The notes under the pieces were generated by a model. It made no database searches, was not told the DNA's origin, and was given only the letters and a program-made list of their open reading frames with translations. This document shows, piece after piece, positions 1 to 64,000 of a stretch of DNA of 64,000 nt (its first letter is position 1; each line of letters starts with the position of its first letter). Location of the stretch: positions 27,136 through 91,135 of IMG/VR virus record IMGVR_UViG_3300028883_000992, one strand, 5' to 3'. The position numbers were made by a program, and so were the translations under genes. The stretch is from a virus.

Positions 1-273
1 AATTTTTTTGAATGGGATAAACATAGACAAGAAATATATACATCAATAAAGCGCGGATATATAATAGATATAGATTTACTTGAACCGCGACATGTTCAAC
101 TTTTTTTAGATATGTGTGAAGATTTCTTTACAAACTTAGGTGAAACCCATATTATTTTTCAGTCTATGAAAGGACGTTTGAGAAAAGTAAGAGAATGGGC
201 AGACAGCAGAAGACTTAGATATAAGAAACTCGGCAACAAACATAAAATTCATGTTGGGAGAGTGAGTGGATAA
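1..273 (+). CDS. Hypothetical protein, 5'-truncated by window edge
   Basis: Frame 1 is open from base 1 (NFFEWDKHRQ...HVGRVSG) to TAA at 271-273 and overlaps the next start. Confidence 0.7.
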   Translation, partial: NFFEWDKHRQEIYTSIKRGYIIDIDLLEPRHVQLFLDMCEDFFTNLGETHIIFQSMKGRLRKVREWADSRRLRYKKLGNKHKIHVGRVSG

Positions 274-850
274 ATTTCAAGTTATATTTTACAAGGGTGA
301 CTACAAAGATCGCCAAGAACAAGCAAACAGAGATGACTGTGACCTATATGTTGAACAGCATTTAAATTCTGTAACCGACCCTACAATTGACTATGCCTGT
401 GTAATTACACGCAAGGTTCCAAATACAACAGAAGAAGCATTAGCTAAAACATATTGTGAAATGATTCATAATACGTTTGGTAATCAATGTCAAGGCGTTA
501 TTAAAGGTGGATTTAACGGCAGGGGGTCAAGAAATATAAGCACTTGCACAATGCCATCACTTCTATTGGAACCTCTTTTTATTTCCAATAGACAACATGT
601 AGACTGGCTAATGAATGGATTAGGCATACCTTTATTGGCAGTATGTTTAGCAGATACAATTAAAACTTATTACAAATCAGGAACAATAGGATTTAGTGTG
701 GGTCACAAATATAAAACTTCTAATCCAGATGATCGTGGAGCTAAAGTACCGGAATCATATTTGATACCATATTTAAATACATCAATTTATGAATCTGATA
801 TTTGTGAATCTATACTTCTCAAGGCAAAAAACATATTGGAGATGAAATGA
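266..850 (+). CDS. N-acetylmuramoyl-L-alanine amidase (Amidase_3), circularly permuted; probable endolysin
   Basis: R..AN...DLYVEQHLNS (H32) and MPSLLLEPLFISN (E102); the normally N-terminal motifs GFSVGH..DDRGA (H147) and YESDI (E176) are at the C-terminus. Confidence 0.8.
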   Translation: MDKFQVIFYKGDYKDRQEQANRDDCDLYVEQHLNSVTDPTIDYACVITRKVPNTTEEALAKTYCEMIHNTFGNQCQGVIKGGFNGRGSRNISTCTMPSLLLEPLFISNRQHVDWLMNGLGIPLLAVCLADTIKTYYKSGTIGFSVGHKYKTSNPDDRGAKVPESYLIPYLNTSIYESDICESILLKAKNILEMK

Positions 851-856
851 TTTTAG

Positions 857-1180
857 GTGCTATTTTACTATTATTTATACTTATATTTTGGTTTATTTGG
901 ATTGCTGAAAATGATTGAATCTTGGGACTATCTTGATAAGCATACATATTGGTATGTATTACTTATATACAAAAATAGTAGTGTGTATAAGATATTCCTA
1001 AATAAAAACAGTATCAATATAAAAGGCAGTTATCTTGAACAACCAACACCATTAAATGATTTAATTAACAGACTTATAAAGTTAGCTTTGATTGATAGCA
1101 AATTAATGTCATCATCTAATCTTGTAATACTCCAACAACTTAACGGAGATATAAATGGATTTTTCGGCAATCAACAATAG
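857..1180 (+). CDS. Hypothetical protein with hydrophobic N-terminus
   Basis: ORF fills the gap between co-oriented genes. Confidence 0.5.
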   Translation: MLFYYYLYLYFGLFGLLKMIESWDYLDKHTYWYVLLIYKNSSVYKIFLNKNSINIKGSYLEQPTPLNDLINRLIKLALIDSKLMSSSNLVILQQLNGDINGFFGNQQ

Positions 1181-1904
1181 CATAATTTATGCTTACAGGG
1201 GCAGTATAGCCCATAATCTATATATCCCACCTGAAGAACCTTTAGGTACAGACGATAAAGACTACATAGGAATATGTATTTCACCTATTAACTATTATAC
1301 TGGACTTGATAAGTTTGATCAATATGAATATCAAGAAAACGGTGACGATATTATAGTTTATGACATTAAAAAAGCATTTAGACTTTTGCTAAACAGTAAC
1401 CCCAATATATTGTCTATTCTTTGGAACAGACCTGATATGTATATACGCATAGAACCTTTAGGGCAGAAAATTATTGATAATCGTCATATATTTGCATCCA
1501 AAAAAATATATAAGACATTTGTTGGATATGCTCTATCCCAACTAAAGAGGATGAACAAGTCACAATATAAGGGTTATATGGGATCAAAAAAAAAGGAATT
1601 AGTTGATAAATACGGATTTGATGTAAAAATGGCAAGTCACACAATAAGACTATTAAAATGTGGTATAGAATTTTTAGAAACAGGTGAATTTGAAGTTTAT
1701 CGTAAAAAAGATCGTGAAGAACTTATAGCTATCAAACAAGGTAAATGGAGTTTTGAGGACATAAACTTATATGTTAATAATCTTATGTATGATATTGATA
1801 GTGCATATAAGCACAGTCAACTACCGCCTCAACCAAACTACAATACTGCAAATGAACTCCTGATGGACGTACTTGCAGAATACTTTAGAATAGGAGAATT
1901 ATGA
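1155..1904 (+). CDS. Pol-beta superfamily nucleotidyltransferase (YcgL/RlaP/T4 NrdC.11-like)
   Basis: RGSIAHNL...DDKDYIG (GS/DxD), NPNILSILW, GYA..QL, H.IRLL, LP..P motifs. Confidence 0.85.
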   Translation: MDFSAINNSIIYAYRGSIAHNLYIPPEEPLGTDDKDYIGICISPINYYTGLDKFDQYEYQENGDDIIVYDIKKAFRLLLNSNPNILSILWNRPDMYIRIEPLGQKIIDNRHIFASKKIYKTFVGYALSQLKRMNKSQYKGYMGSKKKELVDKYGFDVKMASHTIRLLKCGIEFLETGEFEVYRKKDREELIAIKQGKWSFEDINLYVNNLMYDIDSAYKHSQLPPQPNYNTANELLMDVLAEYFRIGEL

Positions 1905-2869
1905 ATATAGAAGAACAAATTAAAAAGATTGAAAAGCAGTATGGCCCTAATTCAATAATGAAATTAGGTGAAAACAATATAATTTCCATACCACGTATAA
2001 AAACAGGAATTATGTCTGTAGACACCTTAATAGGTGGTGGATTACCAAAAGGTCGTATAGTGGAGCTATATGGCGATCCTAGTTGTGGGAAGACCAGTCT
2101 AGCATTACAAACTATAGCATCAGCACAACAAGAAGGTATAGCATGTGTCTATATAGATGCTGAACACGCCTTAGACCTTTCATATATATCAAAATTAGGT
2201 GTTGATGTAGATGAACTTTATCTGTCTCAACCTGACTACGGTGAACAAGCATTAAATATAGCATATCAAATGGCAGACGTAGAAGAAGTTGGATTAATAG
2301 TTATAGATTCTGTCTCAGCATTAGTGCCAAAAGCCGTATATGATGGTGAAATAGGTGATCAAAATGTGGGCAACCTACCGCGTTTAATGTCAGGTTCACT
2401 TAATAAATTTAGTAGTAAATTATCAAAAACAGAAACAACACTTATTTTTATAAATCAGTTAAGACAAAAGATAGGTGTAATGTATGGAAATCCAAACATA
2501 ACTTCTGGAGGAAATGCTCTAAGATTTTATGCGTCACTACGACTACAACTAGTGCCACTGAAATCTCAGAAAATTGCAAATAGTGAAGGTACGGTTGGCA
2601 ATAGAGTAAAAATTAAAGTTGAAAAAAGTAAGGTATGTAATCCATTCCAAGAGACAGAATGTTCATTGGTATACGGCATAGGATTTGATAAGGAACGTGA
2701 CCTAATTGAATATGCTGTAAAAATAGGTGTTGTAGAAAAAAGTGGAGCATGGATCAATTTTGGCGAAGAAAAATATCAGGGTTTAGACAATTTTATAGAA
2801 ACAGTAAGAGAAAACAAGGACATGTTTAACAATATAAAAGAAATGGTTGATGATATACAAAGTAGGTAA
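1901..2869 (+). CDS. recA: RecA recombinase
   Basis: GGLPKGRIVELYG, Walker A GDPSCGKT, IDAEHALD, SQPDYGEQAL, VIDSVSAL, FINQLR, GGNALRFYAS. Confidence 0.97.
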   Translation: MNIEEQIKKIEKQYGPNSIMKLGENNIISIPRIKTGIMSVDTLIGGGLPKGRIVELYGDPSCGKTSLALQTIASAQQEGIACVYIDAEHALDLSYISKLGVDVDELYLSQPDYGEQALNIAYQMADVEEVGLIVIDSVSALVPKAVYDGEIGDQNVGNLPRLMSGSLNKFSSKLSKTETTLIFINQLRQKIGVMYGNPNITSGGNALRFYASLRLQLVPLKSQKIANSEGTVGNRVKIKVEKSKVCNPFQETECSLVYGIGFDKERDLIEYAVKIGVVEKSGAWINFGEEKYQGLDNFIETVRENKDMFNNIKEMVDDIQSR

Positions 2870-3311
2870 CATATTAGAACATATGGATGATGCTGATGTG
2901 ATATTGGTTACTACCAATTCTTATATAAATAGAAATCGTCAACTAGTTATGGGGCGTGGATTTGCATCATGTATGGCATCCAAGTTCCCTGAAATCAAAG
3001 AAATAGCAGGAGAAAGAATTGGACACTTATCACGATACGGGGTAATAAACATACCTAAAATAATATGTTCTGTTAATGCATCTCGTATTGACATTGCACT
3101 TTTTCAGGTTAAATATCATTTTAAAGACAATGCTGATCTTGATTTAGTTAAGTTCTCAACTATGATGTTACGCATATGGGCATATATAGAAAAAGACAAG
3201 GAGTTTTTCTTAAATTATCCCGGCATAGGACAGGGAAAATTAGATAAAAGTCTGGTAGAACCTATAGTAAGTAAATTACCTGATAATGTAACCATATGGG
3301 AGGTTAAATGA
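2847..3311 (+). CDS. Macrodomain protein (Poa1p/DarG-like ADP-ribose hydrolase)
   Basis: GNI...TTN...VMGRGFA..FP, FQVKYHF, PGIGQGKLD...V. Confidence 0.8.
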   Translation: MMIYKVGNILEHMDDADVILVTTNSYINRNRQLVMGRGFASCMASKFPEIKEIAGERIGHLSRYGVINIPKIICSVNASRIDIALFQVKYHFKDNADLDLVKFSTMMLRIWAYIEKDKEFFLNYPGIGQGKLDKSLVEPIVSKLPDNVTIWEVK

Positions 3312-3505
3312 AAGTAATATATTTACACATATGGTTAAACAATATTTTACGTTTTTTCAAACTACACAAGCATAGCTATAGAACCGTATATAGTTCTCCA
3401 TTATTTTTAATTAATAAATGTACTTGTGGTCATTTAAAATTTGTTTTAAGAAAAGACTTGATAGAATCGGTAGAAGATTGCAAAAAATATATTAAAAACC
3501 TATGA
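3308..3505 (+). CDS. Small hypothetical protein (HxH / CxCG possible metal site)
   Basis: ATGA overlaps at both ends; LHKHSY...KCTCGH. Confidence 0.6.
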   Translation: MKVIYLHIWLNNILRFFKLHKHSYRTVYSSPLFLINKCTCGHLKFVLRKDLIESVEDCKKYIKNL

Positions 3506-6291
3506 TACACCTACATTTACATACACATTATAGTGCTCTTGACGGATTTCTGACCGTACCTCAGTTAGTATCTGCGGTCAAGAAATTAGGTATGTCTGCT
3601 GTTGCTGTTACAGAGCATGGAAATATAAACTCATGGATAGAGTTCCAAATTGAATGTACAAAACAAGGTATTAAGCCTATATTTGGTATAGAAGCATATG
3701 TAACAACAGATGAATCTAATAAAACCAATTACCACATCACGCTACTTGCAAAAAATAACGAGGGGCTTAGAGAAATAATTAAGCTCCATAATACTGCCCA
3801 TCTTAACGAGCAAAAATATAGGGCACATAGAATTTACTATGATCAGATATTAGAATGTTCTAATATTATCGTATTGTCAGGATGCTTAAACTCGTACATA
3901 AACAGAATGGCATTAGCTGATCAAAAAGAAAAATGTAAGGAATGGATATATAAGTTCCAAAATCATTTTGGATCAGATTTCTATATAGAAATACAAGACC
4001 TCAATATAGAAGAACTTGATATAGCAAGAGAACGAATACTTAAATGGTTTCCTAATGTCCAAACTGTAATTACCAATGATGTACATTATGAAAATAGAAG
4101 TGATGCCGACTCACAGCATACATTATATTGTGCACATATTCACAAAAAAGAGGATGAATTTAAAAAACATCCACCTGAAATGTATATTAAAACCGACATA
4201 GAAGGATACGACACAAGTTCTACATATGAAATAGCAGACAAATGCAATGCATCAATAGAACCTTTTACTAACACTATTCCTAACTTCACAGAAGTAACTT
4301 GGATTCCTGAACGTATTATTGACAAACAACAATGCAGAAAAGAATACACTGTTATTAAAAAAGCGGGATATTGGCCTTATCTATGTATAGTTGCTGATTA
4401 CGTAAAATGGGCTAAAGAACATAATATAATGGTTGGGTATTCAAGAGGTTCAGCAGGTGGATCATTATTAGCTTACGCAATGGGGATACATGATATTGAT
4501 CCTATTAAATATGATTTATATTTCTCTCGTTTTTTTAATGAAGGACGCATAGACTCAATGCCTGACATTGATACTGATTTTCCTAAAAATGGAATAGCTC
4601 AAGTTAAAGATTATATTAAAAGCAAGTATCACCTAGTTGGATTAGGTACATACGGAACTATGGACGTTAAAAATGCTATTAAAATGGTATGTAGAACAAC
4701 TGGCGTACCACCTAATGAAGCAAATGAACTCACTAAAAGATATGGGGACGGATTAGATGTTGATTATAACCTACTTCCTGAAAATCACGCAAAGGCATTA
4801 AAACTGTCTGATCAATACAAAGGTTTACTAAATGCATATGGTCAACATGCTTCTGGATATATTCTAAGTCATATAAATCTTGAAGAAGAAGTGCCTGTAA
4901 GATACTCACGTACAGGTGATTTACAGACATGTTGGAATATGGATCATATGGAATGGTTGGGATTTGTCAAGTTTGACCTTTTAAAACTTACAACATTAGA
5001 CATTATACATGAAACATTAGAAAACATAGGTATCCAAAGAGATGATATTCCTATTGACGATAAACCTACATATGATCTAATTTCAACAGGAAAAACATTT
5101 GGGCTATTCCAAATAAGCGGATCAGATGGTATAGCAAACCTATGCAAGCAAATTCAACCTAAAAACATTGAAGATATTGGTATTATTATATCACTATATA
5201 GACCCGGACCAATGGAAAATAATTTTCATACACAATATATAGACAGGAAGAACGGTGCACCCGTAGAATACCTGCATCCATTCTTAGAGCCACTCCTACA
5301 AGATACATATGGAGTCATGATATACCAAGAACAAGTTATTAAAGTTTGTATGGCAGTAGGATTTTCAGATACAGAAGCAGATACTATTAGAAAAATAATG
5401 GGAAAAAAGAAGCCTGAGTTGCTTACAGATGTAGAGCCTCAATTCATAGAAAAGTGCAGTAAAATAACGGGTGAAAAAATCGCCAAAATACTATGGGAAC
5501 AATTAACAAAATATAGTCATTATAACTTTAATAAAGCTCACGCTATAGGATATGCATATTTAGCTTATATTACAGCATATTTAAAATGTCATTACCCACT
5601 ACAGTTTTATACTGCCATATTAAATCAGGAAACAAAATTAGTAGCCATACAGGAATGTATTAACGACATACAGGGTTTTAAGATATTGCCACCGCGTTAC
5701 GGAAAAAGTGAATATAATTTTAAGGTAGAAGGTTCTAATATAAGATACGGAATTAAAGCACTATATGGTATTGGCGAAAAAGAGATGGAAAGAATTAATG
5801 ATCCCAATTTCTTTAAACAAGGAAGTGTGGTTGCTGAACAACTTATTAAAGCAGGATTTTATGACACTATAAGTACCAACAGAAAGTCCTTAATTTCTCA
5901 ACAAAAACGCAGAAATCCAGAACTATTACTAATAGAACCATCAGATTTTACAAAGCAAGAAAAAGAGCAGTTTGAGTTTGATTTACTTCGTGTATACCTT
6001 GACAAGAATCCACTAAGTAGACTTGTAAAAGAATCAGTTTATACTGGAAATAACTACCAAATAGGCAACAGAATTCCTGTTATTATCCAAAAAGTAGAGA
6101 ATAAAACAAGTAAGAAGGGAAATAAATTTGCAAAGATACATACCATCAATATAAATAACAAAACTGATACCTTTTTTCTATGGGGAAAATCATATGAGAA
6201 ATTTATTTTAAAAGAAGGTTGTTATTATATTATAACACTTGACAAAACAGAAGATACTTTTTATATTACTAATGTACAGGAGCTAAAATAA
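3502..6291 (+). CDS. dnaE: DNA polymerase III alpha subunit (family C), compact
   Basis: PHP HLHLHTHYSALDG, RGSAGGSL, MPDIDTDF, GQHASG, KFDLLKL, YRPGP, IYQEQV, FNKAHA. Confidence 0.97.
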   Translation: MIHLHLHTHYSALDGFLTVPQLVSAVKKLGMSAVAVTEHGNINSWIEFQIECTKQGIKPIFGIEAYVTTDESNKTNYHITLLAKNNEGLREIIKLHNTAHLNEQKYRAHRIYYDQILECSNIIVLSGCLNSYINRMALADQKEKCKEWIYKFQNHFGSDFYIEIQDLNIEELDIARERILKWFPNVQTVITNDVHYENRSDADSQHTLYCAHIHKKEDEFKKHPPEMYIKTDIEGYDTSSTYEIADKCNASIEPFTNTIPNFTEVTWIPERIIDKQQCRKEYTVIKKAGYWPYLCIVADYVKWAKEHNIMVGYSRGSAGGSLLAYAMGIHDIDPIKYDLYFSRFFNEGRIDSMPDIDTDFPKNGIAQVKDYIKSKYHLVGLGTYGTMDVKNAIKMVCRTTGVPPNEANELTKRYGDGLDVDYNLLPENHAKALKLSDQYKGLLNAYGQHASGYILSHINLEEEVPVRYSRTGDLQTCWNMDHMEWLGFVKFDLLKLTTLDIIHETLENIGIQRDDIPIDDKPTYDLISTGKTFGLFQISGSDGIANLCKQIQPKNIEDIGIIISLYRPGPMENNFHTQYIDRKNGAPVEYLHPFLEPLLQDTYGVMIYQEQVIKVCMAVGFSDTEADTIRKIMGKKKPELLTDVEPQFIEKCSKITGEKIAKILWEQLTKYSHYNFNKAHAIGYAYLAYITAYLKCHYPLQFYTAILNQETKLVAIQECINDIQGFKILPPRYGKSEYNFKVEGSNIRYGIKALYGIGEKEMERINDPNFFKQGSVVAEQLIKAGFYDTISTNRKSLISQQKRRNPELLLIEPSDFTKQEKEQFEFDLLRVYLDKNPLSRLVKESVYTGNNYQIGNRIPVIIQKVENKTSKKGNKFAKIHTININNKTDTFFLWGKSYEKFILKEGCYYIITLDKTEDTFYITNVQELK

Positions 6292-6332
6292 TGTATGTTT
6301 ACATACAGAACTTAATTTTTAGGTGGTAAATA

Positions 6333-6575
6333 ATGAATATAGAAAAAATAAATAATAAACTAAAGCCATGTCCGTTTTGCAGAGTTACCATAGAATCATT
6401 AAATGAACATATGGAACGCAATGGAACAAAATGGGAGCATTATAGACCACAGATATTTTTTGATAACTTCGTTTCCAAATCATGGGTTATCTATTGTAAT
6501 AACTGTGGCATAACTTTGATAACAGGATGTGAAGATATTAATGAAGCTATAATAACTTGGAATAACAGAGGTTAA
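6333..6575 (+). CDS. Lar-family (restriction alleviation-like) zinc-finger protein
   Basis: LKPCPFC...IYCNNCG...EAIITWNNR signature. Confidence 0.75.
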   Translation: MNIEKINNKLKPCPFCRVTIESLNEHMERNGTKWEHYRPQIFFDNFVSKSWVIYCNNCGITLITGCEDINEAIITWNNRG

Positions 6576-6576
6576 T

Positions 6577-7068
6577 ATGAATATAACATCAGACTATGAC
6601 GAAGAATCAGATGTGCTATATATTTCTATAGGGAAACCTCAGCCTTCTATATGCACAGAACCACAAGAAGGTATATTACTGGGATGGTCTGAAAAAGATA
6701 TGCACCTATGTGGAATCACTATACTAAACTACAGCAGACAAAATATACCAGTAGATAATAATCCTATGAAAACATTAAATTTTCAAATAGGCTCTAATCC
6801 TATTGATGGATACGAACTTATAGAAGTAATAAAGGTCCAATTAGTATACAATAAAAGTTCTGTTATAGCAACATTAGTTGAATGTGGAATATCAGAATCA
6901 GATGAAAATGATTACATGGCAATATGTAATTTATTTGATATGTGTAAATACCTATTAGATGAACCATCAGATACTAAATACGGTAACACATTAGGAAAAC
7001 AAGTTAAATACTTACACGATAAGTTTAAAAAAATCCCAATAATTACAGCAGGAAGAATAAATGTTTAG
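6577..7068 (+). CDS. DUF2283 domain fused to HicB-like domain (antitoxin-like)
   Basis: N-term YDEESDVLYISIG...GITIL; C-term VIATLVECGISESDENDYMAICNL resembles the HicB N-terminal fold. Confidence 0.55.
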   Translation: MNITSDYDEESDVLYISIGKPQPSICTEPQEGILLGWSEKDMHLCGITILNYSRQNIPVDNNPMKTLNFQIGSNPIDGYELIEVIKVQLVYNKSSVIATLVECGISESDENDYMAICNLFDMCKYLLDEPSDTKYGNTLGKQVKYLHDKFKKIPIITAGRINV

Positions 7069-7095
7069 AGCAGACAATACAAGACGACTTAAAAT

Positions 7096-8058
7096 ATGAA
7101 ACAAGACATACTCAACTATCTTACACATATATATCATCAACATCTACTTAACAGTAAGGATGCTGCCAATTACTTAAAAGAACGCGGTATTAAAAAATCT
7201 GCGAAGAGATTCAAGTTGGGATACTGTACTGGGAATATAGGGTATCAGACGTTACTTAGAACATATACAGAGAACCAGTTAAAAGATACAGGTTTTTTCA
7301 AATGGAATAAAGACCCTTTTAATTATCGTATTATATTCCCATTAATTAAAGGTGTAGACACATTATATTTTACATCACGAACAATAGGCGACAAAGAACC
7401 TAAACATAAACATCTTACAGGACCAATACCTGTGCCATTTAACTACAATACCATTCATAATGATAATATTATAATAGTTGAAAGTCCTATAGACGCTATA
7501 ACATTAGAACAAGCAGGTTATTATGCAATGGCTTCATTGGGATTGTCAATTAAATCTCATACTGCCATTGAATTACAGGGAAAAAATATCTTTATTTTGT
7601 ATGATTACGATTTACATAATGCAGGTCAAGAACGTGCAATAGATTTAGCTGACCTACTTTACAGGAATAAAGGTAAAGCACATATTTGTCAATGGCCTAA
7701 GAACAATAGAAAAATGGATGTCAACTGGCTTTACCTAAAAGACAAAAAGAAATTTCAAAATAATATAAATATATTACTTAATAACTCTATAAGATTTGAA
7801 GAACATCCTGCCTTTGAAGAAAAAAGAAAGGAAAAAATATGGACACCTGCACAAAGGGGAAATTTCCGTGAATTAGTAAAAAAATATGGATGGAAGATAT
7901 TCGGAAATAACCTTGTTAGAATACCCTGTCCATTCCATAATGATTCAACACCATCATTAACCATCTATCTTAATACTAATAGCTCATATTGTTTCGGTAA
8001 ATGTAAAAAAAGTTATAGTGCGATAGAAATAGATCACGCATTACAAGGGAAAATATGA
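7096..8058 (+). CDS. dnaG: DnaG-type primase with C-terminal CHC2 zinc finger
   Basis: YLKERGI..FKLGY..RIIFP, TOPRIM IVESPIDA and YDYD..AG; C-terminal CPFHNDSTPS...YCFGKC. Confidence 0.85.
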   Translation: MKQDILNYLTHIYHQHLLNSKDAANYLKERGIKKSAKRFKLGYCTGNIGYQTLLRTYTENQLKDTGFFKWNKDPFNYRIIFPLIKGVDTLYFTSRTIGDKEPKHKHLTGPIPVPFNYNTIHNDNIIIVESPIDAITLEQAGYYAMASLGLSIKSHTAIELQGKNIFILYDYDLHNAGQERAIDLADLLYRNKGKAHICQWPKNNRKMDVNWLYLKDKKKFQNNINILLNNSIRFEEHPAFEEKRKEKIWTPAQRGNFRELVKKYGWKIFGNNLVRIPCPFHNDSTPSLTIYLNTNSSYCFGKCKKSYSAIEIDHALQGKI

Positions 8059-8765
8059 TTTACTACAAGTTTCTAAAGGAAGACAGACGAGCATCATTTG
8101 TGAATGGCTTCCAATGGCCTAAACCACCAAACAAACCCGATCCTGTTATTGGTAATTTGGTGGTGTGTAAAAACGGATACCACTTATGCCGTATAGAGGA
8201 CTTGCCCCATTGGTTGAATCAGGAACTTTGGATCGTTGGCTGTGATGAAACGGAGTTAATAGAATCAAATAATAAGGTGGTTGTTCGCCACGCATGGCTT
8301 GAAAAGCAGGTAGACACATGGAACGAAAAAACTGCACGACTCTTTGCTGCCGACTGTGCCGAACACGTGCTGCATTTATTTGAAAGTAGATATCCAGACG
8401 ATAAACGGCCACGTAATGTAATTGGGGCTACAAGAGATTATGCACATGGTCGCATATCACACGATGATATGATTGCCGTATGGACTGCCTCAAAAAATGC
8501 CGCAGGACGTGCCGAAGATGCCGAAGATACCGCAAAGATCGCCGCATTTGCAGCAGCCGCAGCCGCATTGGATACCTCATGTGCTGCTGCAAAAGCAGCC
8601 GCATGGACTGCCTCAAGGGCTGCCGCATGGGATGCATCAGGTGCAGCATGGGATGCATCAGGTGTAGCATGGGGGGCTGAATCTGACGCATGGGATGCTG
8701 CATGGGATGCCGAACGGCAGTGGCAGACACAGCAATTACTCAAGTACATAAACAATGAAATATAA
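8055..8765 (+). CDS. Phage protein with Imm5-like region and Ala-rich AAWDA repeats
   Basis: CKNGYHLC N-domain; ARLFAADCAEHVL...DDKRPR; AAWDA repeats ending AERQWQ; visibly GC-richer than its flanks. Confidence 0.7.
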   Translation: MIYYKFLKEDRRASFVNGFQWPKPPNKPDPVIGNLVVCKNGYHLCRIEDLPHWLNQELWIVGCDETELIESNNKVVVRHAWLEKQVDTWNEKTARLFAADCAEHVLHLFESRYPDDKRPRNVIGATRDYAHGRISHDDMIAVWTASKNAAGRAEDAEDTAKIAAFAAAAAALDTSCAAAKAAAWTASRAAAWDASGAAWDASGVAWGAESDAWDAAWDAERQWQTQQLLKYINNEI

Positions 8766-8780
8766 ACAACAGGAGAGGTT

Positions 8781-9143
8781 ATGCATATAATTATTCGTAA
8801 AACAACTATTGCTAAATGGGCAGACGACAAGGATTCTACGATGAAGTTTCTACATTTTACTAAAAAGCCATTTAGCCCATCATTCAAAAGCTGTTTAAAT
8901 GCAGCATTAGAATACAATATTGGACAAAATGATTGGATGTGGTTTTGTAAAAACATGGAAAATCACTACGAAAACTGGATAGTCAAAAAGTTTAAATGGC
9001 AGGAAACATTTAGAAAATATGTGAAAAACAGTAAAAAAATTACAGATGAATATTCGTTAATTGAAAAGGATACAACAGCATTTTACGCTGTTTGCTTCTG
9101 GAAAACATATAGAGACTTCTTTCATTATAGTGAGGGAAGATAA
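8781..9143 (+). CDS. Hypothetical protein
   Basis: AGGAGAGG RBS, co-oriented ORF. Confidence 0.7.
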   Translation: MHIIIRKTTIAKWADDKDSTMKFLHFTKKPFSPSFKSCLNAALEYNIGQNDWMWFCKNMENHYENWIVKKFKWQETFRKYVKNSKKITDEYSLIEKDTTAFYAVCFWKTYRDFFHYSEGR

Positions 9144-9421
9144 TGTTTGAAATTAACAGATATTATTGGTTTATTAACCACAACAAAATGCAAGTCTGTA
9201 GAGATCAAATAATTGGGACAGGATCAACAATCAACTTTGAAAATTTGGATAAGAGTAAAACATTTTACAACTTTTTAAGTTGTTTTTATGTACCATCTCA
9301 ACATATATTTCATAGAAAAAAGGAGGCAGAAAAAGCATTAATACAATATGTTAAAAATCGGGAGAATAAAAAGGAATTTGTTGAAATATATAAAAATAAT
9401 ATAAAATCCATAGGGGGTTAA
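9143..9421 (+). CDS. Hypothetical protein
   Basis: TAATG coupling to the upstream gene. Confidence 0.65.
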   Translation: MFEINRYYWFINHNKMQVCRDQIIGTGSTINFENLDKSKTFYNFLSCFYVPSQHIFHRKKEAEKALIQYVKNRENKKEFVEIYKNNIKSIGG

Positions 9422-9477
9422 TAACATTTAACAAGAGGTAACACTTTGATCTAACGGTTGATTAAACTCTCTCTATC

Positions 9478-9501
9478 GGGTGACTATTTATTTAGTCACC
9501 C
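9478..9501. promoter_or_regulatory. Perfect 9-bp stem-loop in intergenic region
   Basis: GGGTGACTA-TTTATT-TAGTCACCC; no U tract on either side. Confidence 0.55.
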
Positions 9502-9521
9502 TCAAAATAAAGGAAATTATT

Positions 9522-9884
9522 ATGAGTACAAAAAATCATGCTGCAATACATACTACAGAACAATTATTACAATCTAAATTTAGTATGGGCGACACATTTT
9601 ACTACATATATTATGATAAAATTTACACAGAAACTGTACCTGAAATAGACAATAGAGATATAACAGATGATGGTGTAGAAATGATTGTACGTAAAAAGAA
9701 CTATAACCATCGTGTTGATGTTAGATATATTTTCCATACGTTTGAAGAAGCAAAACTATGTTTAATAAACAAATTTAAAAATCAAGTTTCTGCATATAAA
9801 CATACCTTACAATCAGCACTTGATAATTATAATGACAGTCTTGATAAACTACATAAACTTATGGAAATGAATGATGTCGAATAA
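9522..9884 (+). CDS. Hypothetical protein (start revised from 9480 to 9522)
   Basis: AAGGA RBS precedes ATG 9522; the GTG at 9480 lies inside a hairpin. Confidence 0.65.
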   Translation: MSTKNHAAIHTTEQLLQSKFSMGDTFYYIYYDKIYTETVPEIDNRDITDDGVEMIVRKKNYNHRVDVRYIFHTFEEAKLCLINKFKNQVSAYKHTLQSALDNYNDSLDKLHKLMEMNDVE

Positions 9885-9943
9885 AATTTATCTTGTTTCA
9901 ATAGAAGAAGAAAAACCCAGATGGAGATTATTATGTTACCCTT

Positions 9944-12900
9944 TTAACCACTCATATAACCGTCTGTAACAAAATATCTATATGAACCCATATCACCTGC
10001 TGAAGCCAATACGGTAACATCTCCATATATATATTGTACACTAATAAGGCTTACACGTGTTATATCCCCACCTGTAGGATTGGGATACGCTAATTGGAAA
10101 CCTACCGTATCTGCACCTTTACAGTACTCACTATCTATTCTTATAGTTGTAAAAAATTTACCAGTTGAATCAAAATAATGGGTTTGTATATAGGGTGTGT
10201 AAACAGTACCACCCTTAACAACCTTATAATTTATCCTGTCATATACATTTTTTTCTCCACCTAAAGAATTAACACTATGCTCCAAAACCACAGTTATAGT
10301 ATTAGATGAAGAAACATTAGATAAAGTATATGATGATGCGCCCGATAAAGCGCGAACATTATATCTACTATATGTCCAATCTCCAGAATAATAACCTTCA
10401 ATATCCTGTGCAAAATCACCTGCAACAAGATAAGCATTACAATAAAAAGCAGTGCTATTTATGTTTTCAACAAATTGAACTTGTTGATACATCCCTTCAG
10501 CACTTGTATAAGTCTGGAAACTATAAGGAGTCCAAATATAATTATTGGGTGTTATCTTATTTCCATTCCAATCTGTGAAAACTTTTTGGAAATATGCACT
10601 ACTCCCAAAAGCTGTTGCACCTGTTTCTATATGTTTGACAAAATTAAAACCTTCACCTGTACCAAGACTATAAGCTGAAGGATGATAATAAAAACCATTT
10701 TTTAACATACGTATAAATGTTTTGTCTTCATCATACTGACCTATAGTTATAGAAGGCGCACCTGTTTCTTCATCTGAAACAGTAAGACCATTAGCATGAA
10801 TATGTCCACCATGAATATTGGCAGCTTTTATCATATTTCCATAAATATAACCTGCCTCAAATCTGTCGGTAGTCATTACTTTATTGTCTCTAAATGTAGT
10901 AGGAGTAGTTTGTGAAGCTGTAGCTTCCTCAAGCATAACACCATCAAGATAACCGTCATTCATAATCAGTATTAACATCTTGGTTGCTTGTTTTTCATAA
11001 TCTGACCATCCATCAGCATTAATAACAGCATAATAACGAGTCCAAGTTTCACCATCAGAACCAGTATAAGTGCCTTCAGTATTTTGATTACCGTCAGTTA
11101 TATTATATAAACCTAATGCACTATCCTTATAGTCATAAAGATAATACTGTAATGTTGATTTGCCTCCTGTATATTTATAGTAACTAAATATATAATTATC
11201 AGGACGCATTGTGGTTTCCGGTAAAAATATCCCATTAGTATATATAGAATCATTTTCACCATAGCTATAAAAACTATAATTTCCAAAACAAGCATGATCA
11301 TCAGTTATTTTACGCCTATCAGCACCACTATAATTATCAGAAAATGGAGTCCAACTTTCCCAAGCACTTGTAGCAGTTTTATCTACAAAAACTTCAAAAG
11401 AACCATTGTTAATTTTATTCCGATAAGTAAACTCCCAATCAGGTGTCATTAATAAATCTACATAGTCATTTGCAGGACAAGATGTATTACCTGCAATATC
11501 ATATGCGCGAGCTTTATAACGATATAACCTATAACCTTCAAGTGCTTCATCATAATCATAAAAAGCATCAGCATCTTCATATAGAGTCCCAACAACTGAA
11601 AAATTAGAGCCACCATCATCTGAACGTAAGATTTCTGTTTTCCAATATCCAGAAAATGAATCGCTAATTTTATCCTTATTTATTTTAATTAATGCGCCTC
11701 TTGCTTTAGTGACAGATTTGGCACTGTTTAGTATATCATTTCCTGTTATAATAGGTGTAGTTGGGTCATAATTAAAACTACGTATATCTGTTTGAGTTTG
11801 CCCAGACTCAGAAAATGCTGTAAAAATTAATCTATTAGGTTTACCTGCATAATTATCAAAAAATCCATAAAGCTCTGTATCTAAATCAGCTTCAGAACCG
11901 TCCCAAGATGGACTACTATATACAGTAGACGTAGTAATTACACCCGCCAAACTGTGTTGTTGCAATTGGAAAGTATATCCAACTATAGAATCACCCTCAC
12001 TAACACTTGCAGTAGCACGATAATACATTAATGAAACATCTAAATCTTCTGCGTTTAACCATCCATTTTCATTTAATTCCTTATCTAACTTACAGTCCAC
12101 ACTCAAACTTATTTCAGAACCTTTAAATTCATAGTCCTGTGTGTTTTCAAATTGGTTGTAGTTTCCTGCTAAATCATAAACACGTACCGCAAAAGTATAG
12201 GTATCTATAACATTCGGTATAACAACAGGAACAATAGTAGTTGCATCAACTTCAGTTAAATCATATTTTTGTATAGCTGAAGGACTTGAAAAATCGCCAG
12301 TAAAACTTATCCATGTAGATCGCAAAGATGTTTCATCATCAACAGGGTCACTAAATGGGATTTTAACTCTAACTAATGTACTTCTACCATCTGTTATAGC
12401 ACTACCAGATTCGTCAACAAAACTAAAATCTCCAGTTATATTAGGAACACCTACATCCCATTCAACAGGTATATCTTTATATGTAAAATTACCAGATATA
12501 TAATAAGTTACTCTAATATATCCAGTTCCACTTATAATAGTAGGGCTATAATTAATATCAGAATAATCACCCTCACACTTCCAACGATATGTATTACCTA
12601 TTGCACCTATCTCAGATGTGGACCTACTTGAATAAGGGATTGCATCATCATTAGCATCATAAAATTGGAATGTCATTGACTCTACTTCTGTAGAAAAATC
12701 TATATAAAAACTATAATCAGCAGTATCATAAATATAAGTAGAACCACCGTCTTCAGAAGCAAGGCCACCACGATATAGCTTACCTTGACGCTTATCGACA
12801 GGATTAGGTGAAGAATACTCTACCGTAACAGATTCTAATGTCTGAACATCTCCGTAAATATAAACAGCAGCAGTGTTTTCGTTATATAGGCGATCATAAG

Positions 12901-15844
12901 TTGTTATCCAAATCTTAGTAGAAGTAGTGGTTGCATAAAAATAACTATTAGCAGAACCATATAGTCCTGTTACATCATCAATTTTTGTAGTAAGTGCAGT
13001 ATTAGCATAAATATTACAACCCAAAAAATCTGTATCACTAGGATTTTTCCATTTAAACAACGTACCATCATATCTTGCCAATGAAGCTGTGTCAGTAATA
13101 GGGTCAGGTGGGATAGAGTCACCTGTCAATATACCTGCCGTAGCAGACATATTAGATTCGTTCCCAAAATTATCAAATACCCTTAATCCATAAATATAAT
13201 ATTGCCCCGGATTTACCGCCTTATCATCATAGGTTAAAGGCTCTTGAGTGTCATTCTGGTTCTCTCTTGTTGCTATATGTTCCCATTTAGTAAACTCTAT
13301 TGTTGATGTACTATTAGGTGCAGGTATTTCAGCAACAGCATATTTTTCAGAAAGACCTAATGTTATTAGAGAAGTTGAAACAAATAAATCTGTAAATAAA
13401 CCATACGTATTGTAATAATTTGTTCCTGCATAATGCAATCCACCTATCTCTAAATTAGAAACGGTAGCATGATAATAAGTACCATTATAAGAAGCACTAT
13501 TAACATATAGTGTCGCACTTGAATCTGCCCAAGACACACCTATAAATACACGTTCATTTTCTTTAAAATTGGCTGAAGCACTTACAATACTATCTGCACC
13601 TGCTGAATGTGAATGAATATAAAAATTATATGTAGTAGGGTTATAGCCTACAATTACTTTTTCTGTGGCTGTAAAACTATCAGAACCTTCAAAGAAAGTA
13701 AGAAGTTGCATAGTACCAGATGCAGATGTATAATCAAATGAAGGTATCCAATAAAATCCAAAACTTCCTCTGTCTGTAGCATGAGGCACAGAACTACAAA
13801 TTAATATCTGTGCAGAAGATTCAGTGGCTCCATCTATAGTATCGGGATCAAAAATAGATGGAAATGACATACTGTTATGTTCATAGACAATACCGTCCAC
13901 GAATAAATTATTGGAGTTAGTAGAAGATACACCTATCTTAAATGTATAATCGGTTCCATCAGTAGTATGTTGAAGTTTATATCTTGTCCAACTGTTATTA
14001 AGTGTAGAACTTGTTGTTGCTACAGAATCACCTGAAGCACAAAGCCATATATTACCACTACCTCTTGCATAAACAGACAACATATAAGATTCTGCATCAT
14101 ATACAGTAACATTTTGACTAATATAACTTGCACTTGTAGATATAGCACTGTGTATTCTTCCACAATACCCATTAAATAATGCATCATAATAAGTATTACT
14201 ATTAATATCTAACATACATCCAGATGTTGACCATCCATTTGTTGTAGATAAATCACCTGCAACCGCAAGATTAGTATGTTTATTAGTTAAAGAAATGCCA
14301 CCAGACATTACATTAAAAGACTTATGTGTTCTGAATGTATAAAATCCAGTAGAATTATCATACGAGCCTTTATGCGCCTGTGTAGAAGATACAAAAGGTA
14401 AATAAAACGAAACTCTATTGTTGTCCTTAGATGGTACTTGTTTTTTCGTTGTTTCTATAGCATATGCATCAGTGGTGGCTTCAGAATATACATATGCTCC
14501 ACGTTTACTTATCTTAACATTATCAAGGTAAACTGTATTATCATGTCCACCATCACGAATACCATAGAATTTAAACTTAGTATACTTACAATCAGACGGT
14601 ATAATAAAATCATCATCATCACTTCCTATATTATAACTTAATCTGTTCCAATTGTCAGCAGTAGATGTAATTGCTTGTGACGCAGAAGATGTTGAACATA
14701 AACTACCATCATTAGAACTGTACCATATCATAACAGCAAAACTTGAAGCAATCTTATTTTTCTTGTGTTCAAAACTTATACTATAATCAAGATTGCTATA
14801 AACACGTATATAAGGCGAACTTAGTAATGAACTTTCACAACCGACAGTAGAACTATTGTCAATCTTGGCGCATACCCCATTAGATAAATAATCACCATAA
14901 TAAAGATCAATTGTGCCATCTGTGACATTATTACTCCACCCTACATCTATACCTTCGCTAAATCCACCATTATAAAGATAGTTGCCAAGAACAACATTAT
15001 AATCTTTAACTTGGTAAGTATTTTCGCCAACATTGAATTCTTCACCTGAACCGTAATCTGAGGTATAACTATCTGTCAGTATCTTGTTTGTAATATCAAC
15101 AGCACCCTTAGATGTTTTTGTCGTCTTAGTTGTCTTACGGTAAATCTTATGTCCCGCCCAATCATCAACAGAAGGTATATGCCACTGTAATGTATTTTTA
15201 GTAACACCAGTTTTAGCATCACTTTCTGTAGTTATAGGAGTAGTCCACCATTCAGGTGCAGATAAATCAATATCACCAACTGGCTTCCAAGACGTTATAT
15301 ATGACATTATGCCATTAAGAAAATTAACAAAACTGTTATTCTCAGTTGTGTAAACATAAAAATAGAGGTCTGTCCATTGATTTTCCAATAATGTAAATGT
15401 AACAGTTTTATTGATATAGTAAAGTTCATTGGGGGCAATAATAGTTTTAACTATACCGTTAACAACCGTATAAAACGATAAATTAATATAGTCATCAACT
15501 ATCACTGGAAGTGTAACACTTCTTGTTTTATCTGATTTTACACTAACACTATAAGAAGCATTAAGATATGCAGGTAAATTACTATCATAGCAACCACCAC
15601 TATCATTAGAAACAAGATCAGCAATTCCACGTTTACGCACATAGCTATTATAGTTAATTCTACTTATAGCAAAACTACTACCACGATCAAAAGTGTAATA
15701 TTGTTTACGCCATATAATATTTTGTAAATCAACAGCATCTTGTGTTGCACCGCGATATTTAACAGACTTAGTTTTTTCAATTTCAACTCTACCGAGCTTA
15801 TCTCTTGTCTGTTTTAATATATGTTCTTCTACTAATTTTTTCAT
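9944..15844 (-). CDS. Large tail tip/fibre protein with carbohydrate-binding (CBM4_9-like), LamG-like and FN3 domains
   Basis: NYLYNGGFSEG and NKINNGSFE CBM starts; FIGVSW...LYVN (LamG); Y.YGLRVFDNFGNES and YRYKARAYDIAGN (FN3); last gene of the tail operon. Confidence 0.75.
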   Translation of the reverse strand: MKKLVEEHILKQTRDKLGRVEIEKTKSVKYRGATQDAVDLQNIIWRKQYYTFDRGSSFAISRINYNSYVRKRGIADLVSNDSGGCYDSNLPAYLNASYSVSVKSDKTRSVTLPVIVDDYINLSFYTVVNGIVKTIIAPNELYYINKTVTFTLLENQWTDLYFYVYTTENNSFVNFLNGIMSYITSWKPVGDIDLSAPEWWTTPITTESDAKTGVTKNTLQWHIPSVDDWAGHKIYRKTTKTTKTSKGAVDITNKILTDSYTSDYGSGEEFNVGENTYQVKDYNVVLGNYLYNGGFSEGIDVGWSNNVTDGTIDLYYGDYLSNGVCAKIDNSSTVGCESSLLSSPYIRVYSNLDYSISFEHKKNKIASSFAVMIWYSSNDGSLCSTSSASQAITSTADNWNRLSYNIGSDDDDFIIPSDCKYTKFKFYGIRDGGHDNTVYLDNVKISKRGAYVYSEATTDAYAIETTKKQVPSKDNNRVSFYLPFVSSTQAHKGSYDNSTGFYTFRTHKSFNVMSGGISLTNKHTNLAVAGDLSTTNGWSTSGCMLDINSNTYYDALFNGYCGRIHSAISTSASYISQNVTVYDAESYMLSVYARGSGNIWLCASGDSVATTSSTLNNSWTRYKLQHTTDGTDYTFKIGVSSTNSNNLFVDGIVYEHNSMSFPSIFDPDTIDGATESSAQILICSSVPHATDRGSFGFYWIPSFDYTSASGTMQLLTFFEGSDSFTATEKVIVGYNPTTYNFYIHSHSAGADSIVSASANFKENERVFIGVSWADSSATLYVNSASYNGTYYHATVSNLEIGGLHYAGTNYYNTYGLFTDLFVSTSLITLGLSEKYAVAEIPAPNSTSTIEFTKWEHIATRENQNDTQEPLTYDDKAVNPGQYYIYGLRVFDNFGNESNMSATAGILTGDSIPPDPITDTASLARYDGTLFKWKNPSDTDFLGCNIYANTALTTKIDDVTGLYGSANSYFYATTTSTKIWITTYDRLYNENTAAVYIYGDVQTLESVTVEYSSPNPVDKRQGKLYRGGLASEDGGSTYIYDTADYSFYIDFSTEVESMTFQFYDANDDAIPYSSRSTSEIGAIGNTYRWKCEGDYSDINYSPTIISGTGYIRVTYYISGNFTYKDIPVEWDVGVPNITGDFSFVDESGSAITDGRSTLVRVKIPFSDPVDDETSLRSTWISFTGDFSSPSAIQKYDLTEVDATTIVPVVIPNVIDTYTFAVRVYDLAGNYNQFENTQDYEFKGSEISLSVDCKLDKELNENGWLNAEDLDVSLMYYRATASVSEGDSIVGYTFQLQQHSLAGVITTSTVYSSPSWDGSEADLDTELYGFFDNYAGKPNRLIFTAFSESGQTQTDIRSFNYDPTTPIITGNDILNSAKSVTKARGALIKINKDKISDSFSGYWKTEILRSDDGGSNFSVVGTLYEDADAFYDYDEALEGYRLYRYKARAYDIAGNTSCPANDYVDLLMTPDWEFTYRNKINNGSFEVFVDKTATSAWESWTPFSDNYSGADRRKITDDHACFGNYSFYSYGENDSIYTNGIFLPETTMRPDNYIFSYYKYTGGKSTLQYYLYDYKDSALGLYNITDGNQNTEGTYTGSDGETWTRYYAVINADGWSDYEKQATKMLILIMNDGYLDGVMLEEATASQTTPTTFRDNKVMTTDRFEAGYIYGNMIKAANIHGGHIHANGLTVSDEETGAPSITIGQYDEDKTFIRMLKNGFYYHPSAYSLGTGEGFNFVKHIETGATAFGSSAYFQKVFTDWNGNKITPNNYIWTPYSFQTYTSAEGMYQQVQFVENINSTAFYCNAYLVAGDFAQDIEGYYSGDWTYSRYNVRALSGASSYTLSNVSSSNTITVVLEHSVNSLGGEKNVYDRINYKVVKGGTVYTPYIQTHYFDSTGKFFTTIRIDSEYCKGADTVGFQLAYPNPTGGDITRVSLISVQYIYGDVTVLASAGDMGSYRYFVTDGYMSG

Positions 15845-18800
15845 ACTTTTGGTATATATAACATTGTTACTCTATGTTTTGAGCTAAAGAATGGGGCAGA
15901 AATACCTGCTACCTTACGATAAAATATTAAGTATTTACCATCCCAAACATCATTGTTCGTAGGGTATTGGTTTCCAACTACTGCCTCAGCAGTCAAAGCA
16001 GGATAATACCCTCTTGTCAAAGAAAGGTCTACCCAACCTATAAAATTACCCCTAAATTGGCCTTCAAGATTTAGAAACTGTGTATCTACATTTTCATATA
16101 ATCCATCATTAGTCATAAATTCAGAACTACTTAGAATAATACCGCTATATGGATCATCCTCATTATTGGAATTTGCATAAGTGGTAGAAACAAAATCTTC
16201 TTGCAAACATATGCGACCAGATTTGTCACGTACATATCCAGAGAAATAGATAACATTCCAATAGCACCCACCATCATCTGTGTATGTATCACTATTCCAA
16301 AGCTCGTTATTTATAAAGGCAAATGTATCTAAATGTTTTTTAGGATTAAAGCTACCTGCTATTCCTATATCCTTATCTATATCATACAGTAATCTAAAGT
16401 ACTCTTCATCATCAACTAAAGTCTTACTATTAATATCAACTTGTGAACCACCAAAATATTGCTTGGTACTCCATAAATCATCTCCAAATGCATAATTGTG
16501 TCTAATAATATTAGCATCTAATTTTATGGCATAATATCTATTAGCAAACTCTTCATCACCTAAACCTGACTGTGAAGAAGATGTAATATCTTTAAATGTA
16601 TAATGTACAGCATTTCCTTTACCTGATAGGTCTGTACGTATATAAACAGGTGTATAAAGTTTACCATCTGTAGTTATTTTAAATGGTTTAATTGTAGCTC
16701 CGCTATTATCAACTATAGTAGAAACCACAGTACTTTCAGCTAAACCATAAGTATCTTCATAATCCTGATCAAAATCAGAGTAATAAACAGACGAATAATC
16801 AATCTGAAAATCTACAGTACTTACAATTCCACGCCTTAAATAACCATATGGCATATCAGCTTCAGAATCAGTTCCAAAAAGCGGAGTACTATATTGATTA
16901 TCACCTATCTCTAATGAGAAATAAGGATAAAATTTTACATATCCACGCTTCTCATTCTCTATAGTAAATATTCCACCCTGTATTTCACCAAAATTATCAT
17001 TTAAATTCATAGATGCACTAGAAATAATATTCGCATTATTTAATCGCCTACGTCTATTGGCATACCATATTTCATCAGTGTGTAAGTCTGAATAATAAGC
17101 CTTGTTATAAGTGTCTATAAAATTATTCCATGAGCTTATATCGTCATTACCATTCCATGTAAAATAACGATCTTTACCCCATTGAACATATTCATAACCA
17201 TTATAAGGCCAATCATCACCATCACGTTTAGTTAAAGTAGTAAGCTGAATAGGTGTTCCCTTTATGCGACTACCATCTAATGTATCATCAACACCAAACA
17301 CCTGTAACTGTAAATATCCGCTTTTAACTAAATCAAATGTTATACGTGGCACTATCCCCATACTATCACCAGTATAAGGATCATAGGAACCATTCACAAA
17401 ACTTGACGTGGACCAACTTTTTGCATCTGATCTCTGCGAACCTCTTATGCACCCATCATAATACCATGTTCCACCTGAACTACTAACAGAACTATACCTA
17501 ATAGTTTCAGTTTGAATAGTAATATTAAGCTGACCATATAACTCAATGGCACTACCGCTTGAATACCCCATAACGAGATACCCCTTTTGCGGTACATTTG
17601 CTAACGATGTATCTACATAAATTGTTGTATCTGTTGTACTTATGTACTGAGTTGTAAATCCTACAGTGCCACCATTAACAATACGTATATTCTGGAACGG
17701 ATTATTATCAAATAATTCTAAATCAGGTTCAGTCTTAACAAAATAAGAAGGATCAGGCTGTAAATCGGTTGCTTTAAACTGAGTAACATAAGTACCATTA
17801 CTATGTCTACTTTTAACTTCAGTAACCCACAGTTTTTTAGATGAAGTTATACCGTCCTTAAACTCTTCATCAACACTAATACAGTCATAAGGCTCAATAA
17901 AAGGATTACCCAATGTTTCAAATTCAACTTCTTTAGAAGCATCACGATGATTCAATATAAAATTATAACTCACATAGTCAGCATGATCTTCACTTGAAAT
18001 AGACGGATCAACAATAATAGTCTGCAAAGGTCTTCCGACATAATTTATAGCTTCAGCAGAATGTATACTATTAAGATCAGTAGAACGCGACTGTCTAAAT
18101 GTGTAAGTGGGATTATTGGGATTGATAACCGCTCTTTCATTTGACGCATTTGCACCAGTTTTTGTTCCTGTCCTACGGCCTAATACTATACAGTCATTAC
18201 GAAGGTCTTTGCCTGTGTCTTCAATATTCAATGCTATAACATGTCCCGGCCCAAGATTATCGGATGTTCTAAAATAAAAAGATGGCACACTGATATCGTG
18301 ATCATATAAAAATAAACTATCAATACATAGATCATTATATGCCACACCATTTACCTGCACAAGAAAATCATATTCACTGTATGGCAAATTAGATGCAACA
18401 GTTATTTGACATGGATTAGAACCAGTTTCAGGATCAACACCTTTATAATAAGACCAAGCAGTATTGTAATAAAAACTTTTATAAACCGTATCTAATGATC
18501 CTGTGGGTGTACTTATTTGTATAGCTGCACTTAAACTGCTTTCATCTGCACCTGCTCTTGGATTGGGACGTATTATTAAATCCATACGCGCAAATTTAAC
18601 ATCATCTTTTGTTACGCTTTGTAAATCATTGGTTGTCATATAATGAGCTTTAACACAATTAAAATCTGTCTCTATTGTAAAACCTGTACGACTGTCAAAT
18701 TGTAGTTCATCTGAAGCATATGTAGTGCAATGAACAATCTGATTAGGTACATCTATAAAACTGATATAAGGATACCCATAACGATTTATGCCCCATAAAA

Positions 18801-20199
18801 ATCCATATGGTTCTATAATGTTATTGATAGCATCATATAGGTATTCACCTGTATCTATCTGATAATTATATTCATCATCAATTATAGAACCTTCTAATGC
18901 ATTAGGATTACCATATAATGTTTCATTAGGTAAATATAATTCATTAGTGTTACCTATTAAATTGTTATACCAACCACCCGTAGTAGACTGATCATTATAA
19001 TCATTCCGTGTCTCTTTTTTATAAAGAAGAGTAGGATCAATATAGGAATTAATGATAAGATTATTGAATACTTTATAAAGTTCCCATCCATCATAAGCAG
19101 CAGGTTTTGTTAGTCCATTAACATGTCCGGGTATTTCATCCATATAATCAGATGCTATATAATCCATAACATTAGGTGCATCTATATTAAAGGTATCCAT
19201 TAAAAATATAGCATTAGAATAGCATATTACTTCAAGCTGATCATCTCCATTTTCTTTGTACGTAATTTTAAAATCACGTATATGACCACTAAATTTCTGA
19301 ACTGTCTGTGCAACTTTTGGGTCAGAAGTAGTATAATAACCCTCTGAGAAAGTTACCATTCTAAATTTCTTCAACGCAACATCAGTATCTTCTGTATTTA
19401 CATAATGGTTTTCCCCTTGCTTATAATAACCTTCCCAAGTGTAATCACTTGCAGATGATATAAAGGGTACTGTAAATTTTAAAACATCAGCACCATTTGT
19501 ACGCACATCTAAAGATACGCTTATAATATTATCAACGGTAGATAAAGAGATCGGCATTGTAGCATTTACAGTAGACCAATCAGAAGGAGCAGTTACACCT
19601 GCTGATATAGGAAGTTTATGCGGCATAGTTGTTGAATCATCGGTCATACGGTATAAACAACATACACCACTTTCATTCCCGATTTCTCCAGACCACTTAT
19701 ACCTCAAACTAATAGGATACCAATTTCCTGCTGCATAATCTCCTGTACACACACCACCTATATGTGATGTAGCACCCAACTGCATATATCCGCTATAGGA
19801 CTGTGTGCCTGAATTATCGTCAATAGATAGAGTCACATGACCATCACCACCAAAATAAAACTCATATTGTCCATCATATTCCGCATAAAAATATCCGGTA
19901 CATAACATGCTCCATCCACCACTATAACGGTCATCTCTTATTTGTTGTGGAGTTCCTCTTGCATTATAAAACTTAATAAGCCCACCGGGTATAGTACCAG
20001 AATATGCAGTGTCTTCTTTATTGGTAACACCTTCTCTACCATAGTACCAAGATACATCAAGACCTTCTGATAAAACTGTATTTACAGTATCAGCAGTTTT
20101 TATAACTGTAGCAGGATAACTTAATTTACCTTCATATGGTCTATAACCATGACAGGTAGAAAAGTCGTGACGATCATGTGAATCTAATCTTTCAATCAT
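15841..20199 (-). CDS. Tail tip/baseplate hub-like protein with N-terminal PA14-like domain
   Basis: WSMLCTGYFYAEYDGQYEFYFGGDGHVTLSID..WYPISLRY (PA14); hub-like GNPFIEPYDCISV..VTEVKSRH; position downstream of the tape measure. Confidence 0.65.
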   Translation of the reverse strand: MIERLDSHDRHDFSTCHGYRPYEGKLSYPATVIKTADTVNTVLSEGLDVSWYYGREGVTNKEDTAYSGTIPGGLIKFYNARGTPQQIRDDRYSGGWSMLCTGYFYAEYDGQYEFYFGGDGHVTLSIDDNSGTQSYSGYMQLGATSHIGGVCTGDYAAGNWYPISLRYKWSGEIGNESGVCCLYRMTDDSTTMPHKLPISAGVTAPSDWSTVNATMPISLSTVDNIISVSLDVRTNGADVLKFTVPFISSASDYTWEGYYKQGENHYVNTEDTDVALKKFRMVTFSEGYYTTSDPKVAQTVQKFSGHIRDFKITYKENGDDQLEVICYSNAIFLMDTFNIDAPNVMDYIASDYMDEIPGHVNGLTKPAAYDGWELYKVFNNLIINSYIDPTLLYKKETRNDYNDQSTTGGWYNNLIGNTNELYLPNETLYGNPNALEGSIIDDEYNYQIDTGEYLYDAINNIIEPYGFLWGINRYGYPYISFIDVPNQIVHCTTYASDELQFDSRTGFTIETDFNCVKAHYMTTNDLQSVTKDDVKFARMDLIIRPNPRAGADESSLSAAIQISTPTGSLDTVYKSFYYNTAWSYYKGVDPETGSNPCQITVASNLPYSEYDFLVQVNGVAYNDLCIDSLFLYDHDISVPSFYFRTSDNLGPGHVIALNIEDTGKDLRNDCIVLGRRTGTKTGANASNERAVINPNNPTYTFRQSRSTDLNSIHSAEAINYVGRPLQTIIVDPSISSEDHADYVSYNFILNHRDASKEVEFETLGNPFIEPYDCISVDEEFKDGITSSKKLWVTEVKSRHSNGTYVTQFKATDLQPDPSYFVKTEPDLELFDNNPFQNIRIVNGGTVGFTTQYISTTDTTIYVDTSLANVPQKGYLVMGYSSGSAIELYGQLNITIQTETIRYSSVSSSGGTWYYDGCIRGSQRSDAKSWSTSSFVNGSYDPYTGDSMGIVPRITFDLVKSGYLQLQVFGVDDTLDGSRIKGTPIQLTTLTKRDGDDWPYNGYEYVQWGKDRYFTWNGNDDISSWNNFIDTYNKAYYSDLHTDEIWYANRRRRLNNANIISSASMNLNDNFGEIQGGIFTIENEKRGYVKFYPYFSLEIGDNQYSTPLFGTDSEADMPYGYLRRGIVSTVDFQIDYSSVYYSDFDQDYEDTYGLAESTVVSTIVDNSGATIKPFKITTDGKLYTPVYIRTDLSGKGNAVHYTFKDITSSSQSGLGDEEFANRYYAIKLDANIIRHNYAFGDDLWSTKQYFGGSQVDINSKTLVDDEEYFRLLYDIDKDIGIAGSFNPKKHLDTFAFINNELWNSDTYTDDGGCYWNVIYFSGYVRDKSGRICLQEDFVSTTYANSNNEDDPYSGIILSSSEFMTNDGLYENVDTQFLNLEGQFRGNFIGWVDLSLTRGYYPALTAEAVVGNQYPTNNDVWDGKYLIFYRKVAGISAPFFSSKHRVTMLYIPKV

Positions 20200-20254
20200 G
20201 AGAATTCAAAAAATGTATAATACCTTTGTGTTACAATTTCTTTATCTGGTGATT

Positions 20255-20602
20255 TTATTCATTAAACCAATTAACACTATGATCACCCGATTCTTCTAAA
20301 TAATATTCTTCACCAGAAAAAATTGAAAATTTACTTATAGGATAAGAAGAATCATTAAACCAATTAACACCCTGATCATCCGATTCTTCTAAATAATATT
20401 CTCCACCAGAAAAAATTGAAAATTTACTTAGAGGATAAGAAGAATCATTCAATGTTATAGAACTAAAATTCATATCTATAGGATCATCAAAACTATAGGT
20501 AGATGCATAAGTCGGAGTAGTACAAGATGCTAAAATATTACTTGATGCATTTGTTAGATTAAATCCAAGATTTCCGTTAACCTTTACACCTATTTTATTC
20601 AT
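20255..20602 (-). CDS. Hypothetical protein with tandem 31-aa duplication
   Basis: NDSSYP.SKFSIFSG.EYYLEES.D..VNWF occurs twice. Confidence 0.6.
   Translation of the reverse strand: MNKIGVKVNGNLGFNLTNASSNILASCTTPTYASTYSFDDPIDMNFSSITLNDSSYPLSKFSIFSGGEYYLEESDDQGVNWFNDSSYPISKFSIFSGEEYYLEESGDHSVNWFNE
20259..20449. repeat. 93-bp direct tandem repeat, 2 copies, 5 mismatches
   Basis: Copies start at about 20260 and 20353. Confidence 0.9.
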
Positions 20603-20610
20603 TATAACTC

Positions 20611-21000
20611 CTATGCTTCTAAATAAGTTCTCATTTTACTGTAATAACCTTTCTCTACTGAATCACGTAAAAATTTGTCTTGTTGTTCTTTTGTTAAACT
20701 GTGCCACATCTTTTTAACTGCCAATATTAAATCCATGAATCTAATATAAGACATATTCACAAGATCATAAGGTTTGCCGTCAATAATCATACAACATTTA
20801 TCAACCATTTTTTCATCAACATTAAACTCAACATGATTGTTCTTCATCATTGGTGACAATGTTATTGTTAATTCTGGTTGACAATCTGTTTTTTGATATA
20901 GATAATAGTCCGTAACACGTTCCATCCATATATCACGATCATTAACTACCATATATGGACATAGTTCACCATTTTTTTCTTTTAGTTTGAATTTAACCAT
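20611..21000 (-). CDS. Hypothetical protein
   Basis: Co-oriented ORF overlapping the upstream stop. Confidence 0.65.
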   Translation of the reverse strand: MVKFKLKEKNGELCPYMVVNDRDIWMERVTDYYLYQKTDCQPELTITLSPMMKNNHVEFNVDEKMVDKCCMIIDGKPYDLVNMSYIRFMDLILAVKKMWHSLTKEQQDKFLRDSVEKGYYSKMRTYLEA

Positions 21001-21322
21001 CTAAATCAAACTCATTCCCGTGTATATCTGTGAACTTAAATATAAAACCATCTGGATTGTCTTTATCTCCCTGTGGCACTACAGTAACTTGAATAGGATA
21101 ATCAACTTTAATTTCACCCTTTTCAAATTTCTTAGCAAGATAAACAACCAAAGACAATTCATCTGGATCACTACCCATATAATATTGCTCAAATAACTGT
21201 GCAGCAAATTTATCTTTTGCATCTTGGATAGTTTTAAGAAGATAATTACGGAAAGTGTGAACCTTTAATTCACCTGTGACTTGTTCGTTTTTCATAAACC
21301 GCTCCTTGATATTTCCTTTCAA
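20993..21322 (-). CDS. Hypothetical protein (start probably the ATG near 21295)
   Basis: AAGGAG RBS precedes MKNEQV. Confidence 0.65.
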   Translation of the reverse strand: MKGNIKERFMKNEQVTGELKVHTFRNYLLKTIQDAKDKFAAQLFEQYYMGSDPDELSLVVYLAKKFEKGEIKVDYPIQVTVVPQGDKDNPDGFIFKFTDIHGNEFDLDG

Positions 21323-21328
21323 TATATA

Positions 21329-21760
21329 TTACGACTGTTCTGGCTGAATTATTAATTCAACTCTATCATATTGGGGAATTCCACCCTGTAAAGCTGATCT
21401 ATACCTAACTTTTAAATCTACCACCCTCACTCTTTTCCAAGAATCATCAGTAGGCCAATTATAATTCATATCATCCATACTCTGAAACTGAAAAAACATC
21501 GCAGTTCCAACCCATGATTGCATTGTTGAGAAAAAAGTCGTAAACCCACTTTGGTCATAAGTGGCAGTAGCATATAATCCTGACCACACTAAACTACGTG
21601 GACGAGAATCAAAATAAAGCCCTTGCCAAGCATTGCCGCCATGAAGAACTTTTACAGCACTATACCCATAACCTTCAGGTATTTCCCAATCAAAAGGATT
21701 AACTGCAAAGTCATGTGGGTCTGTACCTGCCGATGTAGCTGAATATCTGATCTTTGCCAT
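21329..21760 (-). CDS. Putative distal tail protein
   Basis: Immediately follows the tape measure; FAVNP motif, beta-rich. Confidence 0.55.
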   Translation of the reverse strand: MAKIRYSATSAGTDPHDFAVNPFDWEIPEGYGYSAVKVLHGGNAWQGLYFDSRPRSLVWSGLYATATYDQSGFTTFFSTMQSWVGTAMFFQFQSMDDMNYNWPTDDSWKRVRVVDLKVRYRSALQGGIPQYDRVELIIQPEQS

Positions 21761-24700
21761 TAAATTACAACCCTTGCTCTTGTTCTTGTTGACCTTATAT
21801 CAATTCCATATTCCTCTAATATGGAAAGTGCACTACGTACCTCTGAACTTGAAGCACCATTAAAATTGAGGTTAACACTTCCACCATATCCACCCCCAAA
21901 AGCAGGAACACGATAATTAGTAGGCGCATTTACTACAAGTTCACTTAATTCCTCAAGTGCCTTAGTATTAGCTTTCACTGCATCTGTATTTTTCTCCAAT
22001 ACAGGAACATAATCATCAGGTTTCTCTTCATCTTTTCCAAACAATGACCCTAAAGCTGCACCTGCTAATCCACCCAAAAGTCCTCCTATTGGTCCTGCTG
22101 CCCATCCTGTAGCACCTAATATTCCTGCTGTACCTGCGGCTGCACCAAATGTAGAACCTATAGCAGCACCTTGTCTACCACCTACACTATCAGAAACCAA
22201 ACTACCTGCTATTTGCCCTGCTACTATACTACCTGCTGCTACTAATGCGTTCTTCATCTCAACACTTGCAAATCCACCTGCATCTTTTATAGAACTATAC
22301 ATTTGATTACTTGCATTTTTAAATAAATCAGGCATAGCATATTGAGTTACATCACCAACTTTAGATGTAGCTACCAATATATCTGTAAGTTGTGCTGCAA
22401 GATCATCCATAACATTTCTAAATGTAGCGTCAGCAAGTTGTAAAAATGCATCTCTCAAAGATTCACCTATGGTACGGACAATACTATTAACTTTATTCAG
22501 TTCATCTTCTAATGCCCTAATTTCTTTTTTGGCTTCAAGCATCATCTCTTGATTGCCTTCAACAGTAGCCTCATTTAAATCTTTGCGAGCTAAAACAAGT
22601 TGTTCTTCAAGATCATTACGTTTTTCAGCAGCATCAATCCATCTACTCTGTATATCTCCAAGTCCTGCACTTGCAGCAGTTCTAAATTCTTGTGCAAATC
22701 TTTTTAAAGGTTCAAATTTTTTCTCAATGGCTATAGTATCTAAACTATTTCCTAATTTCGCAATAGACTTATCTATTTCAATAATCATATCACGATATTC
22801 ATAACCTAATTTAGTATCCTGAGATTTTAATGCGTCATCCTTTAACTTAATATATTCATCGCGCAAACTTTGCAATGCCTTAATTTGCAAATTGATACCA
22901 ACTGATTTACTGCTATATATATCATCATAAACACCAGAAACAGACTGTATAATATTAAGCTGACTGTCATATACTTTATTAATATTACGTATTGCCTGTT
23001 CTAAATCTTTAGAACCAGTGGTATTCTCCCTAATTTGTCCAATAAGATATTGTTGTAAAGCACCAGAACGATAAAGATAATCAACATAAGTTTCACCCCA
23101 TGCTTTTGTAGATTTCTTTAAATCATCAATCTCCTTGATAAGACCAGTCACTTCTTCGTTTGATTTACTATAAACACCTTCAGAAATGGTAATATCTTTA
23201 AGTTCTTTTTGCTTTTCTATAAGTTTTTCTGCATCAGAAAGCTCACTGTCTCTAATACGCTCACCTATAGTTTTTAAATCATTTAATATAGATTTATAAT
23301 GATCTGCTGTTACAGCACCAGAATCAAACGGTTTTTGCAATGCTTCATCTAACTGGCGTAAAGATTCAAGTTCATCAGAAAAATCAAGACCTGCTTTCTT
23401 TTCCAGTAAAGTCAATTCCCTCTTTAAATCTTGAATATTATCAAGTAATTTTTTATTTGTTAATCCAAATTTATCATCAGCATCATCAGCATCTTCAGTA
23501 GCAGATTTTAAATATAATAACTTCTTGAGTAACTCATTAATTTCATTACCATAAATCCTTAATCCTGCTTGACCTTTAGTAGCTTCATCATATATAGGTC
23601 CACCAAACTGTGCACGATTATATAAAACATTAAGTTCTTCTCCAACAGAGTCTAATTCTTTTTTAATTTTATCAAGATCATCTGTAGTAAAAACACCACC
23701 CAATATACCACCAGAAGGAAATACCTTATGCATCCTTTTTGCAATATCTACAGATAATTCAGAAATTAATTTATTTAAATCTTCATAATATTGCTTTATA
23801 GACACCTGTTGTTCAGGAGTTAACTTGTCAAAACTCTCACTATTAATGAATTCACTTAACTCTATTTTTTTAGTAGTTAAACTATCTTTAAATTTATTTG
23901 TAACTTGATCAACAAATTTACCAACATCACTAAATATGAATCGTTTTGCGTCATCGCCCTTAAAAACATCGGTAAAAACACCTGTAAATAATTCCTTAAA
24001 ATCTGTCCCACCCAATATTTTACTTGCAGTACCAACATAATTAGAATAAGCATCTAATGCTTCATCTAAAGCATCCTGCTGTGCCCTTAATTCCTTTTCA
24101 TATTCTTCAGGGTCACGATCTAACAAAAATAGTTTTTTTGCACGTTCAAATTCTTTGTTGGTTTGTTCTATCAAATCCTTTTGTTTATCTATAAGTCTTT
24201 GAATAGCATCAGTAACTTCATCAGAAGATTCTGCTGCTAATGAAGCATTTTTACCATACACAGCTAAAACATTAGAAACGTCTTCAGACTTATTTGCAAG
24301 TGCTGTTTCTCTATCTGTTAATGCTTTTAATGCACGATTATATTTTTCAGTACCTTTCTCTGAACTGCCTAATATCTCCAACAACTTCTTACGTTCTTCG
24401 GCAATCATTCTTATAGCTTCTAACTGTTTAGACTGAGCAGAAATAGATTTCTTCAATCCAACTATATCAGTAGTGGCATCACCTAATGATCTATTAAATT
24501 TTTCAAATGATTCAGTCGCACTGTCAGTTGCATCCCTAAAAACATACCATAATGATACCATTGCACTAAGAGCAAATATAATAATATTTGCAGTACGCAT
24601 ACGAATAAGAGAACTACGCAAAACATTAGCAGCTATAGCAGCTTCTTTCATTTTCATTCCCATAGTACCAAATGCTAAAGTAGCAGTTTCAATAGAAGGT

Positions 24701-26541
24701 ATAGAAAACAATAATCCAGTTCTTAAACGATCCCAAACAAATTGAAAAGCTAAAATACTGGCTTTAGCCGTAGCAATAACACCTGCAAACAGAGAAAATG
24801 CAGCAATACCCTTAATAATAGATGAATTACTCAGAGCTTTAGCAAGTAATTTTAATGCTCCAATGAAGCTATTAATAATAGGAAATAGTTCACCACCAAA
24901 AGCCTCACCAATTTCAGAATATATATTTTTTAATTGCTGTATTTGTTTTCGTACAGTTGAAACTTCAGTCGCACTTGCTTGCAATGCTTCACCGAATGAA
25001 TCTTGAGAAGTAGCTGCTGCACTCAAAGCAACAGAGTAATTCTCCATTAATGCCAAAAAATCAACATATCTTCTAACACCTGCTGCTTGCTGTGCTATAT
25101 TACGTTGTTCTACATCGGTCAAATCTTTCCATTTTGCAGCCAATTCACCTAAAACTACAGAAAAATCCCTAAATTCATTTTCACTTTTCTTTGTAAATAC
25201 ACCAACACTCTCAAATGCCTCAATTGTTAAATCACGCGGTAAACGCGCAAATATAGTTTTTAACGAGTTCCCAACCTCTGCACCTGACTTTCTTGTAACA
25301 GCCACAATAGAAGCAAGATACCCATTAAGTTCATCCATATCAATACCAAGATTCTTAGCAGCAATACCAACTTTTTTCATACCATTAGCAAGGTCTTCAG
25401 CAGTAACAGGATACTCTCTTTGTACAGCCATCCATTTGTCAATAACAGAAACCAAATCTTCTGCTGCAACATCATATGAATAAATAGCAGCAGTTAAATC
25501 TTCTGTAATTGTTTTTGCGTCAATGCCAAGTGCATTAGAAGCAATCAATGATGCATTAACAGCATCAATCAATTCTTTTTGTCTTAATCCCGTTTGACCC
25601 CATATCCTAAATGCATCTAAAATATCTCCAATTGCAATAGAATATTGTTTAGATAAATCAAAAGCAGTGTTTTTAATATCATCCAACGCATTTTTAGTAG
25701 GACGTATAGTTTTTTCAATCTGAGCAAGTTGATAATTAACATCTATAAAAGTTTTAATTGATTGTGTAAACCCTTCATAAACTTTATACATAGCAGCAAA
25801 AGCCACACGATAACGAATAAGTTTACCAATAGCAGTATCAAGAGCCTTGTTTAATTTTTGTTGACTTTGAACACCTTTAACCTGTTCTACAGCCAACCTT
25901 TTTTGAGATGCTATATTATCTTTTTGAATTTGATCTAATTTTTTACGTCTTTCAATTTCTTTATCTATTTTACTAACATCTGTAGTGCCAAATTCAGTTT
26001 GCAAATCACCGTATTTACGCTGATACTTTGATCTTCTTCTCTCAATTTCTGCCTGTTGTTTTAAATATCTAATCTCAGCATTAGACTTATAATTAACATC
26101 GCCAGATAAAGATGCTCGTCTTGCAATTAATTCATTACGTTCCCTTTCTTTTTGTAGAGCTTTTTCTTGTCTTTCACGCTCTCTTTGTGCTCTTGCATCT
26201 TCTGCTGAAGCTGTTTTTGCTAATTGCTCAAAATATCTTTCTTCTATTTTTAAAGCAGCTTTATCGGCTTCTTTAGCTTCCTTTTTCTTTTTAGCCCTCT
26301 CAACTAATAAAGCTAAATCACGCTCATGTATTTCAACTTCTTTAGCGGCATCAGATGAACCAGAAGTTCTCCTACCCATAGTAGCAAATGACCTATTAGC
26401 ATATTGCCCAGTTAATACAGGAGATACCTTAGCTTCATGCTTACCAAGTTTTGCTAATTCTTCATATATAAATTTAAGCTGTTTTTTGAACTGAGCAAGC
26501 TGAAAAACTACACTCAACGGCAAATCAAATTCATCAGGCAC
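21760..26541 (-). CDS. Tail tape measure protein (TP901-type core)
   Basis: 1593 aa, helical; TRKSGAEVGNSLKTIFARL, L.ELAAKW..LTD.EQ..IA...AG.R; C-terminal Gly/Ala stretch. Confidence 0.92.
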   Translation of the reverse strand: MPDEFDLPLSVVFQLAQFKKQLKFIYEELAKLGKHEAKVSPVLTGQYANRSFATMGRRTSGSSDAAKEVEIHERDLALLVERAKKKKEAKEADKAALKIEERYFEQLAKTASAEDARAQRERERQEKALQKERERNELIARRASLSGDVNYKSNAEIRYLKQQAEIERRRSKYQRKYGDLQTEFGTTDVSKIDKEIERRKKLDQIQKDNIASQKRLAVEQVKGVQSQQKLNKALDTAIGKLIRYRVAFAAMYKVYEGFTQSIKTFIDVNYQLAQIEKTIRPTKNALDDIKNTAFDLSKQYSIAIGDILDAFRIWGQTGLRQKELIDAVNASLIASNALGIDAKTITEDLTAAIYSYDVAAEDLVSVIDKWMAVQREYPVTAEDLANGMKKVGIAAKNLGIDMDELNGYLASIVAVTRKSGAEVGNSLKTIFARLPRDLTIEAFESVGVFTKKSENEFRDFSVVLGELAAKWKDLTDVEQRNIAQQAAGVRRYVDFLALMENYSVALSAAATSQDSFGEALQASATEVSTVRKQIQQLKNIYSEIGEAFGGELFPIINSFIGALKLLAKALSNSSIIKGIAAFSLFAGVIATAKASILAFQFVWDRLRTGLLFSIPSIETATLAFGTMGMKMKEAAIAANVLRSSLIRMRTANIIIFALSAMVSLWYVFRDATDSATESFEKFNRSLGDATTDIVGLKKSISAQSKQLEAIRMIAEERKKLLEILGSSEKGTEKYNRALKALTDRETALANKSEDVSNVLAVYGKNASLAAESSDEVTDAIQRLIDKQKDLIEQTNKEFERAKKLFLLDRDPEEYEKELRAQQDALDEALDAYSNYVGTASKILGGTDFKELFTGVFTDVFKGDDAKRFIFSDVGKFVDQVTNKFKDSLTTKKIELSEFINSESFDKLTPEQQVSIKQYYEDLNKLISELSVDIAKRMHKVFPSGGILGGVFTTDDLDKIKKELDSVGEELNVLYNRAQFGGPIYDEATKGQAGLRIYGNEINELLKKLLYLKSATEDADDADDKFGLTNKKLLDNIQDLKRELTLLEKKAGLDFSDELESLRQLDEALQKPFDSGAVTADHYKSILNDLKTIGERIRDSELSDAEKLIEKQKELKDITISEGVYSKSNEEVTGLIKEIDDLKKSTKAWGETYVDYLYRSGALQQYLIGQIRENTTGSKDLEQAIRNINKVYDSQLNIIQSVSGVYDDIYSSKSVGINLQIKALQSLRDEYIKLKDDALKSQDTKLGYEYRDMIIEIDKSIAKLGNSLDTIAIEKKFEPLKRFAQEFRTAASAGLGDIQSRWIDAAEKRNDLEEQLVLARKDLNEATVEGNQEMMLEAKKEIRALEDELNKVNSIVRTIGESLRDAFLQLADATFRNVMDDLAAQLTDILVATSKVGDVTQYAMPDLFKNASNQMYSSIKDAGGFASVEMKNALVAAGSIVAGQIAGSLVSDSVGGRQGAAIGSTFGAAAGTAGILGATGWAAGPIGGLLGGLAGAALGSLFGKDEEKPDDYVPVLEKNTDAVKANTKALEELSELVVNAPTNYRVPAFGGGYGGSVNLNFNGASSSEVRSALSILEEYGIDIRSTRTRARVVI

Positions 26542-26854
26542 GTATTCTATTCCTTCCAGAAGGTTTAAAGCTCTTACCTATGGTTGTAACATTAAGTCCG
26601 GGTTTTTCCTTACCGGATTGAGCCTTTTTTCTATTGTCCCTAAGTTCTTTTAGACGAGCATCAACTAATACATCATACCACATCATGCGTTCATTGGGTC
26701 TTGCATCTTCATCATAATTTTCAAATATACGCTTATAAAATTGACACCACTTACTAAAAGCAAGCCTATCATGATTATCAAATTCTAAAGGCCATTTACC
26801 AACATCACAAGAGATGTCATATATATATTGCCACTTAGGGCTATGTGCTAACAT
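26534..26854 (-). CDS. Tail assembly chaperone, T-like (start revised to ATG 26854)
   Basis: Lies between the G-like ORF and the tape measure; GGAGG 9 nt upstream of the ATG. Confidence 0.6.
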   Translation of the reverse strand: MLAHSPKWQYIYDISCDVGKWPLEFDNHDRLAFSKWCQFYKRIFENYDEDARPNERMMWYDVLVDARLKELRDNRKKAQSGKEKPGLNVTTIGKSFKPSGRNRIRA

Positions 26855-27608
26855 TCTTAGCTTCCTCCCCAACTATATCATAGTTGGGGAGATACTGAAG
26901 TATCTCCTGACTTAAACCAGACCAAAAATTAATGGCCTTTGCAAATAAGTCAGATATAAATCCTTTATTATAAGATTTTTCTTTTTTAAACGCCTCTAAA
27001 CTATCCCAAAGTCTTATATACTCACCGTCTTTTTCATATAAAACACAATAAATAAACTTCATATTGTGTGCGTGTTGGGTGGCAAGACCTTCAACTGTAT
27101 GTACATAATATTTATAACGCTTCATTGCAACTTTATCTACTTTAGCAACAACATCATCATAAATTTTACGCGCCTTATCTACAATCTTCTTCTCTTCTTT
27201 TGTAAGTTTCTTCTTATCCAACTTACTATCGTAAATCTTTTTAGCTGCCTGATATGCAGCATCCCTAACCATCTCGTCACCCTTATTGAAAGTTTCTTCG
27301 TCTTGATCAGTCCATACGCCACGCTTCATTAAAGTCTCTTTAAGTTCATCCCATGTCTTTATTTCGGTCATGAGAAGTTGATTAAATTTCTCTGCATATG
27401 ACTCTGTAATAAACAAATCTGTTTCTTGATCAGGATGAATAATACGTATCTTAATTTTTTCACGAACATCATCTTCAGAAAACATATAGTTTTCCATATC
27501 ATAGTCTACATATCCCCTTTTAAGATTAAGTTCCGCTTCTTTAAGCATAGTATCAGATACTTCATGTGGTGTAACCAATATATCCGATGGTCTTTTAATG
27601 TCTGACAT
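26841..27608 (-). CDS. Tail assembly chaperone, G-like
   Basis: Synteny: directly after the major tail protein; charged helical protein. Confidence 0.6.
   Translation of the reverse strand: MSDIKRPSDILVTPHEVSDTMLKEAELNLKRGYVDYDMENYMFSEDDVREKIKIRIIHPDQETDLFITESYAEKFNQLLMTEIKTWDELKETLMKRGVWTDQDEETFNKGDEMVRDAAYQAAKKIYDSKLDKKKLTKEEKKIVDKARKIYDDVVAKVDKVAMKRYKYYVHTVEGLATQHAHNMKFIYCVLYEKDGEYIRLWDSLEAFKKEKSYNKGFISDLFAKAINFWSGLSQEILQYLPNYDIVGEEAKNVST
26865..26891 (-). promoter_or_regulatory. Perfect 12-bp hairpin overlapping the RBS of the T-like chaperone
   Basis: CTCCCCAACTAT-GAT-ATAGTTGGGGAG on the - strand. Confidence 0.7.
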
Positions 27609-27635
27609 AACATTCCTTTCTTATTATCTCTCGTA

Positions 27636-27651
27636 GGGGAGATAACTCCCC
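27636..27651 (-). terminator. Stem-loop after the major tail gene (weak terminator or mRNA stabiliser)
   Basis: GGGGAG-TTAT-CTCCCC a few nt after the stop; no U tract. Confidence 0.5.
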
Positions 27652-27656
27652 ATATA

Positions 27657-29162
27657 TTAGATATTTGGATTTTCACCAGTTGGAATCAGATAGAAATTAT
27701 CTGCTTCAAAACTGAATTCCTCTGCACCTTCTCCACCAACTGAAACATTAATAGTTTCATTTGAAACAGTGAATCCTGTCACACGCAATGTACATAACTT
27801 AGTCGTCTTAGCCTCTTCCTTATAATACCAAACTTCAAAGTTATTATAAGAATTAAGGTCACTTGCCGTAATTTTCTCGGTAGAATAATAAGTGTCAGCA
27901 CCCATTTCAGTACCAGAAAGAATACCTTGTGCTTCTAAATCAGATGCGAGTAAACTAAATGTACCCGTAACATTAACAGGTGTTTGTCTGAACACAGAGA
28001 ACGCTTCTTTATCACCAATCTGATACTTGGATTCAGATTCAGGAGAAACATCTACATTAAATGATTGTACTCTGAGTAAACGACCTTCAGAAGTAGCACC
28101 ACCCACAGCACCATCAGCAGGGTCTTTCTGAGTATTATATACATAAATCTCTGCCTGATACCTTGAAAGAGCACCAATAGAACCTGATGTTGAATTAATC
28201 TCAAATCCCGGATTAGCAGCAGTAGAACCTGCATATGTCTGAGATACAGTAGATGTAAATGGTCTAAGCATCAATATACATTGACTTCTGCTTGCATCGG
28301 TAGGCGAACTAACAAATGGATTAGCCCAAGTGTCACTGGCAACATCATCGTTAGCTATTTGGTAACGAGCCATTGTTTCACCATCTGAAGAAGCATTAGC
28401 ATAAAAAGTAAAGTCAGAATCATCTGCCCAAGCCTCTTCAACACCAACAAATATACCAACACAATCAGCACTATGACTAAATGCAGCTACAGAGTGTACA
28501 ACAAATTGCTGTGTATTAGCTCCAGATGCCGCTGCTGCTGTTGCTACAATTTCGCTATCAGAAAGTAAGTAAGGTCTTACGCCCCTCCAAGCAGATGCAA
28601 ACCAATATCTATTAGATGCACTTAAAGTATAGGACTCAGTAGCATACCCATTCACATCTAAACTATGTGAATATCCAGTTAAAGCTGCACGATGAATATG
28701 AAGTGTCCTACCAATAGAGGTAGTACCTTCACCAATAGGCATAGTTAAATCTACATAAGCATTAAGAATATCGAGATGATCAACATCAGTAGTGTTATTA
28801 GCACCATTAACAGAACTATTCTTAATTCTATCATATCTCAAATAAGTTTCATCACCATTACCAGTTTCACAATAACGTATATCGCTTCCACTTCTAATAT
28901 CCGCTGTGCTCAAACTATTAACATCAATAGCTTTATTAGCCAATATCCTCATATTGTCTACAGAACCAATAAAGTTAGTATCAACAGTTATAGAAACTTC
29001 TGGAGTCTGAGTTATCTTTTGCACAATAGAACTATCTGATAACTGATAAGTATTTTCCTGACTAAAATCAGCAGAAATAGATACATCAGTTACTCGTTCT
29101 AACTGTATTCCATTGGCAAACAAACCATATTTGTCATACCGCACGGTTTCTTGTTTCGCCAT
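27657..29162 (-). CDS. Major tail tube protein
   Basis: Strong GGAGG RBS, synteny, two tube-like halves (ERVTDVSIS.. / LRVQSFNVDV..), ends EEFSFEAD. Confidence 0.7.
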   Translation of the reverse strand: MAKQETVRYDKYGLFANGIQLERVTDVSISADFSQENTYQLSDSSIVQKITQTPEVSITVDTNFIGSVDNMRILANKAIDVNSLSTADIRSGSDIRYCETGNGDETYLRYDRIKNSSVNGANNTTDVDHLDILNAYVDLTMPIGEGTTSIGRTLHIHRAALTGYSHSLDVNGYATESYTLSASNRYWFASAWRGVRPYLLSDSEIVATAAAASGANTQQFVVHSVAAFSHSADCVGIFVGVEEAWADDSDFTFYANASSDGETMARYQIANDDVASDTWANPFVSSPTDASRSQCILMLRPFTSTVSQTYAGSTAANPGFEINSTSGSIGALSRYQAEIYVYNTQKDPADGAVGGATSEGRLLRVQSFNVDVSPESESKYQIGDKEAFSVFRQTPVNVTGTFSLLASDLEAQGILSGTEMGADTYYSTEKITASDLNSYNNFEVWYYKEEAKTTKLCTLRVTGFTVSNETINVSVGGEGAEEFSFEADNFYLIPTGENPNI

Positions 29163-29170
29163 TTTGCCTC

Positions 29171-29674
29171 CTAATTAAAATTTGGACATTCTATATCCAA
29201 AAATAAAGTACTTTCATATCTTAATCTTTTATCATCAATTTTTATAGGTACAGGAATATTTATAACATTTACATTATGTGAATAAAATTTACCTAATGTG
29301 CTTAATCCGCTATAATCACCTGCCACTGAAGGTTCTGTAGTTGACATATCATATAATGTAAATCTTTTTCCATGAAACTGATCCCATAAAAACATATTTA
29401 ACATATCTCTTTGCGCTAAATTATCTGACATTACCACAAACTCTGTCCTAATTCTAACTCTATCTTTTGCACCTAACTCATATGGCATACCATCAAATCC
29501 AGATGTATCTATAACAAAAGTAGGATATACCATAACATCCTCAGCATTTTCTGGATACGAACCTAAAATCCCATAATGAGTTCCTACCGTCCAATTAGAA
29601 AATTGATCATTAATGATTTCTCGTATCTTCCAATATAAATTCCTGTTAATTATAGTATTAGCATTTATATTCAT
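29171..29674 (-). CDS. Putative tail terminator/completion protein
   Basis: YP...PTFVID, QRDML motif, position before the tube gene. Confidence 0.6.
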   Translation of the reverse strand: MNINANTIINRNLYWKIREIINDQFSNWTVGTHYGILGSYPENAEDVMVYPTFVIDTSGFDGMPYELGAKDRVRIRTEFVVMSDNLAQRDMLNMFLWDQFHGKRFTLYDMSTTEPSVAGDYSGLSTLGKFYSHNVNVINIPVPIKIDDKRLRYESTLFLDIECPNFN

Positions 29675-29683
29675 ACAATATTC

Positions 29684-29704
29684 CTATAATAGATACGAAT
29701 TACT
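29684..29704 (-). promoter_or_regulatory. Putative phage late promoter motif, copy 2
   Basis: AGTAATTCGTATCTATTATAG; 19/21 identical to 53594-53614, at a gene boundary, same strand. Confidence 0.55.
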
Positions 29705-30290
29705 TTGAAATTTTATTAACATATGCACCTATTCTTTTCTTAATAGCTCTCAGTGCATATTGAGTAAGATATTGACTACCTGCCCTGAGAAAATAACGAG
29801 CTTCAGCACCTTGAGTATGCGTAATACCAGTTAATGTAATAGCAAACCTTTCATCAACATGTTCCCCTCTAAACGGACTTCTTAAAATAAAAAAATCACC
29901 ACGTTTACTTGGATTTTTTCTAATCCCACGTATCTTAAATTGCTGTGACCATGCAGGAATCTTTATCTTTCCAGAAGGTCCAAATCCATATTCCTGAACT
30001 TTCCAATAAAAAGGTAAATAATCTATATTAAGTAATTTTACTTTGAAATCATCACCAATACGTTGTATTGTAATTGGCTGTGAAGCAATAGCTTGTCTCA
30101 ATGTACCTCTTGGTCCAGTATCAGCAACTTTAGCAGCACGTTTCTTTACGTGTTTAGAAGTTCTATCATATGTAGATAAAATAAGTCTCTTAGCCTTTTG
30201 TGTCTCGTCTAAAACTATCTTTTCAACAACACCACCAGACTCAAAGGCACGTTCAAGCCTATCTAACTTTTTACGCCATTTCCCTTCCAT
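29700..30290 (-). CDS. Putative neck/tail completion protein (HK97 gp10-like); start revised to 30290
   Basis: GTLRQAI, YWKVQEYG, EARYFLR motifs; basic. Confidence 0.6.
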   Translation of the reverse strand: MEGKWRKKLDRLERAFESGGVVEKIVLDETQKAKRLILSTYDRTSKHVKKRAAKVADTGPRGTLRQAIASQPITIQRIGDDFKVKLLNIDYLPFYWKVQEYGFGPSGKIKIPAWSQQFKIRGIRKNPSKRGDFFILRSPFRGEHVDERFAITLTGITHTQGAEARYFLRAGSQYLTQYALRAIKKRIGAYVNKISK

Positions 30291-30546
30291 TTTCCAACTC
30301 TTTAATTCTGTTTTGAAGTTCAACAACCAATAAAACCATGTTTCGTTGAACACTATTAGTGTTAGTTAAAATTACATTTCTGATTTTATTCCATTTTTCT
30401 TTAGAAACAACTTCATTTAAATATAAAAAATCAAGTTCATCTAAAATAGCTTTCTGTAATCTGCCAAATTCACTATTCATATGACTTGGTATATCAAAAA
30501 CATATCTTATAGTTTCCCGTTCTTTATTCATCTCGTTTAACCTCAT
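30271..30546 (-). CDS. Hypothetical protein
   Basis: Co-oriented ORF in the neck cluster. Confidence 0.55.
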   Translation of the reverse strand: MRLNEMNKERETIRYVFDIPSHMNSEFGRLQKAILDELDFLYLNEVVSKEKWNKIRNVILTNTNSVQRNMVLLVVELQNRIKELENGREMA

Positions 30547-31006
30547 TTAAAGTCACTTGTAAATAATAAGTATTCCCATACTCAACTTTTTTAATATTGC
30601 GAGGTTGAAAGAATGATTTGCCTACCTTAACTTTATCTGCATCATCAAAATATGTTGCTCCTGTTACACTAGCTATATTTACAAGTGCATTTTTCAACAT
30701 ACATGTTAATCTAATTTCATCATCTGGTCTTACACCTATAAGATGTGAAGTTTCATCATAATAAGTTTTACCGCCAAGAAAATTATTGACAACACAATTA
30801 ATATTCTTCTTAGATGAAGTATAGTAATAACCACGACCTTCACATGTAGCACAAGACTGATTAAAACTCATACCATACAAAGAATCTTGCGAACCACAGT
30901 CACATGTAGTTGTAGTCCTATGATAAACAATAATCTCCTGTGTTATTGTTGTATCTTTATAGGCATCAGATATAGTGCGTGATAACATATCATCAAATAT
31001 ACTCAT
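30524..31006 (-). CDS. Putative head closure protein with CxC/CxxC motif
   Basis: TCDCG...SCATCEGRGY; synteny after the adaptor. Confidence 0.55.
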   Translation of the reverse strand: MSIFDDMLSRTISDAYKDTTITQEIIVYHRTTTTCDCGSQDSLYGMSFNQSCATCEGRGYYYTSSKKNINCVVNNFLGGKTYYDETSHLIGVRPDDEIRLTCMLKNALVNIASVTGATYFDDADKVKVGKSFFQPRNIKKVEYGNTYYLQVTLNEVKRDE

Positions 31007-31809
31007 TATCTATAATAATCTCCACTATAATCTTGATTTAGACCTTCACCATATGTATTAGCTCTATAACCCACAAGACCTCTGCGTATAGAATATTTCA
31101 GTTCTTTATCAAGCTCACTTTGTTTACGTTTAATTTCTTCAGCAGTAGTTTTGGTGCTACCAACTATATTTAATTTTAAATCACCTGCATTTATAATACC
31201 CGGTTTAGATATACTAATTTGCAAATAATACTCCATAATTAAAATAGCAACCTGACGCTTAATTAAATCTGATGTGGTATCACTTGGAGTAGAATCAAAG
31301 GATATACCCTGAGAGTTAGCTGTAACAGTTATACTTAATGTGTTGCCAGTTAAAGTGTTATATTTGCTCTTAATTTTTTCAGTAGCATCTTTTATAAATC
31401 CCGCTAATTCATAAGTTGTAAATCTATAATCAGATGCATCATTATCACCAATATGTCTACGCACAGACTCCAAAAACTCCCAATTATATCCAGTCCCAAC
31501 AGGGCGACTAATTATTTCTATATAACGTGGCCCATCTGGAAAAATACGTATTCCAGTGGACCATCCATGCGGCCACGCTTGATAAAGACCTTCAGCAGTA
31601 GTAATCGCAGTAGATACATCAAAATTGTAATAGTAAAGTCCTGTACTAACATTAGTCATATTTGCACTTGTGACCAATGCTGTTCCGCTTGGATCATTTA
31701 TATCTACTCTGGCATTATCTACATTGGTTAAATCACCATCGTTATCATAAAATGTAAAATATACAGGCTCCGACTCACCCAAATAAATCGTCTGATGCGC
31801 TTTTGGCAT
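31006..31809 (-). CDS. Head-tail adaptor with N-terminal Ig/BppU-like domain
   Basis: TFYDNDG..DPSG..STGLYYYNF followed by VRRHIGD....FT..EL. Confidence 0.6.
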   Translation of the reverse strand: MPKAHQTIYLGESEPVYFTFYDNDGDLTNVDNARVDINDPSGTALVTSANMTNVSTGLYYYNFDVSTAITTAEGLYQAWPHGWSTGIRIFPDGPRYIEIISRPVGTGYNWEFLESVRRHIGDNDASDYRFTTYELAGFIKDATEKIKSKYNTLTGNTLSITVTANSQGISFDSTPSDTTSDLIKRQVAILIMEYYLQISISKPGIINAGDLKLNIVGSTKTTAEEIKRKQSELDKELKYSIRRGLVGYRANTYGEGLNQDYSGDYYR

Positions 31810-32011
31810 TATATACTCCGTTATCTATTATAAATAAATATGTTACAATTTTTTTGCAAACAGGGCAATAATAATTGAAATGATAGTTTGACTGACCATC
31901 CAATTCAGCCACATGTTCCATATTTATAAATTCCAAATTGTGAAATGTATGCTCGTCAACATATGTAATAAACCTATCTTGCCCTGACATATCTATCATA
32001 AGGTGTAACAA
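31775..32011 (-). CDS. Small hypothetical protein (H...CPVC); start probably the internal MSGQD
   Basis: Co-oriented, fills the gap. Confidence 0.45.
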   Translation of the reverse strand: MLHLMIDMSGQDRFITYVDEHTFHNLEFINMEHVAELDGQSNYHFNYYCPVCKKIVTYLFIIDNGVYNAKSASDDLFG

Positions 32012-32828
32012 CCCTTCCTACACTAATTTTACGAACTCTGTAGGAATTTATCAAAAATCCACAGCTTAAAAAAACACTTTCAAAAGCAGACGTAAAAACA
32101 AATGATATAGAATATGATAAAAATTCATAAATACGCATAGTAAAATTGAAAAATCTTTCAGTAAATGTTAACCCACTAAATACAAATGACACATTATGTT
32201 CACTGGTCGCATATGCTCTAAAATTAATATCATAGTTAACTGCTTGGCTGTCATAAACTTTAAACACATTTGAAAAATCTGTACTTACAACATCTTTTAC
32301 TTTAAAAATGTATGAATAATCATCAGCAGATACATCATATACCCTTAAAATATTATTCCAACTATAGTCTGATGATTCATAGACACGATATACTAAACTA
32401 TAATTACCATAAATAACATCATAAGCACTAAAAATAATATTAAAACCATAATCTAACTGGTGTTTTATTCCAAATACAAAATTATATTGTGTAGTAGGCT
32501 CAAAAGTCTCTAGTATAAAACTATAATTCTCTGACTTGGTATCATAAATTCTTACAATAAATTGATAATTAAAATTATCAACAGATTTCTCAGATTGTAA
32601 GACAAATGAATAATTATAGTCTTTTGTATCATATGCCTTAAATACCAATGGTATATTAAAAGTATCAAATGGATTACGTGACTCTAATACAATAGCAACA
32701 TTAAATGTATCAACGTCTTTAGCTCTTAATACAAAAGAAAAATTGCTATATATACCATCACCAAAAGTAGGCTCATGATCCCAAACGTCACCGGGACGAG
32801 GTATATGTGAGGGGAATCTAATTACCAT
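31974..32828 (-). CDS. 14-residue repeat protein (short paralogue)
   Basis: About 16 units of xxxx(Y/F)SxV(F/L)RVYD. Confidence 0.75.
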   Translation of the reverse strand: MVIRFPSHIPRPGDVWDHEPTFGDGIYSNFSFVLRAKDVDTFNVAIVLESRNPFDTFNIPLVFKAYDTKDYNYSFVLQSEKSVDNFNYQFIVRIYDTKSENYSFILETFEPTTQYNFVFGIKHQLDYGFNIIFSAYDVIYGNYSLVYRVYESSDYSWNNILRVYDVSADDYSYIFKVKDVVSTDFSNVFKVYDSQAVNYDINFRAYATSEHNVSFVFSGLTFTERFFNFTMRIYEFLSYSISFVFTSAFESVFLSCGFLINSYRVRKISVGRVVTPYDRYVRAR

Positions 32829-33517
32829 TAATCTACGTTAGTCGCCTCTAAACTGTCAACAATATCACTATTGTTATCGTTATTAAATGCTATTCTTGCC
32901 ACCCAACTTGTATCTTCACCGTCAATTCTATATATTACCACACTATCTTTTATTCTTGTACCATCATTAGGATAATAAACCCAATATGAAGGCTCTAAAT
33001 GCAATGCAGCCAAGATACCAAGATCACCTAATTTATCTTCAACTCCGTCTAAAATACCTGTTGAATCACTAAACTCTGATCTTGTAGGTAATGCCATAAA
33101 ACGTGCTGAAAATGCTGAATCTATAACTTGAAAATTACCTGAAATACAGCTTGTCAAATGTAAACTTGAATCACGAATAGATAGAATATACCCATAAGTT
33201 CCATTAGCACCATGACTATCAATATCTGCTATAGCATATTTCAAAGAATATTGAGATTCAGGATTATCGCTTTCCCAATCAACCTCTGTTATATTAGCGT
33301 CATTATATGCCATAGAATCTTTAAAAGACATATTACCACTTGGCTGAAAAACGGTCAAATACAAGGTATCACCATTCTCCATTGCCACTGGACAATTTAA
33401 TGAATCACCTACAACAAAAACTATAGCTATTGAATCTTCTGAAGTCGTAGTCACATTACTTACTATACCTGCATATGCAGATATTGATAGTAATAAAATA
33501 AATATAATTATCCTCAA
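32828..33517 (-). CDS. Signal-peptide-bearing beta-rich hypothetical protein
   Basis: MRIIIFILLLSISAYA-G Sec-type leader. Confidence 0.7.
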   Translation of the reverse strand: MRIIIFILLLSISAYAGIVSNVTTTSEDSIAIVFVVGDSLNCPVAMENGDTLYLTVFQPSGNMSFKDSMAYNDANITEVDWESDNPESQYSLKYAIADIDSHGANGTYGYILSIRDSSLHLTSCISGNFQVIDSAFSARFMALPTRSEFSDSTGILDGVEDKLGDLGILAALHLEPSYWVYYPNDGTRIKDSVVIYRIDGEDTSWVARIAFNNDNNSDIVDSLEATNVD

Positions 33518-34188
33518 CGTCTTCTCCTTTTATATATATTATCTGAAAATCCTGTATACCAATAACTTACTCTTGGATCATAAGCTGTTCCAGAATAATC
33601 TTTTGCCCTAAATGCAATATCACGCCTTCCACTAGAGGACGTAACTGAAGCAGGTGTTTCACCAAACATAAGAACACCATTATTATCTTCATCGCCACGT
33701 ATTAAAGAATTAATAAAATTAGTATCAAGTTCTATGTAATGCCAACCTGATCCCGGTACAATATCAATGCTGCCAACAACATCATTTGTATCAAAATCAC
33801 CACCTGCCTGAGTCCATGTGCTATCTGGAGAATAATAATATGTCCAACACATATAAGCCTCATAGTCTGGCAAACCTTGACGAGTTACTGGGAATAAATT
33901 AAATGTCTCTGTTACACCAAAATTGATATTATTAATACCAATATAAATAGCTAATGTACAGGCAGATACAATACCAGAAGGTAAATCAAAACCAATATAA
34001 GCCCTGTTATCATCTGTAGAACTTCCTTCTTGGCCTCCACAATAAATCACTGAAGCACTACCATATAAACTAGTAGGAGCATCTCTTGCATATCTAGAAT
34101 CAACTAATGTACTGTCTACCATATAGTCTGCATAACATACATTACAAATAAAAAATAAGGCTATTAAAACTATTGCAATATTGGACAT
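33514..34188 (-). CDS. Signal-peptide-bearing DNRLRE/CBM96-like domain protein
   Basis: Leader ...CNVCYA-D; RAYIGFDLP, W....W...GGD, NNGVL, PRVSYWY; C-terminal KRRRR. Confidence 0.7.
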   Translation of the reverse strand: MSNIAIVLIALFFICNVCYADYMVDSTLVDSRYARDAPTSLYGSASVIYCGGQEGSSTDDNRAYIGFDLPSGIVSACTLAIYIGINNINFGVTETFNLFPVTRQGLPDYEAYMCWTYYYSPDSTWTQAGGDFDTNDVVGSIDIVPGSGWHYIELDTNFINSLIRGDEDNNGVLMFGETPASVTSSSGRRDIAFRAKDYSGTAYDPRVSYWYTGFSDNIYKRRRR

Positions 34189-37100
34189 AATCTTATAACT
34201 CCTTGCGGTGATTCATCGGTTGTCTGTTCTGAAATAGAACTAGTATCAGTTGTTGCATCATCCCATGCTATAGTTCTGAGATAATATTTTGTTCCACCTG
34301 ATAATCCACTGACATCAAAAGAGTCGGGGTCAGTAAAACTACTCATTATAGAATCTATTCTGGTAGTTGGGGGAGTTGACACATCTAATAAAAGCACTAT
34401 TCTTGCTAACGAGCCTTCTATATATGAAAAATCATCAACTACCGTAAATGAAGTGCTATCAACATTAATAATAGATAATAACTGATCTAAACTAGTATCT
34501 ACTTCTTCTGGCTCATACGCACCTATATATGACGGAAGACCACCACCAATACCAGAATCAGCACATGGCGAGCTTGCTGTAATAGAAAAATCATGGGCTT
34601 CCGCATCAGCAAACCCCGGATTTTGTGATATTGAATTGGCGTTCTGACTGTAAGTAGTTGACCACGATGTTACGGTAGGGTATGTCGGAGAGCACACCCA
34701 TCCATCGTCATCATAGCAATCATCAAGAGTTATCGTAATCGTAGACATTCCCGAACTGTCAGAATCCCATATATCATTATAGTCAATATCAAGCTCATCA
34801 TAAAAACTGATTTCATCCGTCGTGTTGTAATATAGATGTGCAAATACGGTATTATCGGAAAATATGTTATTATAAACATGAAGAACTCTAACCGAATCTG
34901 ATCTAGCGAGAACCCTTATCCCCTCATCATTACCATATACTGTATTGTTAAAAACAGTAATAATGATGGTACTATCAAACAAGTCTGCATCTGCACGTAT
35001 ATCAATCCCAACTCCATTGTCAAAAATAACATTGTTTTTTAGGGAATCATCGTATCCACCTGACCCAACCGATAAACCAACTATATTATCGCGAACAGTA
35101 TTTCCTGAAACAACACAAAGAGTGTCAAGATGTTTAAGCCTTATTCCAAATCCATTCCCATAACACACATTATCTGAGAATATTGAACCCGAAGAACGAT
35201 AAACATGAATTCCGCTAACATTCCATTCTGTTAATGTATCGGGCACATTGTATTCATCAAAATTATTAAATAGCGTACACGCATCAACGGTTTGATTCTG
35301 ATTCGCACTATATCCAAACCACAAGCCACCACCATTATCGTTATTTTGGCTCCAATTCGTACACGCTACACACTCTACAAATGAGATGTTGTTTGAACCG
35401 CCAAGTATATGACCACCGGCAGGATATCCATACTTCATTATAAGCCTGTGAAACTCGACGTATTCATAAGCATCGACATATATAGGAGCATGACCGGAAT
35501 CAATCGTTGCCCCCACTGTCACACCACCGTACAAATGTGGCCTATCGAGTCCGGCTATCGTTGTATCATATCCAATGTAAACTATCGGGCTTTCCGATGT
35601 ACCGCTTGCCAATGGAGATAACGGACCAACAAGACCGTCTTTCGTATGGACGACTTCAAACTCTGGTGGGTTCCACGCTTCAGTATATTCAGCAGGTAGT
35701 ATATTGATCGTATCACCGGGTGTGGCTAACGAGCAAGCATGACGACACGTTTCCCAACATGAATCTAGGGTTTTACCAGACCAATCATCATTACCAGAAG
35801 TACCTGAAACGTAATATATCCCATCAACGCCTGTATCAACTTCTTCTGGTTCAAATGCACCGATATATGAATCTCTCCCTCCACCAATACCATTTGTCGC
35901 ACAGGGAGAATTTGCAGGAATACTAAAATCGAGAATTAGAGTGTCTGCACAGAGGGGATTTTGATCTATGCTATTAAGATCGTGACTATATGTAGACTGC
36001 CATTCTGATAGTGTATATAATGTTGGATATTCAGAACCAATACCAAAGCGATCCTCATCACTTCCAGACTCCCAAAAGCAATTGTAGTCAGAGTAATGAC
36101 CGTGTAAGTATGTACTATAATCGTATATTAACATACCTATATCACAACCGATACTTAAATTATTAAACACAGAGTCATCTCTGACATCTTCCTCGTCGTT
36201 ATCAAATCTAATCGCAACACCAGTGTGGTAAAATGTATTGTTGTAGGTATTGGTCCATCTGCTTTCAATTGACGATCCTGAACTCGGAAAGTAGTTCATC
36301 CCGACATCGCAATCAACTATTGTATTGTGATGCACCCAAATTGAATCCCCCTTCGGACTTAACGCTATCGCACACCCATAAAAAAGATTGTCATGGATGT
36401 CCAAGTACTTGTTGTAAAGATACTTGGATCTAAGACCAAATCCATTCGGTTGACCAAATATGACATTGTTTTTGAACTCAGAATTAGTCGTTTCATAAAT
36501 ATGAATTCCGCTCGTGTTCCATGCATCGGAGGTATCCGGAAGCATTATCTCATCAAAATTGTGGTAAGTAGTACAGGCATCGACAAGAATACCCTCTGAT
36601 CCACCTGCGTGATACATTACTATTCCGCCACCGTTATCATTTGGCTGAGTCCAATTTGAACAAGAGACACACTCAATGAAATGAACATAGTCAGTCCCCG
36701 AATACACCTGCAATCCCGCCATGCGGCCTCGCCTTGCAATGAGTCTTATCACTTTGATATAGTCCCTGTTAATGCAAACTGGGACGTGGCCAGAGTCACT
36801 GGGATAATCATTGTTTACTTTGCCGGAAAGGATCGGTCGATCAAGCCCCGCTATGGTGGTATCGTATGCCATAAATACGATCCAATTATCGGACGTGCCA
36901 CTATTGTGAGGATATAGAGGACCGACAAGACCATCTCGTGTAAATTGAGTATTATCTCCTGAATCCCATTGTTCGTCATACCACGCCGGAAGAATAAGAA
37001 TGGAGTCACCGGCCACTGCCGTCGAGCAAGCATGACGAATAGTTTCAAAACACTCAGTCAACGCAAGACCGTCGTTATCATCATCGCCAGAGGATTTTGA

Positions 37101-37220
37101 GACAAAGTAGGTGTCACCCAACACGTCAGACGAATAAAACAAACACCATGCTATAAAAACAAATACCAGTATCTTGAACCATAGTTTGTCGTACCAATAT
37201 TTTTGCTGTTTCTTTTTCAT
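34170..37220 (-). CDS. Exported protein with two tandem right-handed beta-helix (pectin lyase-like, DUF1565 start) modules plus C-terminal FN3
   Basis: YFVSKSSGDDDNDG..ETIRHA and YYVSGTSGNDDWSG..ETCRHA; NNTFY/NNIF repeats; SPC...G...IGA(F/Y)EPEEVDT twice; GLSGGTKYYLR. Confidence 0.85.
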   Translation of the reverse strand: MKKKQQKYWYDKLWFKILVFVFIAWCLFYSSDVLGDTYFVSKSSGDDDNDGLALTECFETIRHACSTAVAGDSILILPAWYDEQWDSGDNTQFTRDGLVGPLYPHNSGTSDNWIVFMAYDTTIAGLDRPILSGKVNNDYPSDSGHVPVCINRDYIKVIRLIARRGRMAGLQVYSGTDYVHFIECVSCSNWTQPNDNGGGIVMYHAGGSEGILVDACTTYHNFDEIMLPDTSDAWNTSGIHIYETTNSEFKNNVIFGQPNGFGLRSKYLYNKYLDIHDNLFYGCAIALSPKGDSIWVHHNTIVDCDVGMNYFPSSGSSIESRWTNTYNNTFYHTGVAIRFDNDEEDVRDDSVFNNLSIGCDIGMLIYDYSTYLHGHYSDYNCFWESGSDEDRFGIGSEYPTLYTLSEWQSTYSHDLNSIDQNPLCADTLILDFSIPANSPCATNGIGGGRDSYIGAFEPEEVDTGVDGIYYVSGTSGNDDWSGKTLDSCWETCRHACSLATPGDTINILPAEYTEAWNPPEFEVVHTKDGLVGPLSPLASGTSESPIVYIGYDTTIAGLDRPHLYGGVTVGATIDSGHAPIYVDAYEYVEFHRLIMKYGYPAGGHILGGSNNISFVECVACTNWSQNNDNGGGLWFGYSANQNQTVDACTLFNNFDEYNVPDTLTEWNVSGIHVYRSSGSIFSDNVCYGNGFGIRLKHLDTLCVVSGNTVRDNIVGLSVGSGGYDDSLKNNVIFDNGVGIDIRADADLFDSTIIITVFNNTVYGNDEGIRVLARSDSVRVLHVYNNIFSDNTVFAHLYYNTTDEISFYDELDIDYNDIWDSDSSGMSTITITLDDCYDDDGWVCSPTYPTVTSWSTTYSQNANSISQNPGFADAEAHDFSITASSPCADSGIGGGLPSYIGAYEPEEVDTSLDQLLSIINVDSTSFTVVDDFSYIEGSLARIVLLLDVSTPPTTRIDSIMSSFTDPDSFDVSGLSGGTKYYLRTIAWDDATTDTSSISEQTTDESPQGVIRLCPILQ

Positions 37221-37323
37221 ATTTTCCTAAATTATTAAATTGATGATCAGCATATTCACATAATAAAAATATACTTAATATTAAAAATAAAACTACCAAT
37301 ATATATCTAATTTTATTTTTCAT
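37126..37323 (-). CDS. Small membrane/leader-peptide protein, possibly a remnant
   Basis: MKNKIRYILVVLFLILSIFLLC; ATGA-coupled upstream, overlaps the next gene by 95 nt. Confidence 0.4.
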   Translation of the reverse strand: MKNKIRYILVVLFLILSIFLLCEYADHQFNNLGKYEKETAKILVRQTMVQDTGICFYSMVFVLFV

Positions 37324-39401
37324 CGTTTTAAATACTTACTCCCATATTCTTTTATAGTTATTTTTCTATCAGGGTTATTTACAGACATTCCACGACTATC
37401 ACTTATAGAAATTTTGTCTGTGTCTTTATCTGATATATAATACGATTTATCTGGATATTCTATATATGCACCTGCTACACCTGTAATACCATAAGTACTT
37501 GTAAATAAAAAACCACAATATGCTGAAGCACCTATAAAAGATTGTAATACAAATGAAAAATAATGTTCTACACTATCGTAAACCCTGCATACTAAACTAT
37601 AAAATTTAGTCGTCATATTATATGAATTAAATATTGTAGCAAAATTCCTAGAAACAGATTCGTATACTCTTGTTACAAAATTAAAGTTATACTCAGTTGT
37701 ATCATATACCTTAAAAACATAACTAAAATATTTTTCAATGCCCTCATATGAAGACAATACAAAACTACGGTATTTATCTACAATAGTATATGCACGAAAA
37801 ACAATTGAATAATTATCAGTATAAACATCAGATGATTTCAATATATAACTGTAATTATCAGATAACGAATCATATATTCTAAAAATAGCACTAACATTAA
37901 AAGCAGAAACATCATATGATCTAAATAATATATCCCAAGATTTTGCTTCTTCTTCATAAACTCTAAAGATGTAACTAAATGATCCTGTAGCAACATTACC
38001 AGTAGAAATTATAAATGAAACACCTAAACCCTGATACCCTATAACACTAAGAATAAAATTATAATTATCTGACAGTTGTTCAAATACACGTAAAACCAAA
38101 GGGTAACTATCAGTTATAGAATCATAAACTCTATAAACATGAGAAATAGCAGATGTAGAACGATCCGATAAATTAAGTACAAAATTAAATTCAGAAGATG
38201 CACTATCATATACCCTAATAATATATGGAAATGCTTTTTGTATTTGTTCATAAACTCTATATACAAGACTATAATTCCTACTTAGTGATTCATATACTTT
38301 AAATATGATACTAAAATTATCTTCCAATAAGTCATAAGCAGAAAGTACAATATTAAAAGACTGTGAAAATGGTGCATATGATCTTAATACAAAGCTATAA
38401 TAATGTTCTGCTACATCATTTGCGGTAATTACAAAGGATACATTATAATCTACAGACTCATAAACTCTTAATAGCAATGGAATATAATGGCCTAAACTAT
38501 CATATACCCTAAATATCGTCGAGATATTTAATGTACTATCTTCATAACAACGTAAAATATATGAAAATTCTTGGGTGATACTTTCATATACCCTTAATAT
38601 AAGACTATAATATTCATAGTCTACATCATATGAACGTAAAATATAATTAAAGTTAGAGGAAATATCCTCATAAACCCTTAGTACTGTAGAAAAATCTTGT
38701 TGTAAGGTATCATATACCCGTAAAACTAATACTCTATTTACGGTGGAAACACCATATGCCCTAAATATCGTAGAAAAATTATCGGATGTATCTTCGTAAA
38801 CCCTTAAAACTATATTGAAACTATCTGATAGAGTTTCAAATACACGTAAAAGTATAGAATAGTTATCATCTATACTGTCGTTAACTCTAAATACAGTTGT
38901 ATAATAGAGTTGGAGACTTTCATATACCCTTAAAACAACACTAAATTGAGAATTTAAACTCTCATAAGCACGTAAAACAATATTATAATTATCATCTATA
39001 CCGTCAGTTACCCTGAATACTGCTGAGTAGTAAAGTTGCAGTACCTCATATACTCTTAAAATTGTGCTAAATTGAGAATCTAAAGTTTCATAGGCACGTA
39101 ACACAATATTATAAGATTGGGTATCAGAGTCATAAACGCGATAAACAGTAGAAAAATCTTGTTGTAAAGTGTCATATACCCGTAAAACCATAGTATAATT
39201 GTTTTCTTGTGTATCATAAACCCTAAAAGTAAGAGGCATAGACAATGAAGAAGCAGGTATAATACTTTCAAAAACAAATGAATATTGGTTCTTATGATAG
39301 CTACCACTAAAGTAAACATTAACACTAAAAGAAGTTTCTACCTTAGAGGACAGATAGAAACGTACAAGAAAACCTTTTTGTTGTAAATCACCTAATGGCA
39401 T
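37320..39401 (-). CDS. 14-residue repeat protein (long paralogue), putative fibre
   Basis: About 42 contiguous units such as TLQQDFSTVLRVYE. Confidence 0.85.
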   Translation of the reverse strand: MPLGDLQQKGFLVRFYLSSKVETSFSVNVYFSGSYHKNQYSFVFESIIPASSLSMPLTFRVYDTQENNYTMVLRVYDTLQQDFSTVYRVYDSDTQSYNIVLRAYETLDSQFSTILRVYEVLQLYYSAVFRVTDGIDDNYNIVLRAYESLNSQFSVVLRVYESLQLYYTTVFRVNDSIDDNYSILLRVFETLSDSFNIVLRVYEDTSDNFSTIFRAYGVSTVNRVLVLRVYDTLQQDFSTVLRVYEDISSNFNYILRSYDVDYEYYSLILRVYESITQEFSYILRCYEDSTLNISTIFRVYDSLGHYIPLLLRVYESVDYNVSFVITANDVAEHYYSFVLRSYAPFSQSFNIVLSAYDLLEDNFSIIFKVYESLSRNYSLVYRVYEQIQKAFPYIIRVYDSASSEFNFVLNLSDRSTSAISHVYRVYDSITDSYPLVLRVFEQLSDNYNFILSVIGYQGLGVSFIISTGNVATGSFSYIFRVYEEEAKSWDILFRSYDVSAFNVSAIFRIYDSLSDNYSYILKSSDVYTDNYSIVFRAYTIVDKYRSFVLSSYEGIEKYFSYVFKVYDTTEYNFNFVTRVYESVSRNFATIFNSYNMTTKFYSLVCRVYDSVEHYFSFVLQSFIGASAYCGFLFTSTYGITGVAGAYIEYPDKSYYISDKDTDKISISDSRGMSVNNPDRKITIKEYGSKYLKR

Positions 39402-42400
39402 TATTCTTCTCGTTTACTTATTTTCATAAAATCAAAGAAATATTCTTGTGACCCATCACCACAGCCAAAAAATGCTGTATTGACACCACCTAAACCTGTA
39501 CTTGTCATTGTACCTACACAGGTTCCATCATAATAAAAATTAGTCGTATGTCCATTACCTATTTTAATCGCAAAATTAGCATACTGTGTAACTCTAGCAG
39601 ACGCAACATCATAATACGTACAATCTTTCATAGTTGTACCCGTAAACATTCTAACCTGACCTATGTTAGTACGACACGCAGCACCACCACCAACACCAAT
39701 ACCAACTATAGTATGACCTGATGTATAAAAGCCAATAAATTGTTTGTAGTCTACATCCGCAAATCTTATCCAACCGTCAAAATTAGCACCCGCTTCTGTT
39801 GTTGAATTCATGGCAGTAGCACAAAATGCTGTGTTAGTTATGTTGTCTGAAAAATAACATGCTCTCCAACCTGAAGCAATCTTATTAATATTAGCACCGC
39901 CTAAAGTCAAAATACTATCTGATGAAGACGATATATTATAAATGGGTATATTTGGAGTTGCCAACTCATCTTCATCATATGCACTCCATCTAAATGTAGA
40001 TACATGTACAATAGACGTATCAATAGTGTAGTGCTCAAAATTATCGTAAAAAGACCATATCTCAGTTGGATCAGACTCAGCAAACCAAGCTGATCCTTGA
40101 TAACCATATTGTATATAATACCTATATCTCTGTGGTTGACCTGTTGATTTGGGTATATAGCCCTGAATTGGAAAATATACATTACTATTTTCTGTGTTGA
40201 CTTCCTCAACGCAACATGCTATAGGACTTGAACTACATATTACAATTAAATCATTACGGTCTTTTCTAATATAACCGTAATCTTTATTTTGGAAATAAAA
40301 TACTTTCTTCCCATATTGATATAAACCCTCAATGGTATAATTGTCGATATAACTATTTTTAGTTACAGACATGCCATTACCCATATCATTATTTCTTCTA
40401 ACAATATTTAATTTAAAAGTAGTCGTACTATTCCAATTATTATCAGAAGATTTAAAATATGCATAATCATTTGATGTCCATTCGGTATGAATACCTTCAT
40501 CACTAAAATTATCTCTCGCAACATTAGGCATTACAAAACCGAAAACATATGAATAGTTATTATCGTCTAACACATGACCACCAAATGTTAGGGGGTCATC
40601 AATATATGCTCCACTTGCTGAACTTATATTAATTCTTTTCCATTCTGTATCAGATGTGCTCCAGTGATAAACAGTATAAAAAAATGGATATTCATCAGAA
40701 TCAGTCTCACCTAACAGAACCAACGGTAATCTTACTGAATAATCAGTACCATCAGCATTAATAGTAGTAGTGTGTGTTAAAAGCTGTAAATAGTCTTCAT
40801 TAGTGCCACCTGAAGGATATGCAGTACCATAAATATTTGTAGTAACATCGCCACCTTCATCCCAATAAGCAAGAGTCCCTAATGCAGTACCATTAATAGT
40901 ATACCAATCTGGGATAGAGTCTTCTATATTGGGACTCCAAATAAATTTATTGCAAACCTCCCATTGTGGTGTGTTATTATAATTATATAAATAACATAAT
41001 ACTGCATAACATATACCGTTTTCATCAAATTCAACTCCACCACAATAAATAGATTTTGGGCCAGTACCAAATCCATCTCCTGTATCAACATGATCAAACA
41101 TAGCCATTTGCCTTTGTGGATACCAAAGATCATTATCAACATCATATTTCTGAATTACAAAAGACGAATTATGTGCTCCATCATCATCTTCCATGCGCCT
41201 ATAAAATATAAATAAGTTGCCAGTAACAGGATTTTTACGTACCCTTAAATACGAACATCCATATAACGACGATTCTGCAAATGATGTAGGGTATTTCCAT
41301 ATTGACCAATTGACAATATCGCCCGGTGCAGAACTCCTTTTATATGTAGGCCAATAATTATAATCGGAACTATATACATGATGTTTGGACATAAACATAT
41401 AAACATAATGATTGTCATCTGTGATAACCTGTGGATAATAATGTGTGTCTGTAGAAAATGAACCTGCACCAGAAGGTGTTGCATTTATATAACCTAAATT
41501 AACAGCAGAACTATACCTGTCTTCAAAATGATCATAATATTTAATAATAGCCTGACCACTATGATTACGTATAGCAAAATATGTTCTTCCGTTATCATAA
41601 TGTATGTTTTTAGCTGCACCTACCTGTAAACCTGCATTAAAATCAGCAGATGTAAAAATAGGAACACCATATCCGGTTTGAAATTCTTGTTTATATACAC
41701 ATCCTGTATGTAAATCACCTAATGACGTATCAAAGTCAATACGTTTTCTGAACGCATAATAATTGCCACGATGATCTTGTAATTTATATCCATACCAATA
41801 TTCATCATCACCAACATACGAATCAGCAGTCCCTAAACTGGAAAAATTAGTAACGGCAGTAGAATACCAATAACGAGGGGTCATCTGCATATGACTATAA
41901 CGAAAATTAACATAGTGATCATTGTTGGTTGCAGTACTTAATATTTTAATAATATATTCACCATCAGAATTAGTTACAACATCCTCTCCGTCAGAGCTAA
42001 TAGCACTTGCATTTTCAATAAGATTATCGTCACCGTCACGAATTACACCATTTAAATAGACTTGTCCAGAAAACCAAAAACAAGGATGGTAATATGTGCC
42101 AGAAGAAGAAGGTCGTGTCCAAGTAGAACCCTGATCTTCCGTTTTATAATATATCCAATCACCCCTATTGAATGACACATTTTTCATATCATCGAACATT
42201 GAATCTGACGTATCAATTGTTACACATTGTAATCGCCAATAACCAAAATTATTTTTTGCCAATATATAAAAAGAACAATACATAGAAGTAGAAATAGCAA
42301 CAGCACTATCATTACCACCTAAATATTGTTGCACACTTTCTGGATCATGACCATAAGACAATAATTCATTATTAGTTGCAATTTGATAACCAGTAGCAGT

Positions 42401-43156
42401 ACCAGTTGTCGTATGCGTTCTCAAATACCCTTCTGGATAACCACTTTGTTTTCCTGATGGTCTTTTAACCCTACAATTACCAGTACAAAAAACATATTTA
42501 CCAAATAAAGAATTATCTAAATGAAAATCAATTCTTGTATATAATTTATCAAAAATTCCTGCTATTAAATCGTAATCGTCACTATCATATAAATCTAAAT
42601 ATGCATTACCTTCAGATTGTGTATTCTCACCAGAATCCCTTCCACATAAACCAAATATAGGAGAACCATCACGTTCTGAATATGTCCCAGTAGTAGAAGA
42701 AAAACATGTACGATTACTATCGTCTTGACCATCACATACACGCACTTGAGTATTAGGTGAACTAAAATAGATATAAAAATCTTTTGTAGTAGCACCATTT
42801 CCCGCATCCCATTCAAACACTAATGCATAAGCACTAGAAGAAGATAAGTCCCACCCAGTAGAATCATTAACAGAATCCCACTGTAGAGATTGAGCTACAC
42901 CACCAGTAACAGAAAAAGTAGTATAATTATCTCCTATCCATGTACCAGAAGGCGTACCACCGTCAGTTAAATGCTGTATTCCAACATTAATATCATAAGT
43001 ATTACCAGTAGCAGGAGATTGATAATAAAAAGCTACTGTATGAACTGTGTAATTATTAAAAGAAGTAAATCTATATGCAGCGGTTTCATTAGCTGCATCA
43101 ATATAAGGTAAAGCCTCTTGTGAATCTACATAATGTCTGTTCCCAACATAAGCCAT
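39401..43156 (-). CDS. Multidomain virion protein: carboxypeptidase-regulatory-like Ig, DUF2341-like, BNR beta-propeller
   Basis: LNGVIRDGDDNLIENA..TNSDGEY; FRKRIDF...DRNDL...YYIQYG...FYDNFE; DTHYYPQVITD..H, Y......LFIFYRR. Confidence 0.6.
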   Translation of the reverse strand: MAYVGNRHYVDSQEALPYIDAANETAAYRFTSFNNYTVHTVAFYYQSPATGNTYDINVGIQHLTDGGTPSGTWIGDNYTTFSVTGGVAQSLQWDSVNDSTGWDLSSSSAYALVFEWDAGNGATTKDFYIYFSSPNTQVRVCDGQDDSNRTCFSSTTGTYSERDGSPIFGLCGRDSGENTQSEGNAYLDLYDSDDYDLIAGIFDKLYTRIDFHLDNSLFGKYVFCTGNCRVKRPSGKQSGYPEGYLRTHTTTGTATGYQIATNNELLSYGHDPESVQQYLGGNDSAVAISTSMYCSFYILAKNNFGYWRLQCVTIDTSDSMFDDMKNVSFNRGDWIYYKTEDQGSTWTRPSSSGTYYHPCFWFSGQVYLNGVIRDGDDNLIENASAISSDGEDVVTNSDGEYIIKILSTATNNDHYVNFRYSHMQMTPRYWYSTAVTNFSSLGTADSYVGDDEYWYGYKLQDHRGNYYAFRKRIDFDTSLGDLHTGCVYKQEFQTGYGVPIFTSADFNAGLQVGAAKNIHYDNGRTYFAIRNHSGQAIIKYYDHFEDRYSSAVNLGYINATPSGAGSFSTDTHYYPQVITDDNHYVYMFMSKHHVYSSDYNYWPTYKRSSAPGDIVNWSIWKYPTSFAESSLYGCSYLRVRKNPVTGNLFIFYRRMEDDDGAHNSSFVIQKYDVDNDLWYPQRQMAMFDHVDTGDGFGTGPKSIYCGGVEFDENGICYAVLCYLYNYNNTPQWEVCNKFIWSPNIEDSIPDWYTINGTALGTLAYWDEGGDVTTNIYGTAYPSGGTNEDYLQLLTHTTTINADGTDYSVRLPLVLLGETDSDEYPFFYTVYHWSTSDTEWKRINISSASGAYIDDPLTFGGHVLDDNNYSYVFGFVMPNVARDNFSDEGIHTEWTSNDYAYFKSSDNNWNSTTTFKLNIVRRNNDMGNGMSVTKNSYIDNYTIEGLYQYGKKVFYFQNKDYGYIRKDRNDLIVICSSSPIACCVEEVNTENSNVYFPIQGYIPKSTGQPQRYRYYIQYGYQGSAWFAESDPTEIWSFYDNFEHYTIDTSIVHVSTFRWSAYDEDELATPNIPIYNISSSSDSILTLGGANINKIASGWRACYFSDNITNTAFCATAMNSTTEAGANFDGWIRFADVDYKQFIGFYTSGHTIVGIGVGGGAACRTNIGQVRMFTGTTMKDCTYYDVASARVTQYANFAIKIGNGHTTNFYYDGTCVGTMTSTGLGGVNTAFFGCGDGSQEYFFDFMKISKREE

Positions 43157-43546
43157 CTAACATAACTCTTTACACTTATCGCATCCATTGTTTTTCTTTA
43201 TGTGTTCAATACATTTACGATTTACATTAAGTTTTTCTATAGAATGATTTAATACATCAATCCTATAAAGTTGCTCATCAGTTCCAAAAAACAAATATCT
43301 ATTTTCTATATTGCCATTTTTATTATCTAAACTACCAATTTTTAATTCAACTGTAGTTCTATAGAAATAAATAAGACTATTATTTTCACAATTTATTTTA
43401 ACAGTATCAAGATCATCTATTAACAATATAAATCTCTTAACTGAGTTATGATCTATATCACTTAAAGATAAATCAGTATTATAAAATATTGTACTATCCC
43501 AACAAACTATTTTCCAACCATATTTACGACTCGTCATATTGCACAT
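43157..43546 (-). CDS. Hypothetical protein
   Basis: WKIV.WD...LIYFYRT...LFFG; loosely resembles 44017-44421. Confidence 0.6.
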   Translation of the reverse strand: MCNMTSRKYGWKIVCWDSTIFYNTDLSLSDIDHNSVKRFILLIDDLDTVKINCENNSLIYFYRTTVELKIGSLDNKNGNIENRYLFFGTDEQLYRIDVLNHSIEKLNVNRKCIEHIKKNNGCDKCKELC

Positions 43547-44027
43547 GATATATTCCTGTCGTTGTATTAAATGAAGAATTTATTGCATCAGCAGTTACAC
43601 CTAATTGCAATACTAAAAAATAAGTCCTATCACCAATATCAGTTATACTATTAGTTGTATCCCAATCATACGCAGTAGCTTGATCATTATATCCATCATC
43701 ACAGGTATGAGTAGCCCAATCACTTTGACCATTACTAATTGAATCAGGTGTACCTGAAGTATGACCTATATACTGCCTAACACCAGTAACAGGATTATAG
43801 TCTTTCCAAATTTTAAAATTAGTAACTGCTGTATCTGGAGCAATAACACAATGAGCTTTTATAAGTATTTCACAAGAATAATTGGTCCCAGAAGATTGAC
43901 TATCAGGTATACCTATAGGATAAATACCTGTAGAAGTATCATGACTCCTAAATGCGGTTTCACCATCAACCGTAGATTCATTAAAGGTACTCTGATGAAA
44001 TTCAATAAAATCAAAACTAGCGGGCAT
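43524..44027 (-). CDS. Putative virion structural protein (Ig-like)
   Basis: YSCE..IK, VTNFKIW, FLVLQL.V, C-terminal QYDES. Confidence 0.55.
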   Translation of the reverse strand: MPASFDFIEFHQSTFNESTVDGETAFRSHDTSTGIYPIGIPDSQSSGTNYSCEILIKAHCVIAPDTAVTNFKIWKDYNPVTGVRQYIGHTSGTPDSISNGQSDWATHTCDDGYNDQATAYDWDTTNSITDIGDRTYFLVLQLGVTADAINSSFNTTTGIYHVQYDES

Positions 44028-44421
44028 ATTCCTTTTCTACAGCACTTTCCTTTACCATATGTTTATTTATAGGTAAACTTATAACAAGATGACGATCATT
44101 TACAAGATCATAACAAAAATAATGCCTGTGCTGACCAGTTCTATATGATATTGATTCAAGATGTTCAACGGACCTCATTCCTCCACCTAACCCACCTGCC
44201 CATCTCTCATGATGAGCATACCAAAATTTCATATGATCCATTGAAGTGTTTTCAGGTAAATCAATATATTCACCACGTATCAACACAGACACTTTTTTTA
44301 TATAAACATTTAATTCTTTACTATGGCGAATTAAACGCCTGAACTCACTAATATCACCCTTCTTATATAACTGCTTTCTTGTCCAAATTTCACCATTGGA
44401 CAATTCTGCTTTCCATTCCAT
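44017..44421 (-). CDS. Hypothetical protein
   Basis: MEWKAELSNG start, AAGG RBS. Confidence 0.6.
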   Translation of the reverse strand: MEWKAELSNGEIWTRKQLYKKGDISEFRRLIRHSKELNVYIKKVSVLIRGEYIDLPENTSMDHMKFWYAHHERWAGGLGGGMRSVEHLESISYRTGQHRHYFCYDLVNDRHLVISLPINKHMVKESAVEKEYAR

Positions 44422-44433
44422 AACTTGCCTTTC

Positions 44434-45141
44434 TTAACTATATGTAACACTAATCTGTAAAAATCCCCAATTACAAAAACCTACTGACTGACTATAAGGT
44501 ATAACACTAAGTCCAATATACCAATTATGTTGGGTATCAGTTCCTCCAACAGTAGTAAGTTCTAATTTAGAACTGTTTCCCGGAGTTTTTTGCCAATCAG
44601 TTATACCAGTGGCACTAACTTCACATATCATTACAGAAGCAAACTCAAAATCTACAGTCCCACCAGAACCAGATGAAATCCAAGCATAAACTGGGTCAGC
44701 ATCAACAGCATTATCATGCTCAAAACGCAATCTAAAGAAATCATACTGATGCATCTGTCTATATCCATCTTCCGGTGTAACACTAGCAAAACCACCTTCA
44801 GGTATTCTAGATGTATGAAGAATAGAATCAGTATCACCATGACCACCTGCTGTAGTATATTTATACCATGAACCACCAGATGTTCCTGCTGAATGAACAT
44901 AAGACACACAGTTAAAACCACCTGCATCAATTTTAGTTCCAGTAACGTCAGTAGAACTAACACCACAAGCGAATCTACCTACATATGTACGTAATATATT
45001 ATCAGGCCATGCTGAGGAATCATATCCAAAACCTAATGCTACAGCATCCCATTCACCTGCATGAGCAGAAGCTCCACCTACAGTGGCAAAATTAGCTGTA
45101 TCATTACCTCCTATATGACCTTGCAAATAAATACTAGCCAT
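44434..45141 (-). CDS. Putative virion structural protein
   Basis: Gly/Ser/Thr-rich beta protein, strong AGGAG RBS. Confidence 0.55.
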   Translation of the reverse strand: MASIYLQGHIGGNDTANFATVGGASAHAGEWDAVALGFGYDSSAWPDNILRTYVGRFACGVSSTDVTGTKIDAGGFNCVSYVHSAGTSGGSWYKYTTAGGHGDTDSILHTSRIPEGGFASVTPEDGYRQMHQYDFFRLRFEHDNAVDADPVYAWISSGSGGTVDFEFASVMICEVSATGITDWQKTPGNSSKLELTTVGGTDTQHNWYIGLSVIPYSQSVGFCNWGFLQISVTYS

Positions 45142-45143
45142 TT

Positions 45144-45620
45144 TTACTCCTTCTTAGGAAGATTTTCTATTTCTTCTTGAATTACTAAGTAAGTAGACAT
45201 TGGCAAATCATTATCAAAACAAAGTTTCTTCATACGTAAAAGTGTATTTTTGTCTTGATGTGTAAACCCTTTAGTGTATTCCTTGATTTTATTTTTAGCT
45301 CCACGACCTTTAATAACATCTAAAAGCTGTTCGTCAGTAATAGGGTCGATAATCTTACCATCAATTTCTACACCTATAGGATTCCCGCTATCATCAAGTT
45401 CCTGTAAAAAACCACGTTGTACATATTTATTACGTAGTATCAACTTACGATCAAACTCTGATACATAATCAATAGTATCTCCTTCTTGACCATAAGGCTC
45501 AAAAATCAGATTACCAACTATAAACTTACCGTTATGTATATTTCTAAAAGTATAATACTTTTCTTTTCTTACAATGGCAATTTCTTCTCTGCCATCTCTT
45601 TCTAAAACCTCTCTAGCCAT
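45144..45620 (-). CDS. Hypothetical protein following the major capsid gene
   Basis: AAGGAG RBS, synteny. Confidence 0.65.
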   Translation of the reverse strand: MAREVLERDGREEIAIVRKEKYYTFRNIHNGKFIVGNLIFEPYGQEGDTIDYVSEFDRKLILRNKYVQRGFLQELDDSGNPIGVEIDGKIIDPITDEQLLDVIKGRGAKNKIKEYTKGFTHQDKNTLLRMKKLCFDNDLPMSTYLVIQEEIENLPKKE

Positions 45621-45643
45621 TATCCATTCTCCTTGTATCTAAA

Positions 45644-45664
45644 GGGGGATTTATTTCATCCCCC
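45644..45664 (-). terminator. Stem-loop after the major capsid gene
   Basis: GGGGGAT-GAAATAA-ATCCCCC followed by TTT, just after the stop. Confidence 0.6.
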
Positions 45665-45670
45665 AACTTT

Positions 45671-46711
45671 TTACGTTGCTACATATAAGTAACAAGGTCT
45701 ACCGGATTCCCAAACAGCACAACCCATTCTACGTCCCATAGAATAAGACACTTTACGAGTTAGAGCATCACGGGTTTCCATAACCTGAATTGGACCTTGC
45801 TCTGCAAAGATACCAAATGTATCATAAGGAATAAGTATGACCTCACCCGCAGGAATAGCATCACTGCCACCAACACCTGCACCTATAATTTGTGACTTTG
45901 ATGTACGAACAATCTGCTTACGCACACCAACAAGAGGTACATCCTTATAACCTTTAATATGCATACTCCTAAAAGACTCTTCCTTAACAAATTCAGGAAG
46001 ATGATCTGTAAGAGAAGCAGAAGAAAGATTAGCAGCATCCATTAAAGTCGTTGTACGTCCAAAAAACGCCTTTGGACCTTCCTCAGAATTATCTTCTACC
46101 CACTTAATAGCAGTATCAAGTGCACTAATACTTAACGTACCTGTAGCAGAATTAGCATGCGTACCTGCCTTGAAACTATCACGTATAGCACTCCACATCA
46201 ACATATTAGCAGCACCAACAAATTGTTTACGTGCTTTATTAACCTGACTCTGGAAATCATAGAACTTACCAGAAGCAAGTAAATCTACGTTGAAACTAAA
46301 AGCTGCATAAATAGAATCAAAATTCAGAGTGAATTCTTCTGTACTAACTTTAGTAGTAAACATCTCAATGTGATCAGTTTCATCACCAAGCCAATACAGA
46401 GTAGGTTCACCTTCACGCTGATAAACAGGTTGCTCAGTAAATTCATACATACCATCATAAGGCATAAGAATTCCTGTTAAATCCTGAAATGGAGCTTCAT
46501 CCATCAATCTGCGATATACAATATTAGCAACAACATAAGCTGCTGAATCAGTGCCAATTTCACTGCGGAGTTCAGCAAAAGACTCTTTAAGCTCCATAGC
46601 CTTTTCTGAATCAGTCTTTTCCAAGACCTTTGTTTTATCTCCACTGTCATTGACAGATTTAGACTTATCAACAGCAGTTGCAATTAACTCATTTAATCTA
46701 TTAGTATCCAT
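45671..46711 (-). CDS. Major capsid protein (probable HK97 fold)
   Basis: 346 aa after protease/scaffold/decoration; AGGAG RBS and 3' hairpin; GYKDVPLV and R.G.AVW C-terminal pattern. Confidence 0.75.
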   Translation of the reverse strand: MDTNRLNELIATAVDKSKSVNDSGDKTKVLEKTDSEKAMELKESFAELRSEIGTDSAAYVVANIVYRRLMDEAPFQDLTGILMPYDGMYEFTEQPVYQREGEPTLYWLGDETDHIEMFTTKVSTEEFTLNFDSIYAAFSFNVDLLASGKFYDFQSQVNKARKQFVGAANMLMWSAIRDSFKAGTHANSATGTLSISALDTAIKWVEDNSEEGPKAFFGRTTTLMDAANLSSASLTDHLPEFVKEESFRSMHIKGYKDVPLVGVRKQIVRTSKSQIIGAGVGGSDAIPAGEVILIPYDTFGIFAEQGPIQVMETRDALTRKVSYSMGRRMGCAVWESGRPCYLYVAT

Positions 46712-46730
46712 ATTATCTCCTAACTAAAAA

Positions 46731-47372
46731 TTAATAATGTATAGGTACATAGCCGCCAGTTGCTGTATTATAATAACCTGCATCAATACGGTGAGGAATG
46801 GCCCTAATCTCAGCAAAAGCACCACGACCATAAGGAGCCGCACTCTGAGCGTCATAATAAGTAAGATAGAAACATGCATTAACACGGAAACCAGTAGTAT
46901 GCTCTACCCAACCACAAGCAGTTTGAACATTAGACCAGTACCCCGGATGACTTCCATTTTCTGCTAAAATAGGCAATACAGGCTGAAAAGCACCACCAGA
47001 ATAAGCAGCATTAGCACTATTTACATCGTTACGAGCCAAAGTCTCTTCTGCTGACCAAGTAGAACTATAAACACGATCAGTCCTATACCATCCACCATAA
47101 TGAAAGGTAGCTTTACGTGGATATGTGGCAGTCGCAGTAGACTTATCTTTAGCGTCAGAAGTTGTACCACCATACACATTGACAAGTGGATTATGATTTT
47201 CCCAATCAACAAGGTAACAACACTTGGCTGCATCAGCCGAACTACGTGGTGGAGCAAATTCCATATTCCCAGTAGTGGAATCAAAACCTGTAGGGTAAAC
47301 ACCACTGCCACGATACGCAGTACCAGTTAATACACCTTGTATAGATTTTCCATATTTAAGAACAGTTAACAT
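46731..47372 (-). CDS. Putative capsid decoration/cement protein
   Basis: Lies between scaffold and capsid genes, AAGGAG RBS. Confidence 0.55.
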   Translation of the reverse strand: MLTVLKYGKSIQGVLTGTAYRGSGVYPTGFDSTTGNMEFAPPRSSADAAKCCYLVDWENHNPLVNVYGGTTSDAKDKSTATATYPRKATFHYGGWYRTDRVYSSTWSAEETLARNDVNSANAAYSGGAFQPVLPILAENGSHPGYWSNVQTACGWVEHTTGFRVNACFYLTYYDAQSAAPYGRGAFAEIRAIPHRIDAGYYNTATGGYVPIHY

Positions 47373-47385
47373 ATATTATCTCCTT

Positions 47386-48189
47386 TTACTTTATTGCATA
47401 AATATTTTTCAAAATTTTATCTACGGTAGAATCTTTGTCATCAGACTTGTCTTTTCCATTTGGAACATCTTGACTAGCACCAACAAGATCGTCCTTAGAA
47501 GAAGCAGCCAACTCAGCAATACTATCAATATGAGCCTTAAAATCGTCTTCGTTTAAACTTGCAGTAACCTTAATGAGTTCATCAACCTTCTTAACCAGAA
47601 CTTCCTTATCAAGTTTAAGATCAGCAAACTTATCATTAACATAAACAACACGTTCAGCTATAATCTTCTCTGCAACGAGTTTATCTTTCTCTTCTTTTAC
47701 CGATTTAATCTCATTATCTTTATCTTCACTGGCCTTAGTTAGTTCATCAATCTTAGACTGTAATTCATCTCTTTCCTTCTGAAAAACCTCTTCAGCATCA
47801 GCCATATTCTTATCAGACTCAAAACTCTTTTTAAGTTCATCCATCTTTTTATCGTAATCAGCTTTCAGATCAGCAACAGCCTTATCTACTTTAGCCTTTA
47901 ATTGTTCCCCAGTGTACATATTACCTCCGTTATTAATATATGCAGAAAGATCATTTTTTACGTCTTCTGCAATAGATAAATTCTTACTTTCACTTAAAAT
48001 ACGATCAATTATATAAATTCTTTCTTTCTTTGTATAAATATCGTCAAAAAATCCTGTACCTAACTTGGCTACAGATAACTTAATAGAATCTTCATCATCC
48101 AATGGTAATATATTGTTAGTTTCATCTGCAAATACCTTACCATTTTTTAATGTATCATCTACATTAACATCAAGTTTACGTATTTTCAT
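47386..48189 (-). CDS. Capsid scaffolding protein, with probable internal start at 47919
   Basis: Acidic/Lys coiled coil; GGAGGT RBS before in-frame Met91. Confidence 0.7.
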   Translation of the reverse strand: MKIRKLDVNVDDTLKNGKVFADETNNILPLDDEDSIKLSVAKLGTGFFDDIYTKKERIYIIDRILSESKNLSIAEDVKNDLSAYINNGGNMYTGEQLKAKVDKAVADLKADYDKKMDELKKSFESDKNMADAEEVFQKERDELQSKIDELTKASEDKDNEIKSVKEEKDKLVAEKIIAERVVYVNDKFADLKLDKEVLVKKVDELIKVTASLNEDDFKAHIDSIAELAASSKDDLVGASQDVPNGKDKSDDKDSTVDKILKNIYAIK

Positions 48190-49066
48190 TTTGTAACCTC
48201 ATGTTTAAAATAAATCTATAAGTCTCATTATCAATTTTATCTTCATCTAATATATCTAAAACTGAAAAACCTTTAGATGCTGCTGACAATCCAACTGCAC
48301 CTTTATCAGCAGGATAATCAACAACAGCAGCACCAGTATAAGTTAAGTCATGTAAAATTCTTGCTGTCCCTGTCATCCAACGATCTTCCAGATGTTCACA
48401 GTAATCTGCTTCACGATAAAATGTTCTACCACATTCACCACATGTACAAGACTCAAAATAAGTCTCCATTGAAAAATAAAGTTGGTTTTTCTCAAACAAT
48501 TTTCTAATATCATCAGCCTCAACTGGAAAACGGTTTCTATAAATTATTGCCTTGCAATAAATATACGAGTCTTCGCCATATTTATAACCATACTGATTAA
48601 GTTGGGCACCTTCAATTTCATTTAAAGAATATTTATCTGCTTTATAAACCTTGTTATTAATAGTATCAACAAAATAAACTTCATCAATATATCCTATAAC
48701 ATACGTACCTGTGTGCCCCTTATATTCAGAATATACTATAGGTTTACCTAATGCAGTATGTGCAGATGATTTAACTTCTTCATATGGCATTTCATCTAAA
48801 TTGAGATTCTTATTTGCATGACACAATTTAAAACCAATATTAATAGTATCTTTTACTTCTGCATCAGTATAATTTAACTGATCAGGTTGAAAAACAAAAT
48901 TAACACGTTCAGAAGATTTAGATTGATCCTTATCTTTGAAAATATTCACACACACCGCAACACGCTGATCATCTTTAGGAAACTCTTTTCGCATTGTTGC
49001 ATCAGACATACAACGTGAAACAAAATCGCTTTGTTTTTCATCTTTATGTGGCTTTGGTAATGGCAT
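48176..49066 (-). CDS. Prohead maturation protease
   Basis: NKNLD..., FSME, CTCGECG..YCEH, GAAVVDYPAD; N-terminal MPLPKP..E...FVSRCM module. Confidence 0.75.
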   Translation of the reverse strand: MPLPKPHKDEKQSDFVSRCMSDATMRKEFPKDDQRVAVCVNIFKDKDQSKSSERVNFVFQPDQLNYTDAEVKDTINIGFKLCHANKNLNLDEMPYEEVKSSAHTALGKPIVYSEYKGHTGTYVIGYIDEVYFVDTINNKVYKADKYSLNEIEGAQLNQYGYKYGEDSYIYCKAIIYRNRFPVEADDIRKLFEKNQLYFSMETYFESCTCGECGRTFYREADYCEHLEDRWMTGTARILHDLTYTGAAVVDYPADKGAVGLSAASKGFSVLDILDEDKIDNETYRFILNMRLQNENT

Positions 49067-49077
49067 TTATATCTCCA

Positions 49078-49410
49078 TTATTTTTTCAATATACTCATAA
49101 TTTCTTTATGATTATCACTAATATCACATTTAATATCTGAAAGCTGCTTGTCTATATTTAAAACCTCCTTTTGAATACACGCATTTAAAAATGGATGTGC
49201 ATTAACATTACTAGAATGTCCTTCAATTGCACGATCAACTATTATATGTAATTCGTCTTGAATTTCCTGTCTAAATCGAGCGTTTTGATCTGTAATATCA
49301 TTTAATTTATAAAAAACTCCACCTGCTGTACTAACTACAGTAATTAAAATAGTTATTGTGGAGAAAAGTAATACTCGGTGTCCATTCATAGCGTCAATTA
49401 TTTTTTTCAT
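49078..49410 (-). CDS. Single-TM plus coiled-coil protein (holin-like or membrane protein)
   Basis: VLLFSTITILITVVSTAGGVFY TM segment. Confidence 0.45.
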   Translation of the reverse strand: MKKIIDAMNGHRVLLFSTITILITVVSTAGGVFYKLNDITDQNARFRQEIQDELHIIVDRAIEGHSSNVNAHPFLNACIQKEVLNIDKQLSDIKCDISDNHKEIMSILKK

Positions 49411-50936
49411 TGATCCTGCCTTTTGTTTTTCTTTTTCTTGTCTTGCTTCTTCTCATTTGGTTTCATAGGCTGCGGATTATTATCAGTTTCTTCAGTTTGA
49501 TTACCTTGAAACGGCTGTTCAGGTGGAGTCATTAATTCATCAATGCCCTGTGATTCTTCGTCTTCTCTACGTTTAACCTCAGTATCAAGATCAAAATCAA
49601 TCATGTCAAGATACGTGCGTTTACTAAGACAACCAGTGAAATAAACATCATGCATCAATGCCATATGTAACGACTTATTTGCGTTAATACGTTCCATATC
49701 AACAGCAGGAGTTATATCAATATTATTTTGCTGTGCAATCTTAGTTAATATATTTATCATATAATCTTTAATCTCAAATTGTGCTTCCTTTGCTGTTTCT
49801 GCAAAATAATTAATTTCCTGCTCTACATCTTTACTGCCAGATAAACCAAATAAAACAGGTGGAATACCCATTGCAATCATAAAGCGAGTCATTTCTGGCT
49901 CATATTTCTTTTCATAATCAAGTATCTCTGTATTTGGAATAATATCATTATAATCAACATCATGTGGAGTAACAAGTACAAAACTTGGTTCTGGATCATC
50001 AAGAAGATTTTTAAAAGCCGCTAACCTATTATTATCAGCAGGAAATTCGTCGGTTCCCAACTTAAAAAGTAAAATACGTTTGATAATTCTATCAATAACG
50101 GCCCCATCCATTTCACGTTTCTTATGTAAGTCCCTTAATGTACCTAAAACATTAAGTCCATATGGAACTCCCCAAACTTGATGATGTGATATAGCCCTTT
50201 TAATATGATAAATCAGTTTACTATTAAGTTCAATAGTATTACCACGATAAGTATTTGTTCTAATTTTATCTAATGTACTGCGTTTTAATGTACGTTTAAT
50301 TGGGGCAACCTGTGGATTGGTTCTTCCGTCCCTACGTAAGACATTAACATCAACTTCTAAATTATATGAAACTTCACCAAAATCAGAATATGTATCATCA
50401 ATTTTAATTTTGTTAGGATTAAGACACATAATCTTAGTGGGAAGTTTATAGTTTTTACCACCTATATTAACATTCTCCCAAGTTTCATATGGAAAAACAT
50501 TACCTAATTTCCAATATTGATGTACAATAACTTTTTTTAGTGAACGTATACCTGTAGTAGCTATTGATAAATCTCTATTAACATTTTCTGCCCAATATTT
50601 AATTATCTTATCAAACTCTTCATTTCCACTATCTAAAAATTTTAGCCTCGTTGCACTAAATGTAACATATAAATCTATAGCTCTCCCAAATAAATCTTCC
50701 CAAAGATATAGACGATTCATTATGTCAAAAACATCTTTGATATTCTTTTCATCAAGATATTGTTCTAAATTTGGATCAGCTTTTAAATATGGTATTGGTA
50801 AATCTGGATTGCCAACACGCTTAGGTAACTTAATGGCAAAAGCCTGTCCTATATCAATATTTTTATTTGTATAAATATTGTTACGCACCACATTAGTACT
50901 AATATTTTTTTCATCAAAATTTATATTCAAGCCCAA
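49407..50936 (-). CDS. Portal protein
   Basis: Follows TerL; GNVF, LNP, IYHIKR...WGVP, MGIPPVLFG; charged C-tail. Confidence 0.85.
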   Translation of the reverse strand: MGLNINFDEKNISTNVVRNNIYTNKNIDIGQAFAIKLPKRVGNPDLPIPYLKADPNLEQYLDEKNIKDVFDIMNRLYLWEDLFGRAIDLYVTFSATRLKFLDSGNEEFDKIIKYWAENVNRDLSIATTGIRSLKKVIVHQYWKLGNVFPYETWENVNIGGKNYKLPTKIMCLNPNKIKIDDTYSDFGEVSYNLEVDVNVLRRDGRTNPQVAPIKRTLKRSTLDKIRTNTYRGNTIELNSKLIYHIKRAISHHQVWGVPYGLNVLGTLRDLHKKREMDGAVIDRIIKRILLFKLGTDEFPADNNRLAAFKNLLDDPEPSFVLVTPHDVDYNDIIPNTEILDYEKKYEPEMTRFMIAMGIPPVLFGLSGSKDVEQEINYFAETAKEAQFEIKDYMINILTKIAQQNNIDITPAVDMERINANKSLHMALMHDVYFTGCLSKRTYLDMIDFDLDTEVKRREDEESQGIDELMTPPEQPFQGNQTEETDNNPQPMKPNEKKQDKKKKNKRQDQ

Positions 50937-52555
50937 ACTCCTACAGCAGTAATTTTCTTAGGTCTATATACTTCTGCAATTAAACAATAGTCTAAAGCCG
51001 CCATATTACATAAAGCTAAAGCCATTGCCCTATCTCGCTTTTTCCCACCGGGAGCAACATAAACAAATTTATTGCCACGTTCTTCAATAACTAATTGCGT
51101 TAATTCTCTTTTTGTACGTTGAATTTCAATGGAAGCATTAAATTCTTCTGTATTACCTTCAGATCGTTTCATATCTAACGGGAGTTTCAATCTTCCATTT
51201 TGGAACGAAGATTTCAATTTATCAAACATCTCAGAAATATTATCAACTGTAAAATTAAACATTTTAATAATGTGTCTGCCATCTAATTTTTGATGTAACT
51301 TATCTTCCATATCTAACAGAGGTTCCACATTATAAACAGGAGAGCCATATCTTAACAAATCTTTTAAGGCTCTACCATAACTATCATTATCAATAAATAT
51401 ACGAACTATATTAAACTTCTTACACAATTCAAATATTTTCATGGCCTGATTTGGCATTTCTAAACCATTATCTGCATAAGAATGAACTAATTTGAACAGT
51501 CTATGCTTCTCATCAACCTCAAAAACCTGAATTGCAAAATTGTCACCATTAACAACTCTTGCATTGTCAATACCCATTACATAAGTTCTTCTTCTACATC
51601 CTCTTGCTAATGATATAGCTATAGGCTCATCAGGATTACGTCCATCAATAACACTTTCTGTTAATATATTAACCGGGTCTTCTTTAGGGGTAACTCTTGG
51701 AGACTCTAGTAAACGATATGTAAATATAGCATCTGATTCACTCGCAATTTTACAATGCATCTCCATTAAATACTTTTCTTCAGTCATAGATGGCTCATTT
51801 TTAATATGTTCACGAACCATCTTACTCATTCTATATGGAGAGTTTTCTACAAGATCAATATCACGATGATCATATTCTAAAATCGCGTATTCAGGGTCTT
51901 TTAATGACATTTTATATTTATAAAGTACATATTTAGCATAAGCATGATTCCATGTATAAAATCCTGTAGTTGCATAAATCTGTTTATTGATACGTTTAGT
52001 GCTTTTCTCAACCATCAAATAAGGCAATGCAACTGTATTGACCATATTGGGATCATGATCTTTATATTCATCAAAAACAGCTATTGTATTTCTGCGACCT
52101 CTTGCCTTTTCAGTAAGTGCTAAAGATTCAATAAAAGAACCGTTAGTAAACTTCATCTTAAAAGTTTTACCCATTCTAATAGCATTTTTACTTCTTGACA
52201 ACTCTACGCAGTCAGCAAATAACGGGCATCTATCGTAAAATTGTTGCACATATTCCCAAAACTGATCCCACTGCTTAGACGTAGGAGTATAATAACCTAT
52301 ACCTTCTTCTGGATATAAAATAGCCCTCAAACAACAAAATAATGCCAATATCCAAGTTTTACCGCAACCACGACCAAGAAATAAAAATATAGCACTGCAA
52401 TGCCACAAAGCCAACAATGCTATCCTCTGCCACCATATTAAATCCACATTAAAAATATCTTTGGCTGCCTGAATGGGGTGTAAACGCCAAAAAAGTATTA
52501 ACTTTTCCCTTCTATTGGGGCGTGTCTGTTCTTCTTTACTTAATCTAACTGTCAT
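50927..52555 (-). CDS. terL: Terminase large subunit
   Basis: Walker A GRGCGKT, FTNGSFI, RGRR, Walker B AVFDE, nuclease MGIDNAR..D and KRDRAMA. Confidence 0.93.
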   Translation of the reverse strand: MTVRLSKEEQTRPNRREKLILFWRLHPIQAAKDIFNVDLIWWQRIALLALWHCSAIFLFLGRGCGKTWILALFCCLRAILYPEEGIGYYTPTSKQWDQFWEYVQQFYDRCPLFADCVELSRSKNAIRMGKTFKMKFTNGSFIESLALTEKARGRRNTIAVFDEYKDHDPNMVNTVALPYLMVEKSTKRINKQIYATTGFYTWNHAYAKYVLYKYKMSLKDPEYAILEYDHRDIDLVENSPYRMSKMVREHIKNEPSMTEEKYLMEMHCKIASESDAIFTYRLLESPRVTPKEDPVNILTESVIDGRNPDEPIAISLARGCRRRTYVMGIDNARVVNGDNFAIQVFEVDEKHRLFKLVHSYADNGLEMPNQAMKIFELCKKFNIVRIFIDNDSYGRALKDLLRYGSPVYNVEPLLDMEDKLHQKLDGRHIIKMFNFTVDNISEMFDKLKSSFQNGRLKLPLDMKRSEGNTEEFNASIEIQRTKRELTQLVIEERGNKFVYVAPGGKKRDRAMALALCNMAALDYCLIAEVYRPKKITAVGVWA

Positions 52556-53475
52556 GCTTTTATAGCGTTAACTACAGGACGCTCTTTCTTTTCTTCTTCT
52601 TTAACCTTCTCTGATTGTTCCATTGAACGCTCTGTTAAGTCTTTAGCTAATTCAAGTTCTTCAGGTGAAAGTTCTTCGCGTTCAACACCTGATAAAATAT
52701 TATGCATCTCATCTACAGAAAGTGGGGAATTAATTGGAGCACGTTGTATACGTTCTTGATTAAAACGTAATTCTTCTTGCAGGTCTTTCTCTTCTTCTTC
52801 TTCAATATTTTTCAGTTTTTCTTCTAATGTAACTGAAAGTTCAGATATACTTTTAGCACTTTTTTCTAAATGTGCATCACGCTGTTGACGGGTAATTCCA
52901 AGATGTTTCTGTATATTTAAAATACTATTCTCTAATTTGTCTTTTATATCTATATCGTTTTTCTTTGTTACATAATCAGGCTGTAAAACCTGCTTGTTAA
53001 AACGCAGTAACTTAATCTCAGTTAAAATCAAATCCTTTAAAAGAACTCTATCAGAAGTAGTATTAAAAGTAAATTCTTCCTGATATTTTTTAGATAAGTC
53101 CTTAATAATTTTTTGCTCATTTTCATCAAATACACCTAAATCTATAATCTCTTTAGCTATGCTATGATCTACATCAAATCCACTCTTAACATAAACATTT
53201 TTCTTATTTTTCTTTTTTGTTTTCTTCTTGGTTTTCTTTTCCCAACGATTTTCACGCAATAATTTACCTGTCTTAGAATCAAACCTCTTATCAAAATCAG
53301 CAGGTGGACGTTTCCATCCATAAGCATCAGGATTTTGACATATATCAATAATTTCTTTGATCTTTAATTCTATATCTTTTTCATCTAATTCAGGATTTTT
53401 TTGTTTAAGATATTGAACCCCTTCTTTAAATTTCTTTTCACGTTCTTCTTCAGTAAGTATAATTTGTTTTGCCAT
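52552..53475 (-). CDS. Putative terminase small subunit
   Basis: ATGA-coupled to TerL; LGITRQQR motif; Lys-rich tract. Confidence 0.55.
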   Translation of the reverse strand: MAKQIILTEEEREKKFKEGVQYLKQKNPELDEKDIELKIKEIIDICQNPDAYGWKRPPADFDKRFDSKTGKLLRENRWEKKTKKKTKKKNKKNVYVKSGFDVDHSIAKEIIDLGVFDENEQKIIKDLSKKYQEEFTFNTTSDRVLLKDLILTEIKLLRFNKQVLQPDYVTKKNDIDIKDKLENSILNIQKHLGITRQQRDAHLEKSAKSISELSVTLEEKLKNIEEEEEKDLQEELRFNQERIQRAPINSPLSVDEMHNILSGVEREELSPEELELAKDLTERSMEQSEKVKEEEKKERPVVNAIKA

Positions 53476-53508
53476 ATGAAATTCCTTTCATTTACTATAC
53501 GACAAAAT

Positions 53509-53565
53509 AAAAAAAGCGGTATAAAATACCGCTTAAAAACAAATACCGCCCATAAGGACGGTATT
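53509..53565 (-). terminator. Tandem intrinsic terminator-like hairpins
   Basis: AATACCGTCC-TTAT-GGGCGGTATT-TGTTTTT then AAGCGGTAT-TTT-ATACCGCTT-TTTTT. Confidence 0.8.
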
Positions 53566-53593
53566 CCTACACCTTCTACACATGGCAGATTAT

Positions 53594-53614
53594 CTATATT
53601 AGATACGAATAACT
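53594..53614 (-). promoter_or_regulatory. Putative phage late promoter motif, copy 1
   Basis: AGTTATTCGTATCTAATATAG, intergenic between the sigma factor and terminase genes. Confidence 0.55.
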
Positions 53615-53629
53615 AAATATAATATATTA

Positions 53630-54211
53630 TTACAATCCTGCATCAGCAGTGGATAAATTTACAAGCATTTTGTTGGCCTTAGCAAACTCAAACAACCTCT
53701 TTTTTATTGTTAATAAATGTTTTCTTAAATCGTAACCCCTTGACTTCATATCAATTAAGCTAGATTTAAATTTTCCACTTGTCTTATATGTATTATCTGG
53801 CATATCGTACATATCACATATTGTGTCAAAAATGACACACTGATAACAAGTCAGTTGTGACCTGAATTCATCAATAAGATCATCAGGCACTTCTTCTTCT
53901 ACATATGGTATAGTTGAATAATCAATAGAATTTTGATCATAATGAAGCATATTGTCGTCAAAATATTCTTGACGGTATTTATGAGCATCAAGAACATGCT
54001 TTTTTGCTTCTAACGCTATAAAACCATATACAAATTCAAACATAGTACCACGATTTTCATCATATTTTTCAGGTATGCTCTGCCATAATTTTATACTAAT
54101 ATCTTGCTTCAAATCTTCTCTTTTATCTTGATCTTTCTCATATAAGCCTGTGAAATAATTAAGCCAAGCCTGAGTTGTTGATGCAGATATAAGATAATCA
54201 AAATCTATCAC
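53630..54211 (-). CDS. Sigma70-like phage sigma factor
   Basis: Region 2-like EDLKQDISIKLWQSIPEKYDENRGTMFEFVY; region 4-like LT.YQ..IF. Confidence 0.7.
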   Translation of the reverse strand: MIDFDYLISASTTQAWLNYFTGLYEKDQDKREDLKQDISIKLWQSIPEKYDENRGTMFEFVYGFIALEAKKHVLDAHKYRQEYFDDNMLHYDQNSIDYSTIPYVEEEVPDDLIDEFRSQLTCYQCVIFDTICDMYDMPDNTYKTSGKFKSSLIDMKSRGYDLRKHLLTIKKRLFEFAKANKMLVNLSTADAGL

Positions 54212-55248
54212 AACACTTTACCCCTTGATGCCTGAAGAATGTCTCCATTCAAAAACAATATAGTTACTTTACCGTCAACAGGTTCATTAATATACATATC
54301 AACTACATCGCCATCTGCACAAAACAATATCTTGTCAACTGTCTTCACATCTAAGTTGACCTGTATTTCACGCTGTATATTATTAAAATAACAATTTTCT
54401 TTCGCTGTTTTTGAAGAACCTTCGGCAGTCATTTTATTAGTTTTATCTATATGCCAATTAATTCCCTTTTCAAAATTATCAGACCCTATAAAACTACACA
54501 TACTCCCAAATCTTTTGCGTAGATCGCTTGAATCAAAACTGCATACGAACTGATAACGACTAACATCAAAAGCACCAAGATTAATAGGGAATATTGAATC
54601 AGGTTCATGATTGACTGTAATTAATGTAAAATATGCATTAGTTAAACAAACAAGTTTTTCATTAACCTTCAACTCAAAATGCTCTTTTACCTTCCCTATA
54701 AATGGAAGCAACATACCATCCAACATAAATTGTATTTTACATTCTGAGGCTAAAAGCACAAAATTAAAATGATCTGTTGCAATTAAATTACCGTCTATAT
54801 CATTAAATACAAAACAACTATCATCCTCTGCTTTTGGAGAATTAACGTGCTGACGCAATAATTCAAATTTCTGATTATTAATCTTAACAGAATTATCAGG
54901 TAACTTATAATCAAAGAAAAATCCACCAAATTCACTATCAATCAAAGCCATAGAGTAATGATTACTACCAGTAAACACATTTAACTGGTCTTTAGTAACC
55001 TCTAATCTAACTGATCCAGACATAATTTTCATTACATTTAAAAAATCTTTAGCATTAACAATACATTGAATATCTTTCTCAGATTCAACAATAGGAAACT
55101 TTACAAATAACTCTATATCCTCAAGTTTCATATTAATATGTAAATAATCCTCATCTGACTTTAAGGCCAAAGACTTAGATTTATTGAAAAATAATGTTGC
55201 ACATTTCAAAACATGCTCATCAAACTGGTCTTTATCTAAAGTTATCAT
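54208..55248 (-). CDS. DNA polymerase III beta sliding clamp-like protein, divergent
   Basis: 346 aa with three-domain pattern; IVNAKDFLNVMK, LIATDHF (cf. VATDGHRL), FP. Confidence 0.6.
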   Translation of the reverse strand: MITLDKDQFDEHVLKCATLFFNKSKSLALKSDEDYLHINMKLEDIELFVKFPIVESEKDIQCIVNAKDFLNVMKIMSGSVRLEVTKDQLNVFTGSNHYSMALIDSEFGGFFFDYKLPDNSVKINNQKFELLRQHVNSPKAEDDSCFVFNDIDGNLIATDHFNFVLLASECKIQFMLDGMLLPFIGKVKEHFELKVNEKLVCLTNAYFTLITVNHEPDSIFPINLGAFDVSRYQFVCSFDSSDLRKRFGSMCSFIGSDNFEKGINWHIDKTNKMTAEGSSKTAKENCYFNNIQREIQVNLDVKTVDKILFCADGDVVDMYINEPVDGKVTILFLNGDILQASRGKVL

Positions 55249-55249
55249 A

Positions 55250-55534
55250 TTAAATCCTTTCTATAATTTCTTCCCAACGGTATACGTCAGTACCCTTCCA
55301 TTTTAACAAATGCTTTTTTATATCAATATATCCATCATGTATCGCCCTGTGACATTCATGGCATACCGTAATAATATTATATTCCTTATCAGCTAAAGAC
55401 GGGTCGCTTCCAACTGTTATTATATGGTGTCCACACAACTCTGTTTCCTCATATGCAATACCACAAATTAAACACAATCCGTCTTTTTTTGCGAGTTCTT
55501 TAGCTACTTTAGTAGCATTATCTCTAACTTTCAT
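55250..55534 (-). CDS. HNH endonuclease
   Basis: CLICG..HHI...N...CHECHRAIH. Confidence 0.88.
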   Translation of the reverse strand: MKVRDNATKVAKELAKKDGLCLICGIAYEETELCGHHIITVGSDPSLADKEYNIITVCHECHRAIHDGYIDIKKHLLKWKGTDVYRWEEIIERI

Positions 55535-56177
55535 CTTTTATCTCGTCTATTAAATCATATAAACCATCTACATACTCTGGGTTAGAAGCTGATTTATCTA
55601 ATATAGCAAACCTAGTCATATCAACAGCATACTTTCTTTTTTTAAAATGTTCTCTTGTCTGTTTGTCGTTTAATGCATAAAATGGATACATATGATACAA
55701 AATCATAGTCAGAACTTTATTATAAGAAAAACCATATGTTTCTTCAAATAGTTCAAGTGAAACATCGCTATTCTGAAATACAATATCCATATATTTAACA
55801 AAAATTTCTGCACTTATATTGGGATGCTTTCTGAAATCTTGGCTATATTTACCTATGTCATGAAATAAAGCACACCATAATATATTAAGATCATCTTTAG
55901 GACATAAATCCAATACCTTCATTGTATGTTGATAAACATTTAGCGTATTACGCTTATCCTGTATAACATAACGACACTCTTCAAGTTCCGGTAATATTCT
56001 CTCCAATATACCTAAATAACTAAGATGCTTAAATCCAGAAACCGGATTTGATTTAAGTATAATATTAAGACCATAAATTAATGTATCTGACCAATAAATA
56101 TTCTTAGCTTCATCAGGTACATCTAAACAATATGGATTATTTATGTCGTAAAAAAAGTCTAATACATTATTTGTCAT
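55524..56177 (-). CDS. HD-domain protein resembling the body/HD part of CCA-adding enzyme
   Basis: P..GF..L...GIL..ILPEL......Q......V..HT..V...ALFHDIGK, H..ISA, HM. Confidence 0.75.
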   Translation of the reverse strand: MTNNVLDFFYDINNPYCLDVPDEAKNIYWSDTLIYGLNIILKSNPVSGFKHLSYLGILERILPELEECRYVIQDKRNTLNVYQHTMKVLDLCPKDDLNILWCALFHDIGKYSQDFRKHPNISAEIFVKYMDIVFQNSDVSLELFEETYGFSYNKVLTMILYHMYPFYALNDKQTREHFKKRKYAVDMTRFAILDKSASNPEYVDGLYDLIDEIKDES

Positions 56178-56577
56178 ATTTTGCTTTAATTAATGATAGC
56201 CAATCATGTCCTTCCTGTGAATTAAGATACTCAACAGCCTTATCAATAAGATGCTCAAAAACATCGTCATCAAACCATTCAAGAACAACAGGAAGTTCAA
56301 TAACATCATCCAAAAATTGAACCAACGCCTCTTTCTTGCTAACATCAAATTCATCAACTTCAAGATAAATCTTCTCAACCAAAATAACTAGATCAAGAAT
56401 AAGCGCATAAAAAGCATCTAATACTTCTGCTATTCTCTCATCAAGATGCAAAATATTTTTCAAAGACTTTAGATCAGTCAGTGAGGTATTAATACGTTGT
56501 ATATCTTCAACAAACTGATCATAGTCAGTATATTTTGTTATCTCTTCCTTAAATTTCTCATAATTAATTGTAATCAT
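56167..56577 (-). CDS. Acidic hypothetical protein
   Basis: Co-oriented ORF; KKEALV..LDD.IELP..LEWFDD. Confidence 0.65.
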   Translation of the reverse strand: MITINYEKFKEEITKYTDYDQFVEDIQRINTSLTDLKSLKNILHLDERIAEVLDAFYALILDLVILVEKIYLEVDEFDVSKKEALVQFLDDVIELPVVLEWFDDDVFEHLIDKAVEYLNSQEGHDWLSLIKAKYDK

Positions 56578-56578
56578 A

Positions 56579-57043
56579 TCACATACCCTTATTGGCTTGC
56601 TCCTTTAAATTAGACATCACACTCCTAATATGATCAAATGTTCTGCCTAATAATTCCCATTTATCTCTTGCAACATTATAATAGTATCTCCAAGCTAACA
56701 TCTTCTCATTAACAATATTATAATCGTCACATACTTTATTATATTCATGTGAATCCACTTTGCCTCTATGGTACAAGTCATTAACTTTGGTTTGTTCTTT
56801 TTTCTTTATGGCCAATAAACCATCGTGATAACTCATTTGTTCATGTAATAAATTTTTAACAATAGACAACTTACGACCATAAACCTGAAAACCATTAAAC
56901 AAGTGGTATAAAACTCCTAAATCTGCATCAACAGGAACACACAAATCCTTTATAAACAACTCTGTAACCTCTTCTTTTTTAACTGATTGAGTTTTATCAA
57001 CTAATATCAGAAATTCCTTATAAATTTCTGTCCTGTATCCCAT
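56579..57043 (-). CDS. Helical hypothetical protein (possibly UvsY-like)
   Basis: Long coiled helices, 154 aa; the family call is weak. Confidence 0.45.
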   Translation of the reverse strand: MGYRTEIYKEFLILVDKTQSVKKEEVTELFIKDLCVPVDADLGVLYHLFNGFQVYGRKLSIVKNLLHEQMSYHDGLLAIKKKEQTKVNDLYHRGKVDSHEYNKVCDDYNIVNEKMLAWRYYYNVARDKWELLGRTFDHIRSVMSNLKEQANKGM

Positions 57044-57389
57044 TATCTAAACCTTTCATTTCGCCATAAGCAGTAGAAACTGCATGACTCAAAGCATCAA
57101 CTATAGATGCAAAATTACGCTTATTCTCAGAATCAAAGAAGCCATCTCTACATCTATGCCCTTCTAATTTATCTATAATTTCTTCAGGCTTTATACCTTG
57201 TTGCAATAACATACTTATTAAATCACTCATTGTCCATACAAACATATTTACAGTGTCATTATTTTTTCCTATAGTGGCCGACACTCTTAAAGGTTTATCA
57301 TCTTCTGAAAAATTAACTGTTACATACATATTGCCATAGGGTGTATTATAACGAATAGTTTGTCCCTTCAAAACATCTGGTATATCCAT
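57018..57389 (-). CDS. Stand-alone TSCPD domain (class II ribonucleotide reductase C-terminal domain); start revised to 57389
   Basis: LKGQT....TPYGNMYVTVN, LISMLLQ.G...EEII..L.G, SIVDAL; GGAG RBS. Confidence 0.8.
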   Translation of the reverse strand: MDIPDVLKGQTIRYNTPYGNMYVTVNFSEDDKPLRVSATIGKNNDTVNMFVWTMSDLISMLLQQGIKPEEIIDKLEGHRCRDGFFDSENKRNFASIVDALSHAVSTAYGEMKGLDNGIQDRNL

Positions 57390-57435
57390 ATTTTCTCCGT
57401 AATTATAATGTTTAAGAATTATAGTAGCATCATAA

Positions 57436-58041
57436 TTACGATTTATCATTTCCTTCACAGTTATTATTTTCCTTAAATTTTCTATAATATTCCAATGCGT
57501 TATCAACCATCACCTTGTCTTTATCTATGCCAAAAAAACCTCTATCATTATTTAAGCACCACTTACCAACTGAATTTGTACCCATAAAAGGATCAAGAAC
57601 CAAATCACCTTTTTTAGTATAATTACCCAGTATAATATCCAAAAATTCTGTAGTAAATGGCATATATCTTGGATCATTTATATCTACCGGAACAGAGCTA
57701 TAGAAATCTAGTCTATCATAAAACTTTTTATGTATTCTTGGACCACCAAGAACCACTAATTTAAATCCATATAAAAATGAAATAATATCTGCTGTCGTAC
57801 CGTCTGCTAAAAATTTCTTTAGAAAATTTACATCCATATATCCATTATCTCTATCAAAAGACAAAAATATAAACATATATCCACTATCACTCAACATCGG
57901 TATTGATGTACCGAAAAACGTATCAATATTATCCTTAAAATCAAGATGGTAATCAGGAGCAGTTATTATACAATCGCATCTTCTTAAACACATAGATGAG
58001 TAAAAATTACTATGCACAGCTTTATACATAAACAACCTCAT
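57436..58041 (-). CDS. N4/N6 DNA methyltransferase-like protein, degenerate
   Basis: GDLVLDPFMGTNS (motif I), R.FFGID; motif IV reads ITAPDY. Confidence 0.7.
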   Translation of the reverse strand: MRLFMYKAVHSNFYSSMCLRRCDCIITAPDYHLDFKDNIDTFFGTSIPMLSDSGYMFIFLSFDRDNGYMDVNFLKKFLADGTTADIISFLYGFKLVVLGGPRIHKKFYDRLDFYSSVPVDINDPRYMPFTTEFLDIILGNYTKKGDLVLDPFMGTNSVGKWCLNNDRGFFGIDKDKVMVDNALEYYRKFKENNNCEGNDKS

Positions 58042-58783
58042 CTTTATTTATATCATAAACATAGCATTGTTCATGCATATTTTTACAAAAAACCATAGTA
58101 AACGTGTGGTCTATAGCTGTAAAATCAAAAACATCATTTTCAGCATTAATATCATTCCAAAATACTGCTCTTAATTCATATTTATGACATATATCGAGAA
58201 AATCATAATATCTATTATTTATCTCACTTCTAAAATCAACCATTCCTCTTTTTTTACCGCCAATAGGATCACCTAAAAATAAGAAATCTATTTTGCCATT
58301 AAACTGTAGCAACCTATCTATATCCTCTACAGTATAATAATTATACCTTTGTTTATGTTGATTAGATATGGAGCGATAATTAAATCTTCCACCTAAACCA
58401 ACAAGTCTCACCTGATAACCATCTTTCTCTATAGTATATATAATACCGTTCTTCATTATCTTAAAATTAGTAATCAAATCATCTCTTTGAATTTCAGAAC
58501 AATAATTGCCATTATCACCAAATGCAGGTACATAATAAACAGGCTTACTAAACTGTGTCCTGCCTATATATTTATTAAAATTACTACGTTTTCTCTTAAA
58601 ATAATCTCTAACACGATGATTCATTTTTGGATAACGATTATCCCATAGGTAATTATCTCTACTGTCATTATAATGAATACCAAATGTACCTAATGTAACA
58701 ACACAGTCACAGTCAGCACTATCAATCTGATTGTCAAAGTATGACATATCACCCATAATATTAGATGCAACCATTATTCTCAT
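58022..58783 (-). CDS. Calcineurin-like metallophosphoesterase fold with metal ligands lost
   Basis: MRIMVASNIMG, VTLGTFG, PVYYVP, RLVGLGG, IDFLFL spacing matches the fold. Confidence 0.6.
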   Translation of the reverse strand: MRIMVASNIMGDMSYFDNQIDSADCDCVVTLGTFGIHYNDSRDNYLWDNRYPKMNHRVRDYFKRKRSNFNKYIGRTQFSKPVYYVPAFGDNGNYCSEIQRDDLITNFKIMKNGIIYTIEKDGYQVRLVGLGGRFNYRSISNQHKQRYNYYTVEDIDRLLQFNGKIDFLFLGDPIGGKKRGMVDFRSEINNRYYDFLDICHKYELRAVFWNDINAENDVFDFTAIDHTFTMVFCKNMHEQCYVYDINKDEVVYV

Positions 58784-58793
58784 TTTGCCATTC

Positions 58794-59960
58794 CTATTTT
58801 AAAAGACCGTTATGCTCCAAAACTTTCTTTTGGAACTCAAGGTTTATACCGACATCAGGTAAATCCGTTCCTTCTGTAAAGTGTGATATTAATTCCTTTT
58901 GGTACAGATGTTTATCAACCAGATTTTTAATAACAGGAAATACTACTTGATAATCATACCTCTCTTTAATAAAATTATGTAGCTCTTCCCTAATACTGTC
59001 AATTTGCACTTCTGTTTTGCTACTAAAATTATCTATCAACTTATTAAACTCATCAATATCCTGCCATATATATTCTTTGGGATATATATATCTGGAACCA
59101 AGCCAATCATAAATCAGAGGAATAACACCTGCCGCCATACCTTCAGCTACACTATTATGAAAAGACTCATAAAGAGAAGATGAAACAATATATTGTTTGT
59201 CCATTAACCAATCAGTAAGTTTATCAGGTTCAATCCATCCATAGAAAAATACCTTTCCACCTTGTTGATTAACACCAAGATTCTTAGATGCATATTGAAA
59301 ATGTATGTTTTCTCTGTTGTCACCTTGAAAAGCACCTGCAATATGTAACTCATATTCTGGATCAATTTTCAAAAGCTGCTTAAATGTTTCTAGTGCAAGA
59401 GGAAAATTCTTCTTAAAATTAATATATCCCAACCAAGCAATTTTCTTGGTTATAGGTTTATTTTTCTTAACCTTAAACTTTTTACAGTCAACACCAACGG
59501 GTATGACATTAATCTTCATTGGGTCAATATTGGGCGGCACAAAATCAGTTGACACCTGTTTGCCTTGTGACATCAATTCGGATACAATCATATCTTTTTG
59601 AATTTTTATGACATCTTTTACACTCTCATTAACTAAAATAAGATCATCGACCTGATTCCAATTAATACTCTGTATTAAACTTCTGTTTTGAGCCTCAATA
59701 CCAAACGCCTCATATGAATGAAGTCTAAAAATATATTTGCAATATTTATCTCCTGTAGTAGCAGGATGACACCATTTATCAAGCCACTCAAACCAAGCTA
59801 AATCACTTTTATTAAGTATCTCAAAAAATTGCTGATGACCACAATTACCCTGCAACATAATCTGTACCTTATCTCTATATTGGTTTTTAAGATATTGTAT
59901 AACAGGGTTAATAAAAGTGCTGCCTTGCTGACAAAATACAGCCATTTTTTTAAAATCCAT
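58794..59960 (-). CDS. Glycosyltransferase, GT-B/GT4-like
   Basis: RLHSYE, IPVGVD, GYINFKKN, SSLYESFHNSVAEGMAAG. Confidence 0.88.
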   Translation of the reverse strand: MDFKKMAVFCQQGSTFINPVIQYLKNQYRDKVQIMLQGNCGHQQFFEILNKSDLAWFEWLDKWCHPATTGDKYCKYIFRLHSYEAFGIEAQNRSLIQSINWNQVDDLILVNESVKDVIKIQKDMIVSELMSQGKQVSTDFVPPNIDPMKINVIPVGVDCKKFKVKKNKPITKKIAWLGYINFKKNFPLALETFKQLLKIDPEYELHIAGAFQGDNRENIHFQYASKNLGVNQQGGKVFFYGWIEPDKLTDWLMDKQYIVSSSLYESFHNSVAEGMAAGVIPLIYDWLGSRYIYPKEYIWQDIDEFNKLIDNFSSKTEVQIDSIREELHNFIKERYDYQVVFPVIKNLVDKHLYQKELISHFTEGTDLPDVGINLEFQKKVLEHNGLLK

Positions 59961-59962
59961 AT

Positions 59963-60475
59963 TTATTCCTCAAAATTATATATTCTCCACTTTTCATTAT
60001 TAGTCATACCATAATAATCATCACATAAAAGTGCTTGACGACAATTAACCTTTTTTAACTGCTCTTTACAGTCGTCACATGGTTGATCAGCAGGATGACC
60101 AAAAATATAACAACAACTATCCTGAATATGACACTTAACTTTTTGATATATGTCATCTATTGTCTCGTCAAAATAAAAATCTGCAAAATAACGCTGACAT
60201 TCATGTACTGCCATTGCCTCAGCATGAAAATGCTGACTGCAAGTTTGCCTACATATTGCATACCCAACACCAGATTCAAGCCCTAACACATATCTTGGAC
60301 ACATACCTTTAGGTGCACTTGGAGCACCATTATAACCTGTAAAAATATATTCATTATCATCATTATCAATTAACCACAATAAAGCACCAACCTTAACCTT
60401 AGTACATTGGCTATTTTGAGATATTAAAAATGCGTTATACATCAGATTTTTATCTATATCACTCAGATGAATCAT
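59963..60475 (-). CDS. dCMP/cytidine deaminase-family protein (start revised to 60475)
   Basis: S.C....VGA, GYNGAP, HAE, PCDDC; AGGAG RBS. Confidence 0.85.
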   Translation of the reverse strand: MIHLSDIDKNLMYNAFLISQNSQCTKVKVGALLWLIDNDDNEYIFTGYNGAPSAPKGMCPRYVLGLESGVGYAICRQTCSQHFHAEAMAVHECQRYFADFYFDETIDDIYQKVKCHIQDSCCYIFGHPADQPCDDCKEQLKKVNCRQALLCDDYYGMTNNEKWRIYNFEE

Positions 60476-61667
60476 CAACACTCCTATATTTCTCGTATCG
60501 CCCTGCTTTCCAATAAGGTTCCATTTCCCCATTAACCATTTTAAGAAATTTTTCCTTACTGGCATCATACCCGTAATTTTCTACTTTATCAAAAGCATAA
60601 TCCTGACACTCTCTATAAAACTTCTTATCCTTAACAAGTCTTATAAGTAACTCACCCTGTTCATCAACATGACCTCTTGGTGTAGTCAATTCAGGAAAAA
60701 GTATAGGTTGCAAGTCTGTACAGTCGCTACCAATAAGCGGTGTATTTAAAGAAGCAAACTCAACTGGACTTCTACCATAATTATTAAACCAATGATAGCT
60801 ATCTACTCCTGCATAAGTTTCAGCAACACGTTCAACCCAATCAGAATGTTGACACCCAAATTCAACATGATCAATACCAAGACTTTTAAGGTGTGTCATA
60901 AAATTCTGATTACCATCTAACAACACAAAAATATTGGGAAATGCATAACCACATGAACGATACGCTTGATTAACCAAATAAGGCATATACCATTCATTAT
61001 CATAACGATGAATAACTGTCCTTATAATATCGGATTTAACATTTTTCTTAGATAGACCGATCTTTTTTAATGGTGCAATGTTAGTAGGGTGATGAATTAA
61101 ATAAATATCCTTACGTCCTTCTAAAAGAGCATACATAGCATGACCCTGTATTGGTTCTGATGTAAATAAGAAATCACACTGCTCTAAAACATGCTTCATA
61201 TACCCCGGACTAAATGCATCAACCTCTTTCCACATCTGCACAGCATAATCAACATGAAAAATTGTAATAGGTCTGGAGTCTAAAACCTGTTCAAGTGTCT
61301 TTAATTCTTGCATACGTTGAGGTAACTCATAGTGTTTACCATCACTATGATGAACTACCTTGCGTTGATTACGATCCTCACTTTTAATAATTTGAACAGG
61401 ATCATCAATAACAGCCTTACCCATCTGCATTGCCCTATTAATCTCATCCGGTAACATAGAAAGATTTTCAGGACGAGACAATCCAATTAAAATAAAATCA
61501 GGTTTTTCTTCTTTAATTTTTTTCGGTGTATGTATGTCCCAACAAACAAAATTATTAGGATAATAAAAAACCCTATGCCAATTATAAAACCCACCTATAA
61601 CCAATTTATCATTAAATAAATTGTGGTGAATATGGTTAGCTAAATGTAGTAATTTATATTCTTTCAT
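60459..61667 (-). CDS. Putative GT-B glycosyltransferase
   Basis: NYGRSPVEFASLNTPLIGS nucleotide-sugar motif; C-terminal L..D..FY helix. Confidence 0.65.
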   Translation of the reverse strand: MKEYKLLHLANHIHHNLFNDKLVIGGFYNWHRVFYYPNNFVCWDIHTPKKIKEEKPDFILIGLSRPENLSMLPDEINRAMQMGKAVIDDPVQIIKSEDRNQRKVVHHSDGKHYELPQRMQELKTLEQVLDSRPITIFHVDYAVQMWKEVDAFSPGYMKHVLEQCDFLFTSEPIQGHAMYALLEGRKDIYLIHHPTNIAPLKKIGLSKKNVKSDIIRTVIHRYDNEWYMPYLVNQAYRSCGYAFPNIFVLLDGNQNFMTHLKSLGIDHVEFGCQHSDWVERVAETYAGVDSYHWFNNYGRSPVEFASLNTPLIGSDCTDLQPILFPELTTPRGHVDEQGELLIRLVKDKKFYRECQDYAFDKVENYGYDASKEKFLKMVNGEMEPYWKAGRYEKYRSVDDSSE

Positions 61668-61752
61668 ATAATTCCTTAATAAAAACTATAATATAGTAAT
61701 AACAAAATCTTATATTCCACCATAGTTTCCTAAAAAAAACTCTTCTGGTGTT

Positions 61753-62073
61753 TCATAGTTTCTCTATATTAAATGTTATCTTATATTTTCCAGTACCTAT
61801 TTTCTCTATATTGTCATGTATATCATTAAGTAATTCTGATAGACCCATAATATCTTTGTTTATACACTCAAGATATTTATCAATAGGTTCCTTTAAATAC
61901 GGGTCTAAAATCTGCTCCAATATCTTAATTCTCTCAGTAATAACCTTAGATTGCTGATATTTTTTACCTCTGGCATATGGCAAAAACAAAAATTCTGTTA
62001 CTGCCATTGCAAGTTTTCTAATATCCTTGCTCTCATTGTATGTCAATACTACTGTGTGTTTTGCCATTCCCAA
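61753..62073 (-). CDS. Hypothetical protein
   Basis: Co-oriented ORF. Confidence 0.6.
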   Translation of the reverse strand: MGMAKHTVVLTYNESKDIRKLAMAVTEFLFLPYARGKKYQQSKVITERIKILEQILDPYLKEPIDKYLECINKDIMGLSELLNDIHDNIEKIGTGKYKITFNIEKL

Positions 62074-63158
62074 TCTCCTAAACGTGGAGATATTTTATCT
62101 CCCCACCAATATAAACAATTTTTAGTCTGATGTAAAGAACATTTTTCACATACATTATACCGATTTTTAACATATTGTCCATCAATCATGGATCGAACTG
62201 TACCGACAATATCATTGTCTTCACATCCATCAATAGAGTAATATGACTCAGAATCTAATTTAATAAGGCTATCTGATTTTGGATAAATAAACTCAGTTCC
62301 CTTATTAAAAAATCCATTAACAAATGTATAAAAACGTAAATTAGTTGTTATACACTCATCAGGTATACCATCCCATACATACTTTTGATCTTTAGTTAAT
62401 GGCGATAAAATTACCCTATTGACATCAAAAAGCATAGATAAAGATGTCATAATAGACGACTGTGCACCAACAAGCACATCAATAACATCATTCATCATTA
62501 TACCTAAATTGACCATATCAATAGATGGCAATACCATAATATCCTTTTGATCTTTTACTAATTCTTGTATTATAGGTGCATACATTTGAGCATTAAATTG
62601 ATCTGGTGCTACATTAAATAAAACGAACCCAACCTCTAAATCCCTAAATTTTTCAATCAAAGACTTTAGCTTATCTGGAGACATCGTATAAAGTTGTGAT
62701 TTAGGATTATTTGGGATAGGATTGGTCAACATTATACCTATATACTTAGATTTACCAAGTTTAATAAGGCCATCACCTATATTTTTATAAAAGAAATCAT
62801 AGTCGTCTTTTATAAAACTAAATTTTAAGTCTCCATAACCTTCATCAATACACCGCTTCCACCCATCAGGTGTATCTAAATCTCCAAAATAATATTCAGG
62901 GTTCCAATTTTTATCAACCACAAAATTTTCATCAATTATTAGCTCATATTGAGTCCAAGTAGCTTTATTGCCATAAATAGATTGTAAAACCACTTCATCA
63001 ACAGCATTAGATCGCCTAAATAACTTAGTTTGATATTTATTACATCCAAAAAATATCTTAGCATCATCATATTTTTTTCTAAATAACGGGATCAAAGAAT
63101 AACCACAAAGCACATCATTGAAAGTGGGACTCCTTGACTCTATAAGAATTCTCTTCAT
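62049..63158 (-). CDS. GT9 (heptosyltransferase)-like glycosyltransferase
   Basis: NDVL....I..FRKKY.DAKI; VLVGAQSSI..LS..FDV..VIL (cf. GNDSG..HLA); C-terminal CxxC..C. Confidence 0.6.
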   Translation of the reverse strand: MKRILIESRSPTFNDVLCGYSLIPLFRKKYDDAKIFFGCNKYQTKLFRRSNAVDEVVLQSIYGNKATWTQYELIIDENFVVDKNWNPEYYFGDLDTPDGWKRCIDEGYGDLKFSFIKDDYDFFYKNIGDGLIKLGKSKYIGIMLTNPIPNNPKSQLYTMSPDKLKSLIEKFRDLEVGFVLFNVAPDQFNAQMYAPIIQELVKDQKDIMVLPSIDMVNLGIMMNDVIDVLVGAQSSIMTSLSMLFDVNRVILSPLTKDQKYVWDGIPDECITTNLRFYTFVNGFFNKGTEFIYPKSDSLIKLDSESYYSIDGCEDNDIVGTVRSMIDGQYVKNRYNVCEKCSLHQTKNCLYWWGDKISPRLGDWEWQNTQ

Positions 63159-63256
63159 TTATCCCTCAAAATCTTTTGTATCTCATATAATACTTCTCTT
63201 ATACCTTTAAGTTCTTCAATCAAAGAACCAAATAATTGTTTTTCCATCTCGTCCAT
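63155..63256 (-). CDS. Small hypothetical protein, 33 aa (not in ORF track)
   Basis: MDEMEKQLFGSLIEELKGIREVLYEIQKILRDK; abuts the upstream stop and is ATGA-coupled downstream. Confidence 0.6.
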   Translation of the reverse strand: MDEMEKQLFGSLIEELKGIREVLYEIQKILRDK

Positions 63257-64000
63257 TCATTTACCCCATTTACCTTGTCGATAAATTTCACCAATATATC
63301 CATAATTACCTATATCTATCAAGTTGTCTGAAATAGTTTCATTTTTAGGTTCTTTTGTACCCACATATTTTACATCATTAATATCTATTTCAAAACCCAT
63401 AAGATTCATAAACCTTATACACTTATCCCACAAGCGAGTTGCAAGTCCAACCATACCAGTACCTTTTATATTTGCAGGACTATAATCCATATTTTTTCTT
63501 ACATGGAGAAAATAAGCGGCAGATTGAATTTCTCTCATAGTTAAAAATTGAACCGAATATTTAACAAGATTATTTTTATTTTCATATAAATCATCCAAAT
63601 CATATGAAAAATCAATATCTAATTCACTTAACCAGTTTTTTTCATTTTGAGTAAGATCACCAAAGCACAGAAAATAAATTGGCATACCTAAAATCAGTGC
63701 ATACTTTATCTCTCTTTTTGTACCTTCAGACTCAAAAAAATCACCAAGTACCAAAAGGGCATCACACCCCAACATTAATTTAAGATACCCATCAGAAAAA
63801 ACCTGTTTATTACCATTTTCAATATCTTTTTCAAAATTAGAATTAAGATGTGGAGATACAGCAACTATACCATTTTCCCACAACTCAGTGCAAACATCAG
63901 CAGCATGCCTTATATTTTCTTGCACATTAGGATTTTTCTTACTATAATCCCCCTCAAAAGAAAATTTACCTGCTACATATACCATTGGATAATTTTTCAT
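63257..64000 (-). CDS. Nucleoside deoxyribosyltransferase-like (DUF4406) fused to DUF1599 nucleotide-modification-associated domain
   Basis: VYVAG...PHLN...CDALL...ESEG..RE..YA; KNMDY...RL.DK..R..NL...ETI.D.LIDIGNY. Confidence 0.75.
   Translation of the reverse strand: MKNYPMVYVAGKFSFEGDYSKKNPNVQENIRHAADVCTELWENGIVAVSPHLNSNFEKDIENGNKQVFSDGYLKLMLGCDALLVLGDFFESEGTKREIKYALILGMPIYFLCFGDLTQNEKNWLSELDIDFSYDLDDLYENKNNLVKYSVQFLTMREIQSAAYFLHVRKNMDYSPANIKGTGMVGLATRLWDKCIRFMNLMGFEIDINDVKYVGTKEPKNETISDNLIDIGNYGYIGEIYRQGKWGK

Follow-up and report, generated by a model that had tools for sequence, protein, structure and literature searches.

A natural circular permutant of the Amidase_3 catalytic domain as the probable lysin of a marine sediment phage

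RESULTS

A permuted Amidase_3 domain in a phage genome

We have analysed a small phage protein, P0001, that by sequence is homologous to the Amidase_3 catalytic domain but does not follow the linear order of its structural elements. The best explanation of the whole body of evidence, to which we assign a probability of about 0.75, is that P0001 is this domain in a naturally circularly permuted form, serving as a phage lysin. The elements come in a permuted order in a confident single-domain model, four residues at the catalytic and metal positions are conserved, and the arrangement is fixed across a whole family. From its sequence, P0001 is likely an active Zn-dependent MurNAc-L-Ala amidase.

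The gene lies in the window, as we call the whole 64,000-nucleotide stretch analysed, which corresponds to bases 27136-91135 of a 91-kb IMG/VR record obtained from a marine sediment metagenome. The record has 32.5% GC and looks phage-like from end to end. The sequencing-run search returned one DNA run, from a marine sediment metagenome and possibly the source, and no RNA run among the matches listed. The coordinates of the features are collected in Table 1.

Table 1. Features of the P0001 gene, its surroundings and related loci. Positions are those of the window unless a residue range or another locus is given.
Feature	Position	Strand	Details
Permuted Amidase_3 gene (P0001)	266-850	+	194 aa; GTG start at 266, TGA stop at 848-850
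Shine-Dalgarno-like GGGAGAG	256-262	+	few nt 5' of the P0001 GTG; direct sequence reading
Residues 1-137	266-676	+	match canonical Amidase_3 from strand 2 to last helix; Pfam, VIA-align, hhalign
Residues 138-194	677-847	+	match canonical N-terminal strand 1 and helix 1; hhalign, shuffle control, AlphaFold2
H32 codon	359-361	+	motif VEQHLNS; assigned third Zn ligand, from sequence
E102 codon	569-571	+	motif LLLEPLF; assigned catalytic Glu, from sequence
H147 codon	704-706	+	motif SVGH; assigned Zn-His, from sequence
E176 codon	791-793	+	assigned Zn-Glu, from sequence
Structural elements, first half	residues 4-8 (strand), 13-22 (helix), 27-31 (strand), 44-48 (strand), 54-71 (helix), 75-80 (strand)		AlphaFold2 model
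Structural elements, second half	residues 98-102 (strand), 109-116 (helix), 120-135 (helix), 139-145 (strand), 176-192 (helix)		AlphaFold2 model
23-codon ORF	847-918	+	wholly hydrophobic peptide MILGAILLLFILIFWFIWIAEND; direct sequence reading
Gene block, 5' part		+	RtcB, orf117, patatin-like phospholipase, orf111, amidase, 23-codon ORF, orf89
Gene block, 3' part, after orf89		+	nucleotidyltransferase, RecA/UvsX-like, PHROG "phosphatase" match, DnaE-type polymerase, primase
DnaE-type Pol III alpha, replicative polymerase	3502-6291	+	~31% identity to Streptomyces phages and Rossellomorea phage phiT1
Patatin-like phospholipase	G000:C1:26083-26916 (L096:7084-7917)	+	PF01734, E 6.7e-24; outside the window
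110-aa ORF	49078-49410	-	one N-terminal TM segment; directly after the portal gene
Amidase-GerMN loci	L038:8684-9307, L040:8684-9307, L043:8768-9364, L031:8737-9342, L061:7307-7900		bacterial loci

The open reading frame, its boundaries and the numbering of H32, E102, H147 and E176, as given by an initial sequence-only reading of this DNA, were confirmed. The GTG start is supported by an alignment of 15 relatives, which open at the equivalent position. The first 8 nt of the gene also belong to the end of the upstream ORF (1-273), stop codon included. P0001 carries no N-terminal extension or hydrophobic leader. Just before E176 it has a loop insertion of nine residues (~aa 165-173) that is absent from 14 aligned relatives. 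The 23-codon ORF shares nucleotides with both neighbours, its ATG with the amidase stop (ATGA) and its stop with the ATG of the next ORF (911). The encoded 23-aa peptide had no PHROG match; judged from its sequence, it is a possible membrane peptide made by translational coupling, with a tie to the amidase that is unproven.

Profile comparisons place the canonical N-terminus at the C-terminus of P0001

The Pfam Amidase_3 profile (PF01520) matched P0001 with 38.6 bits (gathering cut-off 27, E 1.5e-9). The match was limited to residues 12-117, equivalent to profile positions 55-157 of 174, and thus the first third of the domain is missing at the P0001 N-terminus. Nothing at that end corresponds to the first 54 profile positions, in which canonical enzymes carry their first zinc His and their zinc Glu. 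Searches of PHROGs gave matches to "endolysin" families with modest E-values. When the C-terminal 57 or 66 residues were compared alone with Pfam, no Amidase_3 match was obtained, only a sub-threshold one to DUF7814.

The family profile of P0001 was compared by hhalign with a profile built from 65 PlyPSA-type catalytic domains, a canonical set that represents one subfamily (PlyPSA-like). In the native order, the first match placed query columns 1-155 on template 40-182 (score 92.4), and an alternative match placed columns 138-194 on template 1-41 (E 6.3e-5), as expected if the canonical N-terminal strand-helix is found at the C-terminus of P0001. With columns 138-194 put first, a single match resulted, running from 1-194 on 1-181 over 167 columns, and the score rose from the native 92.4 to 116.5 (E 2e-21). 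The full-length profile alignment was obtained only in this arrangement. The C-terminal piece scored 26.5, compared with 10.1 +/- 2.1 (maximum 18) for shuffled versions, none of 100 of which reached the real score, and with 9.4 for the reversed piece.

The permuted alignment paired SVGH147 with SRGH10 of PlyPSA and DRGA with CVGA. The residue pairs were H147-H10, E176-E23, H32-H79 and E102-E141. Canonical Amidase_3 domains present the zinc His on strand 1, the zinc Glu on helix 1, a second zinc His on strand 3 and the catalytic Glu on strand 6; this H, E, H, E order is not kept in P0001, where the residues run H32, E102, H147, E176. The four residues fall on the positions assigned to the Amidase_3 zinc ligands and catalytic Glu, which in the AmiP structure are His17, Glu32 and His85 (zinc) and Glu145 (catalytic) (PMC9929850).

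The sequence-only reading had predicted a gain in alignment on moving residues 138-194 to the front. At the profile-profile level this was the case, with one full-length alignment, whereas plain HMMER searches of single sequences against the PlyPSA-family HMM showed no gain in score or coverage between the native and the permuted order. The permuted family HMM behaved in an intermediate way, its coverage of PlyPSA extending from 68-169 to 18-169 with a modest gain of 6 bits. A phmmer search of P0001 against PDB sequences gave nothing relevant, and the family profile against the PDB gave second domains below threshold only, with the E-helix falling on ~27-48 of 4RN7 and 7TJ4. The assignment of the C-terminal piece rests on the profile-profile alignment and on the structural model; Pfam and HMMER gave no signal for the piece by itself.

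The predicted structure contains all canonical elements, with strand 1 and helix 1 last

AlphaFold2, run with a 15-row alignment, returned a confident single-domain model (pLDDT 89, pTM 0.89). The six strands and five helices of the model (Table 1) account for all 11 canonical elements, strand 1 and helix 1 being the last. Strand 139-145 and helix 176-192 were modelled with pLDDT 90-98 within one compact domain.

We have scanned 48,161 PDB representatives with the P0001 model using VIA-align. The top matches were 14 Amidase_3 chains (Z 10.3-12.8, rmsd 2.1-2.9 A), and the next fold reached Z 7.6. The aligned part extended from residue 1 to ~135-139 of the model and fell on chain residues from ~40-50 onwards (44-178 in 1JWQ, 40-174 in 1XOV). 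Foldseek concurred, canonical amidases being matched only over the N-terminal ~139 residues of P0001; such sequential structure alignments skip the canonical first strand-helix. P0001 thus shares with the canonical domains the same fold over ~130 residues and four aligned catalytic and metal residues, at ~14-22% identity, but differs from them in having strand 1 and helix 1, with the Zn-His and the Zn-Glu, last and not first. Solved canonical structures include PlyPSA (1XOV), CD27L (3QAY), CwlV (1JWQ), AmiP (7B3N) and 4RN7 of C. difficile. AmiP is likewise single-domain and leaderless (PMC9929850).

An independent model was available through the ESM Atlas (pTM 0.91). There, a bacterial cluster of the permuted family was matched over the full length (TM 0.92, residues 3-194), whereas canonical amidase clusters were matched only over residues 1-137/139. 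The BFVD fold search gave no full-length match, and its top-ranked entries were canonical amidases aligned over ~125-150 columns. Sequence and fold searches of the PDB returned partial matches only and no solved structure with the permuted connectivity. In mean-field DCA on a 260-row alignment, most of the signal came from gap artefacts near the insertion specific to P0001, and it gave no information on strand pairing.

The permuted order is fixed in a large, mostly bacterial family

A word-indexed search found 199 relatives; searching exhaustively with HMMER brought this to 287 clusters (50% identity), and 173 of these were below 1e-10. The permutation is not peculiar to this phage: it is a fixed architecture of ~290 clusters at 50% identity, mostly bacterial, from marine and sediment bacteria and uncultured phages. 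The 15 relatives aligned were co-linear over the whole protein, with a common start (MY.V.FYKGDY) and a shared C-terminal motif (SVGHKYK...P.DRGA...E.D..E). The family motifs FYKGDY..RQ..AN, GG.NGRG..N and SVGHKYK...P.DRGA are distinct from the canonical ones.

All four key residues of the sequence-only reading were present, aligned to canonical positions and nearly invariant, H32, H147 and E176 each being kept in 259 of the 260 rows and E102 in 258. P0001 retains 33 of the 38 columns conserved at >=85% and departs from the other five by conservative substitutions or by the deletion of one residue. Together with the profile-profile alignment, the element order of the AlphaFold model and the structural alignments, this conservation bears out the core claim of a permutation.

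Most bacterial members have a conserved C-terminal extension of ~35-60 residues (alignment columns ~201-260; pattern R..V..G.E.lW....D.DA.V.WD..RG.L.I), which P0001 does not have. In ten longer relatives tested, the Pfam Amidase_3 match began at ~position 55, with one weaker match from position 34. We have read the N-terminal extensions of 27 relatives for a duplication intermediate holding a canonical strand 1 and helix 1, and none was found. A tblastn search of 50,697 GenBank phage records gave no match at 1e-5.

Fusions and gene neighbourhoods of the family

The longer members were fused to an N-terminal Glucosaminidase/GH73 domain (PF01832; two proteins) or carried PG_binding_3 or PG_binding_1-like N-terminal segments. 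The same fusion partners are listed for canonical Amidase_3 in a review of cell-wall hydrolases (PMC6403190). Single members were fused to an S41 protease with PDZ and to TPR. A few members carry signal or Tat leaders.

We have retrieved 80 bacterial loci, mostly from MAGs of Desulfobacterota, Burkholderiales, large sulfur bacteria (Thiomargarita, Marithrix, Parabeggiatoa) and others. Clustering of conserved neighbours over 91 loci revealed no universal partner, and the highest-ranking clusters proved to be spurious, made up of overlapping ORFs from genomes of high GC content. Among 137 flanking ORFs scanned, the commonest neighbour was a GerMN ("Germane", PF10646) domain protein, found in 6 ORFs. 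In at least five bacterial loci (Table 1) the permuted amidase gene was immediately followed by the GerMN gene (~200 aa), which suggests that the two proteins form a partner pair; in L038 and L040 the start of the GerMN gene overlaps the extreme 3' end of the amidase ORF as listed. In L038, a Psychromonas MAG, genes for the sheath of a contractile tail (PF04984/PF17482) and for a tube of the gp19 type (PF06841) were found about 2 kb further downstream (L038:10763-12824), and these could belong to a prophage tail or to a contractile injection system. The L051 locus resembles a prophage: a large terminase of the T4 type is encoded 2.6 kb downstream of the amidase, and small hydrophobic ORFs lie between the two.

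Relatives were also present on thirteen IMG/VR contigs. Their surroundings included an exonuclease and a prohead protease (L087), a RecE-like exonuclease and a tail fibre (L085) and, in L084, a tail sheath gene 5' of the amidase.

Peptidoglycan is the likely substrate, since the family fusions, the GerMN neighbours and the prophage-like locus L051 all count for it.

The gene belongs to the replication arm and P0001 is the only wall hydrolase recognised

The replication-arm position noted in the sequence-only reading was borne out, since the amidase shares a plus-strand block with nucleotidyltransferase, RecA/UvsX-like, DnaE-type polymerase and primase genes, the structural genes being encoded on the minus strand from ~9.9 kb on. 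The patatin-like phospholipase gene is part of the same string of plus-strand genes and precedes the amidase, with only orf111 between them. An RtcB RNA ligase gene (PF01139, E 7e-106) and an HNH endonuclease gene were seen upstream of the patatin gene. When the phage patatin, orf111, orf89, orf117 and nucleotidyltransferase were compared by tblastn with all related loci, no co-occurrence was found.

The 91-kb record gave no match to Phage_lysozyme, Amidase_2, SLT, M23, NlpC/P60 or GH25, so that P0001 was the sole peptidoglycan hydrolase found with the seven families tested. The record is 61% complete by the CheckV estimate, and hence another lysin may exist. No holin was recognised in the record. 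The "holin-like gene" that had been placed about 48 kb away does exist as a single-TM ORF, the only one of holin-like size (the 110-aa ORF of Table 1), but it matched no holin family in PHROGs. The flanks of the amidase do not form a lysis cassette; they consist of a 111-aa ORF, the 23-aa hydrophobic ORF, an 89-aa ORF, the nucleotidyltransferase and the RecA-like gene.

The evidence on the endolysin label of the sequence-only reading is divided. A hydrolase domain and the want of a leader speak for it, but there is no adjacent holin or lysis cassette, the phage contexts vary and many of the bacterial contexts are of a housekeeping kind. As no other lysin family was found in the record, yet no holin was recognised, "endolysin" is a plausible and reasonable working label that is not established. 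The patatin-like phospholipase, being near the only wall hydrolase, could be part of an unconventional lysis module.

DISCUSSION

Proposed enzyme and alternative roles

In the reading that we prefer, a circularly permuted phage lysin, the chain begins at canonical strand 2 and runs to the last helix, and a linker of 3-4 residues (KSG) joins this part to a C-terminal unit made up of canonical strand 1 and helix 1. Zinc would be coordinated by H147, E176 and H32, and a water molecule activated by E102 would cleave the amide bond between MurNAc and L-Ala, with all four residues converging on one predicted metal site. The enzyme would thereby cut peptidoglycan and, as the leaderless, single-domain lysin of the phage, would degrade the host wall, which it would reach through some membrane lesion.

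The most serious competitor, which we consider a minority possibility, accepts a permuted and active amidase but not an endolysin: the enzyme would act in the cytoplasm in an AmpD-like manner, trimming muropeptides or precursors of the wall so that wall synthesis by the host is shut down or remodelled, or it would have a regulatory second role. There is a precedent in T7 lysozyme (gp3.5), a small leaderless MurNAc-L-Ala amidase that is encoded among DNA-metabolism genes and not in a lysis cassette, and that has a regulatory second role; it belongs to Amidase_2, a family unrelated to Amidase_3. In the present phage the gene likewise sits among early and replication genes, tightly coupled to its neighbours, and the relatives in other phages adjoin exonuclease, RecE-like or tail genes, not lysis cassettes. 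The family is mostly leaderless, with no N-terminal extension in 215 of 260 rows, and bacterial members occur in non-prophage contexts, as in L049, where the amidase lies between an M20 peptidase and an acyltransferase; Glyco_hydro_3 and MFS genes are near a few loci. This leaderless majority and the housekeeping contexts make a cytoplasmic role of the family possible. Endolysins are, however, normally leaderless as well, and the record yielded no other wall hydrolase; moreover, the fusions to PG-binding and glucosaminidase domains, the few signal-peptide forms and the prophage arrangement of L051 point to the wall as substrate.

Somewhat less probable, and in our opinion doubtful, is that permuted Amidase_3 proteins form a distinct clade with a biology of its own, leaderless, often paired with GerMN in bacteria and lying outside lysis cassettes in phages. 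In the phage, such an enzyme might act inside the cell and early, on wall precursors or recycling intermediates; alternatively, it might join the 23-aa membrane peptide and the neighbouring patatin-like phospholipase in a lysis module that needs no holin.

That P0001 is a zinc hydrolase with this fold but with another substrate, for instance one of the polyglutamate or formyl-amide type like those of related families within the fold, seems improbable. Weaker structural matches to poly-gamma-glutamate hydrolases and carboxypeptidases (Z 5-6) and the residues conserved specifically in this family (Y13, R16, Q17, E30, R86 and D156) would fit it, but the Amidase_3 chains scored far above all other folds (Z 10.3-12.8 against <=7.6) and both the domains fused to family members and the GerMN neighbours have to do with the cell wall. 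An inactive Amidase_3 remnant with a truncated N-terminus and a chance resemblance in its tail is strongly disfavoured and very unlikely, as the partial domain detected by Pfam and HMMER and the want of an Amidase_3 match for the C-terminal piece alone are set against a tail that aligns co-linearly and with high conservation in 260 relatives (H147 and E176 being almost invariant), that matched the right 41 profile positions (P 6e-5, a score reached by 0/100 shuffles) and whose strand and helix were confidently modelled inside the compact domain.

Relation to known permutations and meaning for the family

Natural circular permutants have a precedent among cell-wall hydrolase superfamilies in the permuted NlpC/P60 families (YaeF/poxvirus G6R and LRAT-like), in which the order of the catalytic residues is swapped (PMC6403190). 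NlpC/P60 enzymes differ in having a papain-like cysteine peptidase fold and chemistry. That review covers the Amidase_3 type as well, with no permutation in its account (PMC6403190). Our literature search, whose coverage left out most subscription journals, found no account of an Amidase_3 circular permutation, its matches concerning permuted genomes and NlpC/P60; given that coverage, the missing description is absence of evidence only.

Amidase_3 domains are much-used catalytic modules in endolysin engineering and in cell-division studies (AmiA/B/C, CwlD, LytH). A permutant fixed in hundreds of lineages indicates that chain ends placed between helix 1 and strand 2 are compatible with the fold, and these would offer new attachment points for binding domains. 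Because of the permuted order, such proteins are reported in databases as truncated Amidase_3, and these truncated-looking matches invite mis-annotation as fragments or pseudogenes. The leaderless bacterial members and their GerMN partners raise the question of where these enzymes act and on what target. The permuted Amidase_3 is thus of relevance to structural evolution, to annotation and to lysin engineering.
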